From assembly GCA_965644315.1 (NCBI GenBank), contig CBFFRQ010000052.1:1-64000 (forward strand): DNA of 64,000 nucleotides, in the 5' to 3' direction. Source of the stretch: Caecitellus pseudoparvulus. Its lineage: Eukaryota; Protista; Bigyra: Bicosoecida. Below, in pieces: positions 1-64,000 of this stretch. Numbering within the stretch: position 1 is the stretch's first letter; every line of letters begins with the position of its first letter. The notes below the pieces were generated by a model that was not told where the DNA came from, searched no databases, and saw only the letters and a list, made by a program, of their open reading frames with translations. The position numbers and the translations under genes are program-made.

Positions 1-90
1 TTGCGCGGAGCTTCCGTGTGCACATAGCACCACATGCGGAGTGACGCGCGGCCCGCCCCACCCAGCCCTGCGACGACCTCCCATTCGCAG

Positions 91-3000
91 TGGTCAGAGC
101 TACGTGTACGCGAACTGCTCGCAGACTGCGCCTTTGGAGGTGGGTGTGGGGGAGGAGCTGTACGTTTCCGCGTTGCCGCAGGGTGGTTGGGAGGCTGGTG
201 TCAGCTGCTCCTGGACCATCACAGCGGCCACGCCGAAGAACCTGCGGGCTGATGCTATGTACATCGATGCCCCTGCAGCCACTCTCTACATCGATGTGCA
301 GTCGTTTGATGGGAGGTTCGAGACGAGGGAACTTGTGTCAACCCTCAACGTGCTTCAGAACAGGGCACGGCCGGGGACTGCCGTCACTGCTGGCCAAATT
401 GACTTGACCTTTACCCCTGGATCCATCACACCAACGTCCGGGCAAGGCTTTCAGTTCCGTTTCACGGCAACTGACGAGGCCCCGCCAGACTCACCTGGCT
501 TTCCTGCAGTGTCCAACAGGCCAACTCCATCTGGGACCCCCTCCGTGACCCCCTCCGTGTCTACCTCACCGTCCACCTCACCCAGCCCAAGCACCTTCCC
601 CGCATCAGGCACAGTGCTGGTGGACTGCCAAGACACAGCGCCCATCCGCCTGGGGCTCGGGGCACAGGCCATCATCCAGTACTACCAGGGAGATCCAGGC
701 GAGCTGCCGTCGTGGGGTGACTGTGCGTGGACGGTGGTGGGGGGAGCGGGTGCAAACATCCGGGCGACGTTGATGGCGTTTGACAGCAGCAGTTACTCCA
801 CGTTTGCCCGGTTTGAGTGGCATTCAGACTCTATGAACACGAACCGTATTCAGAGCCCGTTCACGTGGGGAGGCCGCAGCAGCACCAACGCGTTGGTCAT
901 GAGCTCTGCCAGTGACTTCACCATTGGCTTGACGCGCTCTTTTGCGACGTACCTGGACTTCACGCTGGTTGTGGAGGGGGTCAGCAGTGCGCCTGGCGCT
1001 CCGGCGTCTCCGAACCCATCTCCGACTCCGGCAGCCGCAAGTGGGACCCCAACGCCAACGCCAATGCCACTATCAGAAGGGGTCGTGTTCTTGGACAGTG
1101 TTTCAGAGCATACAGAGGTTCGATTGGGCATTGGAGGTGTGGTTTGGCTGCAGCCCTTCACCACTGCTCCTGGGCGACTGCTGCTGGGGGGTCCGAGTCA
1201 AACCTGGGGCATCACGGCCGGCCCATCTGTGCGCGTGCGCTACAGCATTGTCTGGCACGACTTCTCTGCAAACACCGAGCCAGCTCTCTGCAAACCGCGT
1301 CTGAATGGACAAAGTGATTGTTTGAGCCAGAGTGAGACCTCCTTGGGCTTATCAGGCTCTTTCAATGGGCGATTACAATTCTCCTGGACTTCGGGAGTTC
1401 GATATCAGCCTGCTGGCATGGCAGATGGCGGTTTCCTGATGCGCCTGGAGGGCATTCCCATCTCAGGCACCATCCCGTCGGCCACCCCCCCTCCAGCCGT
1501 GCTGCCAAGCCCTGCACCCGGCAGCGCTGTCGTGTCTGGTGCTGAGATTGTGGACGTGTCTGTGACGCCGTTCAACGCGACGCTGGTGCCGGGATCTGAG
1601 CTGACGATTCGCAGTCTTCGAGACATGCGACCACTTACGAGCGGAGGCGACTACAGCTGGTCTGTTCGTGTGGAGCCTGGAGCGTTCATTCGAGTGGAGA
1701 TCACGAAAGTTGTGAATGCTTCAGGTGGCGCAATTATGGTGTATGATGATAGCTTGCTTATCAAGTCTGTTGACTGGAGTTGGAGGTTGGCCCCATTGCA
1801 GCCTGGCACTGCTCCTGGGACAGGCATCTTTGCTGGCCCAGTTCAAATCCGAGCTTGGTCAGATAATTCTTACATTTCCCCTTTCGAGGTCAAGCTCCGG
1901 CACTGGAACATCGCCCCAGGCACGACGCCATCACCGTCGCCGTCGCCGAGTGTCACGCCGTCCATGTCGGCCACGCCCAGTGTCACGCCATCTCAGACAG
2001 CCTCACCATCTGTCACTCCATCATGGTCTGCCACTGCTTCAGTAAGCTCCTCTGGCTCGCCAAGCCCCTCCATGAGCAGCACTAGCTCGCCAACACGCGA
2101 CCCGACAAGCACTGCCATGTCCTTCACCCCACCGCCTGCCACCTCGGCAGCCGCCTCCCCGTCCACTGGCGCGTCTCCCTCATCCACACGCTCACCCACA
2201 CCCACTTCATCCCAGTCACCCTCCATGTCGCCGTCCATGTCCACGTCGCCGAGCCCCACTGCATCTGGCACCCCCCCCATGTCTGGGTACGCAGTGATGC
2301 TGCCGGTGCCAGGGTCCCCGACCCGCAAGCCGGTGCACCTGGGCAACTGCTCCTCCTGTGCGGCCAGCCTGCGCAGTGGGCAGGCAGGGGTGCCCTACGC
2401 TGGGGGCATGAACTACACGTGGATGCTGTCGCCTGAGCCGGGCATGTCTGTGCGCATCACGGTGCTGAGGCTGAACCTGAACACTGCTGGGGGCGACTCC
2501 CTGCGCATCGCGTGGGGTGCCGGTGCGGGTGGGGGCGGCACGCTGCGACGACGACGCCGGGCGTCATCTGCTGCGAGCGGGAGCGTGACGCTGACGGGGT
2601 CAAGCGTGGTGCCCTTCGGCAACTCGTCAGTGCCAGGGGACGCAGTGCTGCCGGCGCCGGTGTCAGTGAGCTTCCAGACGGGTGCAGGCGGTGGCGTGGG
2701 GGGGTATGGAGGCTTCGAGCTGGTGGGTCAGTCTGATGCGGGGAGTCCCGGGACGCCCGCTGGGCCTGGTCCCTCGCCGTCCAGCAGTCCGTCTGCAGGT
2801 CCATCTCCGTCGTCCACGGCGAGTGTGGCTGCGTCGAGCCTCGTACCGTCTCCGACTGCGTCTCCTGGGGGCCAGGCGGGTGCTGGTCAGGCTGGTCCTG
2901 GCAAGGAGGAGGAGGGCGGGCTGCCGCTGGGTGGCAGCCTTGGCATCGGTGCTGCTGCTCTGCTCGTGGTCGTGTTGGCTGGGGCTGCCATTCTGTGGTG

Positions 3001-3097
3001 GCGTCGGCAGTCTGCATCTCAACCTTCAGGCAGTGCTACTGCAGCGGAAGGAGTCGAGATGAAGGTTGTGTCGGACAACCCACTTCACAGTGTGTGA
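91..3097 (+). CDS. Single-pass cell-surface protein, copy 1 (5' exon outside window): four CUB-like beta domains, Ser/Thr/Pro mucin stalk, fifth CUB-like domain, TM helix, short tail
   Basis: ORF 41..3097. Acceptor ttcgcag ends at 90, matching the copy-2 acceptor. Repeated 'C.WT(I/V)...g..lr......F.l.f' pattern, PSxTPS linkers, TM LGIGAAALLVVVLAGAAILWW followed by RRQ. The CUB assignment is by eye. Confidence 0.8.
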
Positions 3098-3583
3098 AGT
3101 GGTCGTGCGTGAACAAGGTCCGTGAGCCGTCCGTGCCGTCTTCCCGTGGGCTGAATGCATGTCCTGGGTACTGTGATCTGGTTTGTTAGAGGTCTGAGTC
3201 TGTTGTCACATGTGCACATTTTGCTTGGGTCGCGGACAAGTTCGGTGCTGCGTTCCACACACGTTTCATCTTTGCTCTGGCAGCGCCGGAATGCGATGGT
3301 GCAATGAAGACAGCCAAGGACGGAGTTGTTGCAATGAGCCAGTGGTTTCGAAGTGAGTCTGTACTGAACGCTCAGCGTCTATCAGTGTGGGGGGATCGGG
3401 GGAGCGCAAGAGGCTCTGTCCGATTCTTTGCGCTTGTCCATGAGGTGCAGGATCATTATTGTTGTTTCATGGCTCACGCACAAACAACTCAACCTGCCGA
3501 TACCCTCCAGCCGGAGTCGACACATGCACTGATGAAATCTGGTTCCTGTGTGTTATCCTTCATCATTTCACTGGTTCATCAGT

Positions 3584-6500
3584 ATGGGAAGTGACCCACA
3601 CGCGGCCCGCAGCCGAGGGTTGAGCGCGGAAACTCGCCCTGTCCGCGGCGGCAACAGCAGGGCCTCCACACCAGCCCCCCAGGCGCTGCCTCGCCTTCTC
3701 TGCACGCTTGCATGCCTTTCATGCACCCTCCAAGGCGCCAGGTGCGTGGGAGCCCCTCTGCTGTGGCACAAACAGCGCGTGCAAGCTGCATGTTGAAGCT
3801 GTGCCGTCATTGCGCGGAGCTTCCATGTGCACAAAGCACCCCCCGCGGTGTGACGCGCTGGCCGCCCCACTCAGCCCTGCGACGACCTCCCATTCACAGT
3901 GGTCAGAGCTACGTGTACGCGAACTGCTCGCAGACTGCGCCTTTGGAGGTGGGTGTGGGGGAGGAGCTGTACGTTTCCGCGTTGCCGCAGGGTGGTTGGG
4001 AGGCTGGTGTCAGCTGCTCCTGGACCATCACAGCGGCCACGCCGAAGAACCTGCGGGCTGATGCTCTATTTGTGAGCGTCCCGTGGGCCACTCTCTACAT
4101 CGATGTGCAGTCAGACGGAGGGAGCATGGAAAGCAGGCAAGCCAGTTCCGCCACTGCCACGCTGCAGACTTTCTCCCCTGGAGGCGTTGCCGTCACAGCG
4201 GGACTGATGGAGTTGACCTTCACCCCTGGATCTCGGAGTCCGTCATCCGGGCAAGGCTTTCAGTTCCGTTTCACGGCAACTGACGAGGCCCCGCCAGACT
4301 CGCCTGGGGCCTCCGCCCCGTCCACGAAGCCCACTCCATCTGGGACCCCCTCCGTGACCCCTTCCGTGTCTACCTCACCGTCCACCTCACCCAGCCCAAG
4401 CACCTTCCCCGCATCAGGCACAGTGCTGGTGGACTGCCAAGACACAGCGCCCATCCGCCTGGGGCTCGGGGCACAGGCCATCATCCAGTACTACCAGGGA
4501 GATCCAGGCGAGCTGCCGTCGTGGGGTGACTGTGCGTGGACGGTGGTGGGGGGAGCGGGTGCAAACATCCGGGCGACGTTGATGGCGTTTGACAGCAGCG
4601 ACTACCGTACACTCGCCGAGTTTGAGTGGCACTCGGGCAGGCTCGTCAGCGAGCGTATTCAGAGCCCGTTCACGTGGGGAGGCCGCAGCAGCACCAACGC
4701 GTTGGTCATGAGCTCTGCCAGTGACTTCACCATTGGCTTGACGCGCTCTTTTGCGACGTACCTGGACTTCACGCTGGTTGTGGAGGGGGTCAGCAGTGCG
4801 CCTGGCGCTCCGGCGTCTCCGAACCCATCTCCAACCCCACCAGCCCCCAGTGAGACACCGACGCCAACACCAATGCCTCAGGAGCTGGGGACGCTGTACC
4901 TAGACAGTTTATCTTCCCAAAGCGAAGTGAACCTTGGCATTGGGGGTATGGTTTGGCTGCAGCCTTTCAACACGGCTCCTGGGCGACTGCTGCTGGGGGG
5001 TCCATACAAGCCTTTGGGCATCACGGCCGGCCCATCTGTGCGCGTGCGCTACAGCATCGTCTGGCACGACTTCTCTGCCACTAGTGGACCGCTTCTGTGC
5101 TTGTCTCAACCTTCTGGCCTGAATGCTTGCCGCAGTCGAAGCATGACGAGTCTGAGCTTGTCGGGGTCGTGGACCGGGACGAGGCGTGTGGTTTCATGGA
5201 CCCCGAACTCTGGGGGCAACCCTGCTGGGATGGTGAGCGGAGGGTTCCTGATGCGCCTGGAGGGCATTCCCATCTCAGGCACCATCCCGTCGGCCACCCC
5301 CCCTCCAGCCGTGCTGCCAAGCCCTGCACCCGGCAGCGCTGTCGTGTCTGGTGCTGAGATTGTGGACGTGTCTGTGACGCCGTTCAACGCGACGCTGGTG
5401 CCGGGGTCTGAGCTGACGGTTCGCTCTTTACGAAACATGGGCCCACTGAGCAATGGTGGGACGTACGAGTGGTCTGTTCGTGTGGAGCCTGGAGCGTTCA
5501 TTCGAGTGGAGATCACGCGCATGGTGACAACACAAGGTGGTCTCCTGATTTTTTATGACGATGGAGTGCTGGCCAAGAGCTTGACAGGGATGGACGGCCT
5601 GCAGCCATTGCAGCCTGGCTCTGCTCCTGGGACGGGCATCTTTGCTGGTCCACTTCGGCTCGTTGTTTCAGACTCCCTCGCAATTTCCCCTTTCGAGGTC
5701 AAGCTCCGGCACTGGAACATCGCCCCAGGCACGACGCCATCACCGTCGCCGTCGCCGAGTGTCACGCCGTCCATGTCGGCCACGCCCAGTGTCACGCCAT
5801 CTCAGACAGCCTCACCATCTGTCACTCCATCTCAAACGGCGTCGTCGTCCTCGACAACAACACAGACACCTACCGCGTCAGTGTCTGCGCTGTCCACGCC
5901 CAGCTCCACTGCCACGACGAGTGCCACAGCCACGACAAGTGCCAGCACATCTGGTACCCCGTCTGTCTCTCAGACTCCTGCGACGACAAGCTCCCCCACA
6001 TCGTCAGTGTCGACGTCGCCCTCGCAGACTGGCACAATGACCGCGACGGCGTCTGCTACAGCCTCGAGCTCGCCGAGCCCCTCCATGAGCAGCACTTCAG
6101 CGCCGTCACACGATCCGGCAATCTCGCCAACCGCCTCATCATCTTCCACATCCCCGCCCACGGCCTCGGCAGCCGCCTCCCCGTCCACTGGCGCGTCTCC
6201 CTCATCCACACGCTCACCCACACCCACTTCATCCCAGTCACCCTCCATGTCGCCGTCCATGTCCACGTCGCCGAGCCCCACTGCATCTGGCACCCCCCCC
6301 ATGTCTGGGTACGCAGTGATGCTGCCGGTGCCAGGGTCCCCGACCCGCAAGCCGGTGCACCTGGGCAACTGCTCCTCCTGTGCGGCCAGCCTGCGCAGTG
6401 GGCAGGCAGGGGTGCCCTACGCTGGGGGCATGAACTACACGTGGATGCTGTCGCCTGAGCCGGGCATGTCTGTGCGCATCACGGTGCTGAGGCTGAACCT

Positions 6501-7119
6501 GAACACTGCTGGGGGCGACTCCCTGCGCATCGCGTGGGGTGCCGGTGCGGGTGGGGGCGGCACGCTGCGACGACGACGCCGGGCGTCATCTGCTGCGAGC
6601 GGGAGCGTGACGCTGACGGGGTCAAGCGTGGTGCCCTTCGGCAACTCGTCAGTGCCAGGGGACGCAGTGCTGCCGGCGCCGGTGTCAATGAGCTTCCAGA
6701 CGGGTGCAGGCGGTGGCGTGGGGGGGTATGGAGGCTTCGAGCTGGTGGGTCAGTCTGATGCGGGGAGTCCCGGGACGCCCGCTGGGCCTGGTCCCTCGCC
6801 GTCCAGCAGTCCGTCTGCAGGTCCATCTCCGTCGTCCACGGCGAGTGTGGCTGCGTCGAGCCTCGTACCGTCTCCGACTGCGTCTCCTGGGGGCCAGGCG
6901 GGTGCTGGTCAGGCTGGTCCTGGCAAGGAGGAGGAGGGCGGGCTGCCGCTGGGTGGCAGCCTTGGCATCGGTGCTGCTGCTCTGCTCGTGGTCGTGTTGG
7001 CTGGGGCTGCCATTCTGTGGTGGCGTCGGCAGTCTGCATCTCAACCTTCAGGCAGTGCTACTGCAGCGGAAGGAGTCGAGATGAAGGTTGTGTCGGACAA
7101 CCCACTTCACAGTGTGTGA
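3584..7119 (+). CDS. Single-pass cell-surface protein, copy 2 (tandem paralog); exons 3584..3741 and 3900..7119
   Basis: Exon 1 MGSDPH...LPRLLCTLACLSCTLQGA is signal-peptide-like. Donor GTGCGT at 3742 and acceptor cacag at 3899 join in frame (AG+T=Ser, then GQSYVY). Same architecture as copy 1 with a stalk about 70 aa longer. Confidence 0.82.
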
Positions 7120-7332
7120 AGTGGTCGTGCGTGAACAAGGTCCGTGAGCCGTCCGTGCCGTCTTCCCGTGGGCTGAATGCATGCCCGGGCTACAAGTGTG
7201 GACAGGCTCGGTCCGGACCCAGACACCCTGGGGACTGCGATTATGAAACTGTCGAAATGTGGATCAAAACTCGCCCCCCTCAGACAGGTACGCATGTGCT
7301 AGTGTTGTGAGAGTGAGCTTGGCACCTTCACC

Positions 7333-9383
7333 ATGGCCGCAACAACGGCCAGCGTCCCAGCTGGCAGTGCAGCTGCTGCGCCACCAGTGCCAGGTGGCAG
7401 CGCGGCTGCACCTCCTGCGCCCGCCTCAGCCTCGAACAAGCCTGTACAGATTGTGCGAATCTCAGATGATGGAGCCAGTTTCACCCTCGTCGAAAGTGCC
7501 CTTGCAGAGGTGCTGGACAAGGTGCGCGGGGTGCTTCGAGCAGGTGCAGTGCATTTCGGTGTCACTGTCGATGTCCACGGCGCAGGTACCCCGAGGAATG
7601 AAGGTGTCCGTAGTTTCCATCGTTGGGGCTTTCCGCACTGGTAAAAGCTTTCTGCTGGATCTCCTCCTACGCTACCTCAGCTCGCCTGAGGGCAGCAAGG
7701 CTTCTTCAGGTGCGTGTGCCCAGTGCACTGGCGTTGTGGCCGGCCATCACACCCCGCACTCTCATGCCCCGCCCCTTTCTCGAGCAGCCCTTCCAGTTTG
7801 TGACGGCTCATCATCGTGGCTCCAGAAAGAGGGAGTTGTGGAAGGGCAAGCAGCACAAGGAGAGCAGAGTTCAGAGAGCACGGGTGGCTTCTCGTGGAGG
7901 TCTGGGCGTGAGCGCTGCACGACGGTGAGTTCTGCTTGGCGTGGGCGAGCATGGCAGGGAGCATGGCTGCAAGGCAACAAACCGAGCCCGTGTGCACTCT
8001 CAGGGTATTTGGCTGTGGAGTGAGCCGTTCTTGCGGGAGCTGCCCAGCACGAGCGGCGCCTCGCAGCGTGGCGAGACAGTGGCGGTGCTGTTGATGGACA
8101 CGCAGGGCATGTTTGACAGTGAGACGAGTCAGATGCTGACGGCCAGCATCTTTGGGCTGTCGACTCTCTTCTCCAGCATGCTCGTGTACAATGTCTCCTC
8201 GCAAGTGCGGGAGGATCACCTGCAGCTCCTCTCCCTCTTCTCGGAGTACGGCCGGCTGGCGTACTTCCAGGGTAACGACGCAGAGGAGCAGCATGCCCCC
8301 TTCCAGCACCTGCAGTTCCTTGTTCGGGACGCCACTGCGCAGGATGTGTCATGGAGAGATGCCACGCTGCCCGTTGAAGCTCTGCGTAGGGACAACGTGC
8401 GCCTGCTGGACAGCGCGCTGCGGCAGCGCTCCCTGGAGGACCTTGCAGCTACACGGGAACAGATCCACACCTGCTTCGAGCAGTTGACGGCTTTCCAGCT
8501 CCCACACCCAGGGCACGATGTGTCAGAAGGCACATTTGGCGGCAGCTTGGCTGAAGTGCGGCCAGCCTTCCTGCGCGCGATGGAGCTGTACGTGCACGAG
8601 TTGTTCACGGAGCGGCTGGCTCCCAAGAAGGTGAATGGCGCACCAGTGACAGCGCGCCAGCTCAAGTCTCTCATGGTGCAGTACTGTGCTATATTCGCTG
8701 ACGGCAGGACTCCCGAGCCGCAGTCCATGCTCAGCGCCACGGCTCAAGGCACCAACACGGCCGCAGTGGAGGAGGGGCAGCTGGACTATGAAGAGGCAAT
8801 GGACGAAGCGCTGCAGAGTGGCGAGTATGTGGACGACAAGGTCCTGGCCGCCCACCACAGAGCTGCAGAGGAAGCTGCCCTGCAGCGGTTCGACTCCATG
8901 GCCAATTTCGGGCCCCAGGCAGCCAAGGCAGCGGCCAAGGACCGCCTGAAGGGTTTCATCAGCCGCCAGTGGGCCCTGACAGCTGAGCTGAATGACGCTC
9001 GGAACCCGTGGAAGAACTTTGAAGTGTACGCGCTGGCGCTCAGCATCGTCGTGGGCGCCTTCATGGTGCGGCAGCTGCTGGAGCTGACCTGCTCCTCCTG
9101 GTCCTCAGTGTGCCACCGCAGCTCGGCCTTCCTTGCTTTCTTGTACACGACGGTGCTTGCGCTGTCTGTGGTCATGGCTGTCGTGACGGGCCAGCCAGCG
9201 GTCCAGCGTGCTCGCAGCATGCTCATGCCGCTGCTGTCCACTGGGCAAGCTGCGGTGGCAGCCCTGGTGGAGGCAAACCAGGTCAACCAGCCCTCCGTTG
9301 CACCTCTGCGACGCAATGGCTCTGACCGTGCATTGAGGCGGCAGGGATCAAGCCTGCGCAAGCGCCGTGGGGTTCAAGAGTAG
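7333..9383 (+). CDS. ATL: Atlastin (GBP-family ER membrane-fusion GTPase), multi-exon
   Basis: P-loop GAFRTGKS, GFSWRSG.ER.TT|GIWLWSEPF, DTQG, FLVRD, LPHPG, two C-terminal TM helices. Introns 7522..7585, from ~7709 and from ~7925. Confidence 0.9.
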
Positions 9384-9643
9384 CTCCCCCTGCGTCTTCT
9401 CCAGCTCACTTTTCCCCGCCGGGTAAAATTCATGTCCAGGGCACACACAGGCAGGCTCCTCATGCATGTTTTGAGGCATTCGCCCTGTTGAGGGGTGCCA
9501 GCTGCCTTCTACAGGACGCTCGCACGACAGTCAGGCTGTGGAGCAGCCTGCACTGAAGCCGGAGCACAGCAAGCTCAACCCTCGTCAGCCTCTTGCAGCA
9601 GGCTCGCGCGCTCGGCGTTGGCTTGACTAGGATACACGCAGGT

Positions 9644-10709
9644 ATGGCTGAGTGGCAAGCAGTTGAGGATCCAGACTCTGGTGCCACGTACTACTACAAT
9701 GCCACCACTGGTGCGTGTGGAGCAGGCCTTGGCCTTGCGGCTGGGTCAAGGCCCACATTTCCGCAGGCACCTGCCAGGCGAACCTCGCTGCGTGCAGCAG
9801 CGGCCGGCGGATAGCCTCGGAGCTGGCTGCGCTGGCACTCGCTGCATCCCACCACTCCCTCACAGGCGAGACTCAGTGGGAGGCACCCGAGGGGTTCGGT
9901 GCCGAAGCTACTGCCGACGCCGGCACAGCGCAAGCTGCAGGCGAGTGGACTGCACATGTTGACGAGGACAGCGGGGCCACGTACTACTACAATGCCAGCA
10001 CTGGGGAGACGACGTGGGAGATGCCAGCAGAAATGGCGGCTGCAGCCACCGAGTCCACACCTGCTTCCGGAGGAGCTGTACGTGCTGTGTTTGCCCCGTG
10101 CACTGCAGTTGCAACCCCGCTGCTGCTGCACCCCGCCAAGGCCAACTGTGCCGTGGGGGGCTCCTTGCAGGCCACGCCCTGCTCACGCTGGGGTACCTAC
10201 TGTGTGCTGCAGCGCTCACGTATGCGCTTGCCGTGTTGCGGGCTGCCCTGCTAGCATCCTGTGGCAGCTCGACGGTGCACTTCCTGAACGACTGGCCTTC
10301 TGAAATGCCGCTTGCATCACTGCACTCGCCCCCTCCTCGTCCTGCCCGCACGCAGCAACGCAAGAGCACCCTCAACCGGAAGAGCATGATGCAGAAGCGT
10401 GCCCAGGCCAGCAAGAGCAGCAAGCCCCAGACCGTGGCCGAGAAGCTGGCCGCGCGTTCGAAGCGCTTCATCCAGCTGCGCAAGGCGGAGCGGGCAGGGT
10501 CCAAGGCCGCAGCCTTCGCAGCTGCAGGAAGCCTCATGCGTTCTGCCAGCGTGGCAGGTGCAGACGAAGCGGGCGGCGAAGCTCCCGCTGGTGAGAGTGC
10601 GGCTTCACCGTGGCAGGCGGTGCTGGATGAGGACTCAGGTGCGACATACTACTACAACTCCGAGACGGGGGAGACGACGTGGGACATGCCTGAGGGCTTC
10701 GCGGGGTAG
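9644..10709 (+). CDS. Small protein with three WW domains, multi-exon
   Basis: Three copies of W....D.DSGATYYYN..TGET.W..P. Introns ~9711..9865 and ~10078..10355. Basic helical linker before the third WW. Start uncertain. Confidence 0.8.
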
Positions 10710-10861
10710 ATGTTGCTGTGCAGCCTTGCTGTGTGTGACTTCTTCTCTGTGCAATGCACTCTTTGGTGTGCTTGCCACCGTCACACGTGTTGCTCCCGCT
10801 TCAGCTTGCATTGCGCCACATTGCCGAGCTCGTCACCTCACGGGCTGCACTTCACGCACCA

Positions 10862-13800
10862 CTAGCCCATGAGGCTGCGCATTTCCTGCTGCAAGCTCAG
10901 CGCTCCTGCCGCCCCTGGCAGGCGCGCCGAGCGAGTCTGGCGGCGTGCCGAACCTCGCCCACTTCCGTTCGCCAACCTGGTGCGGGACAGGCGAGCGGAG
11001 CTGGCGATACTGGCAGCACTCCACGTATTGGCCATGCCAGGTGGTGGGGTCGGGTGGGGCACAGCTGTGTCTGTGGGGAACCCTCGCCCAACTGTGGTGC
11101 CTGGCGGCGGCAGGTTCACCCGTCGACGGACAGGGCGGCCCACCTTGTCGAACACAGTGATGTACGCAAAGTGGGGCTCTTGCTCTGCGACAGGTCGGCC
11201 GCCGTTGTGGAGGTGGCCCGTCGCGCGGGCCTCCCCACGCCGTGCCGTGCCGGCCATGGCGCTTGATGAGATGCCGTTGTGAGCGTTTGCGCCGCTGCGC
11301 CCGTGCCCCTTGAAGTCCCGCCGACCAGAGAGGCGCTTGTCCTCCCCAATGAACAAGCGCTCCAGGACAGACGTGACAGCGCCGCCCTGTTCAGGGGGGG
11401 TGGGCAGGCGGAAGTTTCGCTGGGGCATGGCGGCGGGCCCCTCGGGCAGTGCGCCGATGATGGGGGACTGGATGCGGTCGTACAGGTGCACGCCATCCCG
11501 TGCCCGCCCCGTCTTGGCGAGGGGCTTGGGCTGCCACAACGGTGTCTGGGATGCCGCAGCATGCTTGGAGTCACTCGCACCTGCTTCGCCCCCCCCCGCA
11601 CCCAGCTGTCCTGCGAGGGAGGCCCGCACTCGAGGTCCAGCCTCTTCCCGCTCCCGCATCCAGCCTTCCAACTCCTCTGCTGCCCTGAGCTCCTCCTCCC
11701 GCGCCTCGGCACGCTGGGCGGCTTCGGCAGCCTCTGCACGCTCGATTGCACGAATGTCAGTGGTGGCAGCGTAGCTGGAGAACCCAGTGTCCCACTTGCG
11801 TGTGGGCGTGCCCGGGGTTGCCGCGACAGAGGCAAGGCTGCCCTCCGCTGCCAGAGCAGCCACTGTCGGCGCTCGCTCTTGCAAGGCCTTGCGGTGGGCG
11901 GCATCTGCAGTGGAACTAGGCGCCCGGGTGGCTGCCCGAGCGGCACTCTCGCCTCCCAGTAGGCGTGAGGACATGCCTGCCGGCTTGCTCCCCTCTTGCA
12001 GGCGTGTCAAGAGTGCCGTGCCACGCGTGGCTCCCATGGCCTCTGCGTGGTCCTGCAGCGTGCCCTGGATGTCGTCCACGAGTTCGTGAGCAGGCCCGTA
12101 GACGTCGTCGCCCCCCGCCCCTTGTGCCTCCGGCTCTGCCTGTGTACCCTGCACTTGGATGCCGGACACGCTGGGCCCCGACAGCAATGGCTGGGCTTCA
12201 CGCGCAGCCTTCGCCTCCTCTCGCTCCCAAATCGCCTCCGCAACTTCCTGCGGCGGCGCCGTGGTGCTTGCAGCTGGCGCCTGGGCAGGGGCTTTCTGGG
12301 AAGCCCCAGGCGCAGGCGACACGGCCAGCCCAGCAGACTGCAAAACGTCCAGGACGTTCAAGAGGCCGGTCCCGTTCGTGTCGAACAGGTCAAACAGCTG
12401 ACGGGACACGGCAGGTGTCAGGCGCAGCCCGAGCTGTGCCCTGCACAGGCGAACAAAGCCGTCAAAGTCCACCCACAGCCCGCGCTCTGCGCCGTGCTTG
12501 CTTGCTGGGCGGGAGGGCGCTTGCAGGCGCCCTCGTGCAGAGGCAGGGCGACTGCCGAGCGCCTGACGCAGTGCCGTCGTGCGGGTGATCATGCCAGGTG
12601 CACCAGGCGCTGCATCTTGCCGCGCCTTAAACACACCGCTGCCACCTGCCCGCCCTCCCGCCTGGGGAGTGTGCCCGCCTCCCAGCACTTCAGCAACGTG
12701 TTGAAGCTGCACGACGGGGGCAGTGCCCGCAGCACCTGCCAGGGTGCTGGCATCCACAGGCGGGTGCCCAGCAGAGGCGGCGTCTGTGTGGCTCTTTCCC
12801 ATCGCTGCGTGCCGCCTCCCGCGGGGGGAGGTCGCCCGTGCGAGTCGCCCAGAAGTCCGCAGGTGGTTCTGGGCCATGGCATAGGCATCAAAGGTGCCGA
12901 TGCGGGCAGCAACACGCTGCTGCATCTCTGCCAGAGCGCACTGTACCTGTTCTTCGTCCATGGGGCCACTGCCGTGTGCGTCAGAGACGGCGCCGCTGCT
13001 GGCGAGGGTGGCAGCCAGGCGAGTTTGGATGGCGGCGAGCGCTTGGCGAGGGTTCATGTTGTGGAAACCCGCCTGGTTGGCCTCTGGGTGGGTACTTGCC
13101 ACGGCCTCCGCCAGCTGCTTGGTGGTGACCAGCGTGGCGCCGGGGTCAGCGCTGGTGTGTGGGCCAAACACTTCTTTCGCCCGAGGTTTTCCAGCGGGCC
13201 GTTGGGGGGGAGGGCGCCCAGCTGACGGAACGCCCGTCCGTTGGCGGGATGGAGTGGGGGAGGTATCCCCCGTCGCCTGCGCCAGCATGGTGGCAGCCAG
13301 GGAGTGCCGCTGGCCCTGCACGAGCTGCCTGGCTTGGTCCAGGGCGTCAGACCCTCCCCGGATCGGCGAGGCCAAGGAGCCGTCAGCGTTAAACGGCTGG
13401 CGCGGGGAGCGTGTGGCACCCCCCGTCCTGCGCATGGTAGTGCTGCCACCCAAGGACTTGCGCCCAGTGCCAGCCTTGGCGGGGGGAGGAGCCGTCAGCA
13501 CCACTGCCTGCAACAGGGGCAGGGGCACTCTGCCGCTGCCGTCCATGTCCAGCGCCTGCATGAGGGAAGAGACTTCGTAGTCAGTCAAGTGCAGGCCAGA
13601 CTCCCCGATCACACGCTTGACACCAAGGCGCGTGAGGCCAGGGTGTCGCTCGGCGTCTTGGGCAGACATGGGCGCCATGAGCCTCGCGCCAGGAAGCACA
13701 GCCACATCATCGTCTGCTACCACGCTTCGTCGTGCAGGCAGGGCGAGAGCGTCCGCTCGTTCGGGTGCAGCGTCGTATGCTGAGTGGGCAATCTGGGCGT

Positions 13801-14143
13801 TCTTGGCCATGGGGAGCAGGCCTTTCTTCCGCAGCTGCGTCCGGACTTTGCGGATGGTCTGCAAAGGGAGAAGCGTGTCGCGGCGACGTGCTACGAGGCG
13901 CAATTGACCCCCCGCTCGGGCGCGAAAAGCAAGCCTGAGGCACCCCCCCCCTTGGTAGAAAGCAGGGTTGAAGCCATGCTCACATCTACCCCACCTTCCA
14001 CAAGGTTTGGAGGGCAAGGCACCGACCCTGTGCTTGCACCATCCTGCGGTCGCAGCGACACTGGCACGCACCTGATCGAAGGCTGCATTCCATGCCAGTT
14101 CAGCTGCAGCGCTCTGCTTGCGCGGGGATCTGGACGCACTCAT
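10862..14143 (-). CDS. Large low-complexity protein with two EF-hand-like loops
   Basis: Long ORF with loops ALDMDGSGRV and LFDTNGTGLLNVLD. Probable start MSASRSP at 14143 with an in-frame intron 14071..13859 (GTGCGT...cag). Confidence 0.65.
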   Translation of the reverse strand: MSASRSPRKQSAAAELAWNAAFDQVRASVAATAGWCKHRVGALPSKPCGRWGRCEHGFNPAFYQGGGCLRLAFRARAGGQLRLVARRRDTLLPLQTIRKVRTQLRKKGLLPMAKNAQIAHSAYDAAPERADALALPARRSVVADDDVAVLPGARLMAPMSAQDAERHPGLTRLGVKRVIGESGLHLTDYEVSSLMQALDMDGSGRVPLPLLQAVVLTAPPPAKAGTGRKSLGGSTTMRRTGGATRSPRQPFNADGSLASPIRGGSDALDQARQLVQGQRHSLAATMLAQATGDTSPTPSRQRTGVPSAGRPPPQRPAGKPRAKEVFGPHTSADPGATLVTTKQLAEAVASTHPEANQAGFHNMNPRQALAAIQTRLAATLASSGAVSDAHGSGPMDEEQVQCALAEMQQRVAARIGTFDAYAMAQNHLRTSGRLARATSPRGRRHAAMGKSHTDAASAGHPPVDASTLAGAAGTAPVVQLQHVAEVLGGGHTPQAGGRAGGSGVFKARQDAAPGAPGMITRTTALRQALGSRPASARGRLQAPSRPASKHGAERGLWVDFDGFVRLCRAQLGLRLTPAVSRQLFDLFDTNGTGLLNVLDVLQSAGLAVSPAPGASQKAPAQAPAASTTAPPQEVAEAIWEREEAKAAREAQPLLSGPSVSGIQVQGTQAEPEAQGAGGDDVYGPAHELVDDIQGTLQDHAEAMGATRGTALLTRLQEGSKPAGMSSRLLGGESAARAATRAPSSTADAAHRKALQERAPTVAALAAEGSLASVAATPGTPTRKWDTGFSSYAATTDIRAIERAEAAEAAQRAEAREEELRAAEELEGWMREREEAGPRVRASLAGQLGAGGGEAGASDSKHAAASQTPLWQPKPLAKTGRARDGVHLYDRIQSPIIGALPEGPAAMPQRNFRLPTPPEQGGAVTSVLERLFIGEDKRLSGRRDFKGHGRSGANAHNGISSSAMAGTARRGEARATGHLHNGGRPVAEQEPHFAYITVFDKVGRPVRRRVNLPPPGTTVGRGFPTDTAVPHPTPPPGMANTWSAASIASSARLSRTRLANGSGRGSARRQTRSARLPGAAGALSLQQEMRSLMG

Positions 14144-14353
14144 ACTGCGGTGCCCACAGAGGGTGCAAGTCGTCTGCTGGTGCGGTCTGCGGCTTCCGCT
14201 TGGCTGCGGCGCGTGCACGGATCGAATTGCCCCACCGACCGCGCAGGACGTGGCCGGCAGCAGCAAGCGTGAGAGGGCCTTAGATGGACTGCACAGCAGT
14301 GCCTGGGCGCCAGGAAGCACGGGTTTCTCAGTGGAAATTGCCCAAGCCGCAAA

Positions 14354-15837
14354 CTACAGTGTGCGCAGGTGCCCTGTGACGGGGTCCAGGGCTGACGCGA
14401 AGGCTGGCCCGATAGCCACGACGGTCTGGCTGCCCGGGGCTACCTCTGTGCGCCCCGCGTCTCGAATGGCATGCACAGGGAGCCCCACAGCGCGGGCCTT
14501 GGCGCTCAACTGGTCCATCTGCTCCCTGCCGGGCACAGAGAGCACGACCACTTTCTCCCCCGCACCTTGCCACTGCGCGACGGTGAGGGTGTCGGCCCCA
14601 CCAGCTGCAGCCAGGGCAGCGTGCGCGCACTGTGCAGCCACCTTCCCCACTCCCATGCCCAGGGAGGCGTCCACGAGCAGCACCAGCTTCAAGTCGAAGG
14701 ACCAGGAGGAAACGAGCGCGGACAGATCAGCAGGCAACCCTGCCGGCGCTGAGCCCGCAGCTGCAGCCAGGCTGGACTGCGCGCTGGCACCTGCGGCGGC
14801 CACATCCCCCGTCTGCGCCTGCATGGCACCCGACAAGTCCGGCGGGCTCGGCATGGCGGGCTCCGGCACGCCCGTGCCCTCCTCTTCGTGGGCCATGAGC
14901 CACTCCAGAGCTGCGTCCACGCTGGCGCTGTGCACTGCGTGCAGCGCTCGCCGGGCATGCGCCACGGGGAAGCCCATGGCCACGAGGTCCTCCAGCAGTG
15001 GGGCTGCCGCGTCCAGCGCGTCGGTGGCTGGCGTGGAGTCTGCGGCCGTTGGCGGGGCGGCCTGGAACGAGCTCAGGCCGTGCGCCTCGGACACGTGCTG
15101 TGCAGTGCAACGCAGCAGGTCCAGCGTCAGCTCCAGCAGCTTGGCCAGCGGCAGGGTGCTGGCGGATGGCACGTGCACGAACATGGCCGTCTCCTCACCG
15201 CAGCCGGCCTGCCCGGCACACCGGGAGAGGGAGTGGTAGAAGATGAAGTTGCAGAGGAAACGGCCCGCATCCTCGCTCACTGCCACGGCGTGGCCCTGTG
15301 CGATCATCGCAGCTGCCAGCTTCTGCACGGGCAGCGCTGGGGCTCGGCACTGCCCGTGCTCCTCCCCCGGCACGACGCACTGCCCCACGGGCTGCGCCCC
15401 AGCTTCGTCTGGGATGCCGAACGTCGCGTCATTCACGGCGCAGCACTCCAAGTTCACCCTGGGACGCCCGGCAGCCACGCCAAAGTGCAGCCAGATCCGT
15501 GACGTGCGAGGCGGCAGAGGGGGCAGCTTCTGCACCTCCATCGCCACTTGCAGCGGCGCCTCCTCTGCGGCCGTCTTCAGGATGCTCGTGCACTCCACGC
15601 TTGCAAAGGGCGGAAGGGAGGCACTCTCCAGCGCCGAAGGCAAGGCCTCCATCAAGTCACTCGTCGGGTTTCGCGGCACGCCTCCGAACGGGCCAAAGCT
15701 GCGCGGAGACAAGCGTGCGTTGCGCCAGCGTTTCACACGTCGCAGAAGGTGAAGCCTTGGACGCACCCTGTCAAGCAGAACTGCACTTTCCAGGGCTGCT
15801 CATCTGAAGGAGGAGGCGGTGGCAATGCTGATGCCAT
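14354..15837 (-). CDS. Fusion of pyroglutamyl peptidase I (C15), UBA and peptidyl-tRNA hydrolase 2; exons 15837..15767 and 15698..14354
   Basis: Splicing restores LTGFGPFGGVPRNPT. Peptidase motifs HFGVA, NLECCAVN, SEDAGRFLCNFIFYHSL, FVHVP. UBA: LVAMGFP...ARRAL...VDAALEWLMAH. PTH2: MGVGKVAAQCAHA, IRDAGRTEVAPGSQTVVAIGP, VTGHLRTL. Confidence 0.9.
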
Positions 15838-16065
15838 GCTGACCTTAGGACAGCGCAAGGCCTGGAGCGACGAGCCAGGGTTCTGTGTGGCGGGTTGGCG
15901 CAAGCGGCCTGCGAAAGCCGACCAATCAGCAGGCGCAGCAACAAACAAGCCGACAAGAGAGGGTGATTCGATGGCGATAGCCAGCTGAAAAGTAGTACTC
16001 TTTGCATTGTGCGGTTCTCCCTGGTCACCTGGAGCTGCCTAACCCTCCACAGTCCCCACTCACGA

Positions 16066-17449
16066 ATGGCTTCCGTTGCGACCAAGGCGCCCTTGGCAGC
16101 GCCGTCTGAACCAGTCGATTGGGCTCGCATTGAGCGACTCCCGGCACAGGAGGAGTTCATCGAGCACGTTGAGCCAGCCCGGGCAGGCCACACGGTCGCC
16201 CAGTTGCAGGATATGGTGCTGTACGGTGTGTGCCCCCCGAAACGCTGTGGTAACGCCTGCTTCCCTCAAGCCGCCCCGCGTGCTACCTGCAGGGGACCCT
16301 GGACTGACATACCCAGAGTATGCCACTCAGTGCCCAGGTCTAGCCACTGGCCAGGCCCTCCTGTCGCTTTCTGGGCAGTACATCCAGGAAACGCAGGTCT
16401 TCCTCCAGGCACACAGCAGCAACTTGGCTGCGAAGCTGTCGGTGCAGCAGGCGGAGCTGCGGAGCCTGCAGGAGGAGCTGGAAGGGCTGCGAGCCACCAG
16501 GGAGGCGCTCGAGCGCCAGGAAACGGACAATAAGAACACCATCGAGTCCCTGCACGCTGTCGTGTTCTCCATGGAGCCCGCCCTAGCAGCCAGGCTGCGC
16601 AGGGCTGACGACGGCAGCCTCCTGGTGCGCTCAGACACGCAGACCCGCCCGGCGCAGCTCTCCCGCCGCGTGCGCTCGACGGAGTCCCGGCGCCGGCGGC
16701 ACCTCGTGCGCCACACCGTCAACGGCCGCGTGAAGGAGGAGCATGTCGTCATCGGGCCAGCGCCCGAGACGCACTTGTTCCCCGACCTGCACCCACCCCC
16801 AGGGACGCCCCCTTCCATGCCCTCTGCGGCTGCCTTGGCAGCCAGCGGTGGCGCCCGCCTGTCCTCGTCCCAGCCGGACGTGTCAGCGGAGGACAGCGCT
16901 CTGGGCCCCCCTCGCCTGGGCACCGCAGGGCCCTTGCTGTCCACCCTCACCACCGGCCCAGTGCCCAGCATCGGCGAGACGGTGGCGGGCACTGGCCGAC
17001 CAGGCGTGCCACCCCGGGCGCCCAGACTGCAGGAAGTGCAAGCGGGGCACATCCCCCTGACGGGGACACCGGGCGGCTCCACCTTGCGCACCGTGGAGCT
17101 GGATGTGGACTTGGCCTCCACGCGCTCAGCAGGCCCCTCGCGGGGCACGTCGGCAGCCACATCCCCCGGAGAGCAGCCAGACGCAGCCCCCACTGCGCCG
17201 AGTGCAGGCGCACCCCCTTCCACAGCGCCCGCCTTGGATGCGGAGGCACACCCCCTGCGGCAGTCCTTGGGCGCCGTGTCCGCTGTCGCTGCCAGTCCGA
17301 CTGAGGCGGGGGCAGCGGAAGAGGGGCGAGCGGAGGCCAAGGCGTGGGAGGGCAGCGAGGGGGCCCTGGACAGCAGCGGCTCAGAGTTGGACACCAGTGC
17401 CGACCTGGACGTGGGGGACTCCTCCTCGGAGGGCAAGGAGTACTTCTGA
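16066..17449 (+). CDS. Coiled-coil hypothetical protein, possibly with a Dzip/Iguana-like N-terminal domain
   Basis: Exon 1 MASVATK..PVDWARIERL..LQDMVLYG, intron ~16227..16292, then L..QY...TQ.FL and a heptad stretch. Resemblance to Dzip-like_N is weak and by eye. Confidence 0.55.
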
Positions 17450-17453
17450 CAAG

Positions 17454-17461
17454 AATGCATT
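17454..17461. terminator. Candidate bidirectional 3'-end/polyadenylation signal AATGCATT
   Basis: Palindrome in the 35-bp gap between convergent stops at 17449 and 17485. Function inferred from position only. Confidence 0.5.
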
Positions 17462-17484
17462 GCTCGGAGCAGGGCACGGCGCCG

Positions 17485-18406
17485 TCAGCCGCCCAGGACG
17501 TTGCCACGGCCCCACTGGTGCCCTGCACCCCCCCTGGCGGCGCCACCCGCCGCAGCGGCCATGCCGCCCCCCATGCGCTGCACGGCGTTCAGGTGAGATG
17601 GCACGGTGCCCATGAGGTTGCTGAGGAAGAGGGGTGTGTACAGGAACGTCTTGCCGCCCATGAAGCCGGTGGAGGCGGGGAGCACTTCCTGCAGGAAGTA
17701 GTACACGTGCCCCGCGGCGATGCCCATGAGGTCGAAGACGGGGGAGTTCCCCAGCAGCACGCCGAAGGCCAGCATGACCCAGGGCAAGTACACCGCCTTG
17801 AACTGGAACCCGAAGAAGGGCATGCGGGCGACGTCGTTGGGGTTGCGGTTGGCCCACACGTACAGAATCATGAAGACGAGGGAGGAGCCCAGGAAGGGCA
17901 CGCCCATGATCCAGCCCATGAGCAGGAGCTGGGCCATGCCCAGCACCAGCATCCAGACAAAGTCGGCCACCGTGCCCAGGTGTGTGCCGCCGCCAGAGGG
18001 GTACGGGTTGGTCTCCAGGCGCAGGCAGTAGTTGATGAGCAGGTACACCTGGAAGATGAAGCCCAGGCTGAACTTGCCGAAGAAGACGAAGGGCGTCACC
18101 AGTCTCCAAATCTGCGCGGGGGGCGCAGCAGGTGTGCTCCGTGCAAGCCACGTGGTGTGAGCCACCACGCCAGCTGCGAAGAGGCGGCCTATGCGACGGC
18201 AGCTTGCCGCTGCAGCGGCACAGGCTGGCACACAAGGAGGCATGACGACGCACCTGAAACTTGCTGAACAAGAGGCTCGTGTCCAAGTGCAGAGTGAAGG
18301 GGGACAGCATGCCGAAGCTGACCAGGGAGGTCGTCGCCACGGCAGCAGTCATGTAGATGCGCGTGACGGGGGGCAGGGAGTTGTACCACTCCTGGGGTGA
18401 TGACAT
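17485..18406 (-). CDS. DERL: Derlin (Der1-like ERAD membrane protein); intron 18253..18112
   Basis: WYNSLPPVTR, FQ|IWRLVTPFVFFG, YVWANRNP, FKAVYLPWV, GIAAGHVYYFL, C-terminal SHP-like WGRGNVLGG. Confidence 0.93.
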
Positions 18407-18920
18407 GGCTGATACCCAAAGGAAGGGAGCTTGCTACTGTGCGAAAGGCAGGCGAGGGGCTGGCTTGCTGCAGCGCCTGGAGTGCGGGGGGTGGAAAGCG
18501 GCGTTTCGCCCCGCGTTTCGTTGGAAGGCACGCTTGCGACAGGAGAATGCAGGCAGGCTGGGTCGGGAGGAGGACGTGACGGCGCATCAGCGTGCTTGAA
18601 AGGTGCATGTGGGGGGTGTTTGCAGATTGTGCTCGCTGAGAACGCTGCTAGTTGCGTGCTCGCGGCCTGGACACTGCCCCCCTGCCCTCGACGCAGCTTG
18701 CGCCTCTCACCGCCCACGCACGAGGCCCCCTTGCCCTCGCTCAGCGCCTGCAGGAGGTGGCGGAGCGCCCGTGCACCTCCTAAAACTCCCCACCCACCCC
18801 ACTGAGACCATCCATGCGCCCCTCCTGCCTGCTCCCTCCTGCCCGTTGAGCGAGTGCAGGCGAGGCTGCTTTCTCTCCTTGTTGTTGCAGGTGGCACCTG
18901 TCCCCCTGCTCGCCGTCGTC

Positions 18921-20984
18921 ATGGCCGTGCCGGCACTGCAGATGAGCGACTTGCCGCCGACTCACCAGGAGCGGCTTGTGGACTTCCTGTCCGAGAACAA
19001 TGTGCACGTGCGTCCAAGTCAGCAGCGTGGCGGGCACTCGCGAGGCTGCAGGTGCACTGCACCCCGCCGCGCCCCTTTCTGTTTCCAGTTCTACCTCGAC
19101 ACTGACGGCCACTACGTTGCCAACGTGCGCATGTACGATCCCGCGGTCATGGAGGAGATGGGGATTTCGACTGAGCCAAAGGCGCGAGCGTCGCCGTCAG
19201 GGAAGCCCAAGGTGAGGCACGCAGCCCGGCACTGGCGCCGTGCGGAGTTTCAGCGCTGCCGTCCCAGCCCACCTTACGCCCTGCCGCACTGCGATGCCCC
19301 CGTGCCTGCTCCAGACTGCGACTGGCAGGAAGATCAAACGCGATCGCATCTACGAGGCGCTGGCTGAACAGGACGCGCTGTTCGACTACTCCGTGTACCC
19401 CAAGTTCTAGTGAGTGCAGAGCTGCTTGCTGCACACCCTGCGCCGGATCGTGCACTGCCTCCCCCCCCCCATTTGCCCACCAGCTCCCTCATCTCCCTCC
19501 GGGACAACATTGCACCCAAGCTGCGCCCCCTCTCGTGGCTCATGCGCTTGATTGAGGAGATCTACGACAACCGCTACGCCCGTGACACCGCCGAGCTGCG
19601 TGAGGAGGCCGAAGGTGCAGCCGGCGCCACTGCCGCACCGCCCAAGTCTCGTGGCCCCTCGGACTTCCCCTCCTTCGTGGTGGAGTTTTTCTCCAAGCGC
19701 TACGGCCTGCCCCAGCTCATCGACCAGACCTGCTGGGACCTCCTGTACAACGTGCATGCGGCACGGAAGGAGTACTTGGAGGTGGAGGTGTTCGCGCGGT
19801 TCCTGGAGGAGTACTACGACCCAGATGACCTCCTCTTCTTCCTGTACGTGCGCTCTGTCGTGCAGAAGGAGCTGCGCTTCACCTTCCGCTCCCGCTGGAC
19901 GGAGCTGGGCAAGAGCGTCCTGGGCGCGGACAAGACTCCCAAAGCCATCTTCATGAGCCAGCGGGAGTGCCAGCTGGTGGCACGGGTGGTCTTTGGCGCA
20001 GAGGGGGACCCACTGTACCGCACCTTCATGGCCCTCGTGGACTCTCGACTGCAGGCGGGCCCCGCCGCCGTGTCCACTCGCTCGGGGCGCTCCACTGGCG
20101 GGGACTCCCGCCGCATTGAAGTCATGCAGTTCTTGCACTTGGCCCTGACGGAGTACCACGACACGCGGCCCGCAGAGGAGCTGGAGGCGCGGGGGTACGG
20201 CGGCAACCCTGGCGACGGCCAGTCCCGCTCCGGCAGCGCCGTGGTGGCAACTCGCCCTGGCCTGCCTGACAGCCCCGGTGTCAGCGGGTCGCCCACGGAC
20301 AGGTCTGCTCCCCGTGGAGGCAACGCCATGGGGGCCACCGGGGCCTCCCAGAGCAAAGCTGAGCAGGAGCGCCTGTTCCGGGAGGCTGAGCGTGAGTACG
20401 AGGCGAGGCAGGCCCAGCGCAGTGCCATGGGCGAGGCCGCCTCGGATGCAGGCCTGTTCGGCGCTTCAGCAGGCGGCGCCACTGGCTCACCAGGCGCGCC
20501 GGCCTCGCCACCTGGCATGGCACCCCGTGCAGCGGCAGCAGTGGCGACCCCTGACCAGTCCGTCCTGGACGCCCTGGCAGCTTGCATGCACACCAACAAC
20601 GAGGCGTACCTGGACACGCTGCTGAAGCCAGCGGTGTCCACGCTGCCTGCAGAGATGGTCACCCAGCTCCGCAGCGACGTGCAGGCGACCCTGGAGGAGC
20701 ACGTGGACAGCGTGCTGGAGAAGGTCATCCTCATCAGTCGGGGGGACAAGGCGACAGCTGCCGCCAGCGACGCCAGCACACGGTCCCTGGCCACCCAGTT
20801 CACGGCAGTCATGGCGCAGGGCACTGCAGGGGGCACCGGGGAGGGCTCGCCCATGGACGACTTCTGCAAGGGGGTGCTGTCCCTGCCCCCCATGAAGCAG
20901 GAGATGGAGCCGCTCTGCACGACCCTCATCACGTACGCACAGGCCAGGCTGCAGGAGGCGACGGCGGAGTCCCCTGCTGAGTGA
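18921..20984 (+). CDS. Conserved hypothetical protein (possibly TSNAXIP1-like/ciliary), multi-exon
   Basis: Start MAVPALQ, donors at ~19008, ~19212 and ~19410. Globular helical core WLMRLIEEIYD...FFSKRYGL...EVEVFARFLEE...DLLFFLYVR. Family call tentative. Confidence 0.6.
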
Positions 20985-21224
20985 CTGCTCCCTGTCAGCG
21001 AGTGTGTGTGAGCCTCTTCTCGTCTGCTGCACGCCTCCGGGCCTCCGAGAATGCATGCTGTGCAGGCTTGCGGCGCGGGCGGCCAGGAGGCTGGCCCCAA
21101 CTCGGGCAGTCAGCCTTGACCTAGCAAAACAACCAAAACTCATCTGGAGCATGCTAGGCTTAGCATGCTTTCCTTTGCATGCTTGCACGTTGTGGGCTCT
21201 CGTCAGCTCGCGCTGCGTGCCAGC

Positions 21225-23007
21225 ATGTTGGCTCGAGCGGCGCGTGCCGCCACGGCCGTGGCAGGTAAGAGCACCGCGCCTGCCCGCGGTGAGGCCGGCA
21301 AACACACCTACTGCACGTGCATACACACTGCCATCCCTGCTCACAGGCGCCGCGAAGCAGCGGCGGGCGCTGCACGCAACAGCGGGAGTGCTGGCGGAGG
21401 TACGTGGCTGGTGAAGTGCCGCAGGTTCCTGGCGCAGCGCAACGCCACCCTCCTCGCGCCTCCTTGCTCTGCCTGCAGGACGGCAAGCACCTGCGTGTGC
21501 ATGGGGGCCTCGCGGATGAGGACCGCATCTTCACGAACCTGTATGGCGAAGCAGACTGGCGCCTGGGCGACGCCCTGAAGCGAGTGCGTGTGTGCTGGCG
21601 TGGCGGAGGTGTACCCGCCCACTTTGACTTCGCGCTCCCCGCCCCTTGCTTCGACAGGGCGATTGGTACAAGACCAAGGACCTGCTGTGGATGGGCCCTG
21701 AGGGCATTGTGTCTGAGATGAAGGCTTCTGGCCTGCGTGGCCGAGGGGGTGCCGGCTTCCCTTCTGGCCTGAAGTGGTCCTTCATGCCCAAGAAGTCTGA
21801 CGGCCGCCCCTCCTTCCTCGTCGTCAATGCTGACGAGTCGGAGCCAGGCACGTGCAAAGACCGTGAGATCATGCGCAAGGAGCCCCACAAGCTCATTGAG
21901 GGGTGCCTCGTCGCGGGCTTCGCCATGCGTGCGCGGGCCGCGTACATCTACATCCGTGGCGAGTTCTTCAACGAGGCCATGATCCTGGACGAGGCCATTC
22001 ACGAGGCGTATGCAGCTGGCCTGCTGGGCAAGAACGCAGCTGGCTCTGGCTACGACTTTGACGTGTACCTGCATCGTGGCGCCGGCGCGTACGTGTGCGG
22101 CGAGGAGACTGGCCTGATCGAGAGCCTGGAAGGCAAGGCCGGGCGCCCTCGCCTCAAGCCTCCGTTTCCGGCTAACGCGGGCTTGTACGGCTGCCCCACG
22201 ACCGTGACGAACGTGGAGACAGTGGCGGTGAGCCCCACCATCCTGCGCCGAGGGCCCGAGTGGTTCGCTTCGTTTGGGCGCAAGAACAACGCCGGCACCA
22301 AGCTCTTCTGCATTTCAGGGCACGTGAACAACCCCATCACGGTGGAGGAAGAGATGTCCATTCCCCTGCGCGAGCTCATCGAGAAGCACTGCGGCGGCGT
22401 GCGGGGCGGCTGGGACAACCTGCACTCCATCATCCCCGGCGGCTCCTCGGTGCCCCTCCTGCCCAAGTTCATCTGCGACGACGTCCTCATGGACTTTGAC
22501 GCGCTGAAGGAAGTGAAGTCCGGCCTCGGCACTGCTGCTGTCACGGTCTTCGACAAGACGGTGGACCCCATCGCTGCCATCCGCCGCCTGTCGCACTTCT
22601 ACGCCCACGAGTCGTGCGGGCAGTGCACCCCCTGCCGTGAGGGCACGCACTGGATGGAGACGCTGCTGAACCGCATGGAGGTTGGGGACGCCCAGCAGGA
22701 GGAGATCGGCGTGCTGGAGGAGCTGTCGCGAGGCATCGAGGGGCACACCATCTGCGCGCTGGGCGACGCCGCGGCCTGGCCCGTGCAAGGTCTCATCCGG
22801 CACTACCAAGATGTCATCGAGGACCGCATCGACAACCCGGGCGCCTTCGACGCGGAGGCACACTTCCAGCGGTCCTGGTCGGGTGCTCCCTTCGAGAACA
22901 GCGAGTGGGTGCAGAAGACTTCAGCTGCGTACCCCTCGTTTGTCGGCGCAGGGGAGGGCGTGAACGTCTCTGGGGAGCTGAAGAAACTGGTGGGGCAGCA
23001 GGCCTGA
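21225..23007 (+). CDS. NDUFV1: NADH:ubiquinone oxidoreductase 51 kDa flavoprotein subunit, mitochondrial, multi-exon
   Basis: [59 protein letters not shown]. Presequence [14 protein letters not shown]. Confidence 0.97.
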
Positions 23008-23197
23008 ATGCACAATCACCACTCACCAACCACCTCCACGTCTCCACGGCAGCAATGCGTCGCGCCTGGCACGTAGTCTTTCGCCGCCAGCCTGTGCACC
23101 AAACCTGAGACTTCCTCTGCTGGTGACTTGGCTCGGAGCTGGAGAGCACCGCGTGGCCAAGTGTTGTGCAGCAGGCCTTGGACGTACCAGCTGAGTC

Positions 23198-24965
23198 ATG
23201 TCAGACAGTGACGAGTATGTCTACGACTCTGACGACGACGAGGGTGTCGTGTAAGTCATCGGCGTGGTGGCGAGCCATGCACACGCGCCAGCAGGTTGCC
23301 TACGCCCTGCTCGCTCGCTGCAGGTACGAATCGGGCGACGACTCTGCTGTGGAGTCTGCAGGGGAAGACGATGATGGCTTGATCCAGATCGAGAACACCT
23401 TCTATGAGGCAGACGGTGAGGCCGGCAGCACTGGCGCTGTTGGCGGGGTGGTGCCGCATGGTCCGTTCCCGTGCGCGTGTGCGCAGAGGCGAGGGAGGCA
23501 GGCAATGCCACGGAAGCCATTCAAAAGTACAAGAGGGTCATTGACCTGGAGGCGGCGTACGAGGCGGAGGGCAACACTGCGCCCGGCAAGTGAGTCCCTG
23601 GCATCCTGGACTGCCTCCTGGCGTTTCGTCACGGTGTGGAGTTGAGCTGCACAGGTCGTTCACGTGCTACCAGCACTGCACCGCCTTGTCCTACGCCATG
23701 GGGGACCAAGACAAGATGATGGAGTTCTACCGCACCCTCCTCACGTTCTTCGGCACGACCCGGGTCACGGCGAACCAAGCGGAGGCAGCAGTGAAAGAGT
23801 GCGTGACGCTGCGCCGGGCAGGGAGGCTGGTGCGCCCGAGCACGGCACACTGCTGGGCGGCCTTTGTACTGCTTTGCACTTGCACTCGCTCCACTATCGC
23901 AGCGTCCTAGGGGCTGTGGAGCGCAGCTCTGATGCGGCCTTCACGCGGGAAGTGTACAGCATGACGACCCAAGCGCTGGCCTCATCAGGCAACGAGAACT
24001 TGCTGTTCAGCACGCGCCTTCGGCTGTGCCGGTCTCTTGTGGAAGAAGGCAGCTTGGACAAAGCCCAGGAGCTGGTGGAGGAGCTGCACGCCTCGCTGCG
24101 CACTGCCAGCGGCGAGGACGACCCGGCTAAGAGCACCAAGCTGGTTGAGGTGTACGCAGTGAAAATCGCGCTGGCCACTGCAAGCGGAGACATGAGCAAC
24201 ATGGAGCTGTACTACGACCGCGTGTCCAGCCTCCGTTCGGCCGTCCCAGACATGCGCACGTTTGGGCAGATCAAGGAGGCATTCGGCAAGATGCACTTGG
24301 CGGCGGGGGAGTGGGCGGCCGCAGACGAGGAGTTCTTCGACGCCATGAAGAACTACATGGAAGCAGCGGAGCGCGGCCGAGCTGTGCAGTGCTTGCAGTA
24401 CAAGGTGCTGGCCAACATGTGTGCGGGGTCCAGCGTGGACCCCTTCTCAGCACAGGAGGCGAAGCAGTTCGAGAAGGACCCCGACGCGCTGGCCATGGTG
24501 GAGCTGCGCCAGGCGTACGCTGCTCACGATGTTGACCGCTTCGGGCGCATCTTGAACGACCCCAAGCGCAAGCTTGGAGCAGACCCCGTCATTTCCAAGT
24601 ACCTCGCGCCCCTCATGCGCAACTTCAGGGCGCAGGTGCTGGTCAAGATGCTGAAGCCATACAAGGTTGCGAAGCTGTCTTTCCTCGCGCGGCGGCTCAA
24701 GGTCACCCCAGTTGAAGTGGAGGCGCTGCTGGTTGGGCTCATCCACGACGAGGCCCTGTCCGCCAGCATTGACCAGGTGACGGGGCTGCTGTACATCCAG
24801 TCGACGGCCTTGCGAGCTGACGAGGGCGAGCAGGCGGAGCAGGCTGAGGGGAGCCTGCATGCATCTGGTGCTGCAGGAGGCCGGGCAGCTGCCCAGAAGG
24901 CAGTGGCTAAGTGGGCAGACGCACTGTCCAGAGTGCAGGATGCGCTCAGCAGCCGCCTCTCGTGA
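23198..24965 (+). CDS. CSN2: COP9 signalosome subunit 2 (PCI domain), multi-exon
   Basis: Acidic N-terminus, IENTFYEA, MMEFYRTLLTF, GEDDPAKSTKLVEVYA, IKEAFGKMHL, DPFSAQEAK, C-terminal PCI end ASIDQVTGLL. Confidence 0.88.
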
Positions 24966-25313
24966 GGGTAGAGGGGGGGCAAGGGCAGCCCCTCTCGCCT
25001 GGCAAGGGCTCTGGCTCACAATCCATCCAACCCCACTTCCAATGTAGTCCCGGCACCGGGGTCTTTTTGCTGCTCAAGCCGTTGCTTTGCACTCCTTGCA
25101 GTCGCATCGCTGAGGCGAAGCGCGCCAGGGAATTCAGTGCACACACGAAGTGCGCCAGGGCCCAGCAGGCTCAAGGCAGACCAGGTCGCGGCTCCGGCTG
25201 CGAATCCTCGAAAGAAGCCAACTTGGCTTGCGTCCCACGCCACTGTCCTTGCCACCTCACAAAGGGCGGGCTGATCAGCGCTGCGACTTGCTCAGGCGCG
25301 GATTTTGAGCGGC

Positions 25314-26554
25314 ATGACGGCCGACGACAAGGCGCTGTTGAAGAGCGGGGAGACGGATGGCCTGGACAATGTCATCGCCACCGCCACTGGCGGCTCAGGT
25401 GTGGACTTGACGCAACTGTCAGCGCCGCCTGGCATGGATTTGGGGTGTATCAAGCTCAGCAGACCCATGACTGTGGGGCTGGGTTGCGCCATCGTGCTGG
25501 GGTTTGGTGTCATCATGGGTGTGGCTTTGCCCAGCAACTTGCATGTGGACCGGGAGAAAGCCATCATCAGCGGCATCATTGGATGGGTGTACTTTGCTGC
25601 GTGGTCCATTTCTTTCTACCCCCAGTTCTGGCTCAACTACGTCCGCAAAAGCGTCATCGGCATGAGCTTTGACTACCAAGTGCGTTGCACTGGCGTGGCG
25701 ACAAACGCGGGTGTTGCACCGCGTCCCCCGCTCCTCGCATGTACGCAGCTCTTGAACGTCGTTGGCTTCACGGCGTACACTATCTTCAACTGCTCGGTGT
25801 GTGGCAGCCAGGCTCTGCGTGGTGCAGCAAATCGCCTCGTCACACGCCTGCCCGCGTCCCCACCCAGTTTTACTACAACGAAAGCGTTAAGCAGCAGTAC
25901 TTTGACAAGCACCACGCACACAATGTGGTGCAGGCGAACGACGTCTTCTTTGCGCTGCACGCGCTGTTCTGGACCTTCATGACTTGCGGGCAGATCTTCT
26001 TCTACGAACGAGGCACCCAGCGCTTCGGCCTGTTCACCCTGATCATCAGTATTGGCTCGACGGTGCTGTTTGGCATCTATGCCATCGTCATCGCCGCGGG
26101 CGTGCAGGGCAGTATCTTCAATTGGCTGGACTACGTCATTGGCGTGTCCTACGTCAAGCTCGGCGTCACCCTCATCAAGTACGCACCCCAGGTGTACCTG
26201 AACTACTCCCGCCAGAGCACAGCGGGCTGGAACGTCTGGAACGTCCTCCTTGACTTCACCGGCGGCTCGTTGTCGGTCCTGCAGCAACTCCTGGACTGTG
26301 CCTGGACCAACAACTGGGAGGGCATCTCCGGCGACCCCGTCAAGTTCGCCCTGGGGCTCACCTCCATGGTCTTCGACACCATGTTCATGACGCAGCATTA
26401 CTGTCTGTATGCTGAGAATAACCGCAGGCTCGAGGAGGCTGCCGTTGCTGCGCTGGCGGCAAGAGGGAGCAGCAGCAAGGAAGAGTCCGATGCCCTCCTG
26501 GCAAAGGGGGCAGGGCAGGAAGGTTCATTGCAGCATGAACAAGAACCTGTGTAG
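25314..26554 (+). CDS. CTNS: Cystinosin-like PQ-loop lysosomal transporter, multi-exon
   Basis: [69 protein letters not shown]. Confidence 0.93.
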
Positions 26555-26853
26555 ACAGTGAATGTACTGTGGGCGCACTGGGGTGTGGCTTAGAGCGGCG
26601 AGGTGTGTCTGCGAGGTTGTTTGCCGGGCAGCGTCAGCAATGACTCCGTCCAGTTTTGCGCACGGCACCCCCCTCATGTGCAGGGGAGGGCCAATCAGGG
26701 CCGCCTGCTGCAACCACAAGCCACGCCAAACACAATATCCCGCTGCTGCTCCCCACAACCTATACCTCTCGCGTTCATGCCAACCACAGACGCCCTGCAC
26801 GCGTGCGGAATTTGTCGTCCCGACCCCAGCCTTCAGTCCTCCTCAGCTACACC

Positions 26854-28132
26854 ATGGCTGCCGCAGCCAGCGCGATCAAGTGAGTTTGATGGTGCTTCTG
26901 CATGGCTCCACCTCGGCAGCGGCGCAGTGCGGCCCCTGCTGCCGCTGCAAACTGCAAGGCTTCTTCCCACCACCGTCCCATGCTGACCACGTTTCCCGCC
27001 TTTTCTCCCGCTGCACGAAGCCTGCTGCCCCTCCTCCCAGGATCGTGCTGATGGGGCAGGGTGGTGTCGGTAAGACTGCCATGACCCTCAGGTACACCAC
27101 CGGCGAGTTCAACGAGCAGGTGTGTGCCCAGCGTGGCAGGCTGCACGTTTCGCGCTGCCGCATCTCCCAGAGTCCGCCGGCTGCACACTCACCTTCGCGC
27201 ATCGCTGACATCCCCACCCCTCTTCGTTTTTCAGTACCTTCCCACAATTGGTGACATGGTGCGTGTCTGGTTGGAAGGCGCAGCCCCTGCCCGGACGCCT
27301 GCGCGTCGCCCGTCCTTGCGTGGCAGCCCGGAATGGAATTCCCGCAGCCGCAAGCTCACTCTCCCTGCCGCCTTCGCCTGCACAGTACACCAAGGACGTG
27401 GAGGTGAACGGCTTCCCCCGCAGTGTGCAGTTGGATGATACCGCTGGTCAGGTGAGTCCGGCTCCGCGTCGCCTGAGCTTGTGTGCCTGCGGCGGCGACA
27501 GGCCTGGGCACCCTTGCATTGCATATTGAAGCCTGACTCTCTCGCCTGGAGCTTTCCGCGCCGAGCACTGCACCCCGCCCAACTCCCACACCGGCCGCGA
27601 GCTTCCAACCTTCACAGGAGGCATATGCAGACCTTCGCAGCGAGAAGCTGGGCACCGGCGACGTACGTGCGCAGCTGCTCGTTGCGTCGCCGCCTCCTTC
27701 CCCGCTCCATGCCTGTACCTGCTTCTCAACTTGCAGGGTTACTTGCTGGTGTACAGCATTACTGACGACACCACTTTCGCCAAGTTGGACCGTCTGCGCG
27801 AGGAGATCCTGAAGGCACAGGCTGCCAAGGGCAAGAAGGCGCCCCCCGTCTTCCTGGTGGGCACCAAGGCCGACCTGGACGGCGACCGCGCTGTGACTGT
27901 GCAGGAGCGCAAGGCCAAGGGCAAGGCCTGGTCCTCCCGCACCTTCGAAGTGTCGGCGAAGACCGACGCAGGCGTGAAGGAGGTGTTCCAGGAGATGATG
28001 AAGGCCATTTTGGCTTCCAGCGTGGACCCCAGCAAGGGCAGCGGCGGCGGCTCCGTGATGGGTGCCGGCAAGACGCCAGCCCGCAAGGATGCCACCCCCA
28101 CAAAGGAAAATGGCAAGTGCCTCATCGTTTAG
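26854..28132 (+). CDS. Ras-family small GTPase; exons 26854..26879, 27041..27119, 27235..27258, 27386..27451, 27618..27662, 27737..28132
   Basis: G1 GQGGVGKT, effector loop YLPTIGDM, G3 DTAGQE, G4 TKAD, G5 EVSAK, CaaX CLIV. All junctions are GT-AG and in frame. Confidence 0.92.
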
Positions 28133-28348
28133 GCTGTGCAGTCTTATGAAATGCAATGCGTGCACGGTGAGCACGGGGAGGCGCTGCGAGCTTCTTCAGC
28201 TTGGGCGGCGCAGTGGCAGGGATAGGACACAATTCATCCGCCCCAGCACGAGTGGGCGACGCTCAGGGTGCCGTCAACTTTACACCCACACGGTTCGCTG
28301 TGGGCACCTGTCAGTTCCTTCAGCCTCGCGGCGCCCTGTGCGGCAGGC

Positions 28349-30403
28349 ATGGAGGCCCGCCGGCGAAAGCGAGCTCGGGATGACGGCACGCGGCGTCCCT
28401 CCGGCGCGCCGAGCGGAGCCGCTCATGTGAAGAAGCGTAGGGACAAGTACGAGGCTCGCTCTGGCTCCTCAGGCAGCGAGAGAGACGACAGTCATGGGCA
28501 CTTCAAGGGGCGCCCAGGCAGCAGCATCACCGATCGCTGTGCGTGCTGCCAGCTGCACAGTTCGACGGGGTGCGGCTTTTGCACCAGCCCGACTTTCCAC
28601 CGCTCCGAGCACAGACCGCATTCTCGCCGAGTCGGGCATGGGCACGTTCGGGAGGGTTCTGCTGTGCCATGACCGCAAGCGAGACGTGAATGTGGCCATG
28701 AAGGTGGTGCGGCGGGTGCACAAGTACACCGACGCAGCCCGCATCGAAGGGGACATTTTGAGCGGGGTGAATGCGAGGGACCCTGACGGGCGCTCCATGT
28801 GTGTGCGGCTCTTTGACCGCTTCGAGTTCTACGGGCATTACTGCATGGTGTTTGAAGCCCTAGGCCCCAGCCTGTACGACTACTTGAAGGCCAACAAGTA
28901 CCGGCCGCTGCCTCTGTTTTGCGTGCAAGCCTTTGCCGACCAGCTGGTGACAGCAGTGTCGTTCCTGCACGGCATGAACCTCATCCACACCGACTTGAAG
29001 CCGGAGAACGTCCTGCTCGTCAGCTCCAAAGACTTTGTGCCAACCCCCAAGCCAACTTCCCGGCGTGATGGCCGGCCAGCCTTGGCTCCGGCGTCCACTG
29101 GCGTCAAACGTAAGTGCTGCTGTGCGGAAGTTGCTCCTGCAGCACTTGCGCCAACCCTTGCCCCGCCGCCCTCCTCGCAGTGATTGACTTCGGCAGTGCG
29201 ACTTTCGACGACGAAGCCAAGGGCGGCATCATTAACACCCGGCAGTACCGTGCGCCAGAGGTCATCTTGGACCTCGGCTGGAGCTTGCCGTCGGACATCT
29301 GGGGCCTTGGCTGCATTCTCATGGAGCTGTACACAGGGCAGCTGCTGTTCAAGACACACGACAGCCTAGAGCACCTGGCCCTCATCCAGGCAAGCTTAGG
29401 GCCTTTCCCGCCCTCCATGGTGCGGCCGGGGAAGTACTTTGACAGCAAGGGGCACCTTCGGTACCCTGCCGGCGCCTCCAGCGAGAGCCAGCGCCACGTG
29501 CGCAAGCAGCTGCCGCTGGCCAACCTCATCCACAAGCGGGATACAGTGTTCCTGGACCTTGTGCGCCGCATGCTGGAGGTGGACCCTGCCAAGCGCATCA
29601 CGGCGGCAGAGGCCTTGAACCACCCCCTTTTTACCTCCGTTCGCAAGGAGAAGGTGGTGCCGGTGCCCCTCCCGCCGCCACCTTCCCAGTCCAAGCACAG
29701 GTCGCCCTTCACAAAGCGGCGCTCGTGGAGCGCTCGAAACGAAGCCTACAGGTCTGTGTCTCGGGATGGCGTGGGCGCTGAGGGCCCGCCAGCCCTGTCA
29801 GACGCGGCGGCGGCCGCCCCGCCGCTGGACACCCCCACCAAGCCGGCAGCAAGCGGAGGTGGGGGGGCAGACTGTGGAGGGAACGCTGCTGCCCCATGCA
29901 GCCATGGTGGTGCCACGCCCGGCCTCGCCCGCGCCTGCAGCGCGGGGGAGGCGGCAGCGGCACCTTCATCCCGCCTCGCACCACTTCACGAAACACACCA
30001 CTCTCACCTGGACAGCACAAGCCAACTGACGCCGGCGAGGTCCACAGAGAGGCACCCAGCTGCTGTGCTATCAGCTGCCGCCGCAGCAGCATCTGCATCT
30101 GCGCTATTTGGAGAGGGGGCACGGGTCTCTGAGCGGGAGGAGTCTCCGGCAGTGGTCGTGGACGGGGAGGCAGCCCTGCCGGACACCGGCCCACAGGCTG
30201 AGCCGTCAAAGGGGGTGGTGATGGCAGGGGAGCAAGAGCAAGCCAGGGCTCCATCGGCCCCGGCGTTAGATCCCGCTCCGCCTGCTGCCGCCTCCGTGGC
30301 CAGCTCGGCGTCCCCCACCATCACTCCCGCGCCAGCTTCCTTGGACTTGATTGCGTCGCACTTCACATCTGTGGACGAGAGCGATGGGGAAGGGGACTTG
30401 TAG
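28349..30403 (+). CDS. LAMMER/CLK-family dual-specificity protein kinase, multi-exon
   Basis: GMGTFGRV, VAMK, HTDLKPEN, IDFGSATF, TRQYRAPEVILDLGWS, LAMMER-variant EHLALIQASLG, long disordered C-terminal tail. Confidence 0.92.
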
Positions 30404-30441
30404 TCGCTCCCTCCAGTGCACACAAGCGGAGAGGGGGCCCC

Positions 30442-30453
30442 AATGCATGCATT
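30442..30453. terminator. Candidate bidirectional 3'-end signal AATGCATGCATT
   Basis: Perfect 12-bp palindrome (AATGCA on each strand) between convergent stops at 30403 and 30499. Confidence 0.5.
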
Positions 30454-30498
30454 CCGCGTTCACAGGACCGACACCAGCTTGGCCACGATGGACGTGGT

Positions 30499-33400
30499 TC
30501 ACAGACCGCTGTGCAGCGCAGTGGAGCGACCAACTGCCATGGTGGCAGGCGGTGTTGACTCCAGGAAAGGCAGAGCAGCAGCAAAGGTGCCTTCAGCGCC
30601 CACTGCGGTGTCGATGGGCAGCAGCTTGCCCACGCGATCGAAGTAGTTGCTCACGGGCACCTTCTCCCTCTGGAAGGTGTCCACAGCAGCCTCCAGCGCT
30701 GCGGCCTCGCCCACGCTGAGCTCTGCACCCCCAGCTACGCGCTGTGTGCGTGCCTCCCGTGCTGTTTCAAGGAGAATAGCACCCTTCACTGGCCCGACAG
30801 CTTCCTCCAGGGCAAACACCTGGTCGCTGACGCGGGGGTACCCTTGTGACACCACTCGTGGGTAGCCATCCAGAATGTACCGAGTGGCTGTTGTACCGGC
30901 CATCGCTTGGCGAATGACAGCCATCGTGGCGGCCAGCGGTGCCGTGCGCTTGGTGTCCAGCGCCAGCCGGATGTCAGCAGCCCATGGGGAGTCTGGGTTC
31001 TCAGCTTCTGCTCGCAGAAGCTCCGTCACACGGATGGGGGCGTACCCGAGGGCTTGCCCTGCTCTCATGAGAAACTCACCCCGCCCCGACCCGGCAGCGC
31101 CGATGAGCACCACGAGGTCAGTTGTGAAGGCCTTGCGCACCTCCGCAAACACGAGGTCGGGAGGGGCTTGCGAGGAAACTGCGCGAACCAGGCTGCTCTT
31201 GGCATAGTGCTGGATGACTGGCAGGGAGCGCTCCTGGAAGGTGCGGAAGCGCTTCACGATCGCCTCCTCGTTGTCATCCACACGCCCTGACGTCTCCCCA
31301 CGGTGCAGCAGGCGCTTGCGCATCTCGCCCTCGGGGCAGTCGAAGAACAGCACGAAGGAGGGGTGCCCCACGATGGCTTCAAAGGCTTCGGCCTGGTCCA
31401 TGGCGCGGGGAAAGCCGTCGATGAGGAACTTGGTCGCACCGCTGTTGGCCATGGCGGTGCGCAGCAGGCCAACAGTGACTTCCTGCGGCACCAAGGTGCC
31501 AGCACGCATGTGCTCCTCAATCATCGCCCCCTGCGGTGATCCTCGAGAGCGCTCAGCCCGCAGCAAGTCCCCTGCGCTCAGGTGGGTGTACCCGTAGTGC
31601 TTGACGATGTTGGCGCACTGCGTGCCCTTGCCAGAGCCGGGCCCGCCCAGGACAAAGACGATGCTGGGATCAAACACACGCTTCACAGCCTTGAAAACCT
31701 CCTCCGGCGCTGGAGTGGCGTCAATGGACCTCACACGGCCCTGTCGGGCGTAGTGCTGGATGACTGGCATACTGGCCTGTTGAAAGGTGCGGAAGCGCTT
31801 CACGATCGCCTCCTCGTTGTCATCCACACGCCCTGACGTCTCCCCTCGGTGCAGCAGGCGCTTGCGCATCTCGCCCTCGGGGCAGTCGAAGAACAGCACG
31901 AAGGAGGGGTGCCCCACGATGGCTTCAAAGGCTTCGGCCTGGTCCATGGCGCGGGGAAAGCCGTCGATGAGGAACTTGTCGTTTCCACTCGTTGCCATGG
32001 CGGTGCGCAGCAGGCCAACAGTGACTTCCTGCGGCACCAAAGCCCCAGTTGCCATGCAACTTTCAATCATAGATCCCTCCGCAGATCCCCGAGCAACCTC
32101 AGCCCGCAGCAAGTCCCCTGCGCTCAGGTGGGTGTACCCGTAGTGCTTGACGATGTTGGCGCACTGCGTGCCCTTGCCAGAGCCGGGCCCGCCCAGGACA
32201 AAGACGACACGCGGCGCCAACAGCTCCTGCACGCCTGCCCAGGTGCGATCCAGCGACCCCCGCACAGGCACGTCCCGCACCAAGCCTTGGGCCCTGTACA
32301 CTGTCAGCATGGCAGTTGTGCCATTGGCATAGATGCGGCAGGCTTTTTCATGGGCCGCCTTAGCAGCGGACCCGCGGGGCGGCGGCGCAACTCCCTTGCC
32401 TGGCACGTGCAGCACGAGGCGTGGCGGGCCAAGGGCACCTTCCATGGCCTTCGCGCTGGCTTTCGTGCGCGGGAAGTTTGCCAGCGCGAATTTCGCATGA
32501 GGGGCACTCTCCACAGCCGCCTTCATCAGCGTCAGGACATGCCCTGTCGGGACGTTGTCGCCAGCCTCACGCAGGCTCCGAAGGGAAAGGCCCAGCTCAC
32601 TGCCAGAGTCGATTTCAGCTGCCACCAAAGCGTCTTCGTCCAGCACCGTGTACCCGCCGTCCTGCTGCATGTGCTGCAAAACGCCCGCCACATGCCCGCC
32701 CGGCTGCCCGACGACGGCCACAAGGTGGGGCTGGAACGCGGCAACAGCTTCGTCGTACACGGCATCCACGGCTTTACCTTCTGACGACACACTCCGCACG
32801 AGGCCAAGCTTGCGGTAGAAGTCCAGGACAGGCGCTGACTCCGAGTGGAACGTTTCCAGGCGCAGCCGGATGGAGGCTTCGTTGTCGTCTGCCCGGCCAG
32901 AGGACTCCCCGCGTTTCACGAGGCGCTGCACCAGGGACTCCTCGCTGGCTGTGAACTCCAGCACAAAGGCAGGCGACCCCGCCATTGCCTCGAAGGCAAA
33001 GGCCTGGTCCAGTGCACGGGGGTAGCCGTCAATGAGGAACTTCTTGCTGCCACTGGACGCCATGGCGTTGCGCAGCAGGGTCAACACGGTGTTGGTGTCG
33101 ATGAGGCCACCAGCCTTCATGGTCGCTGACAGGCTTTGCCCCAGGTCTGAGCCACTCGCAACTTCTGCACGCAGCAAGTCTCCTGTGGACAGGTGCGTGT
33201 ACCCCAGTGCCTTGCTCAGGCGCTCGCACTGCGTGCCCTTGCCAGAGCCAGGGCCGCCCAGTACAAACACGATGCTGGCGCCAGGGCCAAGGTCAAGCTT
33301 CGCGACCGTGCTGCCTGCAGGGGATGCATCATCCGCGCCGGCACCGACACCGACGGAGCCCTCCTTGCTCTCCAGGACCTCCTCTGCCAGTGGCAGGTCT

Positions 33401-35106
33401 TCGTCGAAGTCCTTGCCCTCCTCTGGTTCCAGGATACGCACCGACGCACCAGGTGGGTGTGAGGCACCCACTCCCGAAGGCTGCCCCTCCTCTGAGGCAA
33501 AGCCAGTGCGGGGGTTGTGCTCCAGGAGCCAGTTGCCCAGCCAAGCCACACTGGCCAGCCCATGCGGCTTCTCCTTGCACAGCTCCACAAGGCCACGCGT
33601 CAGGACCGTGTGCAGCGTCTCCGTCACCTCGCCCTTGCCCACGTGGTAGCCACGTGCTACTGGGTGCATGCGGATGTACTCCCTGGCTGCAGCCTCAGGC
33701 AACGGCGGCGCAGGGTTAAAGCCAGGGAAATAAAAGCGGATTTCACGTGCCGCACTGACAGGTGAGTCTGAGCCGTGGGTTGCGTTGCGAGTGCCGTCCA
33801 CGCCGAAGCGAGCTCGCAGGGAGGCAGGCGCATCGCGACGAGCTGTGAATGTGTTGGTTGGCCCCATGAGTGCGCGCCAGCTCTTGATGGCAGCAGCCTT
33901 GGCCAGCACCAGCGCCACCACTGACCCCGAGGTCATGTACGACACCAGGCGGTTGAAGAAGAACTTGCCCTTGTGCTCGGCGTAGAACGCCTCCACCCGT
34001 TCTCGAGGCAGCGTCACGCGCTTCTCTGCCAGAATGACAAAGCCGTGGTCTACAATGGCCCGGACAATGGCTGCGTAGTGCGTCGAGGCAGTGCCAGGCT
34101 TGATTACGGCCAGGGTCTTCTCCAGCGGGATGGCGTTGGGGCCCAGCGCGGCGGCGAGGGCGGCGTCCACGTCAGAGGCACATGCTGGCGCCAGCACGGC
34201 CAAGGCGTCATCACTGGTCCCCCAAGTCGCCCGCAAGCTGGTGGGAGAGGCGTCCTTGGCCTTGTCCAGGGTTGGCGGCCCCAAGGCCAGGTGCACGCGT
34301 CGCACAGCATCCGGCCCTTCCAGGACGACGATGTGGCTGGTGCCCCGCGCAGCAGCTGCAACAGCAGTGGGGCTGGCACCCAACCCGGGGCCTGCTGCGT
34401 TGAAGGCCTCTGCGGCCTCTGGCGTCAGCTTTGCATCAGCACAGTGCACCTCCCACAGCCCCTTGGAAGTCAATGCCGCCTTGATGTCCTCCGTGTGCCC
34501 AGCCGTGACCGCCTCGGGGGTGATGGCCACAGCAGCACGCTGCCAAGGGCCAGGTGTGGGGAAGAAGAAGTTCAGCTCGCGCATGGCAGTCCACGGGGAG
34601 TCGGAGCCGTGTGTGGCATTGCGTGTGCCGTCTGTGCCGAAGAGCGCACGGAGGCACCAGGAGTCTTGGTTGATGGGGTGCTCTGCAGCAGCAGCTTCCT
34701 GGGCTTTGAATGTGTTGGTTGGGCCCATGAGCGCCCGCCACTTGGCAATGGCGTCGGGAGCTTCCAGCATGAGTGCCATGATGGGGCCAGAGCTCATGAA
34801 CTGTGTGAGCGTGCCGAAAAACGGCTTGCCAGCGTGCTCGGCGTAGAACTCCTGGGCTTGGTCGATGCTGAGACGCATAATCTTGCTCTTTACAATGGTG
34901 AAACCGTCGGCCTTGATGCGCTTCAGGATCTCCTCGGCCTTGTCAGGGGCTCGCAGCTCCTGCACCTCCACCCAAGCAGGGCGGGCTGCCGCCTCCTCCT
35001 CGTCCAGCTCCTCCTCGGGCTCTTCCGGGCGCTTCAGCACTTTGTCATACCATGCCTGACCACAAGCATCAGGTTTGATGAGGGCTAGCGTGCGCTGCAC
35101 AGCCAT
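30499..35106 (-). CDS. Multidomain phosphotransferase: 3 NDP-kinase domains, Dpy-30-like motif, 5 adenylate-kinase domains (~1535 aa)
   Basis: [10 protein letters not shown] and [10 protein letters not shown], each with [22 protein letters not shown]...[11 protein letters not shown]. Three [11 protein letters not shown]...FLIDG(Y/F)PR...R.DDNE domains plus two degenerate AK folds. Single uninterrupted ORF. Confidence 0.92.
31125..32212 (-). repeat. Intragenic tandem duplication, period 546 bp (two near-identical AK domains)
   Basis: gtgcggaagcgcttcacgat occurs at 31241 and 31787; gacaaagacg occurs at 31651 and 32197. Long identical stretches lie between these anchors. Confidence 0.93.
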
Positions 35107-35323
35107 AGTCACGTGCACAGCGAGGAGCGTGGTGCTTTGCGGACTTTGACGGGGGCGCGCGATCAGAGATCGATATGCCTGCGCACACACCGACACCTAG
35201 ACCTGTGCTGCGAGCAGCACTGCAGTGGCTGGCTCTCTGGCCAGACGGGTGACAACACACCTAACGTGGGAGTGCGGCACACTGCTCGTGCATTGTAATT
35301 TGGCCCTCGCTCCGCGTGTGTGC

Positions 35324-35977
35324 TCACAGCAGCTTCAAGGGATACAGCCCAGCCGGCCCTGTGATTGCGTCGATGGCTTCCTCTGGCGCCGGCCCAATGC
35401 CCAGCACTGTGCGGGAGCCTGGAGCAACCTGAGTGTGCCCTGCATCCTCCACGATGTAGCAGGGCAGCCCTGCCTCCGCACATGCTGCTGCCACGGCGTC
35501 CATGAGCTCTTCGCTGGGGCACTTCACGGCGATCTTGGCGCAGCCCCGCCTGTCCCACGCCGCCACCCATGCGGGGCGCCCTCGCTTGGCAACCTTCCAT
35601 GATCCCAGAGATGCGTGGCAGCACTGTGCGCACTGCTTGCCCTTCTTCATGCCCAAGTCTGTGCGCACCACCATGAGCTGCTTCAGACGGCCGGCCGGCA
35701 CCTCCTCATCGCTGTCCTCCTCTGAAGACACCCCGACTGATTCGCCATCGCCACTCTCACAACCGCTCTCTGCATCTTCTTTCTCTCCCTGCCCAGACCC
35801 CGTCTCAGCCTGCTCAACGCTCGCTGCACTGGAGGGTCCCTCCCCGCCCGACAGCTGCTTTGCGCCCAGCGCAGGCAAGGCGAACACGCCCAGAGCAAGT
35901 CCCGAAGCGAAAATCGCAGCGCCGCCGGCAACAAGCTGCCACAATGGAACGTTTAATCCTGAATCTGTGCTCGCCAT
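35324..35977 (-). CDS. PTH2: Peptidyl-tRNA hydrolase 2, canonical N-terminally anchored form
   Basis: N-terminal TM LWQLVAGGAAIFASGLALGVFAL. KQLMVVRTDLGMKKGKQCAQCCHA, VEDAGHTQVAPGSRTVLGIGP, LKLL end. Confidence 0.93.
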   Translation of the reverse strand: MASTDSGLNVPLWQLVAGGAAIFASGLALGVFALPALGAKQLSGGEGPSSAASVEQAETGSGQGEKEDAESGCESGDGESVGVSSEEDSDEEVPAGRLKQLMVVRTDLGMKKGKQCAQCCHASLGSWKVAKRGRPAWVAAWDRRGCAKIAVKCPSEELMDAVAAACAEAGLPCYIVEDAGHTQVAPGSRTVLGIGPAPEEAIDAITGPAGLYPLKLL

Positions 35978-36514
35978 GTCGTATCCAGCGGGGCTAGGCA
36001 GGGAGCGTGAGCTGGCTATGCGGGGTTGCGGAAACTGGTTGATCTTCGCTCGCGCTATGCAAGGCTGTGGACAAGCCTGTGTAGAGTTCTGGGAGGAAAA
36101 GAGCACTATACCGTAACATACAAACGAGTAGAGTTTAGCACCAGTCCTCTTTCGTAGCAAAGGTCCAGGGTCGTGGCGCCACCCCTCCTGCTTCGTGCCG
36201 CTGAGTCTTTGGCTTGCCCAATTCCTCTGTGACTACCCTCCAGGCGCCAAAAACGCCATCCTCTCAAACCTGCCACTCTTGGAGAGCACAAGGAACTAGT
36301 GTGACTTCTACATCGCTCTTTGCTGCCTCATTCCCGCACCGCCAGGCAAACGTGCTGTGGGAAGCTGAAGGTCGCCCCCCTTCCTGACAACGCACGACTC
36401 GCATCAGTCTATCGTCACGCCGTCCTCGAATTCCGCACGTCAGCTCTCGTGTAGTTTCCCCACTGCCCGCATCGGCGCGCCGTCTGCAGCAGCGGCAGCG
36501 AACCGGGAGCCGTC

Positions 36515-38528
36515 ATGGAACATCAGCACCTCTCTGCGCATACCACTGTGAAGGAGGTTTCTGATCTTAGAGCTCGAGTCAGTGGAGGCGGCCCTCCTCC
36601 CAGCATGCCAGCTCTGATGCACTGCCCACTTCCCTACCACCCAGCTTATTCACACGGTCCGCATTGATTTTGACGTGCAAGGTCCCGTGCCCTCCCTGTT
36701 GCAATTTCCTCTGGTAGAGGTGTGTGACCGAACGCAGCGCAGCAAGAGTCTTGCCACCCACAGCCCGCCCCTGGTCTCCTCAGGTATTGAGCAACTTGGC
36801 ACTCCCCGCCTTCAAAGACCAAGAGTGCTCAGTGTTCCATGACATTTTGAGAAGCAAACAAGGGCAGACACTTGTGCACGTGCGTGCACAGCGTCCTTCC
36901 CGCTGGCAACCGATTTGCTGTCCACTTGCTCCCTCCCTCCACAGCTGGGGGCCTGGTGGTACATTGAAGCAGTGCTGCAGTTGCATCCTCACTCTGCAGC
37001 TGCCCAGGCAGCTTTCACGCGGCTTGCCTGCCTGTATGTCAGCTTGCAGGACAAGGTTCCCAAGTGGGGTCGGGGTTTCTTGACATTGCGGTGGCCGGCA
37101 TTCATGGCCCGAGCTCTCGCCCAGAGCATATGGCTGTGCCTTTGCTTTGCATTTCCTGCAGACCAGGGGACTCGCCTTGGCCTCTCGTGTGCTCAAGGCA
37201 TCGCAGACGTCTGTAGCATGTGGACCAGCGGCACCCTGTCGTCAAAGCTTGTGCGAGCTGAGTGGAACGGCGCAGGGGCTGCCGTCCTCGCTGCTGCACG
37301 AAGGCACCGGAAGCAGGACTTCATGTTCCCACTTCCTATATTTTACGTGAGCAAGGTTGCCAGCGGCCCCCCAGCACCTGCCGATGCTCCAGGAGTGCCC
37401 TCCACGGAGCCCACGCCGCCTGCAAAGGCCCCGAAGCAACAGCGTCGTCACATTCATGCAAAGGATACTTCAAGACGCGCACGCACTGTGAAGCTATCTC
37501 ATAGTCTGTTCGTTCAGGAGTACCTGAGGCGAGGGCGTGGGAATGCCGTGTATATGCAGCTGCGCGAGGAACTGCATGGTGCAGGGCCAGGTCCGAACCC
37601 AACGCGGCCTGAGCCGGGCCTCGCTGGGCAAGGAAGCCCCTTTTGGGGAAGCACTGAAGACTGGCTCACAGACGATGCAAGCATGGACTCCATGGGCCCG
37701 TTTGGCTCCCTCCTGTCTCAAGCCTCTGCGCGCGAGGCTCACAGCCAGCGAGCAAGACGCAAGGTGGCCCTCGCGAGGGAGGCGCTGCTCAAGCACCAAC
37801 CCAACTTGCCAGTGCAGCAGCTGCAAGACTACCCACCCTACCCAAGTCTTGCTGTAACCATGTCGTTTTCTGAGACTTCTCTGCGGGATCGCATGGTGCA
37901 TCTTGATGTGAAGCGACCTCGCGACGCAGCATGGGAGGTCGCTGACCACGAGCTCGCACTCCCGGCGCACCCGCAGCAACCCCAACCCTCCCGGGGCGAT
38001 GACCTGTCTGCTCTTTCAGTGTCGCAACAAGTGCGTCAGGCCTTGCATGCGGAGGCAGGGCCCCCGGTCTTGCGCCCGTGGAGCTTGCCCAATGGCAGCT
38101 TGAGCGTGGCAGCAGTCAGCATCCTGGAGAGTTGCGGCTCTGGCCCAGGCGCCAAGCAGCCGCCGACTGAGCCCCTCGCGAACACACCGTCATACTTTGC
38201 AGAGTTGGCCAAGATATCCGCAAGGCCTGCGGCTAATGCTGCACCCACGCCGCACAATGGCGCGTTGCTGCAAGAGACCCGCGCCCGGCTGAGCGCCAAG
38301 GCAGCCGCAATCAAACAGCGGCACAGCTCCGTCCAGCGCATGCTGAAGGTCCGCGCAACGACGCTCAGGAGGGAGCTTCGGGATGAGGCCGCTACAGTCA
38401 AGCGCATGGCCAGGGATCCGAGCACCGTGCGTGAGGAGGCGCAAGGCATTGCCCGCGAGCGGCAGACCCTGAACGAGGAAAAGGCAGCTCGCGCCGCGGC
38501 CGCCCTGAAAGCAGGGAAGGAGTGGTGA
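36515..38528 (+). CDS. FAM227/FWWh-domain-like protein, multi-exon (start uncertain)
   Basis: GAWWYI...AFTRLACLYVSL...ALAQSIWLCLCFAFP...SMWTSG and HSLFVQEYL match the FWWh pattern by eye. Upstream exons have donors at ~36720 and ~36880. Confidence 0.6.
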
Positions 38529-38546
38529 AGCGGTGCATTGCGCGTG

Positions 38547-41500
38547 TCAACCGCGCCTGCGAAGTGTGCGTGCCAGGGCAGTGCCCTGGTAGAAGAAGGG
38601 GTCCTCGCCAAACGTTGCCAGCCAGCCCCGGTGTTGCTGCGTGAGTGTGATGCCGCCCATAGACCGCAAGAAAGCGTCTTCAGCAGTCACTGCCACCCAC
38701 GCGGGGTGTTTGGCGGACGTGATGATCGCCAGCATTTCGTCCAGGCCGCCTTGGCTGACCTGCAAGGCTACGCCCTTGAGCAAGGCAATGGCCGCCTGCA
38801 CCAGCGCAGGCAAGCCCTCGAGAAGGTACCTGTCCCACACGCGGGCACACACGCGGAAGGGCAGCACCTTCGTGAAAATCGTTTGGAACCACGGCAGCAA
38901 ATACAAGTCTGGGTGCACTTCTGCCACACGTGTCGCGAACACCTTGCCTGTCTGCGGCTCCACGGCCTTCAGGATGCTAAAGAAGAGGCGGTAGAAGCGC
39001 TCCAAGAGGCTGCGGTCCATGGACAGGAAGGCGTACATGTGGTCTGTTGTGACCATGTTCAACAGCGACTGGTAGGCGACATAAGGGTCCGGGATGTGGG
39101 CTACCAGCATCCCAGCTACGTACGCCATGCCCTGCACATACCCAAGGTCTGGCCTCGTCACCGACGCCGCGTACAGCACAAGCGCAAGCTGCCGGTGCAG
39201 CGGCCCGGGCAAGTCGTCAATGGCAAAGAGGCGCTGTGCAGGGTACACTCGTTTCAGGTCTGTGTCAATGAGTGTCACGGTCGCTTCCTTGCCGAAGGGC
39301 CGCACAAGGGGCTGCGTCTCGCTGGTGGGCAGCTCAGTCGCACCGCCACCACGTGCCCGAGCCGAATTGGCAACAGCGCTTTCCACGGCCTCCCTCACTT
39401 CCACCGGCAGCTTCATGCGCAAGAGCGCCTCCAGGGAAGCGCCGCCTGGCATGTCTGGAATGTCAGGGCTGGGGCTGACTGTGCTGCCGGTCAAGTCCAC
39501 GGGGGACCCCGAGGAAGCCATGCCAACGCTGGCTGAGCGGTGCAGCGCAAGGCCCGACGAGGACGGCGCCTCCGTTGCAGTCGCAGAGCGCTCCCGAGTA
39601 CTGACGCTGCCCGGGTGTGCTGGGCGGCTGCTCGGCACGGGGAAGGGCCGGTGCGTCGCACTGCCCACCGGCGTCACACTCGTCAGCACGGCTTGCGCCC
39701 GAACGCATGCTGCGGCGAACGTTTCGGGGGTGATGCGCAGGCGGTTGCCAAGCGCGGTCGGCCAAATGCTGGCCCGCAGCGAGGGGGGGATGCCCTGCGT
39801 GGCCAGCGCCAGGGTGGCGGGCAGCGTGCGTTGCGGGCCGAAGTTGTTCACCATGCGCATCCACCGCCTCGTTGCTGCACAGCCGCGCCGCTCCTCGGCC
39901 ACCAGCGCTGCCTGGTGCTGCGCCAGCATGTCGCCTGGCAGGCGGCCCATGTTCAAGGGGATTCGGTCTTGCCCCGCGAACCGCGTGGGCATGGCGTTGT
40001 CCAGCATGTAGGCCATGGCGCGCTGCATGTGGTGCCCCGCGCTCGCAGCCTGGACGGGGGACAGGACAGCCAGGCAGTATGGCAGGCTGCCTGGGTCTGA
40101 GGCGGCAGAGCCCCGGGACCAAGCAATGCCAATGTCCCCCGGGCGGTCCCCTGCAAGGGCATCCTCTGCAGCCACCCCTGCGCCCCGGGCCTTGTCAGGC
40201 GTGCCGCCCGGCGTGCCGGAGTGGGACAGGGGTGCCTCTGAGGATGACCGTGCCCTCGTAGCACGCCGTGAGAAGGGCACCAGGTGCTTGCGGCTGCCCT
40301 CCAAGATGAGGGAGAAGTCCTTCCCCGCTGCCATGAGGCGGCAGCCCACCCAAGGAGTGCGGCGGCGTTGTGGATCTGGTGGCCGGGGAGCCTCCCCTGC
40401 GCCGGCACCTGCCGCAGACGGCTTGGCTGAGGCAGAGGGCTGCTTCGCTTGCGCACCGTGGCTGGGCACGGTGCGGCCCACCTCCACGATTCGGTGTGTC
40501 GCGGAAGTGTGGCCACTGCCCAGCTCTGCAGAGTTGTTAGAGCCCCACGCAAAGACACGCCCGCGCCACGTCCCAGCCATGCTGTGCCAGTCCCCCGCAG
40601 TGATGCTGGTGATGCGGTCCCAGGGCTGGGGGGCATCGCTCGGCGCACCGTACTGCAGCAGCGGGTGCAGCGGAACCTCCACTGGAACGGGCTGCACGGG
40701 GAAGCGGCCATCTGAGGCGGCCCTGCCCCCCTTCCGAGGACCAGAGGCTTGGAACCAAGGCTTGGCCCGGGATCCCACCTGGCCGTGATTGTTGTTGCCC
40801 CAGCCAAACACCCTGCCATCCAGCGTCAACACCAGGGCGTGGGCGTGCCCAGCTGCCGCGGCGACGACAAACGTGCGTGTGTGCTGGCGTGCAGCGATGG
40901 GCTGCAGGCGCACGGAGGCGCCTGCAGCTGGTCGGGAGGCGCTGTCCACGCTGTCTTCCTCCCACTGCTGCCCCATGAAGCGCAGGTACTGCGACGTGTG
41001 GCTGTCTGGCTCTGCTCCTCGAGGTGACACGGCGCCCCCCTGCGCGACGGATGACGCGACGCTGATGGGGGACAGCATGAGGGAGGAGTCTGCAAGGTCA
41101 CCCCCTGAGCGCGGGAGGGAGCTGGAGCGCCGCCTCGAGGCGCCTGTGAAGCTGCTGTCCAGCGTGGAGCCGGTGGTGTCGCCAGCGCCGCGGGGTACGC
41201 GGGGAGGAGTGGCCAAGGCAGAGGCTCCGCCAGGGCCAGCCTGGGCGGGGGGCACAGGGGACGGCGAGATGGGTCGAGGGCGGGGTCGGTCCGGGAGGGA
41301 GGTTGCGGGCGGGTGTCGGGGGGAGGCCGGCGCACTCCCGGAGCGTGCACGGGTCGCAGGTGGAGCCCGGCCAGGGGACGGCGCCACGTCTGCCAGCCCA
41401 CGTGCATCACATTCCTCATGCCCCCTATTGGAGCTGCCGTGGGCGTCGCCACTACGCTCCAAACCTGGCACTGCCTGAGAGGCTGCTTGAGCGCCCTGTG

Positions 41501-43864
41501 ACAGGGGCGAGGGCATGGCAGCCAAAGGCAGCGGCACTGCTACGGCCGGTGGGGCGGGGGGCGGGGGAAGGGGTACCAAGGTGGGGGTCAGGATGTCTGA
41601 CGCGGGGCCACGCCCCAGCCCCACGCCGCACTGCCCCTCCTCGCTGCTGCCCCACGTCCACACTTCGCCCTGCGCCGTGATGGCCAGGGTGAACGCGCGG
41701 CCACACACGACGCGCGTGACCCGCACGCCCTTCCACTTGCCAGCCATGCCGACGCCTAGGGCATCCCGCCCCGCGCTCATGGCCTGCAGGGGGTCGAAGG
41801 AAGTGGCGGGGTCAATGGCGGCAGCCTTGGGGCCGCCGAACAGCCACGAGAACAAGGTGCCGCCACCCCCTTCGCCGTCCCCCTTCACCACGCCGCTGCC
41901 CCGCACCAGCTTGGGAGTGTGCTGGGAGCGCGTGTCACCGTGCCCCAGGCGCCCTTGCCGCCCTCGTCCCCACGTCCACACCTCGCCTTCCAACGTCACG
42001 GCAGCACTGTGAGCGCCGCCGGCAGCCACCTGCACGACACGGCGCCCCAGCAGTGCCTGCACTGGGCGGGGCATGCACTCTGTCGCAAGCGGCGCCTTGC
42101 CTGGGTCTGCTAGGCGCTGGGCGGGCAGGCTGCTACCTGCCCGTCCCTGTCTGCGTCGTCGCAGGACAGCTGGCTCCGGCGGCAACACGGGCGTCTGCAC
42201 GAGGTCGCTTAGCCCGGAGGAGAACAGAGACAGGCAGCCAGGGTTGTACCGGGGCGTGGTAGAGGCGGGAGATGTCGGGCCACCTGGCACGTCCGCTTGG
42301 TGCTGCACCAGCGTCGGGATGCCCTCCAAGTCCAGGGCATCCAGGGGGCCGTGTCCGAGGCGGCCGTCGTCCGTGGAGCCCCAAGACATGACGACGCCGT
42401 CATCCAGCAGGGCCAGGGCGTGCTGTGGCCCTGCAGACACGCACACCACCCGGGCGCCCGTGATGGCACGGTGCAAGGACAGGCAGTGCAGCAGGCGCGG
42501 CACACGCAGCGTCCACGAGTTGGCGGCGGTGGCACCGCAGCCGACGTCTGAGATGTGCGACACCTGGTCGTCTGCCACACACCACTCGAAGACGTCCCCG
42601 TCGTCTGACAGCAGCAGCGCGCCGCCGCGCCCTCCCGACACCTGCCGCAGGGACAGGCGTGGCGTTGGCACGTACTGCAGGAGGGCCAGGGGGTCAGAGG
42701 CGGGCATCTGTGGCGCACCAGCACCTGCCGTCACGCCTGGCTGCAGGAAGGGGGTGCCTGTCAAGGGCACTGGGTACACGCAAGGGGGCGAGGCGGACCA
42801 GGGGTGGGCCGCACCCGCCCCCGTCCGCCTGCGGGCAGCAGCAGTGCTGGCAGAGGTGGTGTGGCGGCGCCGACGAGGGGCTGGGCCCTCACCTGCCTTG
42901 ACCCGCACAGGTGCGGGGGCTGCAAGCCTTCCCCCCGCACCGCCCGCTGGCCCACGGCACACGTCTGGCACCTCCCCGCTGGCGAGGTACCTGTCGCACT
43001 GGCGCAGGGCGGAGACGCGGCCCCACACGAAGACGCGCCCAATGCCAACGCTGCCAGGGTTGGCGGCAGGCGCGTCACTCAGCGCACGCGCCCTGCGCTG
43101 CTCGGCAACTGACTGGGTCCTGCTGCCTCGCCCGGCCCCTGGCTGCCCAGCGGCGTCAGCGACGGCCTGCCGCCCGGCTGGCGGCTCTGATGCATCGCGC
43201 TCCAACGTGTGCGATGGACTGGCGGGGGAGGTGCCGGTGCTGGAACTTGGCGGAGCACTTTCCACTGCCGCCTCCTCTGGCACCGTCACGGTGGCGGCGG
43301 GGGAGTCCACGGAGGAAGGCACAGACAGGGCTGAGCTGACGCTCCCCGTGCTGCCCCCCCTCGCGTGCATGCCCACTCGACCCGCCGGGAGCGTGGCGGC
43401 CACTGACAATGCGACAGAAGCGGCATCGTCTTCGCCAGGCCAGGGGCTTGTGGCATCCCGTGTGGCGCTGGCGGTGGCTCCAGAGGCATCCACGCCAACA
43501 GCGCGCAGGCGAGCCTCTCGCTGCCTCATGATGGCTTGCAACGCATCTTTCTGGCCTCGGCGGGCAGACTTTCTGCCCTGTATTTTGCTTGTGAGTTTCG
43601 CGAGCTGGGCGTCCTTCGCGCCCAGCGCAAGCCTGTGCTGCTCTTCTGCTTCAGCCAGCCTGAGGGGGCGCACTCGGGCGCGTGAAACGCTGCGCCTGCA
43701 CAAATACATCCACTGCAGGCTTTTGAGACACGCACCGCTGCTGTAAAGCTGCAAGCTGCTTTTTCAACTCTTTTTCATCCGATCTGCAGGAAAGATAGAG
43801 CGTGTGTGCCAAGGAGAAGGCCCCAAGGTCCCGCGCAAGGTGCGGCTCACGTTTCATCCACCAT
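38547..43864 (-). CDS. Coiled-coil + RCC1-repeat + TBC (Rab-GAP) protein, multi-exon at the 5' end
   Basis: RCC1 blades such as VAAGGAHSAAVTLEGEVWTWGRGRQGRLGHGD. TBC motifs GIPPSLRASIW, IDTDLKR, GYVQGM, RVWD. Small 5' exons MVDET|SDEKELKKQLAALQQR|LAEAEEQH join in frame. Confidence 0.88.
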
Positions 43865-44478
43865 GCTGCCAAGGCGACGCCCCCGGGGGTCTCCACTCTG
43901 CGCCACTTTCCGGGCACGCCCAAACGGGTGGTGCAGGCTGTGTGCAGCTTGAGCCTACAGCGCCGGGCCAGCCCCCACGCAGTCGCTGACGGGCAGGGAA
44001 GGGTCAAGAGAGGCCCTGGCTCAAACAGGGTGTCAAGGTGCCCTGCTGGCGCTGAAATTGTGGTGCTCTCCGCTTCGGAAAAGGCGCGGGAATGGTCGTG
44101 GGCCGCGGCACTCTTGCATGGGCAAGGCCAGTGCCCACGTGCGTGTGGGTATCCTGATTTGCCCAAGCCTCCTCAAGCTTGCTACCATCGGCGCTAGGGC
44201 CGCAAAAGAACCAAGCCGGAGGCCCTGCGCCAGGAGTGGCTGGGAATCCAGCTGTCACACAGGCTGCGAACAGCTGCCAGCCGCATATACTATCCAGACC
44301 GCTGCGAAACCCCAGACCGCCCAGCGCATACCCTGTGCAAGTTTTCCCGACAGCCCCTGGGGAGCAGCCCTGCCTTGCAGCTGTGAGGTGCAGGTCGGAG
44401 CTGCACTTCGCGCTGGCCTGCGGAATTCGAAGGGCCTCGCTCACCGTCAAGCCAGGTGGCACCCCACTGGAGTCTACC

Positions 44479-46481
44479 ATGGCGTGTCCTCAAGGGAAAA
44501 GGGAAATGTGGATCACTGTGGAGGGGCCCAGTCCCCGGGGCGTCTTGCTGGGTGCCTCGGACTACGTGAAAATCGTGCCCCAGAGTTGGATTGACGAAGC
44601 TGCCACCGTCTCTTCTGCGGCAAGCAACATTTACGGCCGCAAGGCCAGCCGCAGCGGAAAGGTGCGTGCGACTAGGAGTTAGAAAAGGGTCATGGTTCTC
44701 TTGTCCTGCATCTGGTGGCCTCCTTGGCGCGCGGATGTGCAGCCCGTGGGAGATTCTCTCTCGGCGCCGTGTGAAGTAGGGGTGCACTTCACGGCTGCGC
44801 ACAGAGTAGGTGCTTGCGTGGCTCACGGTGCGCCCCTCACGCGCCCACCCTCTCCTGGCCTTTGCAGTGGACTGACGAAGAGTTGGCATTTGCTCATGTC
44901 GTGATAGGGCACTTTGCCGCAGGCCTACTGCCGCTGAAGATGCACACGACCCTGCGCTCTGTGCTGGCAGTCACTTTGCGTTGCCAGCCCATGCGCGTCA
45001 GTGTGAGTTGCACCGTGTTCTAGAGCCTTTTCTCGGATGGCTACGGTTTGCATTTCAGCCTCCCCCCCAGCGCCTTGTTGGGCAGCTGCGGAGCACGTGC
45101 CCTGCTTGGGGTGTGCCGTTTCTCGGGTATGGTTGAACCTGCGTTACTTGCACTGCCGCACGCCCCTGCAACTCACAGAAGAAGTTCCCCAAGGCGTCTT
45201 CATTGGGCAAGGTGCGTGTCTCGCTGCATGGTACCGCGCAGAGGCCGCCCCACGTCTCTGTGCGGCCCAGTATTCATGCTCCTCCACACCATCACAACTC
45301 CCCCCATGCAGAAGTTGTTTTTGCCTGCCACCGATGCGAACGCAGGCTTCGAGACCCTGGAAGCCGAACAAGCTGCAGTTGACTCAGAGCGCAAGACTGC
45401 TTTCCTTCGGTTCCTGGGCAGCCTGGACGAAGCCGGTGCACCTGCCAAGAGCCATGCAGGCAGCGCTGCGCCCACGCCTGCCCAAGGGGGGCACAAGCGA
45501 GGCCGAGAGGGGGGGGCTCCTGGGGGCCACAGCGGAGGTGCGCTCGCGGCGCCTTTCTTGGGCAGGAGAGAGGCGGAGGCAGCAGGCGGCCCAGGTGCAG
45601 GCTTTTCCCATGCCTACGCTGCAGTTGAAGGCTCCCCACAGTTCCACCCTGTGCACGCCCCTCCACCAGCACACTATCCCCACGCCTATGCCTTGCCCCA
45701 CAGCGCCCACGAACTGCAGCACTCTACCGCTCACAACGCATACCCAACCACGGCGCCGGCGCCCCGGGCCGCTCCTCGCGTGGCCCTGCCCCACCCTGGC
45801 AGCATGCCCCCTCCCCCCGTCTGTGTCGGCCCCTCACACATGTACGGCATGGGCCCAGGCCACACGAGGGACGAAGCGTACCACATGCGGCAGGACCCCA
45901 TGCTGCGGCACCGGCCACCCCCTGCGGCTCACCACTACTACGAACCCCTCAACTATGACCACCTCCCGGCTGGCACGGGAAACCCTCCCTTCCATGACCA
46001 TGACGCAGCGGCAGCTGGCTACCCGCCGCCCCTGGGAAGCATCCACCTGACACCTGGTGTAGCCCGTGCATTGGCGCAGCAGCTCCTGCCGGTGCTGCGG
46101 GAGGACCCCCGTGGCATGCAGGGCCGCGACGGAGTGCTGGCTCAGGACCTGGCCCGGGCGGTGGCCCAGTCGGAAGGACGCGGCCACCCCGCGCAGGGCG
46201 GCTGGGTGGGCGGGCCAGGCGCGTGGGCAACAGTACCGCGACAGGTGCCTACTTTGGACTTGGGGCGATTGGTGCGGCAAGCGTACGCCCCTGCTCCAGA
46301 CACGCCGTCAGAGGTGGACAGACGTGCCGCGCCCGCCGCGGCGCAGGGTGGAGACAAACGCCGCCGCATGGGCAGCGCAGTGGGCGATGCAGCAGAGGCA
46401 CTGCATGCCCTGGCGCAAGCAAACCCTGACACAGCCCACCAAGGCAAAGCCAGCGTCTATGGCGTGCCCCCTTCGGAGTAG
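44479..46481 (+). CDS. Putative DNA-binding protein with RSGKWT.EE...TTLR...C.PMR.SKKF domain and a Pro/His-rich tail, multi-exon
   Basis: Spliced reading RSGK|WTDEELAFAHVVIGHFAAGLLPLKMHTTLRSVLAVTLRCQPMRV..|KKFPKASSLGK|KLFLP. Donors at ~44662, ~45003 and ~45212. Confidence 0.7.
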
Positions 46482-46551
46482 GCATCGGGTGCCTCGGCAG
46501 CCCCCTGGAGCCACACTTCAGGGATACATGGAATGTACTCGCTTGCGACAG

Positions 46552-47226
46552 TCAGCCAAGGCGGAAGCCTTTACGCCCCTTGGCTTGAGGTGCTTTGCGT
46601 CCGCGAACCTGCACTGGTGCGGCCTGCCCCGGTGCAGCAGAGGGTGCAGGAATGGCTGCTGAGCCGGCGCTGCTGCGCTGCTGCGAAGGCTCCGCCGCTG
46701 GAGTCGCAGCGCCCGCCAGCAGTCGTGCAGCCAAGGGGCAGCAGGACTGTACAACTGGAAGATCTATCATTGCGCAGCCTGCACCGTCGTCACTGGCGCC
46801 AGCGACGAAAGAGACCCGCAAGCTTGCCGCCTGCTGGCCTGGTGCGGGTGCGGTAATTGCTCCCGTGACGCGACCAACTTGGTTCACAGCGTCCTTAAAG
46901 CACTCTGCAAACACTTCAGCATCATTTGAACCGAGTCCTGATGCTACCTTCTGCGCGGAGATCGGGTAGCTAGCCGCTTCTGTGCCTCCTCGCACCGCTG
47001 ACGGCGGATAAATGCTCGAGCCACTCACCAGGTGCTTCAGCGCGGCGTCGTCCAGGTCCACTGCAGCGAGGGAGAGGCCCAAGAGCACAGCCAAGGTCAG
47101 CCCCCCCCCTTCGCTTCCTGGTGAAATGAACAGAGTGCCTCCTGGGATTGGCACTTGTGCTTGCCGACCACCCGGGCAGAGAGCTGCGATGGTGGCAGCC
47201 AAATGCGCTGAGCCACCTTCAGCCAT
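46552..47226 (-). CDS. Hypothetical protein
   Basis: 224-aa ATG-initiated ORF filling the gap between two genes, with protein-like composition. No family recognised. Confidence 0.5.
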   Translation of the reverse strand: MAEGGSAHLAATIAALCPGGRQAQVPIPGGTLFISPGSEGGGLTLAVLLGLSLAAVDLDDAALKHLVSGSSIYPPSAVRGGTEAASYPISAQKVASGLGSNDAEVFAECFKDAVNQVGRVTGAITAPAPGQQAASLRVSFVAGASDDGAGCAMIDLPVVQSCCPLAARLLAGAATPAAEPSQQRSSAGSAAIPAPSAAPGQAAPVQVRGRKAPQAKGRKGFRLG

Positions 47227-47331
47227 GACTCAAGTCGCAAGCAAGGGTGGTGTGCGGCCTGGGCGTGGATGTGCGTGGATGTGTGTGTGAAATTTTGACC
47301 TCTCAGCAGCACTGCACCATTCAAGGAGCGC

Positions 47332-47802
47332 TTAGAACAGGCGGAAGGTCTTCTTGGCAGCGGCGCTGTTGCCCTCGCGGCAAGGCTCCACAGACAGGAC
47401 GTTGAAGCACACGGTCTTGGCCAGAGGGCGGCACTCGCCGACGGTGACGACATCACCCTCCTTCACACGGAAGGCAGGGGAGACGTGGGCGGCCAGGGTG
47501 GTGTGGCGCTTCTCGAAACGGCGGTACTTGCGCACGAAGTGCAGGTAGTCACGGCGGATGACCAGGGTGCGGTTCATCTTGGTGGAGATGACGACGCCCT
47601 TCAGGATGCGGCCACGGATGGAGACATCACCAGTGAAGGGGCACTTCTTGTCGATGTAGCTGCCCTCGATGGCCTCCTTGGGGGTCTTGATGCCCAGGCC
47701 GACGTTGCGGACGAAGCGCTGGGGCTTCTTGCCCAGAGCCCGCTTCTTGTTCTCGAAGACGGCGCCCTGCTTCTGGTATGAGGCCTCGTGCTGGGTCTCC
47801 AT
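47332..47802 (-). CDS. RPS11: 40S ribosomal protein S11 (uS17)
   Basis: [62 protein letters not shown]. Strong C/G third-position bias. Confidence 0.97.
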
Positions 47803-48636
47803 TGTGACTGTGCGGTGAGGAAGTCGGGTGGACACAACCTCTCGTGCGCTCTGCAAAGGGAGAGAGGGAGTGCTTGAGTTCAGTGGTGCCAGCAGAGCGG
47901 CACGAGACCACACTGGGCTCGCCGAAAGCGGCACATGCCCGTCACACGGGCAAGCACAAGCAAAAGATAGACAGGTGCAGCAGCAAAAAGCTCGACACTG
48001 CCCCTGCCTGTGCGCGGGCTCCCTGCTGCTGGCGCGAGCCGGCGTGCATCCAAGTACAGCAGGTGCGGAACTTGGATGCACGCCAGCGACACTCGGAGCA
48101 GCCCTGGCTCACAGCGCAGAGGGTGCGGTGCCTGCCTGATGCTGCAGCATCCCGCTGAGGCTATGCAAGACCCAACTTGCCCAGTTGAGAAACCCCGCTC
48201 CGGACCATGGGGAACCTGCCGGCAGCCGGCCAACTTCGGGCTGTATTCACACGCTGCCCACCCAAAACGCCCCAGAGGTGACAAAGAGAGGACAAGAACA
48301 GCAACTTACAGGAGCACGATGAAACACAGAGTCTGACTTGGGAGTAGAATCACACAAAGAAAGTGCTGTGGGTGGCGAGAGCGAGTAGTGGGCCCCAACG
48401 CTTCATAAATGCATTCCGTGAATGATGCAATCTCCCGACAACGCTTGGCATCCATCCCACCTCAGCTCACTAGTCCGCTCAGAGCTGCAGCGGCGGAGGG
48501 TGCCAATACCCGATGTATCCCACGAGTGACTACAAGGCGTTAGTTTGTCCACGTGTTCCAGACACCTCTGTTTTGCTTCGCAAGCCTTCCCTTGCAGCGA
48601 AGCCCAGGTCTCACGCACCCACCACACTTGGCCGCC

Positions 48637-49512
48637 ATGCTCTCAAGGGCCGTAGTGCTCTTGGCACTCGCTGCTTTTCCAGCCACGATCTTGTGTGAAC
48701 AGCAGATGCAGTTCATCGTTTTTTCACCTAGTTCCCATGCGTGTGTCAGCGTCCTGAAGGCGCTCCATGTCGCGGCGTAACAATTTCCGCACGCTGCCCT
48801 GCTTGCAGAGAGCCGAACCGTGCAGCACAGCGCGCGTTGGGTGCAGTGCACGGCACGGTGAGACAGACCTACTCTGTGCACGTGCTTGCTATACTTGCGC
48901 CACCCCTGCTCGTTTTTCCTGCGCAGACACAGGCACCGCGAGTGCTGTTGGAGCTGGGAGTGGTGTGTGCCCCGCAGCCAGCACGCCGCAACAGGCTGCA
49001 AGCCACCTGCGCGCCCCCCTGCTGCGCAGACCTCCCCCCGAGCTCTTTCAGCCCTGCTTCAAGCAGGTGGCTTGCAGCCTGCCTCCATGAGTGCAGTAGC
49101 CAGCAGCCCCTCCGCACGCGCCGTCGGACAGACGCCCATATCATGCGCCGCAGCCCAGTCCGCGCTCGCTCCAGGAGCCGACCACGCTGGCATGCACATT
49201 GACTGCACGGGGGCCTCGAAAGCAGAGGCTGTGCAGGCCATTCAGGCCGTGCTCAAGGCTGTGCAGGCCGAGGAGGGCGAGACCAGCGCCGTTTTCGCAG
49301 CTGCTGGAACCTCGCAGCAGGTGGCAGAGGCCCCCGCAGTGGGCGCCAGCGTGGAGCACAGCGGCATCCGAGTGACGCCAGGCATTGTGGAGGCCCTTGG
49401 GGTGGCTGCATTGTTGCTGCTGTTCGTGTGTGTCGGCTTGCAGGCCCTGCTGGGCATTGCCTCGCCCTCGCGCATCGTGCAGGCCGACTTGCCCGTCGGC
49501 CGCGAAAAATGA
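48637..49512 (+). CDS. Type I membrane protein, probable V-ATPase accessory subunit (Ac45/VOA1-like C-terminus), multi-exon
   Basis: Signal peptide MLSRAVVLLALAAFPATILC. C-terminal RVTPGIVEALGVAALLLLFVCVGLQALLGIASPSR resembles the Ac45/VOA1 TM region. Confidence 0.6.
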
Positions 49513-49571
49513 AGCAATGCATGCCAGGCGCAGCAACCGCCTCCCGGACATGGAGCAGCTGGGGGAGGGGA

Positions 49572-49943
49572 TCAAGAAAAGACGCTGCGGCCGCCGCTGG
49601 CGCCTGCGCTGGCTGCGCCGCGAGCCTTGCTGCCCAACCCCCTCCTCGCCGCATCCCGCTGTGCCTTGGCTGCCACGGCCTTCTCCACCTTCTTGAAGGC
49701 TGGCGCGTTCAAGAGCAGGTCTGGCAGCACGAAGAGCTTGATGTGGCTGCCTCTAAGGTACACCTGTTGCAATGGCTTGGTTTGCCCGTCCCGGGCCTTG
49801 AATGTGACGTCGTTCAGGTGGCAGTTCATGTTATCTTCCGCTACCATCAGCGTGCCTCTGTAGATCTGCCCCTTCTTCATCTCCACCGCCACCTCCATCC
49901 CTTCGGCTTCATGCAGCACTTCAATCGGAACTCCCGCTGACAT
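49572..49943 (-). CDS. SNRPD3: Small nuclear ribonucleoprotein Sm D3
   Basis: GVPIEVLHEAEG, YRGTL..AEDNMNC, ARDG, VYLRGSHI..F.LPDLL.NAP.F. Confidence 0.93.
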   Translation of the reverse strand: MSAGVPIEVLHEAEGMEVAVEMKKGQIYRGTLMVAEDNMNCHLNDVTFKARDGQTKPLQQVYLRGSHIKLFVLPDLLLNAPAFKKVEKAVAAKAQRDAARRGLGSKARGAASAGASGGRSVFS

Positions 49944-50187
49944 GTTGCTGCGTGGGTGTCGCGGTGCGCCGCCAAGCGCCTGCACCCGGCCCCTGCCCCG
50001 CAGACACACTTGCCTGGCGCCGCTGGTGGGCTGCTGTCCTCACGGCACGTCACAGGGGTTGTGCACGTGGGAGCTGTGGGGGCACCGTTAGCACATTTAT
50101 TCCTTGCTCCTGACTGCACTCTCTGCTGCCTGTGGCCTCTCGCAGCACACCCCCCCCCCTCCTCCCCACAAGACACAGCCGTGCGCC

Positions 50188-51259
50188 ATGGCTGACGGTG
50201 CTGCCGCGCCGGCAACAGCGGGCGCCGCTGCGCCTCCCAACCCACGCTTGACCATGAACCTGGATGACTTGGTGAAGAGCAATGCGAAGCCCAGGACAAA
50301 GCGTGGCGGGAAAGACCGCTCTCAGGTTCAGGAACGGCGCGCAGCGCGGGCACAGGCCATTGCGCCTGTGCAAGCCGAGGTGAGTTGGCAGACACCAAAT
50401 ACCGCAGGCCAGCGCGAGTCGCCGTTCATCCAGCGCCTGTTGACAGACACCACTGCAGCACTGCGAGCAGCGCACCCTGCCCGCATGTCTACTTGCCCCT
50501 CCTCTGCAGCCACGCCAAAGCAACACCCGCCAGCGCCAGCGAGGCGGAGGGCGCCGAGGCGGCGGGCCTCGGGACAGGCAACCTGGTCCACCCCGCCGTG
50601 CAGGCGCCGAGCCATGGAGCCAGGGCGGCTACGACGCCGCACCCCGAGCCCCACGTGCAGATGTTGCCACGAAGGTCATGATTCTGGGTCTGGGCGATGA
50701 GGTGGAGGCGCGGGACTTGGAGGAAGTCTTCCGTGAGGTGGGGCAGGTGTTGGACGCCAGCATTGACCGCGGCACTGACGGGCGCAGCAAGGGCACCGGC
50801 ACCGTCGTGCTGGCGAACCGGGCCCAGGCCCAGAAAGCTGTGGATGAGTTCGAGGGTGCAGAAGTGAACGGCCGCACCATCACGGTGCGCATGCTTGGTG
50901 CGGGGCCCAGCCAGCGTCTTCGCGTTGTGAAGCCTGGCCTTGACGCGCCAGCGGCCAGGGGGCCGCAGCGAGGGGCGCAGCGCCCACATCGTGGCGGGCC
51001 TGTGCAGTTCCAGGTCAGCCTGAACGCGGGTGGCCCGCCCCCTGCCGCCTTTGGACAGGCAGGCCCCAGGCAGCGCCAGCAGCGCAAACCTAAGGCTGCT
51101 CCCGCCGCTGCGGCGGAGCAGCCCAAGAAAAAGGCTGCCAAGAAGCCAAAGAAGAAGGCTGAGAAGAAGCCCAAGGAGCCAGCTCCGTCTGCGCAGGACA
51201 TGGATGCCGCCCTCAGTGCCTACCTGTCCAAGGGCAAGGGTGAGGAAGGCGGCAAGTGA
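50188..51259 (+). CDS. ALYREF: ALY/REF (THOC4/Yra1)-like RRM mRNA export adaptor, multi-exon
   Basis: N-box RLTMNLDDLVK, RRM with DGRSKGTGTVV...AVDEFEGAEVNGR, C-box SAQDMDAALSAY. Confidence 0.8.
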
Positions 51260-51438
51260 TGTGTCAAGCCAGCTCGCGCAGCCCGCCGAGCAGTTCACAA
51301 GTCACGCCAAAACAAACCACCAAATGCAGTACGAATGCCTCCAGCACTGCCCAGCGCTCTAGCACTGTCAGCTTTGCGGCTTGCAAGCCCTAGTTCTGTG
51401 CCCAGAAGGTCCTGTCTGCCACCACGCCAACATCAAGA

Positions 51439-53416
<1,978 letters not shown>

Positions 53417-53621
53417 GCACCAATTGTGCCTTGCCCGCCTCCCAGGCGTTGCTCGCAGGCTGGCAATTCATATTCCAGCTGGCCAACGGCTGGCCAACTT
53501 GACCCATGCTAGCCGCCACCCCCTTCTCCCTCCCCGATCGCAACAGCGCTTCAAACGCCACGCACAGCTGAAGCAATTTCCGCACACAGCGTGACTGCCG
53601 CATGGCAGCAGGCCCGGAGCC

Positions 53622-56573
53622 ATGCGTGTGCTACATGTGGCTGAGAAGCCGTCTGTTGCAACTGGTTTGGCGCCCCTCATCGCATCGGGGGGTGAGCGTC
53701 CAAGAAGGGTGAGGCTTTGCCTGCGCACGTGCCTGCGTAGGTGTGTCTCGCACGCGAGCGTGCTGCGCTCGCGAAGCAGGTCCCCAGCCGCCGGAAGGAT
53801 GGCAACAACAAGTGGGAGTTCAAGAGCAGCGCGGTAGAAGGGGCGATGTGCGACCATGTCATGATGTCGGTGCGGGGGCACCTCATGTCCTTGGAGTTCG
53901 CCCCCGAGTTCCGGTGCGTGGCATGCTGGCTCGCAACGGCGCGGCCCCGAAACGCTGCGCCGTCTGCCACCCCGCAGGGAATGGTACGGCTGCAACCCTG
54001 GCGAGCTCATGACCTGTCCTGTCTTCAAGACCATTCGCGAGGGGAACCAGCACCTGGCCTTGGACTTGAAGGAAGAAGCCCGGCGCTGTGACATGCTGGT
54101 GCTGTGGCTGGACTGCGATCGGGAGGGCGAGAACATCGCCTTTGAAGTCATTGCAGTGTGTGCGTCGGTGAATCCCCGCCTGCGTGTTCTCCGGGCGCAG
54201 TTTTCAGCGGTGTCCAGCTCGGCTGTCCAGGCTGCCTTGGCAAACCTGCGACCGCCCGACAGGAACGCGTCAGATGCCGTGGATGCACGGCAGGAGATCG
54301 ACTTCCGCATTGGCACCGCGTTCACAAGGTGGCAGACACTGGTGCTGCTGGACAACTTGCCCCACATCAAGGCGGAGGGGGAGGTGACCATGCTCAGCTA
54401 CGGCCCGTGCCAGTTCCCCACGCTGGGCTTCGTGGCTGACAGGTACGACGCCATTGCCGCCTTCGTGCCAGAGGACTTCTGGAGCATTGAAGTCACACTG
54501 CCTCCACCCGGGCCGGGAGATTCGCCCACTTTGTTCACGTGGCAGCGGGGGCGCCTGTACGACCACCTCGCTGCGACGGTGCTGGCGGAGATGTGCGTGG
54601 AAGCACCCACTGCCACGGTGCAGTCCGTCATCGCCAAACCCACCAGCAAGTTCAAGCCGTACCCTCTCGCAACTGTGGAGCTACAGAAGCGTGCTTCACG
54701 CTGGCTGGGCATGTCCTCTGACCGGTGCATGAAGGTGGCAGAGGCGCTGTACCAACGCGGCATTCTGTCCTACCCACGCACAGAGACGGAGCGATTTCCA
54801 GAGGACTTTGACTTTCAGAAGCACTTGCGGCAGCATCGCAGTCACCCAGTGTGGGGGGCATATGCGGCTGGGCTATTGGACACGCCAGGCACCTTCGACC
54901 TACCCCGCAAGGGGGCACAGGATGACCAGGCACACCCGCCCATCCACCCGCTCAAGTCAGTGCCACGGTCAGCCTTGAAGAGCGACGAGGAGTGGCGCCT
55001 GTATGACTACATCACGCGGCACTTTCTAGCCGCTTGCTCCAAAGACGCCAAGGGCCACAGCACCACTGTGTACATCGACGTGGCGGGGGAAGCCTTCAAG
55101 GCTACCGGCCTCGTTGTGATGCAGCGCAACTACTTGGAAGTTTTCACCTTCGAGCGGTGGAAAGGCAAGCAGCTGCCAGCCTTTGCTGTTGGGCAGACGT
55201 TCCAGCCGCTGTCCATCAACCTGCAGGACGGCCACACGACACCCCCGTCGCTGCTTTCAGAGCCGGAGCTCATCGGGCTCATGGACGAAGAGGGAATTGG
55301 CACTGATGCCACCATCGCAGAACACATTGCAACGGTGCTAGGGCGCAAGTACATTGCCAAGACGGAGCAAGACAAGTTCTTGCCCACCACCCTGGGCATG
55401 GCCCTGCTCAAGGCTTACGAGGCGCTGCGCCTGCCGATGGGCAAGCCGTACCTGCGCGCTGCCATGGAGCGGGACTGTGCGCAGGTTTGCTCGGGGGCAA
55501 AGAGACGGGAAGACGTCGTTCGAGATTGCATCAAGGAGATGCGAGAGGTGTTTGACCGTGTCCAGCGCTCTGCGGGGCCCATGCTCAGCACCCTGCGAGA
55601 GTACCTGCCAGCGCAAGCGGGAGAGGAACAAGCTGTCGCGCCGGCTGCACTGCAGCCCAAGCCGCTGCCTGTGCCAATCCTGGCGTGTGGCAGTAGCACG
55701 TGCACAGGCACGCTCCGCCTGCGCACCACGAAGAATGGAACGTTCCTCATCGGCTGCAGTCGGTATCCTGCCTGCAAGCACACCGTGTGGCTGCCGAGGG
55801 AGGCAGAGGCGGTAGAGCCAGTGTCAGTGGAGGAGGAGCCAGGCTGCGTGGACTGTGCTGCACGCGGGGGGCAGGCTGTCAGGCTCTGCATTACGCTCCG
55901 GGACATGCCTCCCCAGGTGCTGTGTCTTGGCTGTGGCACTGTGCCGCCTCCGCTGCAGGGCAAGGTGCGCGACACCGACCCAGCCGGCTCAGCCTCCGCC
56001 ATCACCCGCGGTCTCCCTCTGCTGCGCTCTAGTGGGGTGCCGCCTGGCGTGAACAACTTTGGCATGGGCGCTGAGGCGCTGCTGCGGCCTGGCCTTCGCA
56101 GCAGTGCTGCCGCGGCAGGAGCCGCAACACAGGGCACTGCCTCCGCTGGCGTGGCTGAAGGAGGGCGCGGAGGGCGCTTCCTGGATGAGGCAGAAGCCGC
56201 CGCTCACAGGCCGCCCGGGCGCAGGCGCGGGCGGCAGCGCTCTGCGTCTGGGCCCACGACGACCTCCGCAGGGTGGGGTGCCCCACCCCTGTGCAAGGGC
56301 CATGCGACCCCCTGTGTGCAGCGCACTGCCCGATCAGGTGCCAATGAGGGGCGCCCCTTCTGGTGCTGTGCCAAGCAGCAGGCAGATGGCGGCTGTGGCT
56401 TCAACGGCTGGTTGCCCGAGCCAGATGAGGGTGTACATGGAAGCGACGGACCCTCTGCACCCCCTCCACAGCCAGATCCTGTGCCTTCGGTGTCCCAACG
56501 CACTGTGCGGAAGTGCGGCATCTGCAGGCAGCCGGGACACACTCGAAGCCGGTGCCCTCAAGCTACACGGTGA
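53622..56573 (+). CDS. TOP3A: DNA topoisomerase III alpha with C-terminal zinc ribbon, GRF zinc finger and CCHC knuckle, multi-exon
   Basis: VAEKPSVA, DCDREGENI, SYGPCQFPTLGF, SYPRTET, AHPPIHP, GIGTDAT, NEGRPFWCC, CGICRQPGHTRSRC. Confidence 0.95.
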
Positions 56574-56608
56574 AGCAGTGCATTGCGGACCCCTCAGCCG
56601 CAGCCACC

Positions 56609-57859
56609 TCACGCGCCCGTGTCCATCATGTCCCGGGCCAGGACAAACGCAGAGACCAGGGACGCCATTTGCAGGCTCTCGTCCATGCAAGAAGCCAACC
56701 GGTACTCAATGTCAGCGAGCTTCTCCAGGAGGTATGCGCGCACTGCCGGCGGGAAGCCCATGGCGTTCACCAAGGTCACCAGGTTGGTGAGGATGTCCGC
56801 CAGGGACAGACCCTTGTGCACCGCCAGGTCCTGCAGGGTCTGCAGCGCCTCGTCAAAGGGCTTGTTCAGCAGCGCCCCTGCCGCCGCGCGGATGTCGGCT
56901 GGCAGGGGGTCGCCCGTCGTCGCGTACACCGCCTCCTGGGTGATGGTGCCTGAGGACATGGCGGTGGCTTGGAGGATGTTCAGGACACGGCGCATGTCCC
57001 CTTGTGCCAGCCGCAACACGGCCTTGATGCCGCCCTCCTCCGCTACCAGGCCCTCCGCATCCACAATGTACCTCAGGCGGGACTCGATTTGGGCACGCTT
57101 CAGGGGTGCGAAGCGGAACCGTGTGCAGCGACTCTGCAGGGCAGGGATGATTTTGGACACGTAGTTGCAGATGAGGCAGAAGCGTGCGTTCTTGGTGTAC
57201 TTCTCAATGACACGGCGCAGGGCGAACTGGGCATCGGAGGTCATGGCGTCAGCCTCATCCAGCACGATGAGTTTGGGCTGGGAGGAGAACATGTTGCGCG
57301 TGGCGGCGAACTGCTTGATCTGATCCCGCACCACTGAAATCCCACGGTCGTCCGAAGCGTTCAGCTGCGGGTGGGGTGGGGCTCCGCAGGATGCAGAGTC
57401 GCGAAGCGAGTCGGCTGTGTGGCAAGCTGTGTCGCACACACCTCCATGGTCATGGCTTTGTACTTGTCCCCATACAGTCGCTTTGCGCAGGCAATGACCG
57501 TAGATGTCTTGCCAGTCCCAGGGGGGCCATACAGCAGCAAGTGCGGCAGCTTGTTCTTGTCGATTAGCGTGTTGACTGAGGGCAGAGCGGGCACGAAGCT
57601 GCTGCGGGCTTGCTCCACACCAGTGTGGCTGCCACGCAGCACTCACTCGTCGCAATGATGTCTTCGTGAGCAATGAGGTCGTCCAAGCTCTCAGGTCGGT
57701 ACTTTTCCACCCAAGGAAGGGTGCTGCGAGCATCGTGAGCTGCCCCTGCAGTCGCAGCTGCTGTGTCACTGTGAAGGGGAGGAAAGGGCGCCTGGCTGCT
57801 TTGAACGCAGTCTGGGCAAAGCGCCTGGCTCGCGCGCCGCACGTTGATTGGGCAGCCAT
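56609..57859 (-). CDS. RFC5: Replication factor C small subunit (RFC5 / yeast Rfc3 type), multi-exon
   Basis: [63 protein letters not shown]. Confidence 0.94.
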
Positions 57860-58213
57860 GGTGCACAAAGGCCCGTGAGGGTGGCCCTCCGATGCTCTTT
57901 CGCTGGCAGCTCAGGACGTGGCGGGGCTGCGCAACGCTGGGCGAGGCCCGATTGCGGCTTGGAGAGGCAAATACCGCAGCGGTCCCAGCTGAGGGTGGTC
58001 TGTGCAGGGGGCCTTCCCGGCACTGGGACGGCAAAAGCATCGTTTGAGGGCCTTGCAAATGTAAGTCCTATCTGTCCTTGTCCGCAGCTTGCTTGCCCGG
58101 TTGTGTTCCTCTCCCGGCGAGGCCCCCCAGCTCAACGGCGGCTTTGCCCACCACGCCACCAAGCCCGGCACCTCGGCGACGACAGCCCAGTCCACTGCGC
58201 ACTGCTTGTGACG

Positions 58214-59123
58214 ATGGATGTCAACCCCAAGAAGATGAAGGTGGTGGAGTTGAAGGAGGAACTGAGCAAGCGCAACTTGAGCACTTCCGGCGTGAAGGCT
58301 GACCTCATCAAGCGGCTTGGTGCGTGACGCGCCACTCGCCAAGTACCGCAGCTTGCGCACGGTGCTCTGTGCACTGCGCTGCTCAGAGGAGGCGCTGGAC
58401 GAAGAGGCCTTTGGCACGCTGGATACTGCTGGGCAGGGCCTGGGTGGTGATGACACAGCAGCTGCCGGCGATGAAGGCGAAGGCAGCCACGACTCCCCCC
58501 AGCCAGGTGACCTGGGAGAGGACGACGAGCAGGAGCCCGCGGCTGCCCCTGTCAAGGCAGCTCCCGCACCAGCCCCAGCCAAGGCCACCCCTGCCCCTGC
58601 GTCTGCACCTGCGTCTACACCAGCGCCTGTTCCCCCAGCGGCGAAGCCTGCCGCAGCAGCGGACAGCGAAGTGGACAAGCTGGCCGCCCGGGCCGCACGT
58701 TTTGGCAGCGAGCTGACTGAGGAGCAAAAGAAGGCCGCCCGCGCGGCGCGCTTCGGGCTGCTGAAGGCAGATGCCGCAGCCTCGAAAGCCCCTGGCCCCA
58801 AGCCCGTGTCCAGTGCCCCTGCAGGCCCTCCCGGCAGCGTCACCATCAACGGAGTGACCAAGACCAAGGAAGAGCTGGAGGCCATGGAGGCCCGAGCCGC
58901 CAAGTTCGGCACTGTGGGACCTGCCAACGCCTGGCTCGCTGAGAAGAAGCTCATGGAGCGTGCTGCCAAGTTCGGCACTGCCTACGTCCCCCACGACCAG
59001 CGGGTCAAGGCCAAGGCTGCCAGCGGAAAGGCAGCGGCAAAGGCCCAGGGCGGAGCCAAGCGCAGCCGCAGCAAGGGCAAGGGCAAGGGAGCTGGCTCGC
59101 CTGGTAAGAAGCAGCGCTCTTGA
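58214..59123 (+). CDS. SARNP: SAP-domain protein with RxxRFG repeats (SARNP/Tho1/MOS11-like)
   Basis: SAP domain KMKVVELKEELSKRNLSTSGVKADLIKRL, four RAA(R/K)FG motifs, one intron from ~58320. Confidence 0.85.
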
Positions 59124-59125
59124 GG

Positions 59126-59133
59126 AATGCATT
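59126..59133. terminator. Candidate bidirectional 3'-end signal AATGCATT
   Basis: Palindrome in the 16-bp gap between convergent stops at 59123 and 59140. Confidence 0.5.
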
Positions 59134-59139
59134 GACACG

Positions 59140-60152
59140 TCAGCGCTGCGCGTCGCCGCCCGCAGTTTCCGCGCGCTTGAAGCCCGAGTGCACCGAGCAG
59201 ACCCCCAGCGTGAAGTCAGTGTAGGAGACTCCGGTGAAGCCTGCTGCCTGGATCATGGCGGCAAACTCCTCCTTGGGAGGGAACTTGCGAATGCTCTCCA
59301 CAAGATACTGGTATGCACCTCGGTTCCCCGCCACGACCTGGCCCAGGAGCGGGATGACGTTGAAGCTGTATGCGTCGTAGACGTGGGAAATGCCTGGGTA
59401 TGGGACGTTGGAGAACTCCAGGCACATGAAGCGCCCCCCTGGCTTCAACACGCGGTGGGCCTCCGCTACCGCATCCTGAACACGTGTCACGTTCCGGATG
59501 CCGAAGGCAATAGTGTACGCGTCGAAGGAGTTGTCTGGGAACTGCAGGTTCATGGCATCCCCTTGGTGCCAAGACAAGAAGGCAGCTTGCCCCGCTGCCT
59601 CGGCAGCTTCCGCTGTGGATGGCAAGCCCGCCTTGGCTGCACGCTGCTGGCCCACGCCCAGCATGGCGTCGTTGATGTCCAGCACAGCCACTTCACTGGG
59701 AGGCGCAGAAGCTCGAGAGGCCTGGCTGTTCATGCCCTCCGCAATGCGGAAGGCAATGTCACCCGTGCCCCCTGCCACATCCAGAACCCGAACGGGAGAC
59801 TGTGAGCCTGGTGCCCTTGTTGGGCCCAGCATGCGCACGAACTCGTCCTTCCACAGGCGGTGCAAGCCACCTGACATGAAGTCATTCATGACATCGTAGC
59901 TGTGCAAGGCAACCATGCCGGGGAGAGTTGGCGCCCGGTGCCTCGAGCACTGGCCGCCTCTGTCACGTACCTCTCAGCGACATCCCGAAACACGGCCTTC
60001 ACCATGCCCTCCTTGTCTTCCTCTTTGACGGTTTGGAAGCCAAAGTGCGTGGACCCACCCGACGAAGTTGCGAAGCATCGACGAGAGAGTGCTGTAGTGT
60101 TGCTCAGGCCTCGGGCTGCCCAGCGCCCCGCGCGAGCAACGGACGCTGCCAT
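59140..60152 (-). CDS. COQ5: Ubiquinone biosynthesis C-methyltransferase (UbiE/COQ5), mitochondrial
   Basis: THFGFQTV, YDVMND.MSGGLHRLWK, LDVAGGTGDIAFR, YTIAFGIRNVT, RVLKPGGRFMCLEFS, YQYLVESIRKFP. Confidence 0.95.
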
Positions 60153-60342
60153 GGACGCCGATATGACTGCGGAAATTGCCAACCTTGCGTGAGCTCTGCC
60201 ACACAACTGAGAGCAGGCATAGAGGGGATGGTCGGATTTCGCAACAAATTAGATGCATTGAGCAAATGTTCACCGTGCAGAATTGCTGACGGCTGCCCAA
60301 AGCCGACCCTACTCTCCACTCACGCTGGTAGGCACACGACCC

Positions 60343-63300
60343 TCACTTGCGCACGTCATCAGCGACGGCTGCTGACGGGGATCCAACTCGAGGAGCAGCC
60401 TCTTGCTGCTGGGGGGGTGCAGCGGGCTCCCTCCTTTTCGGTGCATCTGGTGCACTCGCAGCGGAGCCGGGTTTGGCAGCAGACAGCGCACGTGCCATGC
60501 GTGCTTTGCGTGAGCCTCCCGAGCCGGGCGACGCCGAGCCTGCCCCTTGGGGGGGAGACGCTGACCTGCTTAAAAGAGGGTTTTTCATCAGCAATGCTGC
60601 GCCTTGTTTCCGTTCAGAGGAAGGAGGGCGCGTTGGGCTGCCTTGCTTCCGGCCCTTGTCCAGGACCGCGGCACGAGTCGGTACGGGCGCACGGCGGTCC
60701 GCGCTCGGGGGGGTGGCCGAGACCAGCGGGCTCGCACGAGGTGAAGGTGCAGGTTTGGCTGATGTGCGCTCCCCGCCTGGAGATTTGCTGAGCTCCAGGA
60801 CAGCCAGCAACTTGCGACCACTTGCCTTGCTCGCGGGGCGGACGCTACGGCGCTTCTTTGCAGCGGAAGCGCTCTTGTCCTCATCTTGTCCTGTGTCCGT
60901 GGCCCCTAGGGCAGACAGCATGCCCTTCATCCAGGGCATTTTCTGAGTCAAGGACTCCATTTGCTGCCGAACAGCATGTGAGCCGAAACGCACAAGGACC
61001 ATGAGCATGAGACCCAGTGCCGCGAAGTTGATGAGGCACAGGAGGATCGTGATGGTCAGCTCGATGTCCTTGAAATTGTCGCCCTGCAAGTCGACAGTGC
61101 CAGAGCGAGACGTCCTGGACACCTCCAGAAATGCCATGGACAGGAAAAGGGTCAGCTCCATGGTCCACAGGCTCACACTCTCCAGCAGGTTGAAGATTGG
61201 GCGCTTGTATGGCTGCGTAGCAACGTGGATGGACAGCGATGCCAGGAGGACGAGACTGGCGACATTGATCTCATGCAGCGGGTCGCCCAGGACGCTCACC
61301 AACGCCAAGGCAACACGCCGGAGCATCGTGACACCCTCTGTTTCAGCGTGCTCTGTGCGGTAGCCTGCAATAAGGAAGGCATACCGCTTCTTGAAGGCTG
61401 GGTCAAAGGCGAGGGCTGACTTATTCCTGTGCAAAATGAAGATGACTGTCACAGGGAACCCGATGGAGAACGCAGCTCCGACGATGACGGCTAGCACCAT
61501 CGCGATGACATGGTCAGGTGTGAAGCATGGCACGGACAAGTCTGCCAACAGCCATCGGTGCCCATGTGCCTCAAACGCAGTGCAGCGAAAGGTCTTCAGC
61601 ACTGTCGACGTCACCAGCGAGAAAGAGAGACTGGCAATGAAGGCCATCGTCGAGAAGTACTCCCCGCCTGCGGAGTACTCCTTCACAGCTTTCCACATGC
61701 GGCTTGCCATGGCTCGCGAGCACGGCGTGCGGGAGCACACAAAGCAGCAGCGGGCAGTGCCTGACCTCACAGCCGAGGCAGCTCTGCAGAGCATTCCTGG
61801 CTTGGGAGGGGCAGATTCTGGGTCCTCAGGTGCCTTGCTCACGCCAGGGCGACTAAGCACACTCGCTGAGGGGCGCTTCAGCTTGGACGCATTGAGCACC
61901 GCGCTGCTCTGCCGCCGCCCTGTCGAGGCACCTTTTGCGCTCTTCAGCAGCTTCGGGCGATCAGCAACTTCACTCATCACGCCCCAAAGCACGACAGCCA
62001 GTCCCGTACCGAAAACGACAAGCAGGAGAAATGGTGTGGTAGCCATGTTCAGCGCGAACTCAACGTAAAAGTCACTGTTCCAGATGCACCGGACTGACGA
62101 CGTCGGCGACAAGAAACCACCACCACTCAGCGAGTTGGAGAAGTTGAAGATGCGCCGGAACAGCGCGGTGCCCTGCGCTCGCAGGAGGGACAGAAGGCCC
62201 ATCATCTGCAAGTGGTTCAGCAGCATTCGCAGGACGATCGAGGCATCATCGCGCTCTGAGAATGACTGTGACATGGAGAAGTAGATGACACCTCCAACAA
62301 CCAAGCAAACGACAAGAATAAGCACCGTGTAATTTAAGGCCGCGTCCAAGCACTGCAAACACAATGAGGCACCTGTGTTCAAGTACCCTTGCTCGCAATC
62401 ACCGCACATGACACCTGTATGGCCTGGTGCACACTGCACTTGCAGACCGTCGCTTGTCTGGCATGCAGCGGGGTTGATGCAAGGCACGACTTGAGTCCCT
62501 GCGGGAAGTTCTGAGCTGCGCACATCTGCAACGAGCTGGGACGCCGTGCCATTCACAACCAGAGATCCGGGTGCGTGATCCAGAATGAAGTAATACCCAG
62601 GCTGCAATCGTACGGTTCCGCTTGCACACGTTGCACCCTGCTGCTGACTGTCCACAGGGCATCGGGAGCAGCTAGAAGACGCATTCTGAATGACATAGAA
62701 GCCATCCGCACAAGTCTCGCAGGCAGCAAGGCCCGCCGAATCCGCGATTTGGGGCGCTCGGCAGGGCACGCAGGCTGATCCGCCTTCGGCAGGGGAGACG
62801 AATCCAGGGGGGCAGTCCACACACTCTCTGCCTATCCGTGACACCCTTCCCGGAGGACAAATGACACAGCTGCCATCAGCAAACACTTCGTATCCTGGGT
62901 TGCACTCCTGGACCACGAATGAGTGCTGCGAACCGGGGCTCGCCGGTAAGTCGCCAGCTTCGCTCTGGGTCGGCCGCAAGCGTAGAACCTCGTTCGAGCG
63001 GCCTTGTGCGGGGACCTGCCGCTGCAAGCTGGCCAGCCACACATTGCCACCACCAACACCTTGGAACTCCCCAGGTGGGCTGGGCAGCATGTCTGCGCCT
63101 GCCGTAATGTTGGGCGCACTTTGCCATGCAGACAATGCCCGTGCTGCAGTCACACTGGAGGCTGGAACTTGAGCCAGCACGAATCGGCTCCCCATCAAGG
63201 CTGATGCGTTGGCTGCTGCCTGCTCTAGCGTCACAGCGGGAAAGACAGGGCAGGCAACTGATCCTCCGCCAGGAACTCGCGCAGGCCAGCCATATGCATC

Positions 63301-64000
63301 CAAGGCAACAATGAACACCTCGTCGATTGGGACAAACGCCTGCAGAGCATTGCCCGCGTCTTGCCTGGCAAACACAGCTGCGCTTACGGGGGCTGTCCCA
63401 ACGGCCTCATGCACCGACTGTATGTAACTGCCGCCCCCCAACTGGCCATTGGCTTGCAGGTAGCAACCATCGCTGTCGTCCAAGGCACCTGAGAAAGCTT
63501 CACCAAAGAATGGGCATGGTTGCCCGGCTGTCCCAGGTAGGCCTCCTGCTGTACTGTGCTTGCTCTGGCCTTCCGCCTCGCAATCAGTGCAGAAGGTGTT
63601 GCAGGCAATGCCCACAGGCTCAGCGTGAACCCACCACACAGCCCCTTTCCAGCTTGCACCGTGAGATGTGGAGTTCCCCTCTACGGCAAAAACATTGCCC
63701 TGAACTCGGGCGAGAAAGCGCCTGAGAAGGGCGTGGTCGCTTATGCGGCCATCTCGCTGGGCTGCTTCTGCTGTTGCTTGCAGTGCAGCTCCACCGTGCC
63801 CGTGCCGAAGTGCCTGGGATGCCACAGCGCACGACTCCGTCGCCGCAATGACCAGTTCTCCACCAGGAGACCCCGCAGCGCACTGCCAAGCACTCACGCC
63901 TGCGCAGTCTTGCAGATCATGCACCACGCTGACGCCCGCGGCGTCATTCCCGTGAAACAAACACGCAGTGATGTCCACAGGAGAACCCAAGGCAACAAGC
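60343..64000 (-). CDS. Large multipass membrane protein with Cys-rich (ephrin-receptor/GCC-like) ectodomain repeats; 5' end beyond the window
   Basis: Repeated C..C.PG motifs and C..GHTG.MCG.C..GY. Multiple TM helices with LNHLQ, TFRC, WLLADLSVPC, YAFLIAGYR, QPYKRPIFNLLE. Confidence 0.8.
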   Translation of the reverse strand, partial: LVALGSPVDITACLFHGNDAAGVSVVHDLQDCAGVSAWQCAAGSPGGELVIAATESCAVASQALRHGHGGAALQATAEAAQRDGRISDHALLRRFLARVQGNVFAVEGNSTSHGASWKGAVWWVHAEPVGIACNTFCTDCEAEGQSKHSTAGGLPGTAGQPCPFFGEAFSGALDDSDGCYLQANGQLGGGSYIQSVHEAVGTAPVSAAVFARQDAGNALQAFVPIDEVFIVALDAYGWPARVPGGGSVACPVFPAVTLEQAAANASALMGSRFVLAQVPASSVTAARALSAWQSAPNITAGADMLPSPPGEFQGVGGGNVWLASLQRQVPAQGRSNEVLRLRPTQSEAGDLPASPGSQHSFVVQECNPGYEVFADGSCVICPPGRVSRIGRECVDCPPGFVSPAEGGSACVPCRAPQIADSAGLAACETCADGFYVIQNASSSCSRCPVDSQQQGATCASGTVRLQPGYYFILDHAPGSLVVNGTASQLVADVRSSELPAGTQVVPCINPAACQTSDGLQVQCAPGHTGVMCGDCEQGYLNTGASLCLQCLDAALNYTVLILVVCLVVGGVIYFSMSQSFSERDDASIVLRMLLNHLQMMGLLSLLRAQGTALFRRIFNFSNSLSGGGFLSPTSSVRCIWNSDFYVEFALNMATTPFLLLVVFGTGLAVVLWGVMSEVADRPKLLKSAKGASTGRRQSSAVLNASKLKRPSASVLSRPGVSKAPEDPESAPPKPGMLCRAASAVRSGTARCCFVCSRTPCSRAMASRMWKAVKEYSAGGEYFSTMAFIASLSFSLVTSTVLKTFRCTAFEAHGHRWLLADLSVPCFTPDHVIAMVLAVIVGAAFSIGFPVTVIFILHRNKSALAFDPAFKKRYAFLIAGYRTEHAETEGVTMLRRVALALVSVLGDPLHEINVASLVLLASLSIHVATQPYKRPIFNLLESVSLWTMELTLFLSMAFLEVSRTSRSGTVDLQGDNFKDIELTITILLCLINFAALGLMLMVLVRFGSHAVRQQMESLTQKMPWMKGMLSALGATDTGQDEDKSASAAKKRRSVRPASKASGRKLLAVLELSKSPGGERTSAKPAPSPRASPLVSATPPSADRRAPVPTRAAVLDKGRKQGSPTRPPSSERKQGAALLMKNPLLSRSASPPQGAGSASPGSGGSRKARMARALSAAKPGSAASAPDAPKRREPAAPPQQQEAAPRVGSPSAAVADDVRK

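Follow-up and report, generated by a model that had tools for sequence, protein, structure and literature searches.

Locus layout and predicted proteins

Two closely related genes lie at the left end of the window, i.e., the whole stretch of 64,000 nucleotides of contig C52 that was analyzed. The host is a GC-rich unicellular protist. The copies are on the same strand, head to tail and about 4.0 kb apart, and copy 2 is followed downstream by a GBP-like gene in which, as in the predicted copy 2 intron, donors of the GTGCG type occur. Both this tandem layout and the complete (100%) identity seen in the constant blocks described below are as read in the assembly sequence. A self-BLASTN of the window pairs 1-1269 with 3810-5078 (87%), 1409-2022 with 5221-5831 (86%) and 2049-3171 with 6062-7193 (97%). 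The following features are distinguished:

1-89, + strand: 3' part of the 5' intron of copy 1, from the contig start to the acceptor ...cattcgcag; 89% identical to copy 2 3810-3899
90-3097, + strand: copy 1 exon 2, with five CUB-like domains, Ser/Thr/Pro linkers, a short stalk, a transmembrane helix and a tail
2939-3001, + strand: copy 1 transmembrane helix, followed by a 31-aa tail
3098-3171, + strand: copy 1 3' flank, homologous to copy 2, probable 3' UTR
3172-3583, + strand: unique spacer, probable promoter region of copy 2
3584-3741, + strand: predicted copy 2 exon 1 (ATG, 52 codons plus 2 nt)
3742-3899, + strand: predicted copy 2 intron (158 nt; GTGCGT donor, C-rich tract, CAG acceptor, phase 2)
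3900-7119, + strand: copy 2 exon 2

The frame of copy 1 exon 2 is open through to the stop codon at 3095-3097. Past the stop, the copies are identical for about 65 nt and diverge beyond. The 412-bp spacer (3172-3583) has no second match anywhere in the genome and only finds itself. Exon 1, the intron and a signal peptide are predicted from the DNA: the 3' end of copy 2 exon 1 would encode the signal-peptide-like stretch LPRLLCTLACLSCTLQGA, a hydrophobic segment at an unusually large distance (about 33 residues) from the ATG. On contig C18, the counterpart of this exon keeps the same frame open and has an in-frame ATG; from 3635 on, the identity between the two is 83%. A model without intron (ATG at 3712, continuous ORF of 1135 aa) was ranked lower, because it has no signal peptide, its copy 1 version would be interrupted by a transposon and GTGCGT...CAG fits the local intron type.

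It had been suggested in the initial annotation that the array may extend to the left of the window, which is not the case. The window starts within the 5' intron of copy 1, whose exon 1 and remaining intron part are located on C18, where they adjoin an unrelated Sin1 gene. The homology of C18:1342860-1343030 to copy 2 ends at 3808, and C52:1 aligns to 3810. In between, the intron holds a complete 5.0-kb Harbinger transposon, which would bring it to about 5.2 kb in copy 1. As this complete transposon terminates at the final base of C18, the contig break is fully accounted for. The assembly also breaks at 5-kb repeats.

The best reading is that both genes code for type I membrane glycoproteins, in which four distal CUB-fold domains, connected by Ser/Thr/Pro-rich linkers, precede a membrane-proximal CUB-like fifth. 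The earlier description of a tandem pair of type I membrane proteins sharing one framework is borne out. In copy 2, the architecture comprises:

3901-4290, + strand: D1, the only domain modelled
4414-4794, + strand: D2
4882-5274, + strand: D3
5338-5727, + strand: D4
5728-6297, + strand: mucin-like stalk, 68 codons longer than that of copy 1
6298-6786, + strand: D5, membrane-proximal
6961-7023, + strand: transmembrane helix
7024-7116, + strand: tail of 31 residues

That the domains are CUB-like holds at the level of the fold, where the D1 model and the fold searches agree, and not at the level of a Pfam sequence match. No Pfam family is found for the whole protein at E <= 1, nor for D1, D2 or D5 singly at E <= 0.1, and PF00431 searched across the genome only matches an unrelated giant ORF on C69. 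A single-sequence AlphaFold2 run of D1-D4 (pLDDT 39) was discarded for a single-domain run, in which D1 of copy 2 was modelled using an alignment of the internal repeats. This yielded a ten-strand beta sandwich (pLDDT 87, pTM 0.84). The first 44 Foldseek matches of the model in the PDB are all CUB domains (best 1spp_B, E 7e-6), every row from the ESM Atlas is a CUB-domain protein (TM 0.63-0.67) and a language-model search returned CUB clusters. Hints from the sequence itself are weaker: a PDB profile search points to cubilin, its best match (E 0.089), and to spermadhesin. In this confident model, D1 is predicted to adopt the CUB fold with its characteristic topology. Domains 2-5 align to D1 at 17-20% identity (D4 and D5 match each other by BLASTP at E 0.004) and are called CUB-like on the basis of that similarity. 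Only G1, G36, R52 and F120 are invariant in the five-domain alignment, and none of its acidic columns is conserved, so that the Ca2+-binding Glu/Asp/Asp site of a subset of CUBs has no counterpart common to the five. Of the four cysteines that form two disulfides (C1-C2, C3-C4) in CUB domains, the first pair is present in D1 and D2 (Cys ... Cys-x-W), D3 only has a local Cys-x9-Cys, D4 has no cysteines and D5 carries Cys-x2-Cys near its start.

A mosaic of identical and diverged blocks

A codon alignment of both copies shows the alternation of identical blocks and diverged, in-frame, length-conserved blocks that had been noticed initially. The constant blocks contain no differences in 658 codons (1974 nt), while the variable blocks have 54-76% nucleotide identity and 44-76% amino-acid identity with frame and length kept:

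92-256, 437-490, 554-790, 845-1021, 1208-1246 (copy 1), + strand: constant blocks, zero differences
1433-1591, 1658-1705, 1874-2020, 2144-2665, 2669-3094 (copy 1), + strand: constant blocks, zero differences
257-436, 491-553, 791-844, 1022-1207 (copy 1), + strand: variable blocks from the codon alignment
1247-1432, 1592-1657, 1706-1873 and stalk 2021-2143 (copy 1), + strand: variable blocks from the codon alignment
4066-4245 (copy 1: 257-436), + strand: variable block 1, C-terminal half of D1; 58% nucleotide identity, dS 1.2, dN 0.48
4600-4653 (copy 1: 791-844), + strand: D2 variable block; 54% nucleotide identity
4831-5244 (copy 1: 1022-1207, 1247-1432), + strand: two variable blocks that span the N-terminal linker of D3 and most of the domain itself
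5404-5682 (copy 1: 1592-1657, 1706-1873), + strand: two D4 variable blocks with a 48-nt identical core between them
6166-7193 (copy 1: 2144-3171), + strand: longest homogenised tract, with the stalk end, D5, transmembrane helix, tail and 3' flank

The two D3 blocks are separated by a 39-nt identical core (5017-5055) and contain the conserved Cys-x9-Cys loop. Indels in the 300 variable codons of domains 1-4 are limited to two, each of a single codon, and the copy 2 stalk has an insertion of 68 codons relative to copy 1. The sole interruption in the last kilobase is one nonsynonymous V/M codon (copy 1 2666; copy 2 6688); across D5, the transmembrane helix and the tail, the copies differ by this one residue, close to the invariance first described. 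A peptide pair given as an example of divergence with both Cys retained is also found in the alignment. The block boundaries proposed earlier are accurate to about 30 nt. Positions 1-89 do not code for protein but belong to the 3' part of an intron, which is 89% identical between the copies.

Gene conversion had been put forward as the homogenising force, and the alignment argues for it. Zero differences at about 545 synonymous sites in the constant blocks stand beside adjoining variable blocks with a pS of 0.59 (dS ~1.15, pN 0.31, dN 0.39). The longest identical run measures 524 nt; when the 390 differences were shuffled 5000 times, no run exceeded 102 nt (P < 1/5000). Seven identical runs reach at least 100 nt. 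Constraint alone is insufficient to explain the identity, since fast-evolving Ser/Pro linkers also fall among the identical blocks. Identity moreover falls in steps, from 100% (constant blocks) through 89% (intron) and 83% (exon 1) to 54-76% (variable blocks), which points to several conversion events of different age. GC3 amounts to 0.72 in the homogenised blocks and to 0.55 (copy 1) and 0.64 (copy 2) in the escaped blocks, with neighbouring genes at 0.71-0.83. This contrast matches GC-biased conversion; since the constant-block GC3 equals the local gene average, AT drift of the escaped blocks would describe it just as well. The pair thus combines the hallmarks of interlocus gene conversion, i.e., tracts of zero synonymous divergence beside highly divergent ones beyond chance, close paralogs in the same orientation and GC-enriched converted tracts.

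Diversifying selection, the second force that had been invoked, is not reflected in the variable blocks. Pooled, they have an omega of 0.34 (bootstrap 0.25-0.45), a pairwise value that is compatible with positive selection at a minority of sites; pN/pS is 0.52 and the pairwise dS estimate of about 1.15 is saturated. A total of 171 of the 300 codons are identical at the amino-acid level, and among these, 55 of 119 fourfold sites differ; these synonymous differences indicate that the divergence is old. Gly and Pro are 90% conserved. Given the saturated dS and the omega of 0.34, the variable blocks are old, purified sequence and do not reflect recent hypervariation. A clustering of variable residues on one face of each domain had also been envisaged. 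By the secondary-structure classes of the D1 model, the variable block is instead a contiguous sequence segment of five consecutive strands with the loops between and after them, and it would therefore reach both ends of the sandwich. Radical replacements in D1 affect 15 of 32 loop residues versus five of 28 strand residues.

Probable partial concerted evolution and its alternatives

Searches of the 30.6-Mb assembly at the level of DNA, protein and domain profiles found two genes only, and no donor fragments or silent cassettes; the domain-profile search returned just the ten domains of these two genes. A 5974-aa ORF on C29 (E 0.002) was rejected as a paralog, as the match sits on a Ser/Pro linker. 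A homologous-protein search with residues 64-672 and 860-1135 gave no match, an exhaustive HMMER search with D1-D4 against 1.84 billion representative proteins gave no credible relative, and neither did a scan of metagenome contigs with the segment from D5 to the tail, transmembrane helix included. The sole HMMER match, a bacterial FN3-repeat protein, was judged spurious because it only shares a short GPLSN..TY.W.VR motif, repeated five times.

We consider it likely that the two genes are an old tandem pair, specific to their lineage, that codes for type I membrane glycoproteins and undergoes partial concerted evolution. One gene would have been duplicated in tandem long ago, resulting in a pair and a pair only, and repeated interlocus gene conversion between the head-to-tail neighbours would recently have wiped all differences, synonymous ones too, over some two thirds of the coding sequence as well as about 65 nt of 3' flank. 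Some 340 aligned codons would have escaped conversion for long enough to saturate their synonymous sites, with purifying selection holding their amino-acid sequence, their length and their Cys/Gly/Pro framework. Conversion together with long-escaped blocks under purifying selection would make the mosaic a case of partial concerted evolution rather than of hypermutation. The products are probably cell-surface adhesion or ligand-recognition proteins, with two distinct putative distal binding surfaces on a common stalk, anchor and cytoplasmic signal. Persistence of the diverged blocks may be due to selection against convertants, if two specificities are useful, or these blocks may simply have become too different to pair.

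The first of these routes can be taken further. Divergent (subfunctionalising) selection would let the whole gene convert and purge convertants in the variable blocks because two ligand specificities are needed. The variable blocks would then be selected islands in a homogenised pair, a scheme already put forward for other converted paralogs. Such selection would account for the alternation, within a 3-kb gene, of at least nine perfectly identical tracts and eight diverged ones, for the 39- and 48-nt identical cores inside diverged domains, which drift would readily lose, and for the strict retention of length and framework. However, a neutral route gives the same picture, as a block that is more than about 20% diverged cannot pair and escapes permanently, and two sequences cannot separate the selected from the neutral account. 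We therefore regard divergent selection as possible, with the odds against it. A more specific version, in which the genes form a fixed two-specificity recognition pair (e.g., for gamete, kin or prey) whose diverged CUB segments are shielded from conversion by balancing or divergent selection, seems unlikely. If true, populations would carry more, highly distinct versions of these blocks on an invariant scaffold, and the locus would serve self/non-self or partner recognition in a protist by means of CUB domains.

The initial annotation had interpreted the pair as part of a variable receptor or variant-antigen family, with diversifying selection on surface blocks and cassettes shuffled among many copies or alleles for prey, virus or self recognition. 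The sharp-bordered mosaic is indeed real, the distal domains differ where the membrane-proximal one does not, non-conservative exchanges make up 89 of the 129 replacements found in the variable blocks, and pN equals or nears pS in two 15-codon windows (1754-1798, 0.54 vs 0.51; 317-361, 0.50 vs 0.66). Nonetheless, the assembly contains exactly two copies without silent cassettes, and the array stops on the left at the Sin1 gene. Saturated dS, an omega of 0.34 and synonymous differences at amino-acid-identical codons speak for old divergence, and the variable segments are long and contiguous with core strands included, which would fit poorly with loop patches on one face. Two copies only, combined with a dN/dS well below 1, is also the outcome that had been named beforehand as incompatible with such a family, which we now deem quite improbable. 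An assembly artefact, by which divergent haplotypes were stitched in tandem or constant blocks were equalised by polishing with cross-mapped reads, is still harder to credit: the contig does begin inside copy 1 and breaks at 5-kb repeats suggest a limited read or link length, but the flanks differ (copy 1 exon 1 beside Sin1 on C18; copy 2 behind the unique 412-bp spacer and before the GBP-like gene), the stalks are 68 codons apart in length, the complete transposon at the last base of C18 explains the break, and polishing could lift 98-99% to 100% identity without producing a contrast of 100% versus 55%.

Relation to known systems and significance

The D1 model superposes on metazoan multi-CUB proteins such as cubilin, neuropilin a1/a2, CDCP1, CSMD/SEZ6, PCPE-1, C1r/C1s/MASP and spermadhesins (Foldseek E 7e-6 to 1e-3, TM 0.55-0.62), whose CUB units bind protein or glycan ligands. 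The Cys...Cys-x-W pair of D1 and D2 is at the position of the first CUB disulfide, and, as in CDCP1 and neuropilin, several CUB units are carried on a type I membrane anchor. In contrast to these proteins, sequence homology is undetectable, the five domains do not share the Ca2+-binding acidic residues, mucin-like Ser/Thr/Pro stretches take the place of EGF, Sushi or LDLa modules as linkers, and the host is unicellular.

Partial concerted evolution by interlocus gene conversion is familiar from the globin, opsin and RHD/RHCE pairs. It has also been described for tandem paralogs among the Entamoeba Gal/GalNAc lectin genes (PMC3125142) and for Caenorhabditis paralogs (PMC3966223), and a study on Trypanosoma brucei tandem arrays reports that homogenisation and differentiation coexist in one locus (Jackson 2007, PMC1855330). 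The present pair resembles such paralogs in its head-to-tail arrangement and in its sharply bordered tracts that are completely identical even at synonymous sites. It differs in a starker and finer interleaving (0% versus about 45% nucleotide difference, with nine or more identical tracts within 3 kb) and in being an orphan gene without outgroup. Variant surface antigen families consist of type I or otherwise anchored surface glycoproteins that are conserved near the membrane, diverged in the distal part and subject to segmental conversion, features that are shared here. Yet copy numbers in trypanosome VSG, Plasmodium var and Giardia VSP run from tens into the thousands, or alleles are numerous, and silent donors and a raised dN/dS belong to such systems, whereas this locus has two copies, no donors and an omega of 0.34. 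The allorecognition pair tgrB1/tgrC1 of Dictyostelium is a divergently transcribed, heterotypic ligand-receptor pair, unlike the near-identical twins found here.

The mosaic is neat but ordinary and does not constitute a new class of variable receptor. What is new is an orphan pair of five-CUB-fold surface glycoproteins in a unicellular eukaryote. Their fold is only recognisable when structure prediction starts from an alignment of the internal repeats of the protein itself, a trick that is useful for orphan repeat proteins. The locus is also a very clean textbook case of partial concerted evolution, in which homogenised and anciently diverged tracts are interleaved inside single domains, and with further strains or sister species at hand it would offer a good natural experiment on whether selection or mere sequence divergence halts gene conversion.

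Gene models and limits of the tandem pair

The assembly comprises 30.6 Mb in 215 contigs, and the window (G+C content of ~63%) forms the first 64 kb of contig C52. Its first 7.1 kb are occupied by two long open reading frames on one strand, positions 3810-7193 being a diverged repeat of 1-3171 in a self-BLASTN of the window. The long frame of copy 2 starts with an ATG at 3712 and lacks a signal peptide. Translation from a second ATG at 3584, in another frame, runs for 52 codons and closes with LPRLLCTLACLSCTLQGA; next come GTGCGT (3742), a C-rich tract and CAG (3897-3899), and the splice 3742/3899 gives an in-phase join to SGQSYVY... at 3900. A two-exon model is predicted for copy 2 because this splice is phase-compatible and the same short-intron GTGCG donors occur in the neighbouring GTPase gene, which has three short 5' introns (donors GTGCGC, GTGCGT and GTGAGT).

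Features of the locus (C18 is another contig of the assembly)
C18:1340628-1342253, minus strand: Sin1/TORC2-subunit-like gene (CRIM and SIN1_PH domains), the left neighbour, upstream of copy 1 exon 1 and unrelated to the pair
C18:1343033-1348043: complete PIF/Harbinger transposon (5,011 bp), reaching the last base of C18 and joining window position 1
1-89, plus strand: 3' part of the copy 1 intron, inside which the window starts (acceptor at 87-89)
3584-3741, plus strand: copy 2 exon 1, predicted
3742-3899, plus strand: copy 2 intron, predicted
3900-7119, plus strand: copy 2 exon 2, predicted
7333-9383, plus strand: guanylate-binding-protein (GBP)-like large GTPase gene (Pfam GBP, E 1e-29; GBP_C), directly downstream of copy 2

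The missing 5' part of copy 1 is supplied by C18. A genome search with the sequence upstream of copy 2 found C18:1342860-1343030 to be 83% identical to window 3635-3808; it shares the donor and has an ATG in frame. Over exon 1 as a whole (3584-3741 versus C18:1342800-1342963), identity is 83%, the first ~17 codons being unalignable. Homology on C18 stops at 3808 and C52 position 1 aligns to 3810; together with the complete element at the end of C18, this indicates that the assembly broke at the transposon, which lies in the 5' intron of copy 1. The element encodes a DDE_Tnp_4 transposase domain (E 8e-13) and a second ORF of 620 aa, has imperfect terminal inverted repeats of 17-18 bp starting GGCCGTGTCTCATTGAG, and is flanked by 3-bp target duplications (CWG/CNG). 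The genome contains at least 16 copies that are 100% identical, many of which lie at contig ends, so the element was active recently. As many contigs, C18 included, begin or end exactly at its termini, C18 and C52 are taken to be adjacent.

The initial annotation had suggested that the array may continue to the left. This is not so, since the unrelated Sin1 gene adjoins copy 1 exon 1 on the opposite strand. Searches of the assembly at the level of DNA, protein and domain profile yielded neither donor fragments nor further paralogs; array membership is exactly two.

Identical and diverged blocks

A protein-guided codon alignment of both copies reproduced the previously described alternation almost block for block: ten blocks, 658 codons in total, show zero differences and are interleaved with eight in-frame blocks at 54-76% nucleotide identity. 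Indels are limited to two single codons among the 300 variable codons in domains 1-4, plus a 68-codon insertion in the copy 2 stalk. Over the terminal kilobase of homology (2144-3171 versus 6166-7193), the coding part differs by a single V/M replacement, and identity is lost ~65 nt past the stop. The longest identical run spans 524 nt, compared to a maximum of 102 nt in 5000 shuffles, so identity is clustered far beyond chance. Differing flanks, the stalk indel and a contig break accounted for by the transposon speak against an artefact of haplotypes or mis-joining; consensus polishing could slightly inflate the exact 100% identity of the constant blocks.

Gene conversion, as proposed earlier, is upheld as the homogenising process. 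The constant blocks contain 0 differences at ~545 synonymous sites. Since fast-evolving Ser/Pro linkers lie within these blocks, sequence exchange must account for the identity. Intermediate grades (intron 89%, exon 1 83%, certain blocks 70-76%) imply repeated conversion events of differing ages, and, with exon 2 starting at 100%, the lower values for exon 1 and the intron indicate that homogenisation is not bounded by the mature transcript. GC at third codon positions is 0.72 in homogenised blocks, like neighbouring genes (0.71-0.83); the escaped blocks of copy 1 (0.55; window 257-1873) and copy 2 (0.64; 4066-5682) both fall below these genes, copy 1 being the more AT-rich. This contrast is in keeping with GC-biased conversion restricted to stretches in which the copies can still pair. 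Codon or expression constraint may be weaker on copy 1, which has a transposon in its intron.

In the variable blocks, pS is 0.59 (dS ~1.15, unmeasurably high in some blocks) and pN is 0.31 (dN 0.39). The resulting dN/dS of 0.34 (bootstrap interval 0.25-0.45) lies well below 1, contrary to the diversifying selection suggested initially. The same residue is encoded at 171 of 300 codons, which nonetheless differ at 55 of their 119 fourfold sites, and Gly and Pro are 90% conserved. According to the modelled secondary structure of D1, radical replacements affect 15 of 32 loop residues versus 5 of 28 strand residues; strands mostly carry identical or conservatively replaced residues. Such a pattern is left by purifying selection acting over an ancient divergence, and not by diversifying selection or hypermutation of recent date. 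Given the synonymous saturation, two short windows in which pN is about equal or close to pS are no evidence either way. As the D1 variable block covers five consecutive strands plus the loops between and after them, it is probably a recombination-defined segment rather than a surface patch.

Protein architecture and fold

Each product comprises five domains of ~130 residues separated by Ser/Thr/Pro-rich linkers, a mucin-like stalk, a single transmembrane helix followed by RRQ, and a 31-residue tail, with 5-6 N-glycosylation sequons. The domains align at 17-20% pairwise identity, and D4 matches D5 with E 0.004. No family was matched in Pfam, and no relative was found by a word search of 5.8 billion proteins or in the metagenome contigs searched. 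HMMER against 1.84 billion representative proteins gave no genuine relative; its single match, an FN3 motif, was spurious.

AlphaFold2 on D1-D4 as a single sequence reached a pLDDT of 39, whereas an input alignment of nine internal-repeat sequences gave a confident ten-stranded model of D1 (pLDDT 87, pTM 0.84). The first 44 Foldseek matches of this model in the PDB are all CUB domains (E 7e-6 to 1e-3, TM 0.55-0.62), including spermadhesins, Kremen, PCPE-1, C1r and neuropilins, and a shape search of the ESM Atlas returned CUB-domain proteins only (TM 0.63-0.67). Weaker sequence-based leads point the same way: cubilin (E 0.089), spermadhesin (E 1.3) and CUB clusters from a language-model search. 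The earlier "CUB-like" label is thus confirmed for D1 at the level of the modelled fold, and D2-D5 are presumably CUB-like as well. Judged by sequence, the domains fall outside Pfam CUB. The Ca2+ site shows no conservation, and the first disulfide position is kept in D1 and D2 only. Genome-wide, CUB is matched at Pfam level in one place only (C69:643316-643606), within a 5895-aa open frame unrelated to the pair.

An invariant RRRRR run (window 2546-2560 and 6568-6582) lies in what looks like a loop of D5, the membrane-proximal domain, and may be a site for processing or shedding of the kexin/furin type. The tail motif GVEM...(V/Q)(S/V)DNPL (window 3048-3094 and 7070-7116) recurs at C34:152505-152660 (E 0.03) in a type I membrane protein that is mucin-like but unrelated; the motif may be a signal for sorting or endocytosis that surface proteins of the organism have in common.

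Persistence of the diverged blocks and relation to known systems

The constant-scaffold, variable-segment anatomy thus stands. The proposed likeness to immune receptors or variant antigens is unsupported: there are two copies only, without donor fragments, in a bounded array, and dN/dS is well below 1. A pair of copies with such a dN/dS in the variable blocks is what the initial annotation itself had named as a refutation. The diverged blocks may be kept by selection for two ligand specificities, or they may have escaped neutrally, their sequences being too different to pair; from two sequences, both explanations predict the same picture. The architecture suggests a function in adhesion or recognition.

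Metazoan multi-CUB surface proteins are the closest structural relatives of the products. In evolutionary terms, the nearest parallels are tandem paralogs with partial homogenisation, among them the T. brucei arrays, in which differentiation and homogenisation take place inside one locus (PMC1855330). The pair is an orphan of which both the fold and the evolutionary process are of known kinds, making it an attractive example rather than a surprising one.
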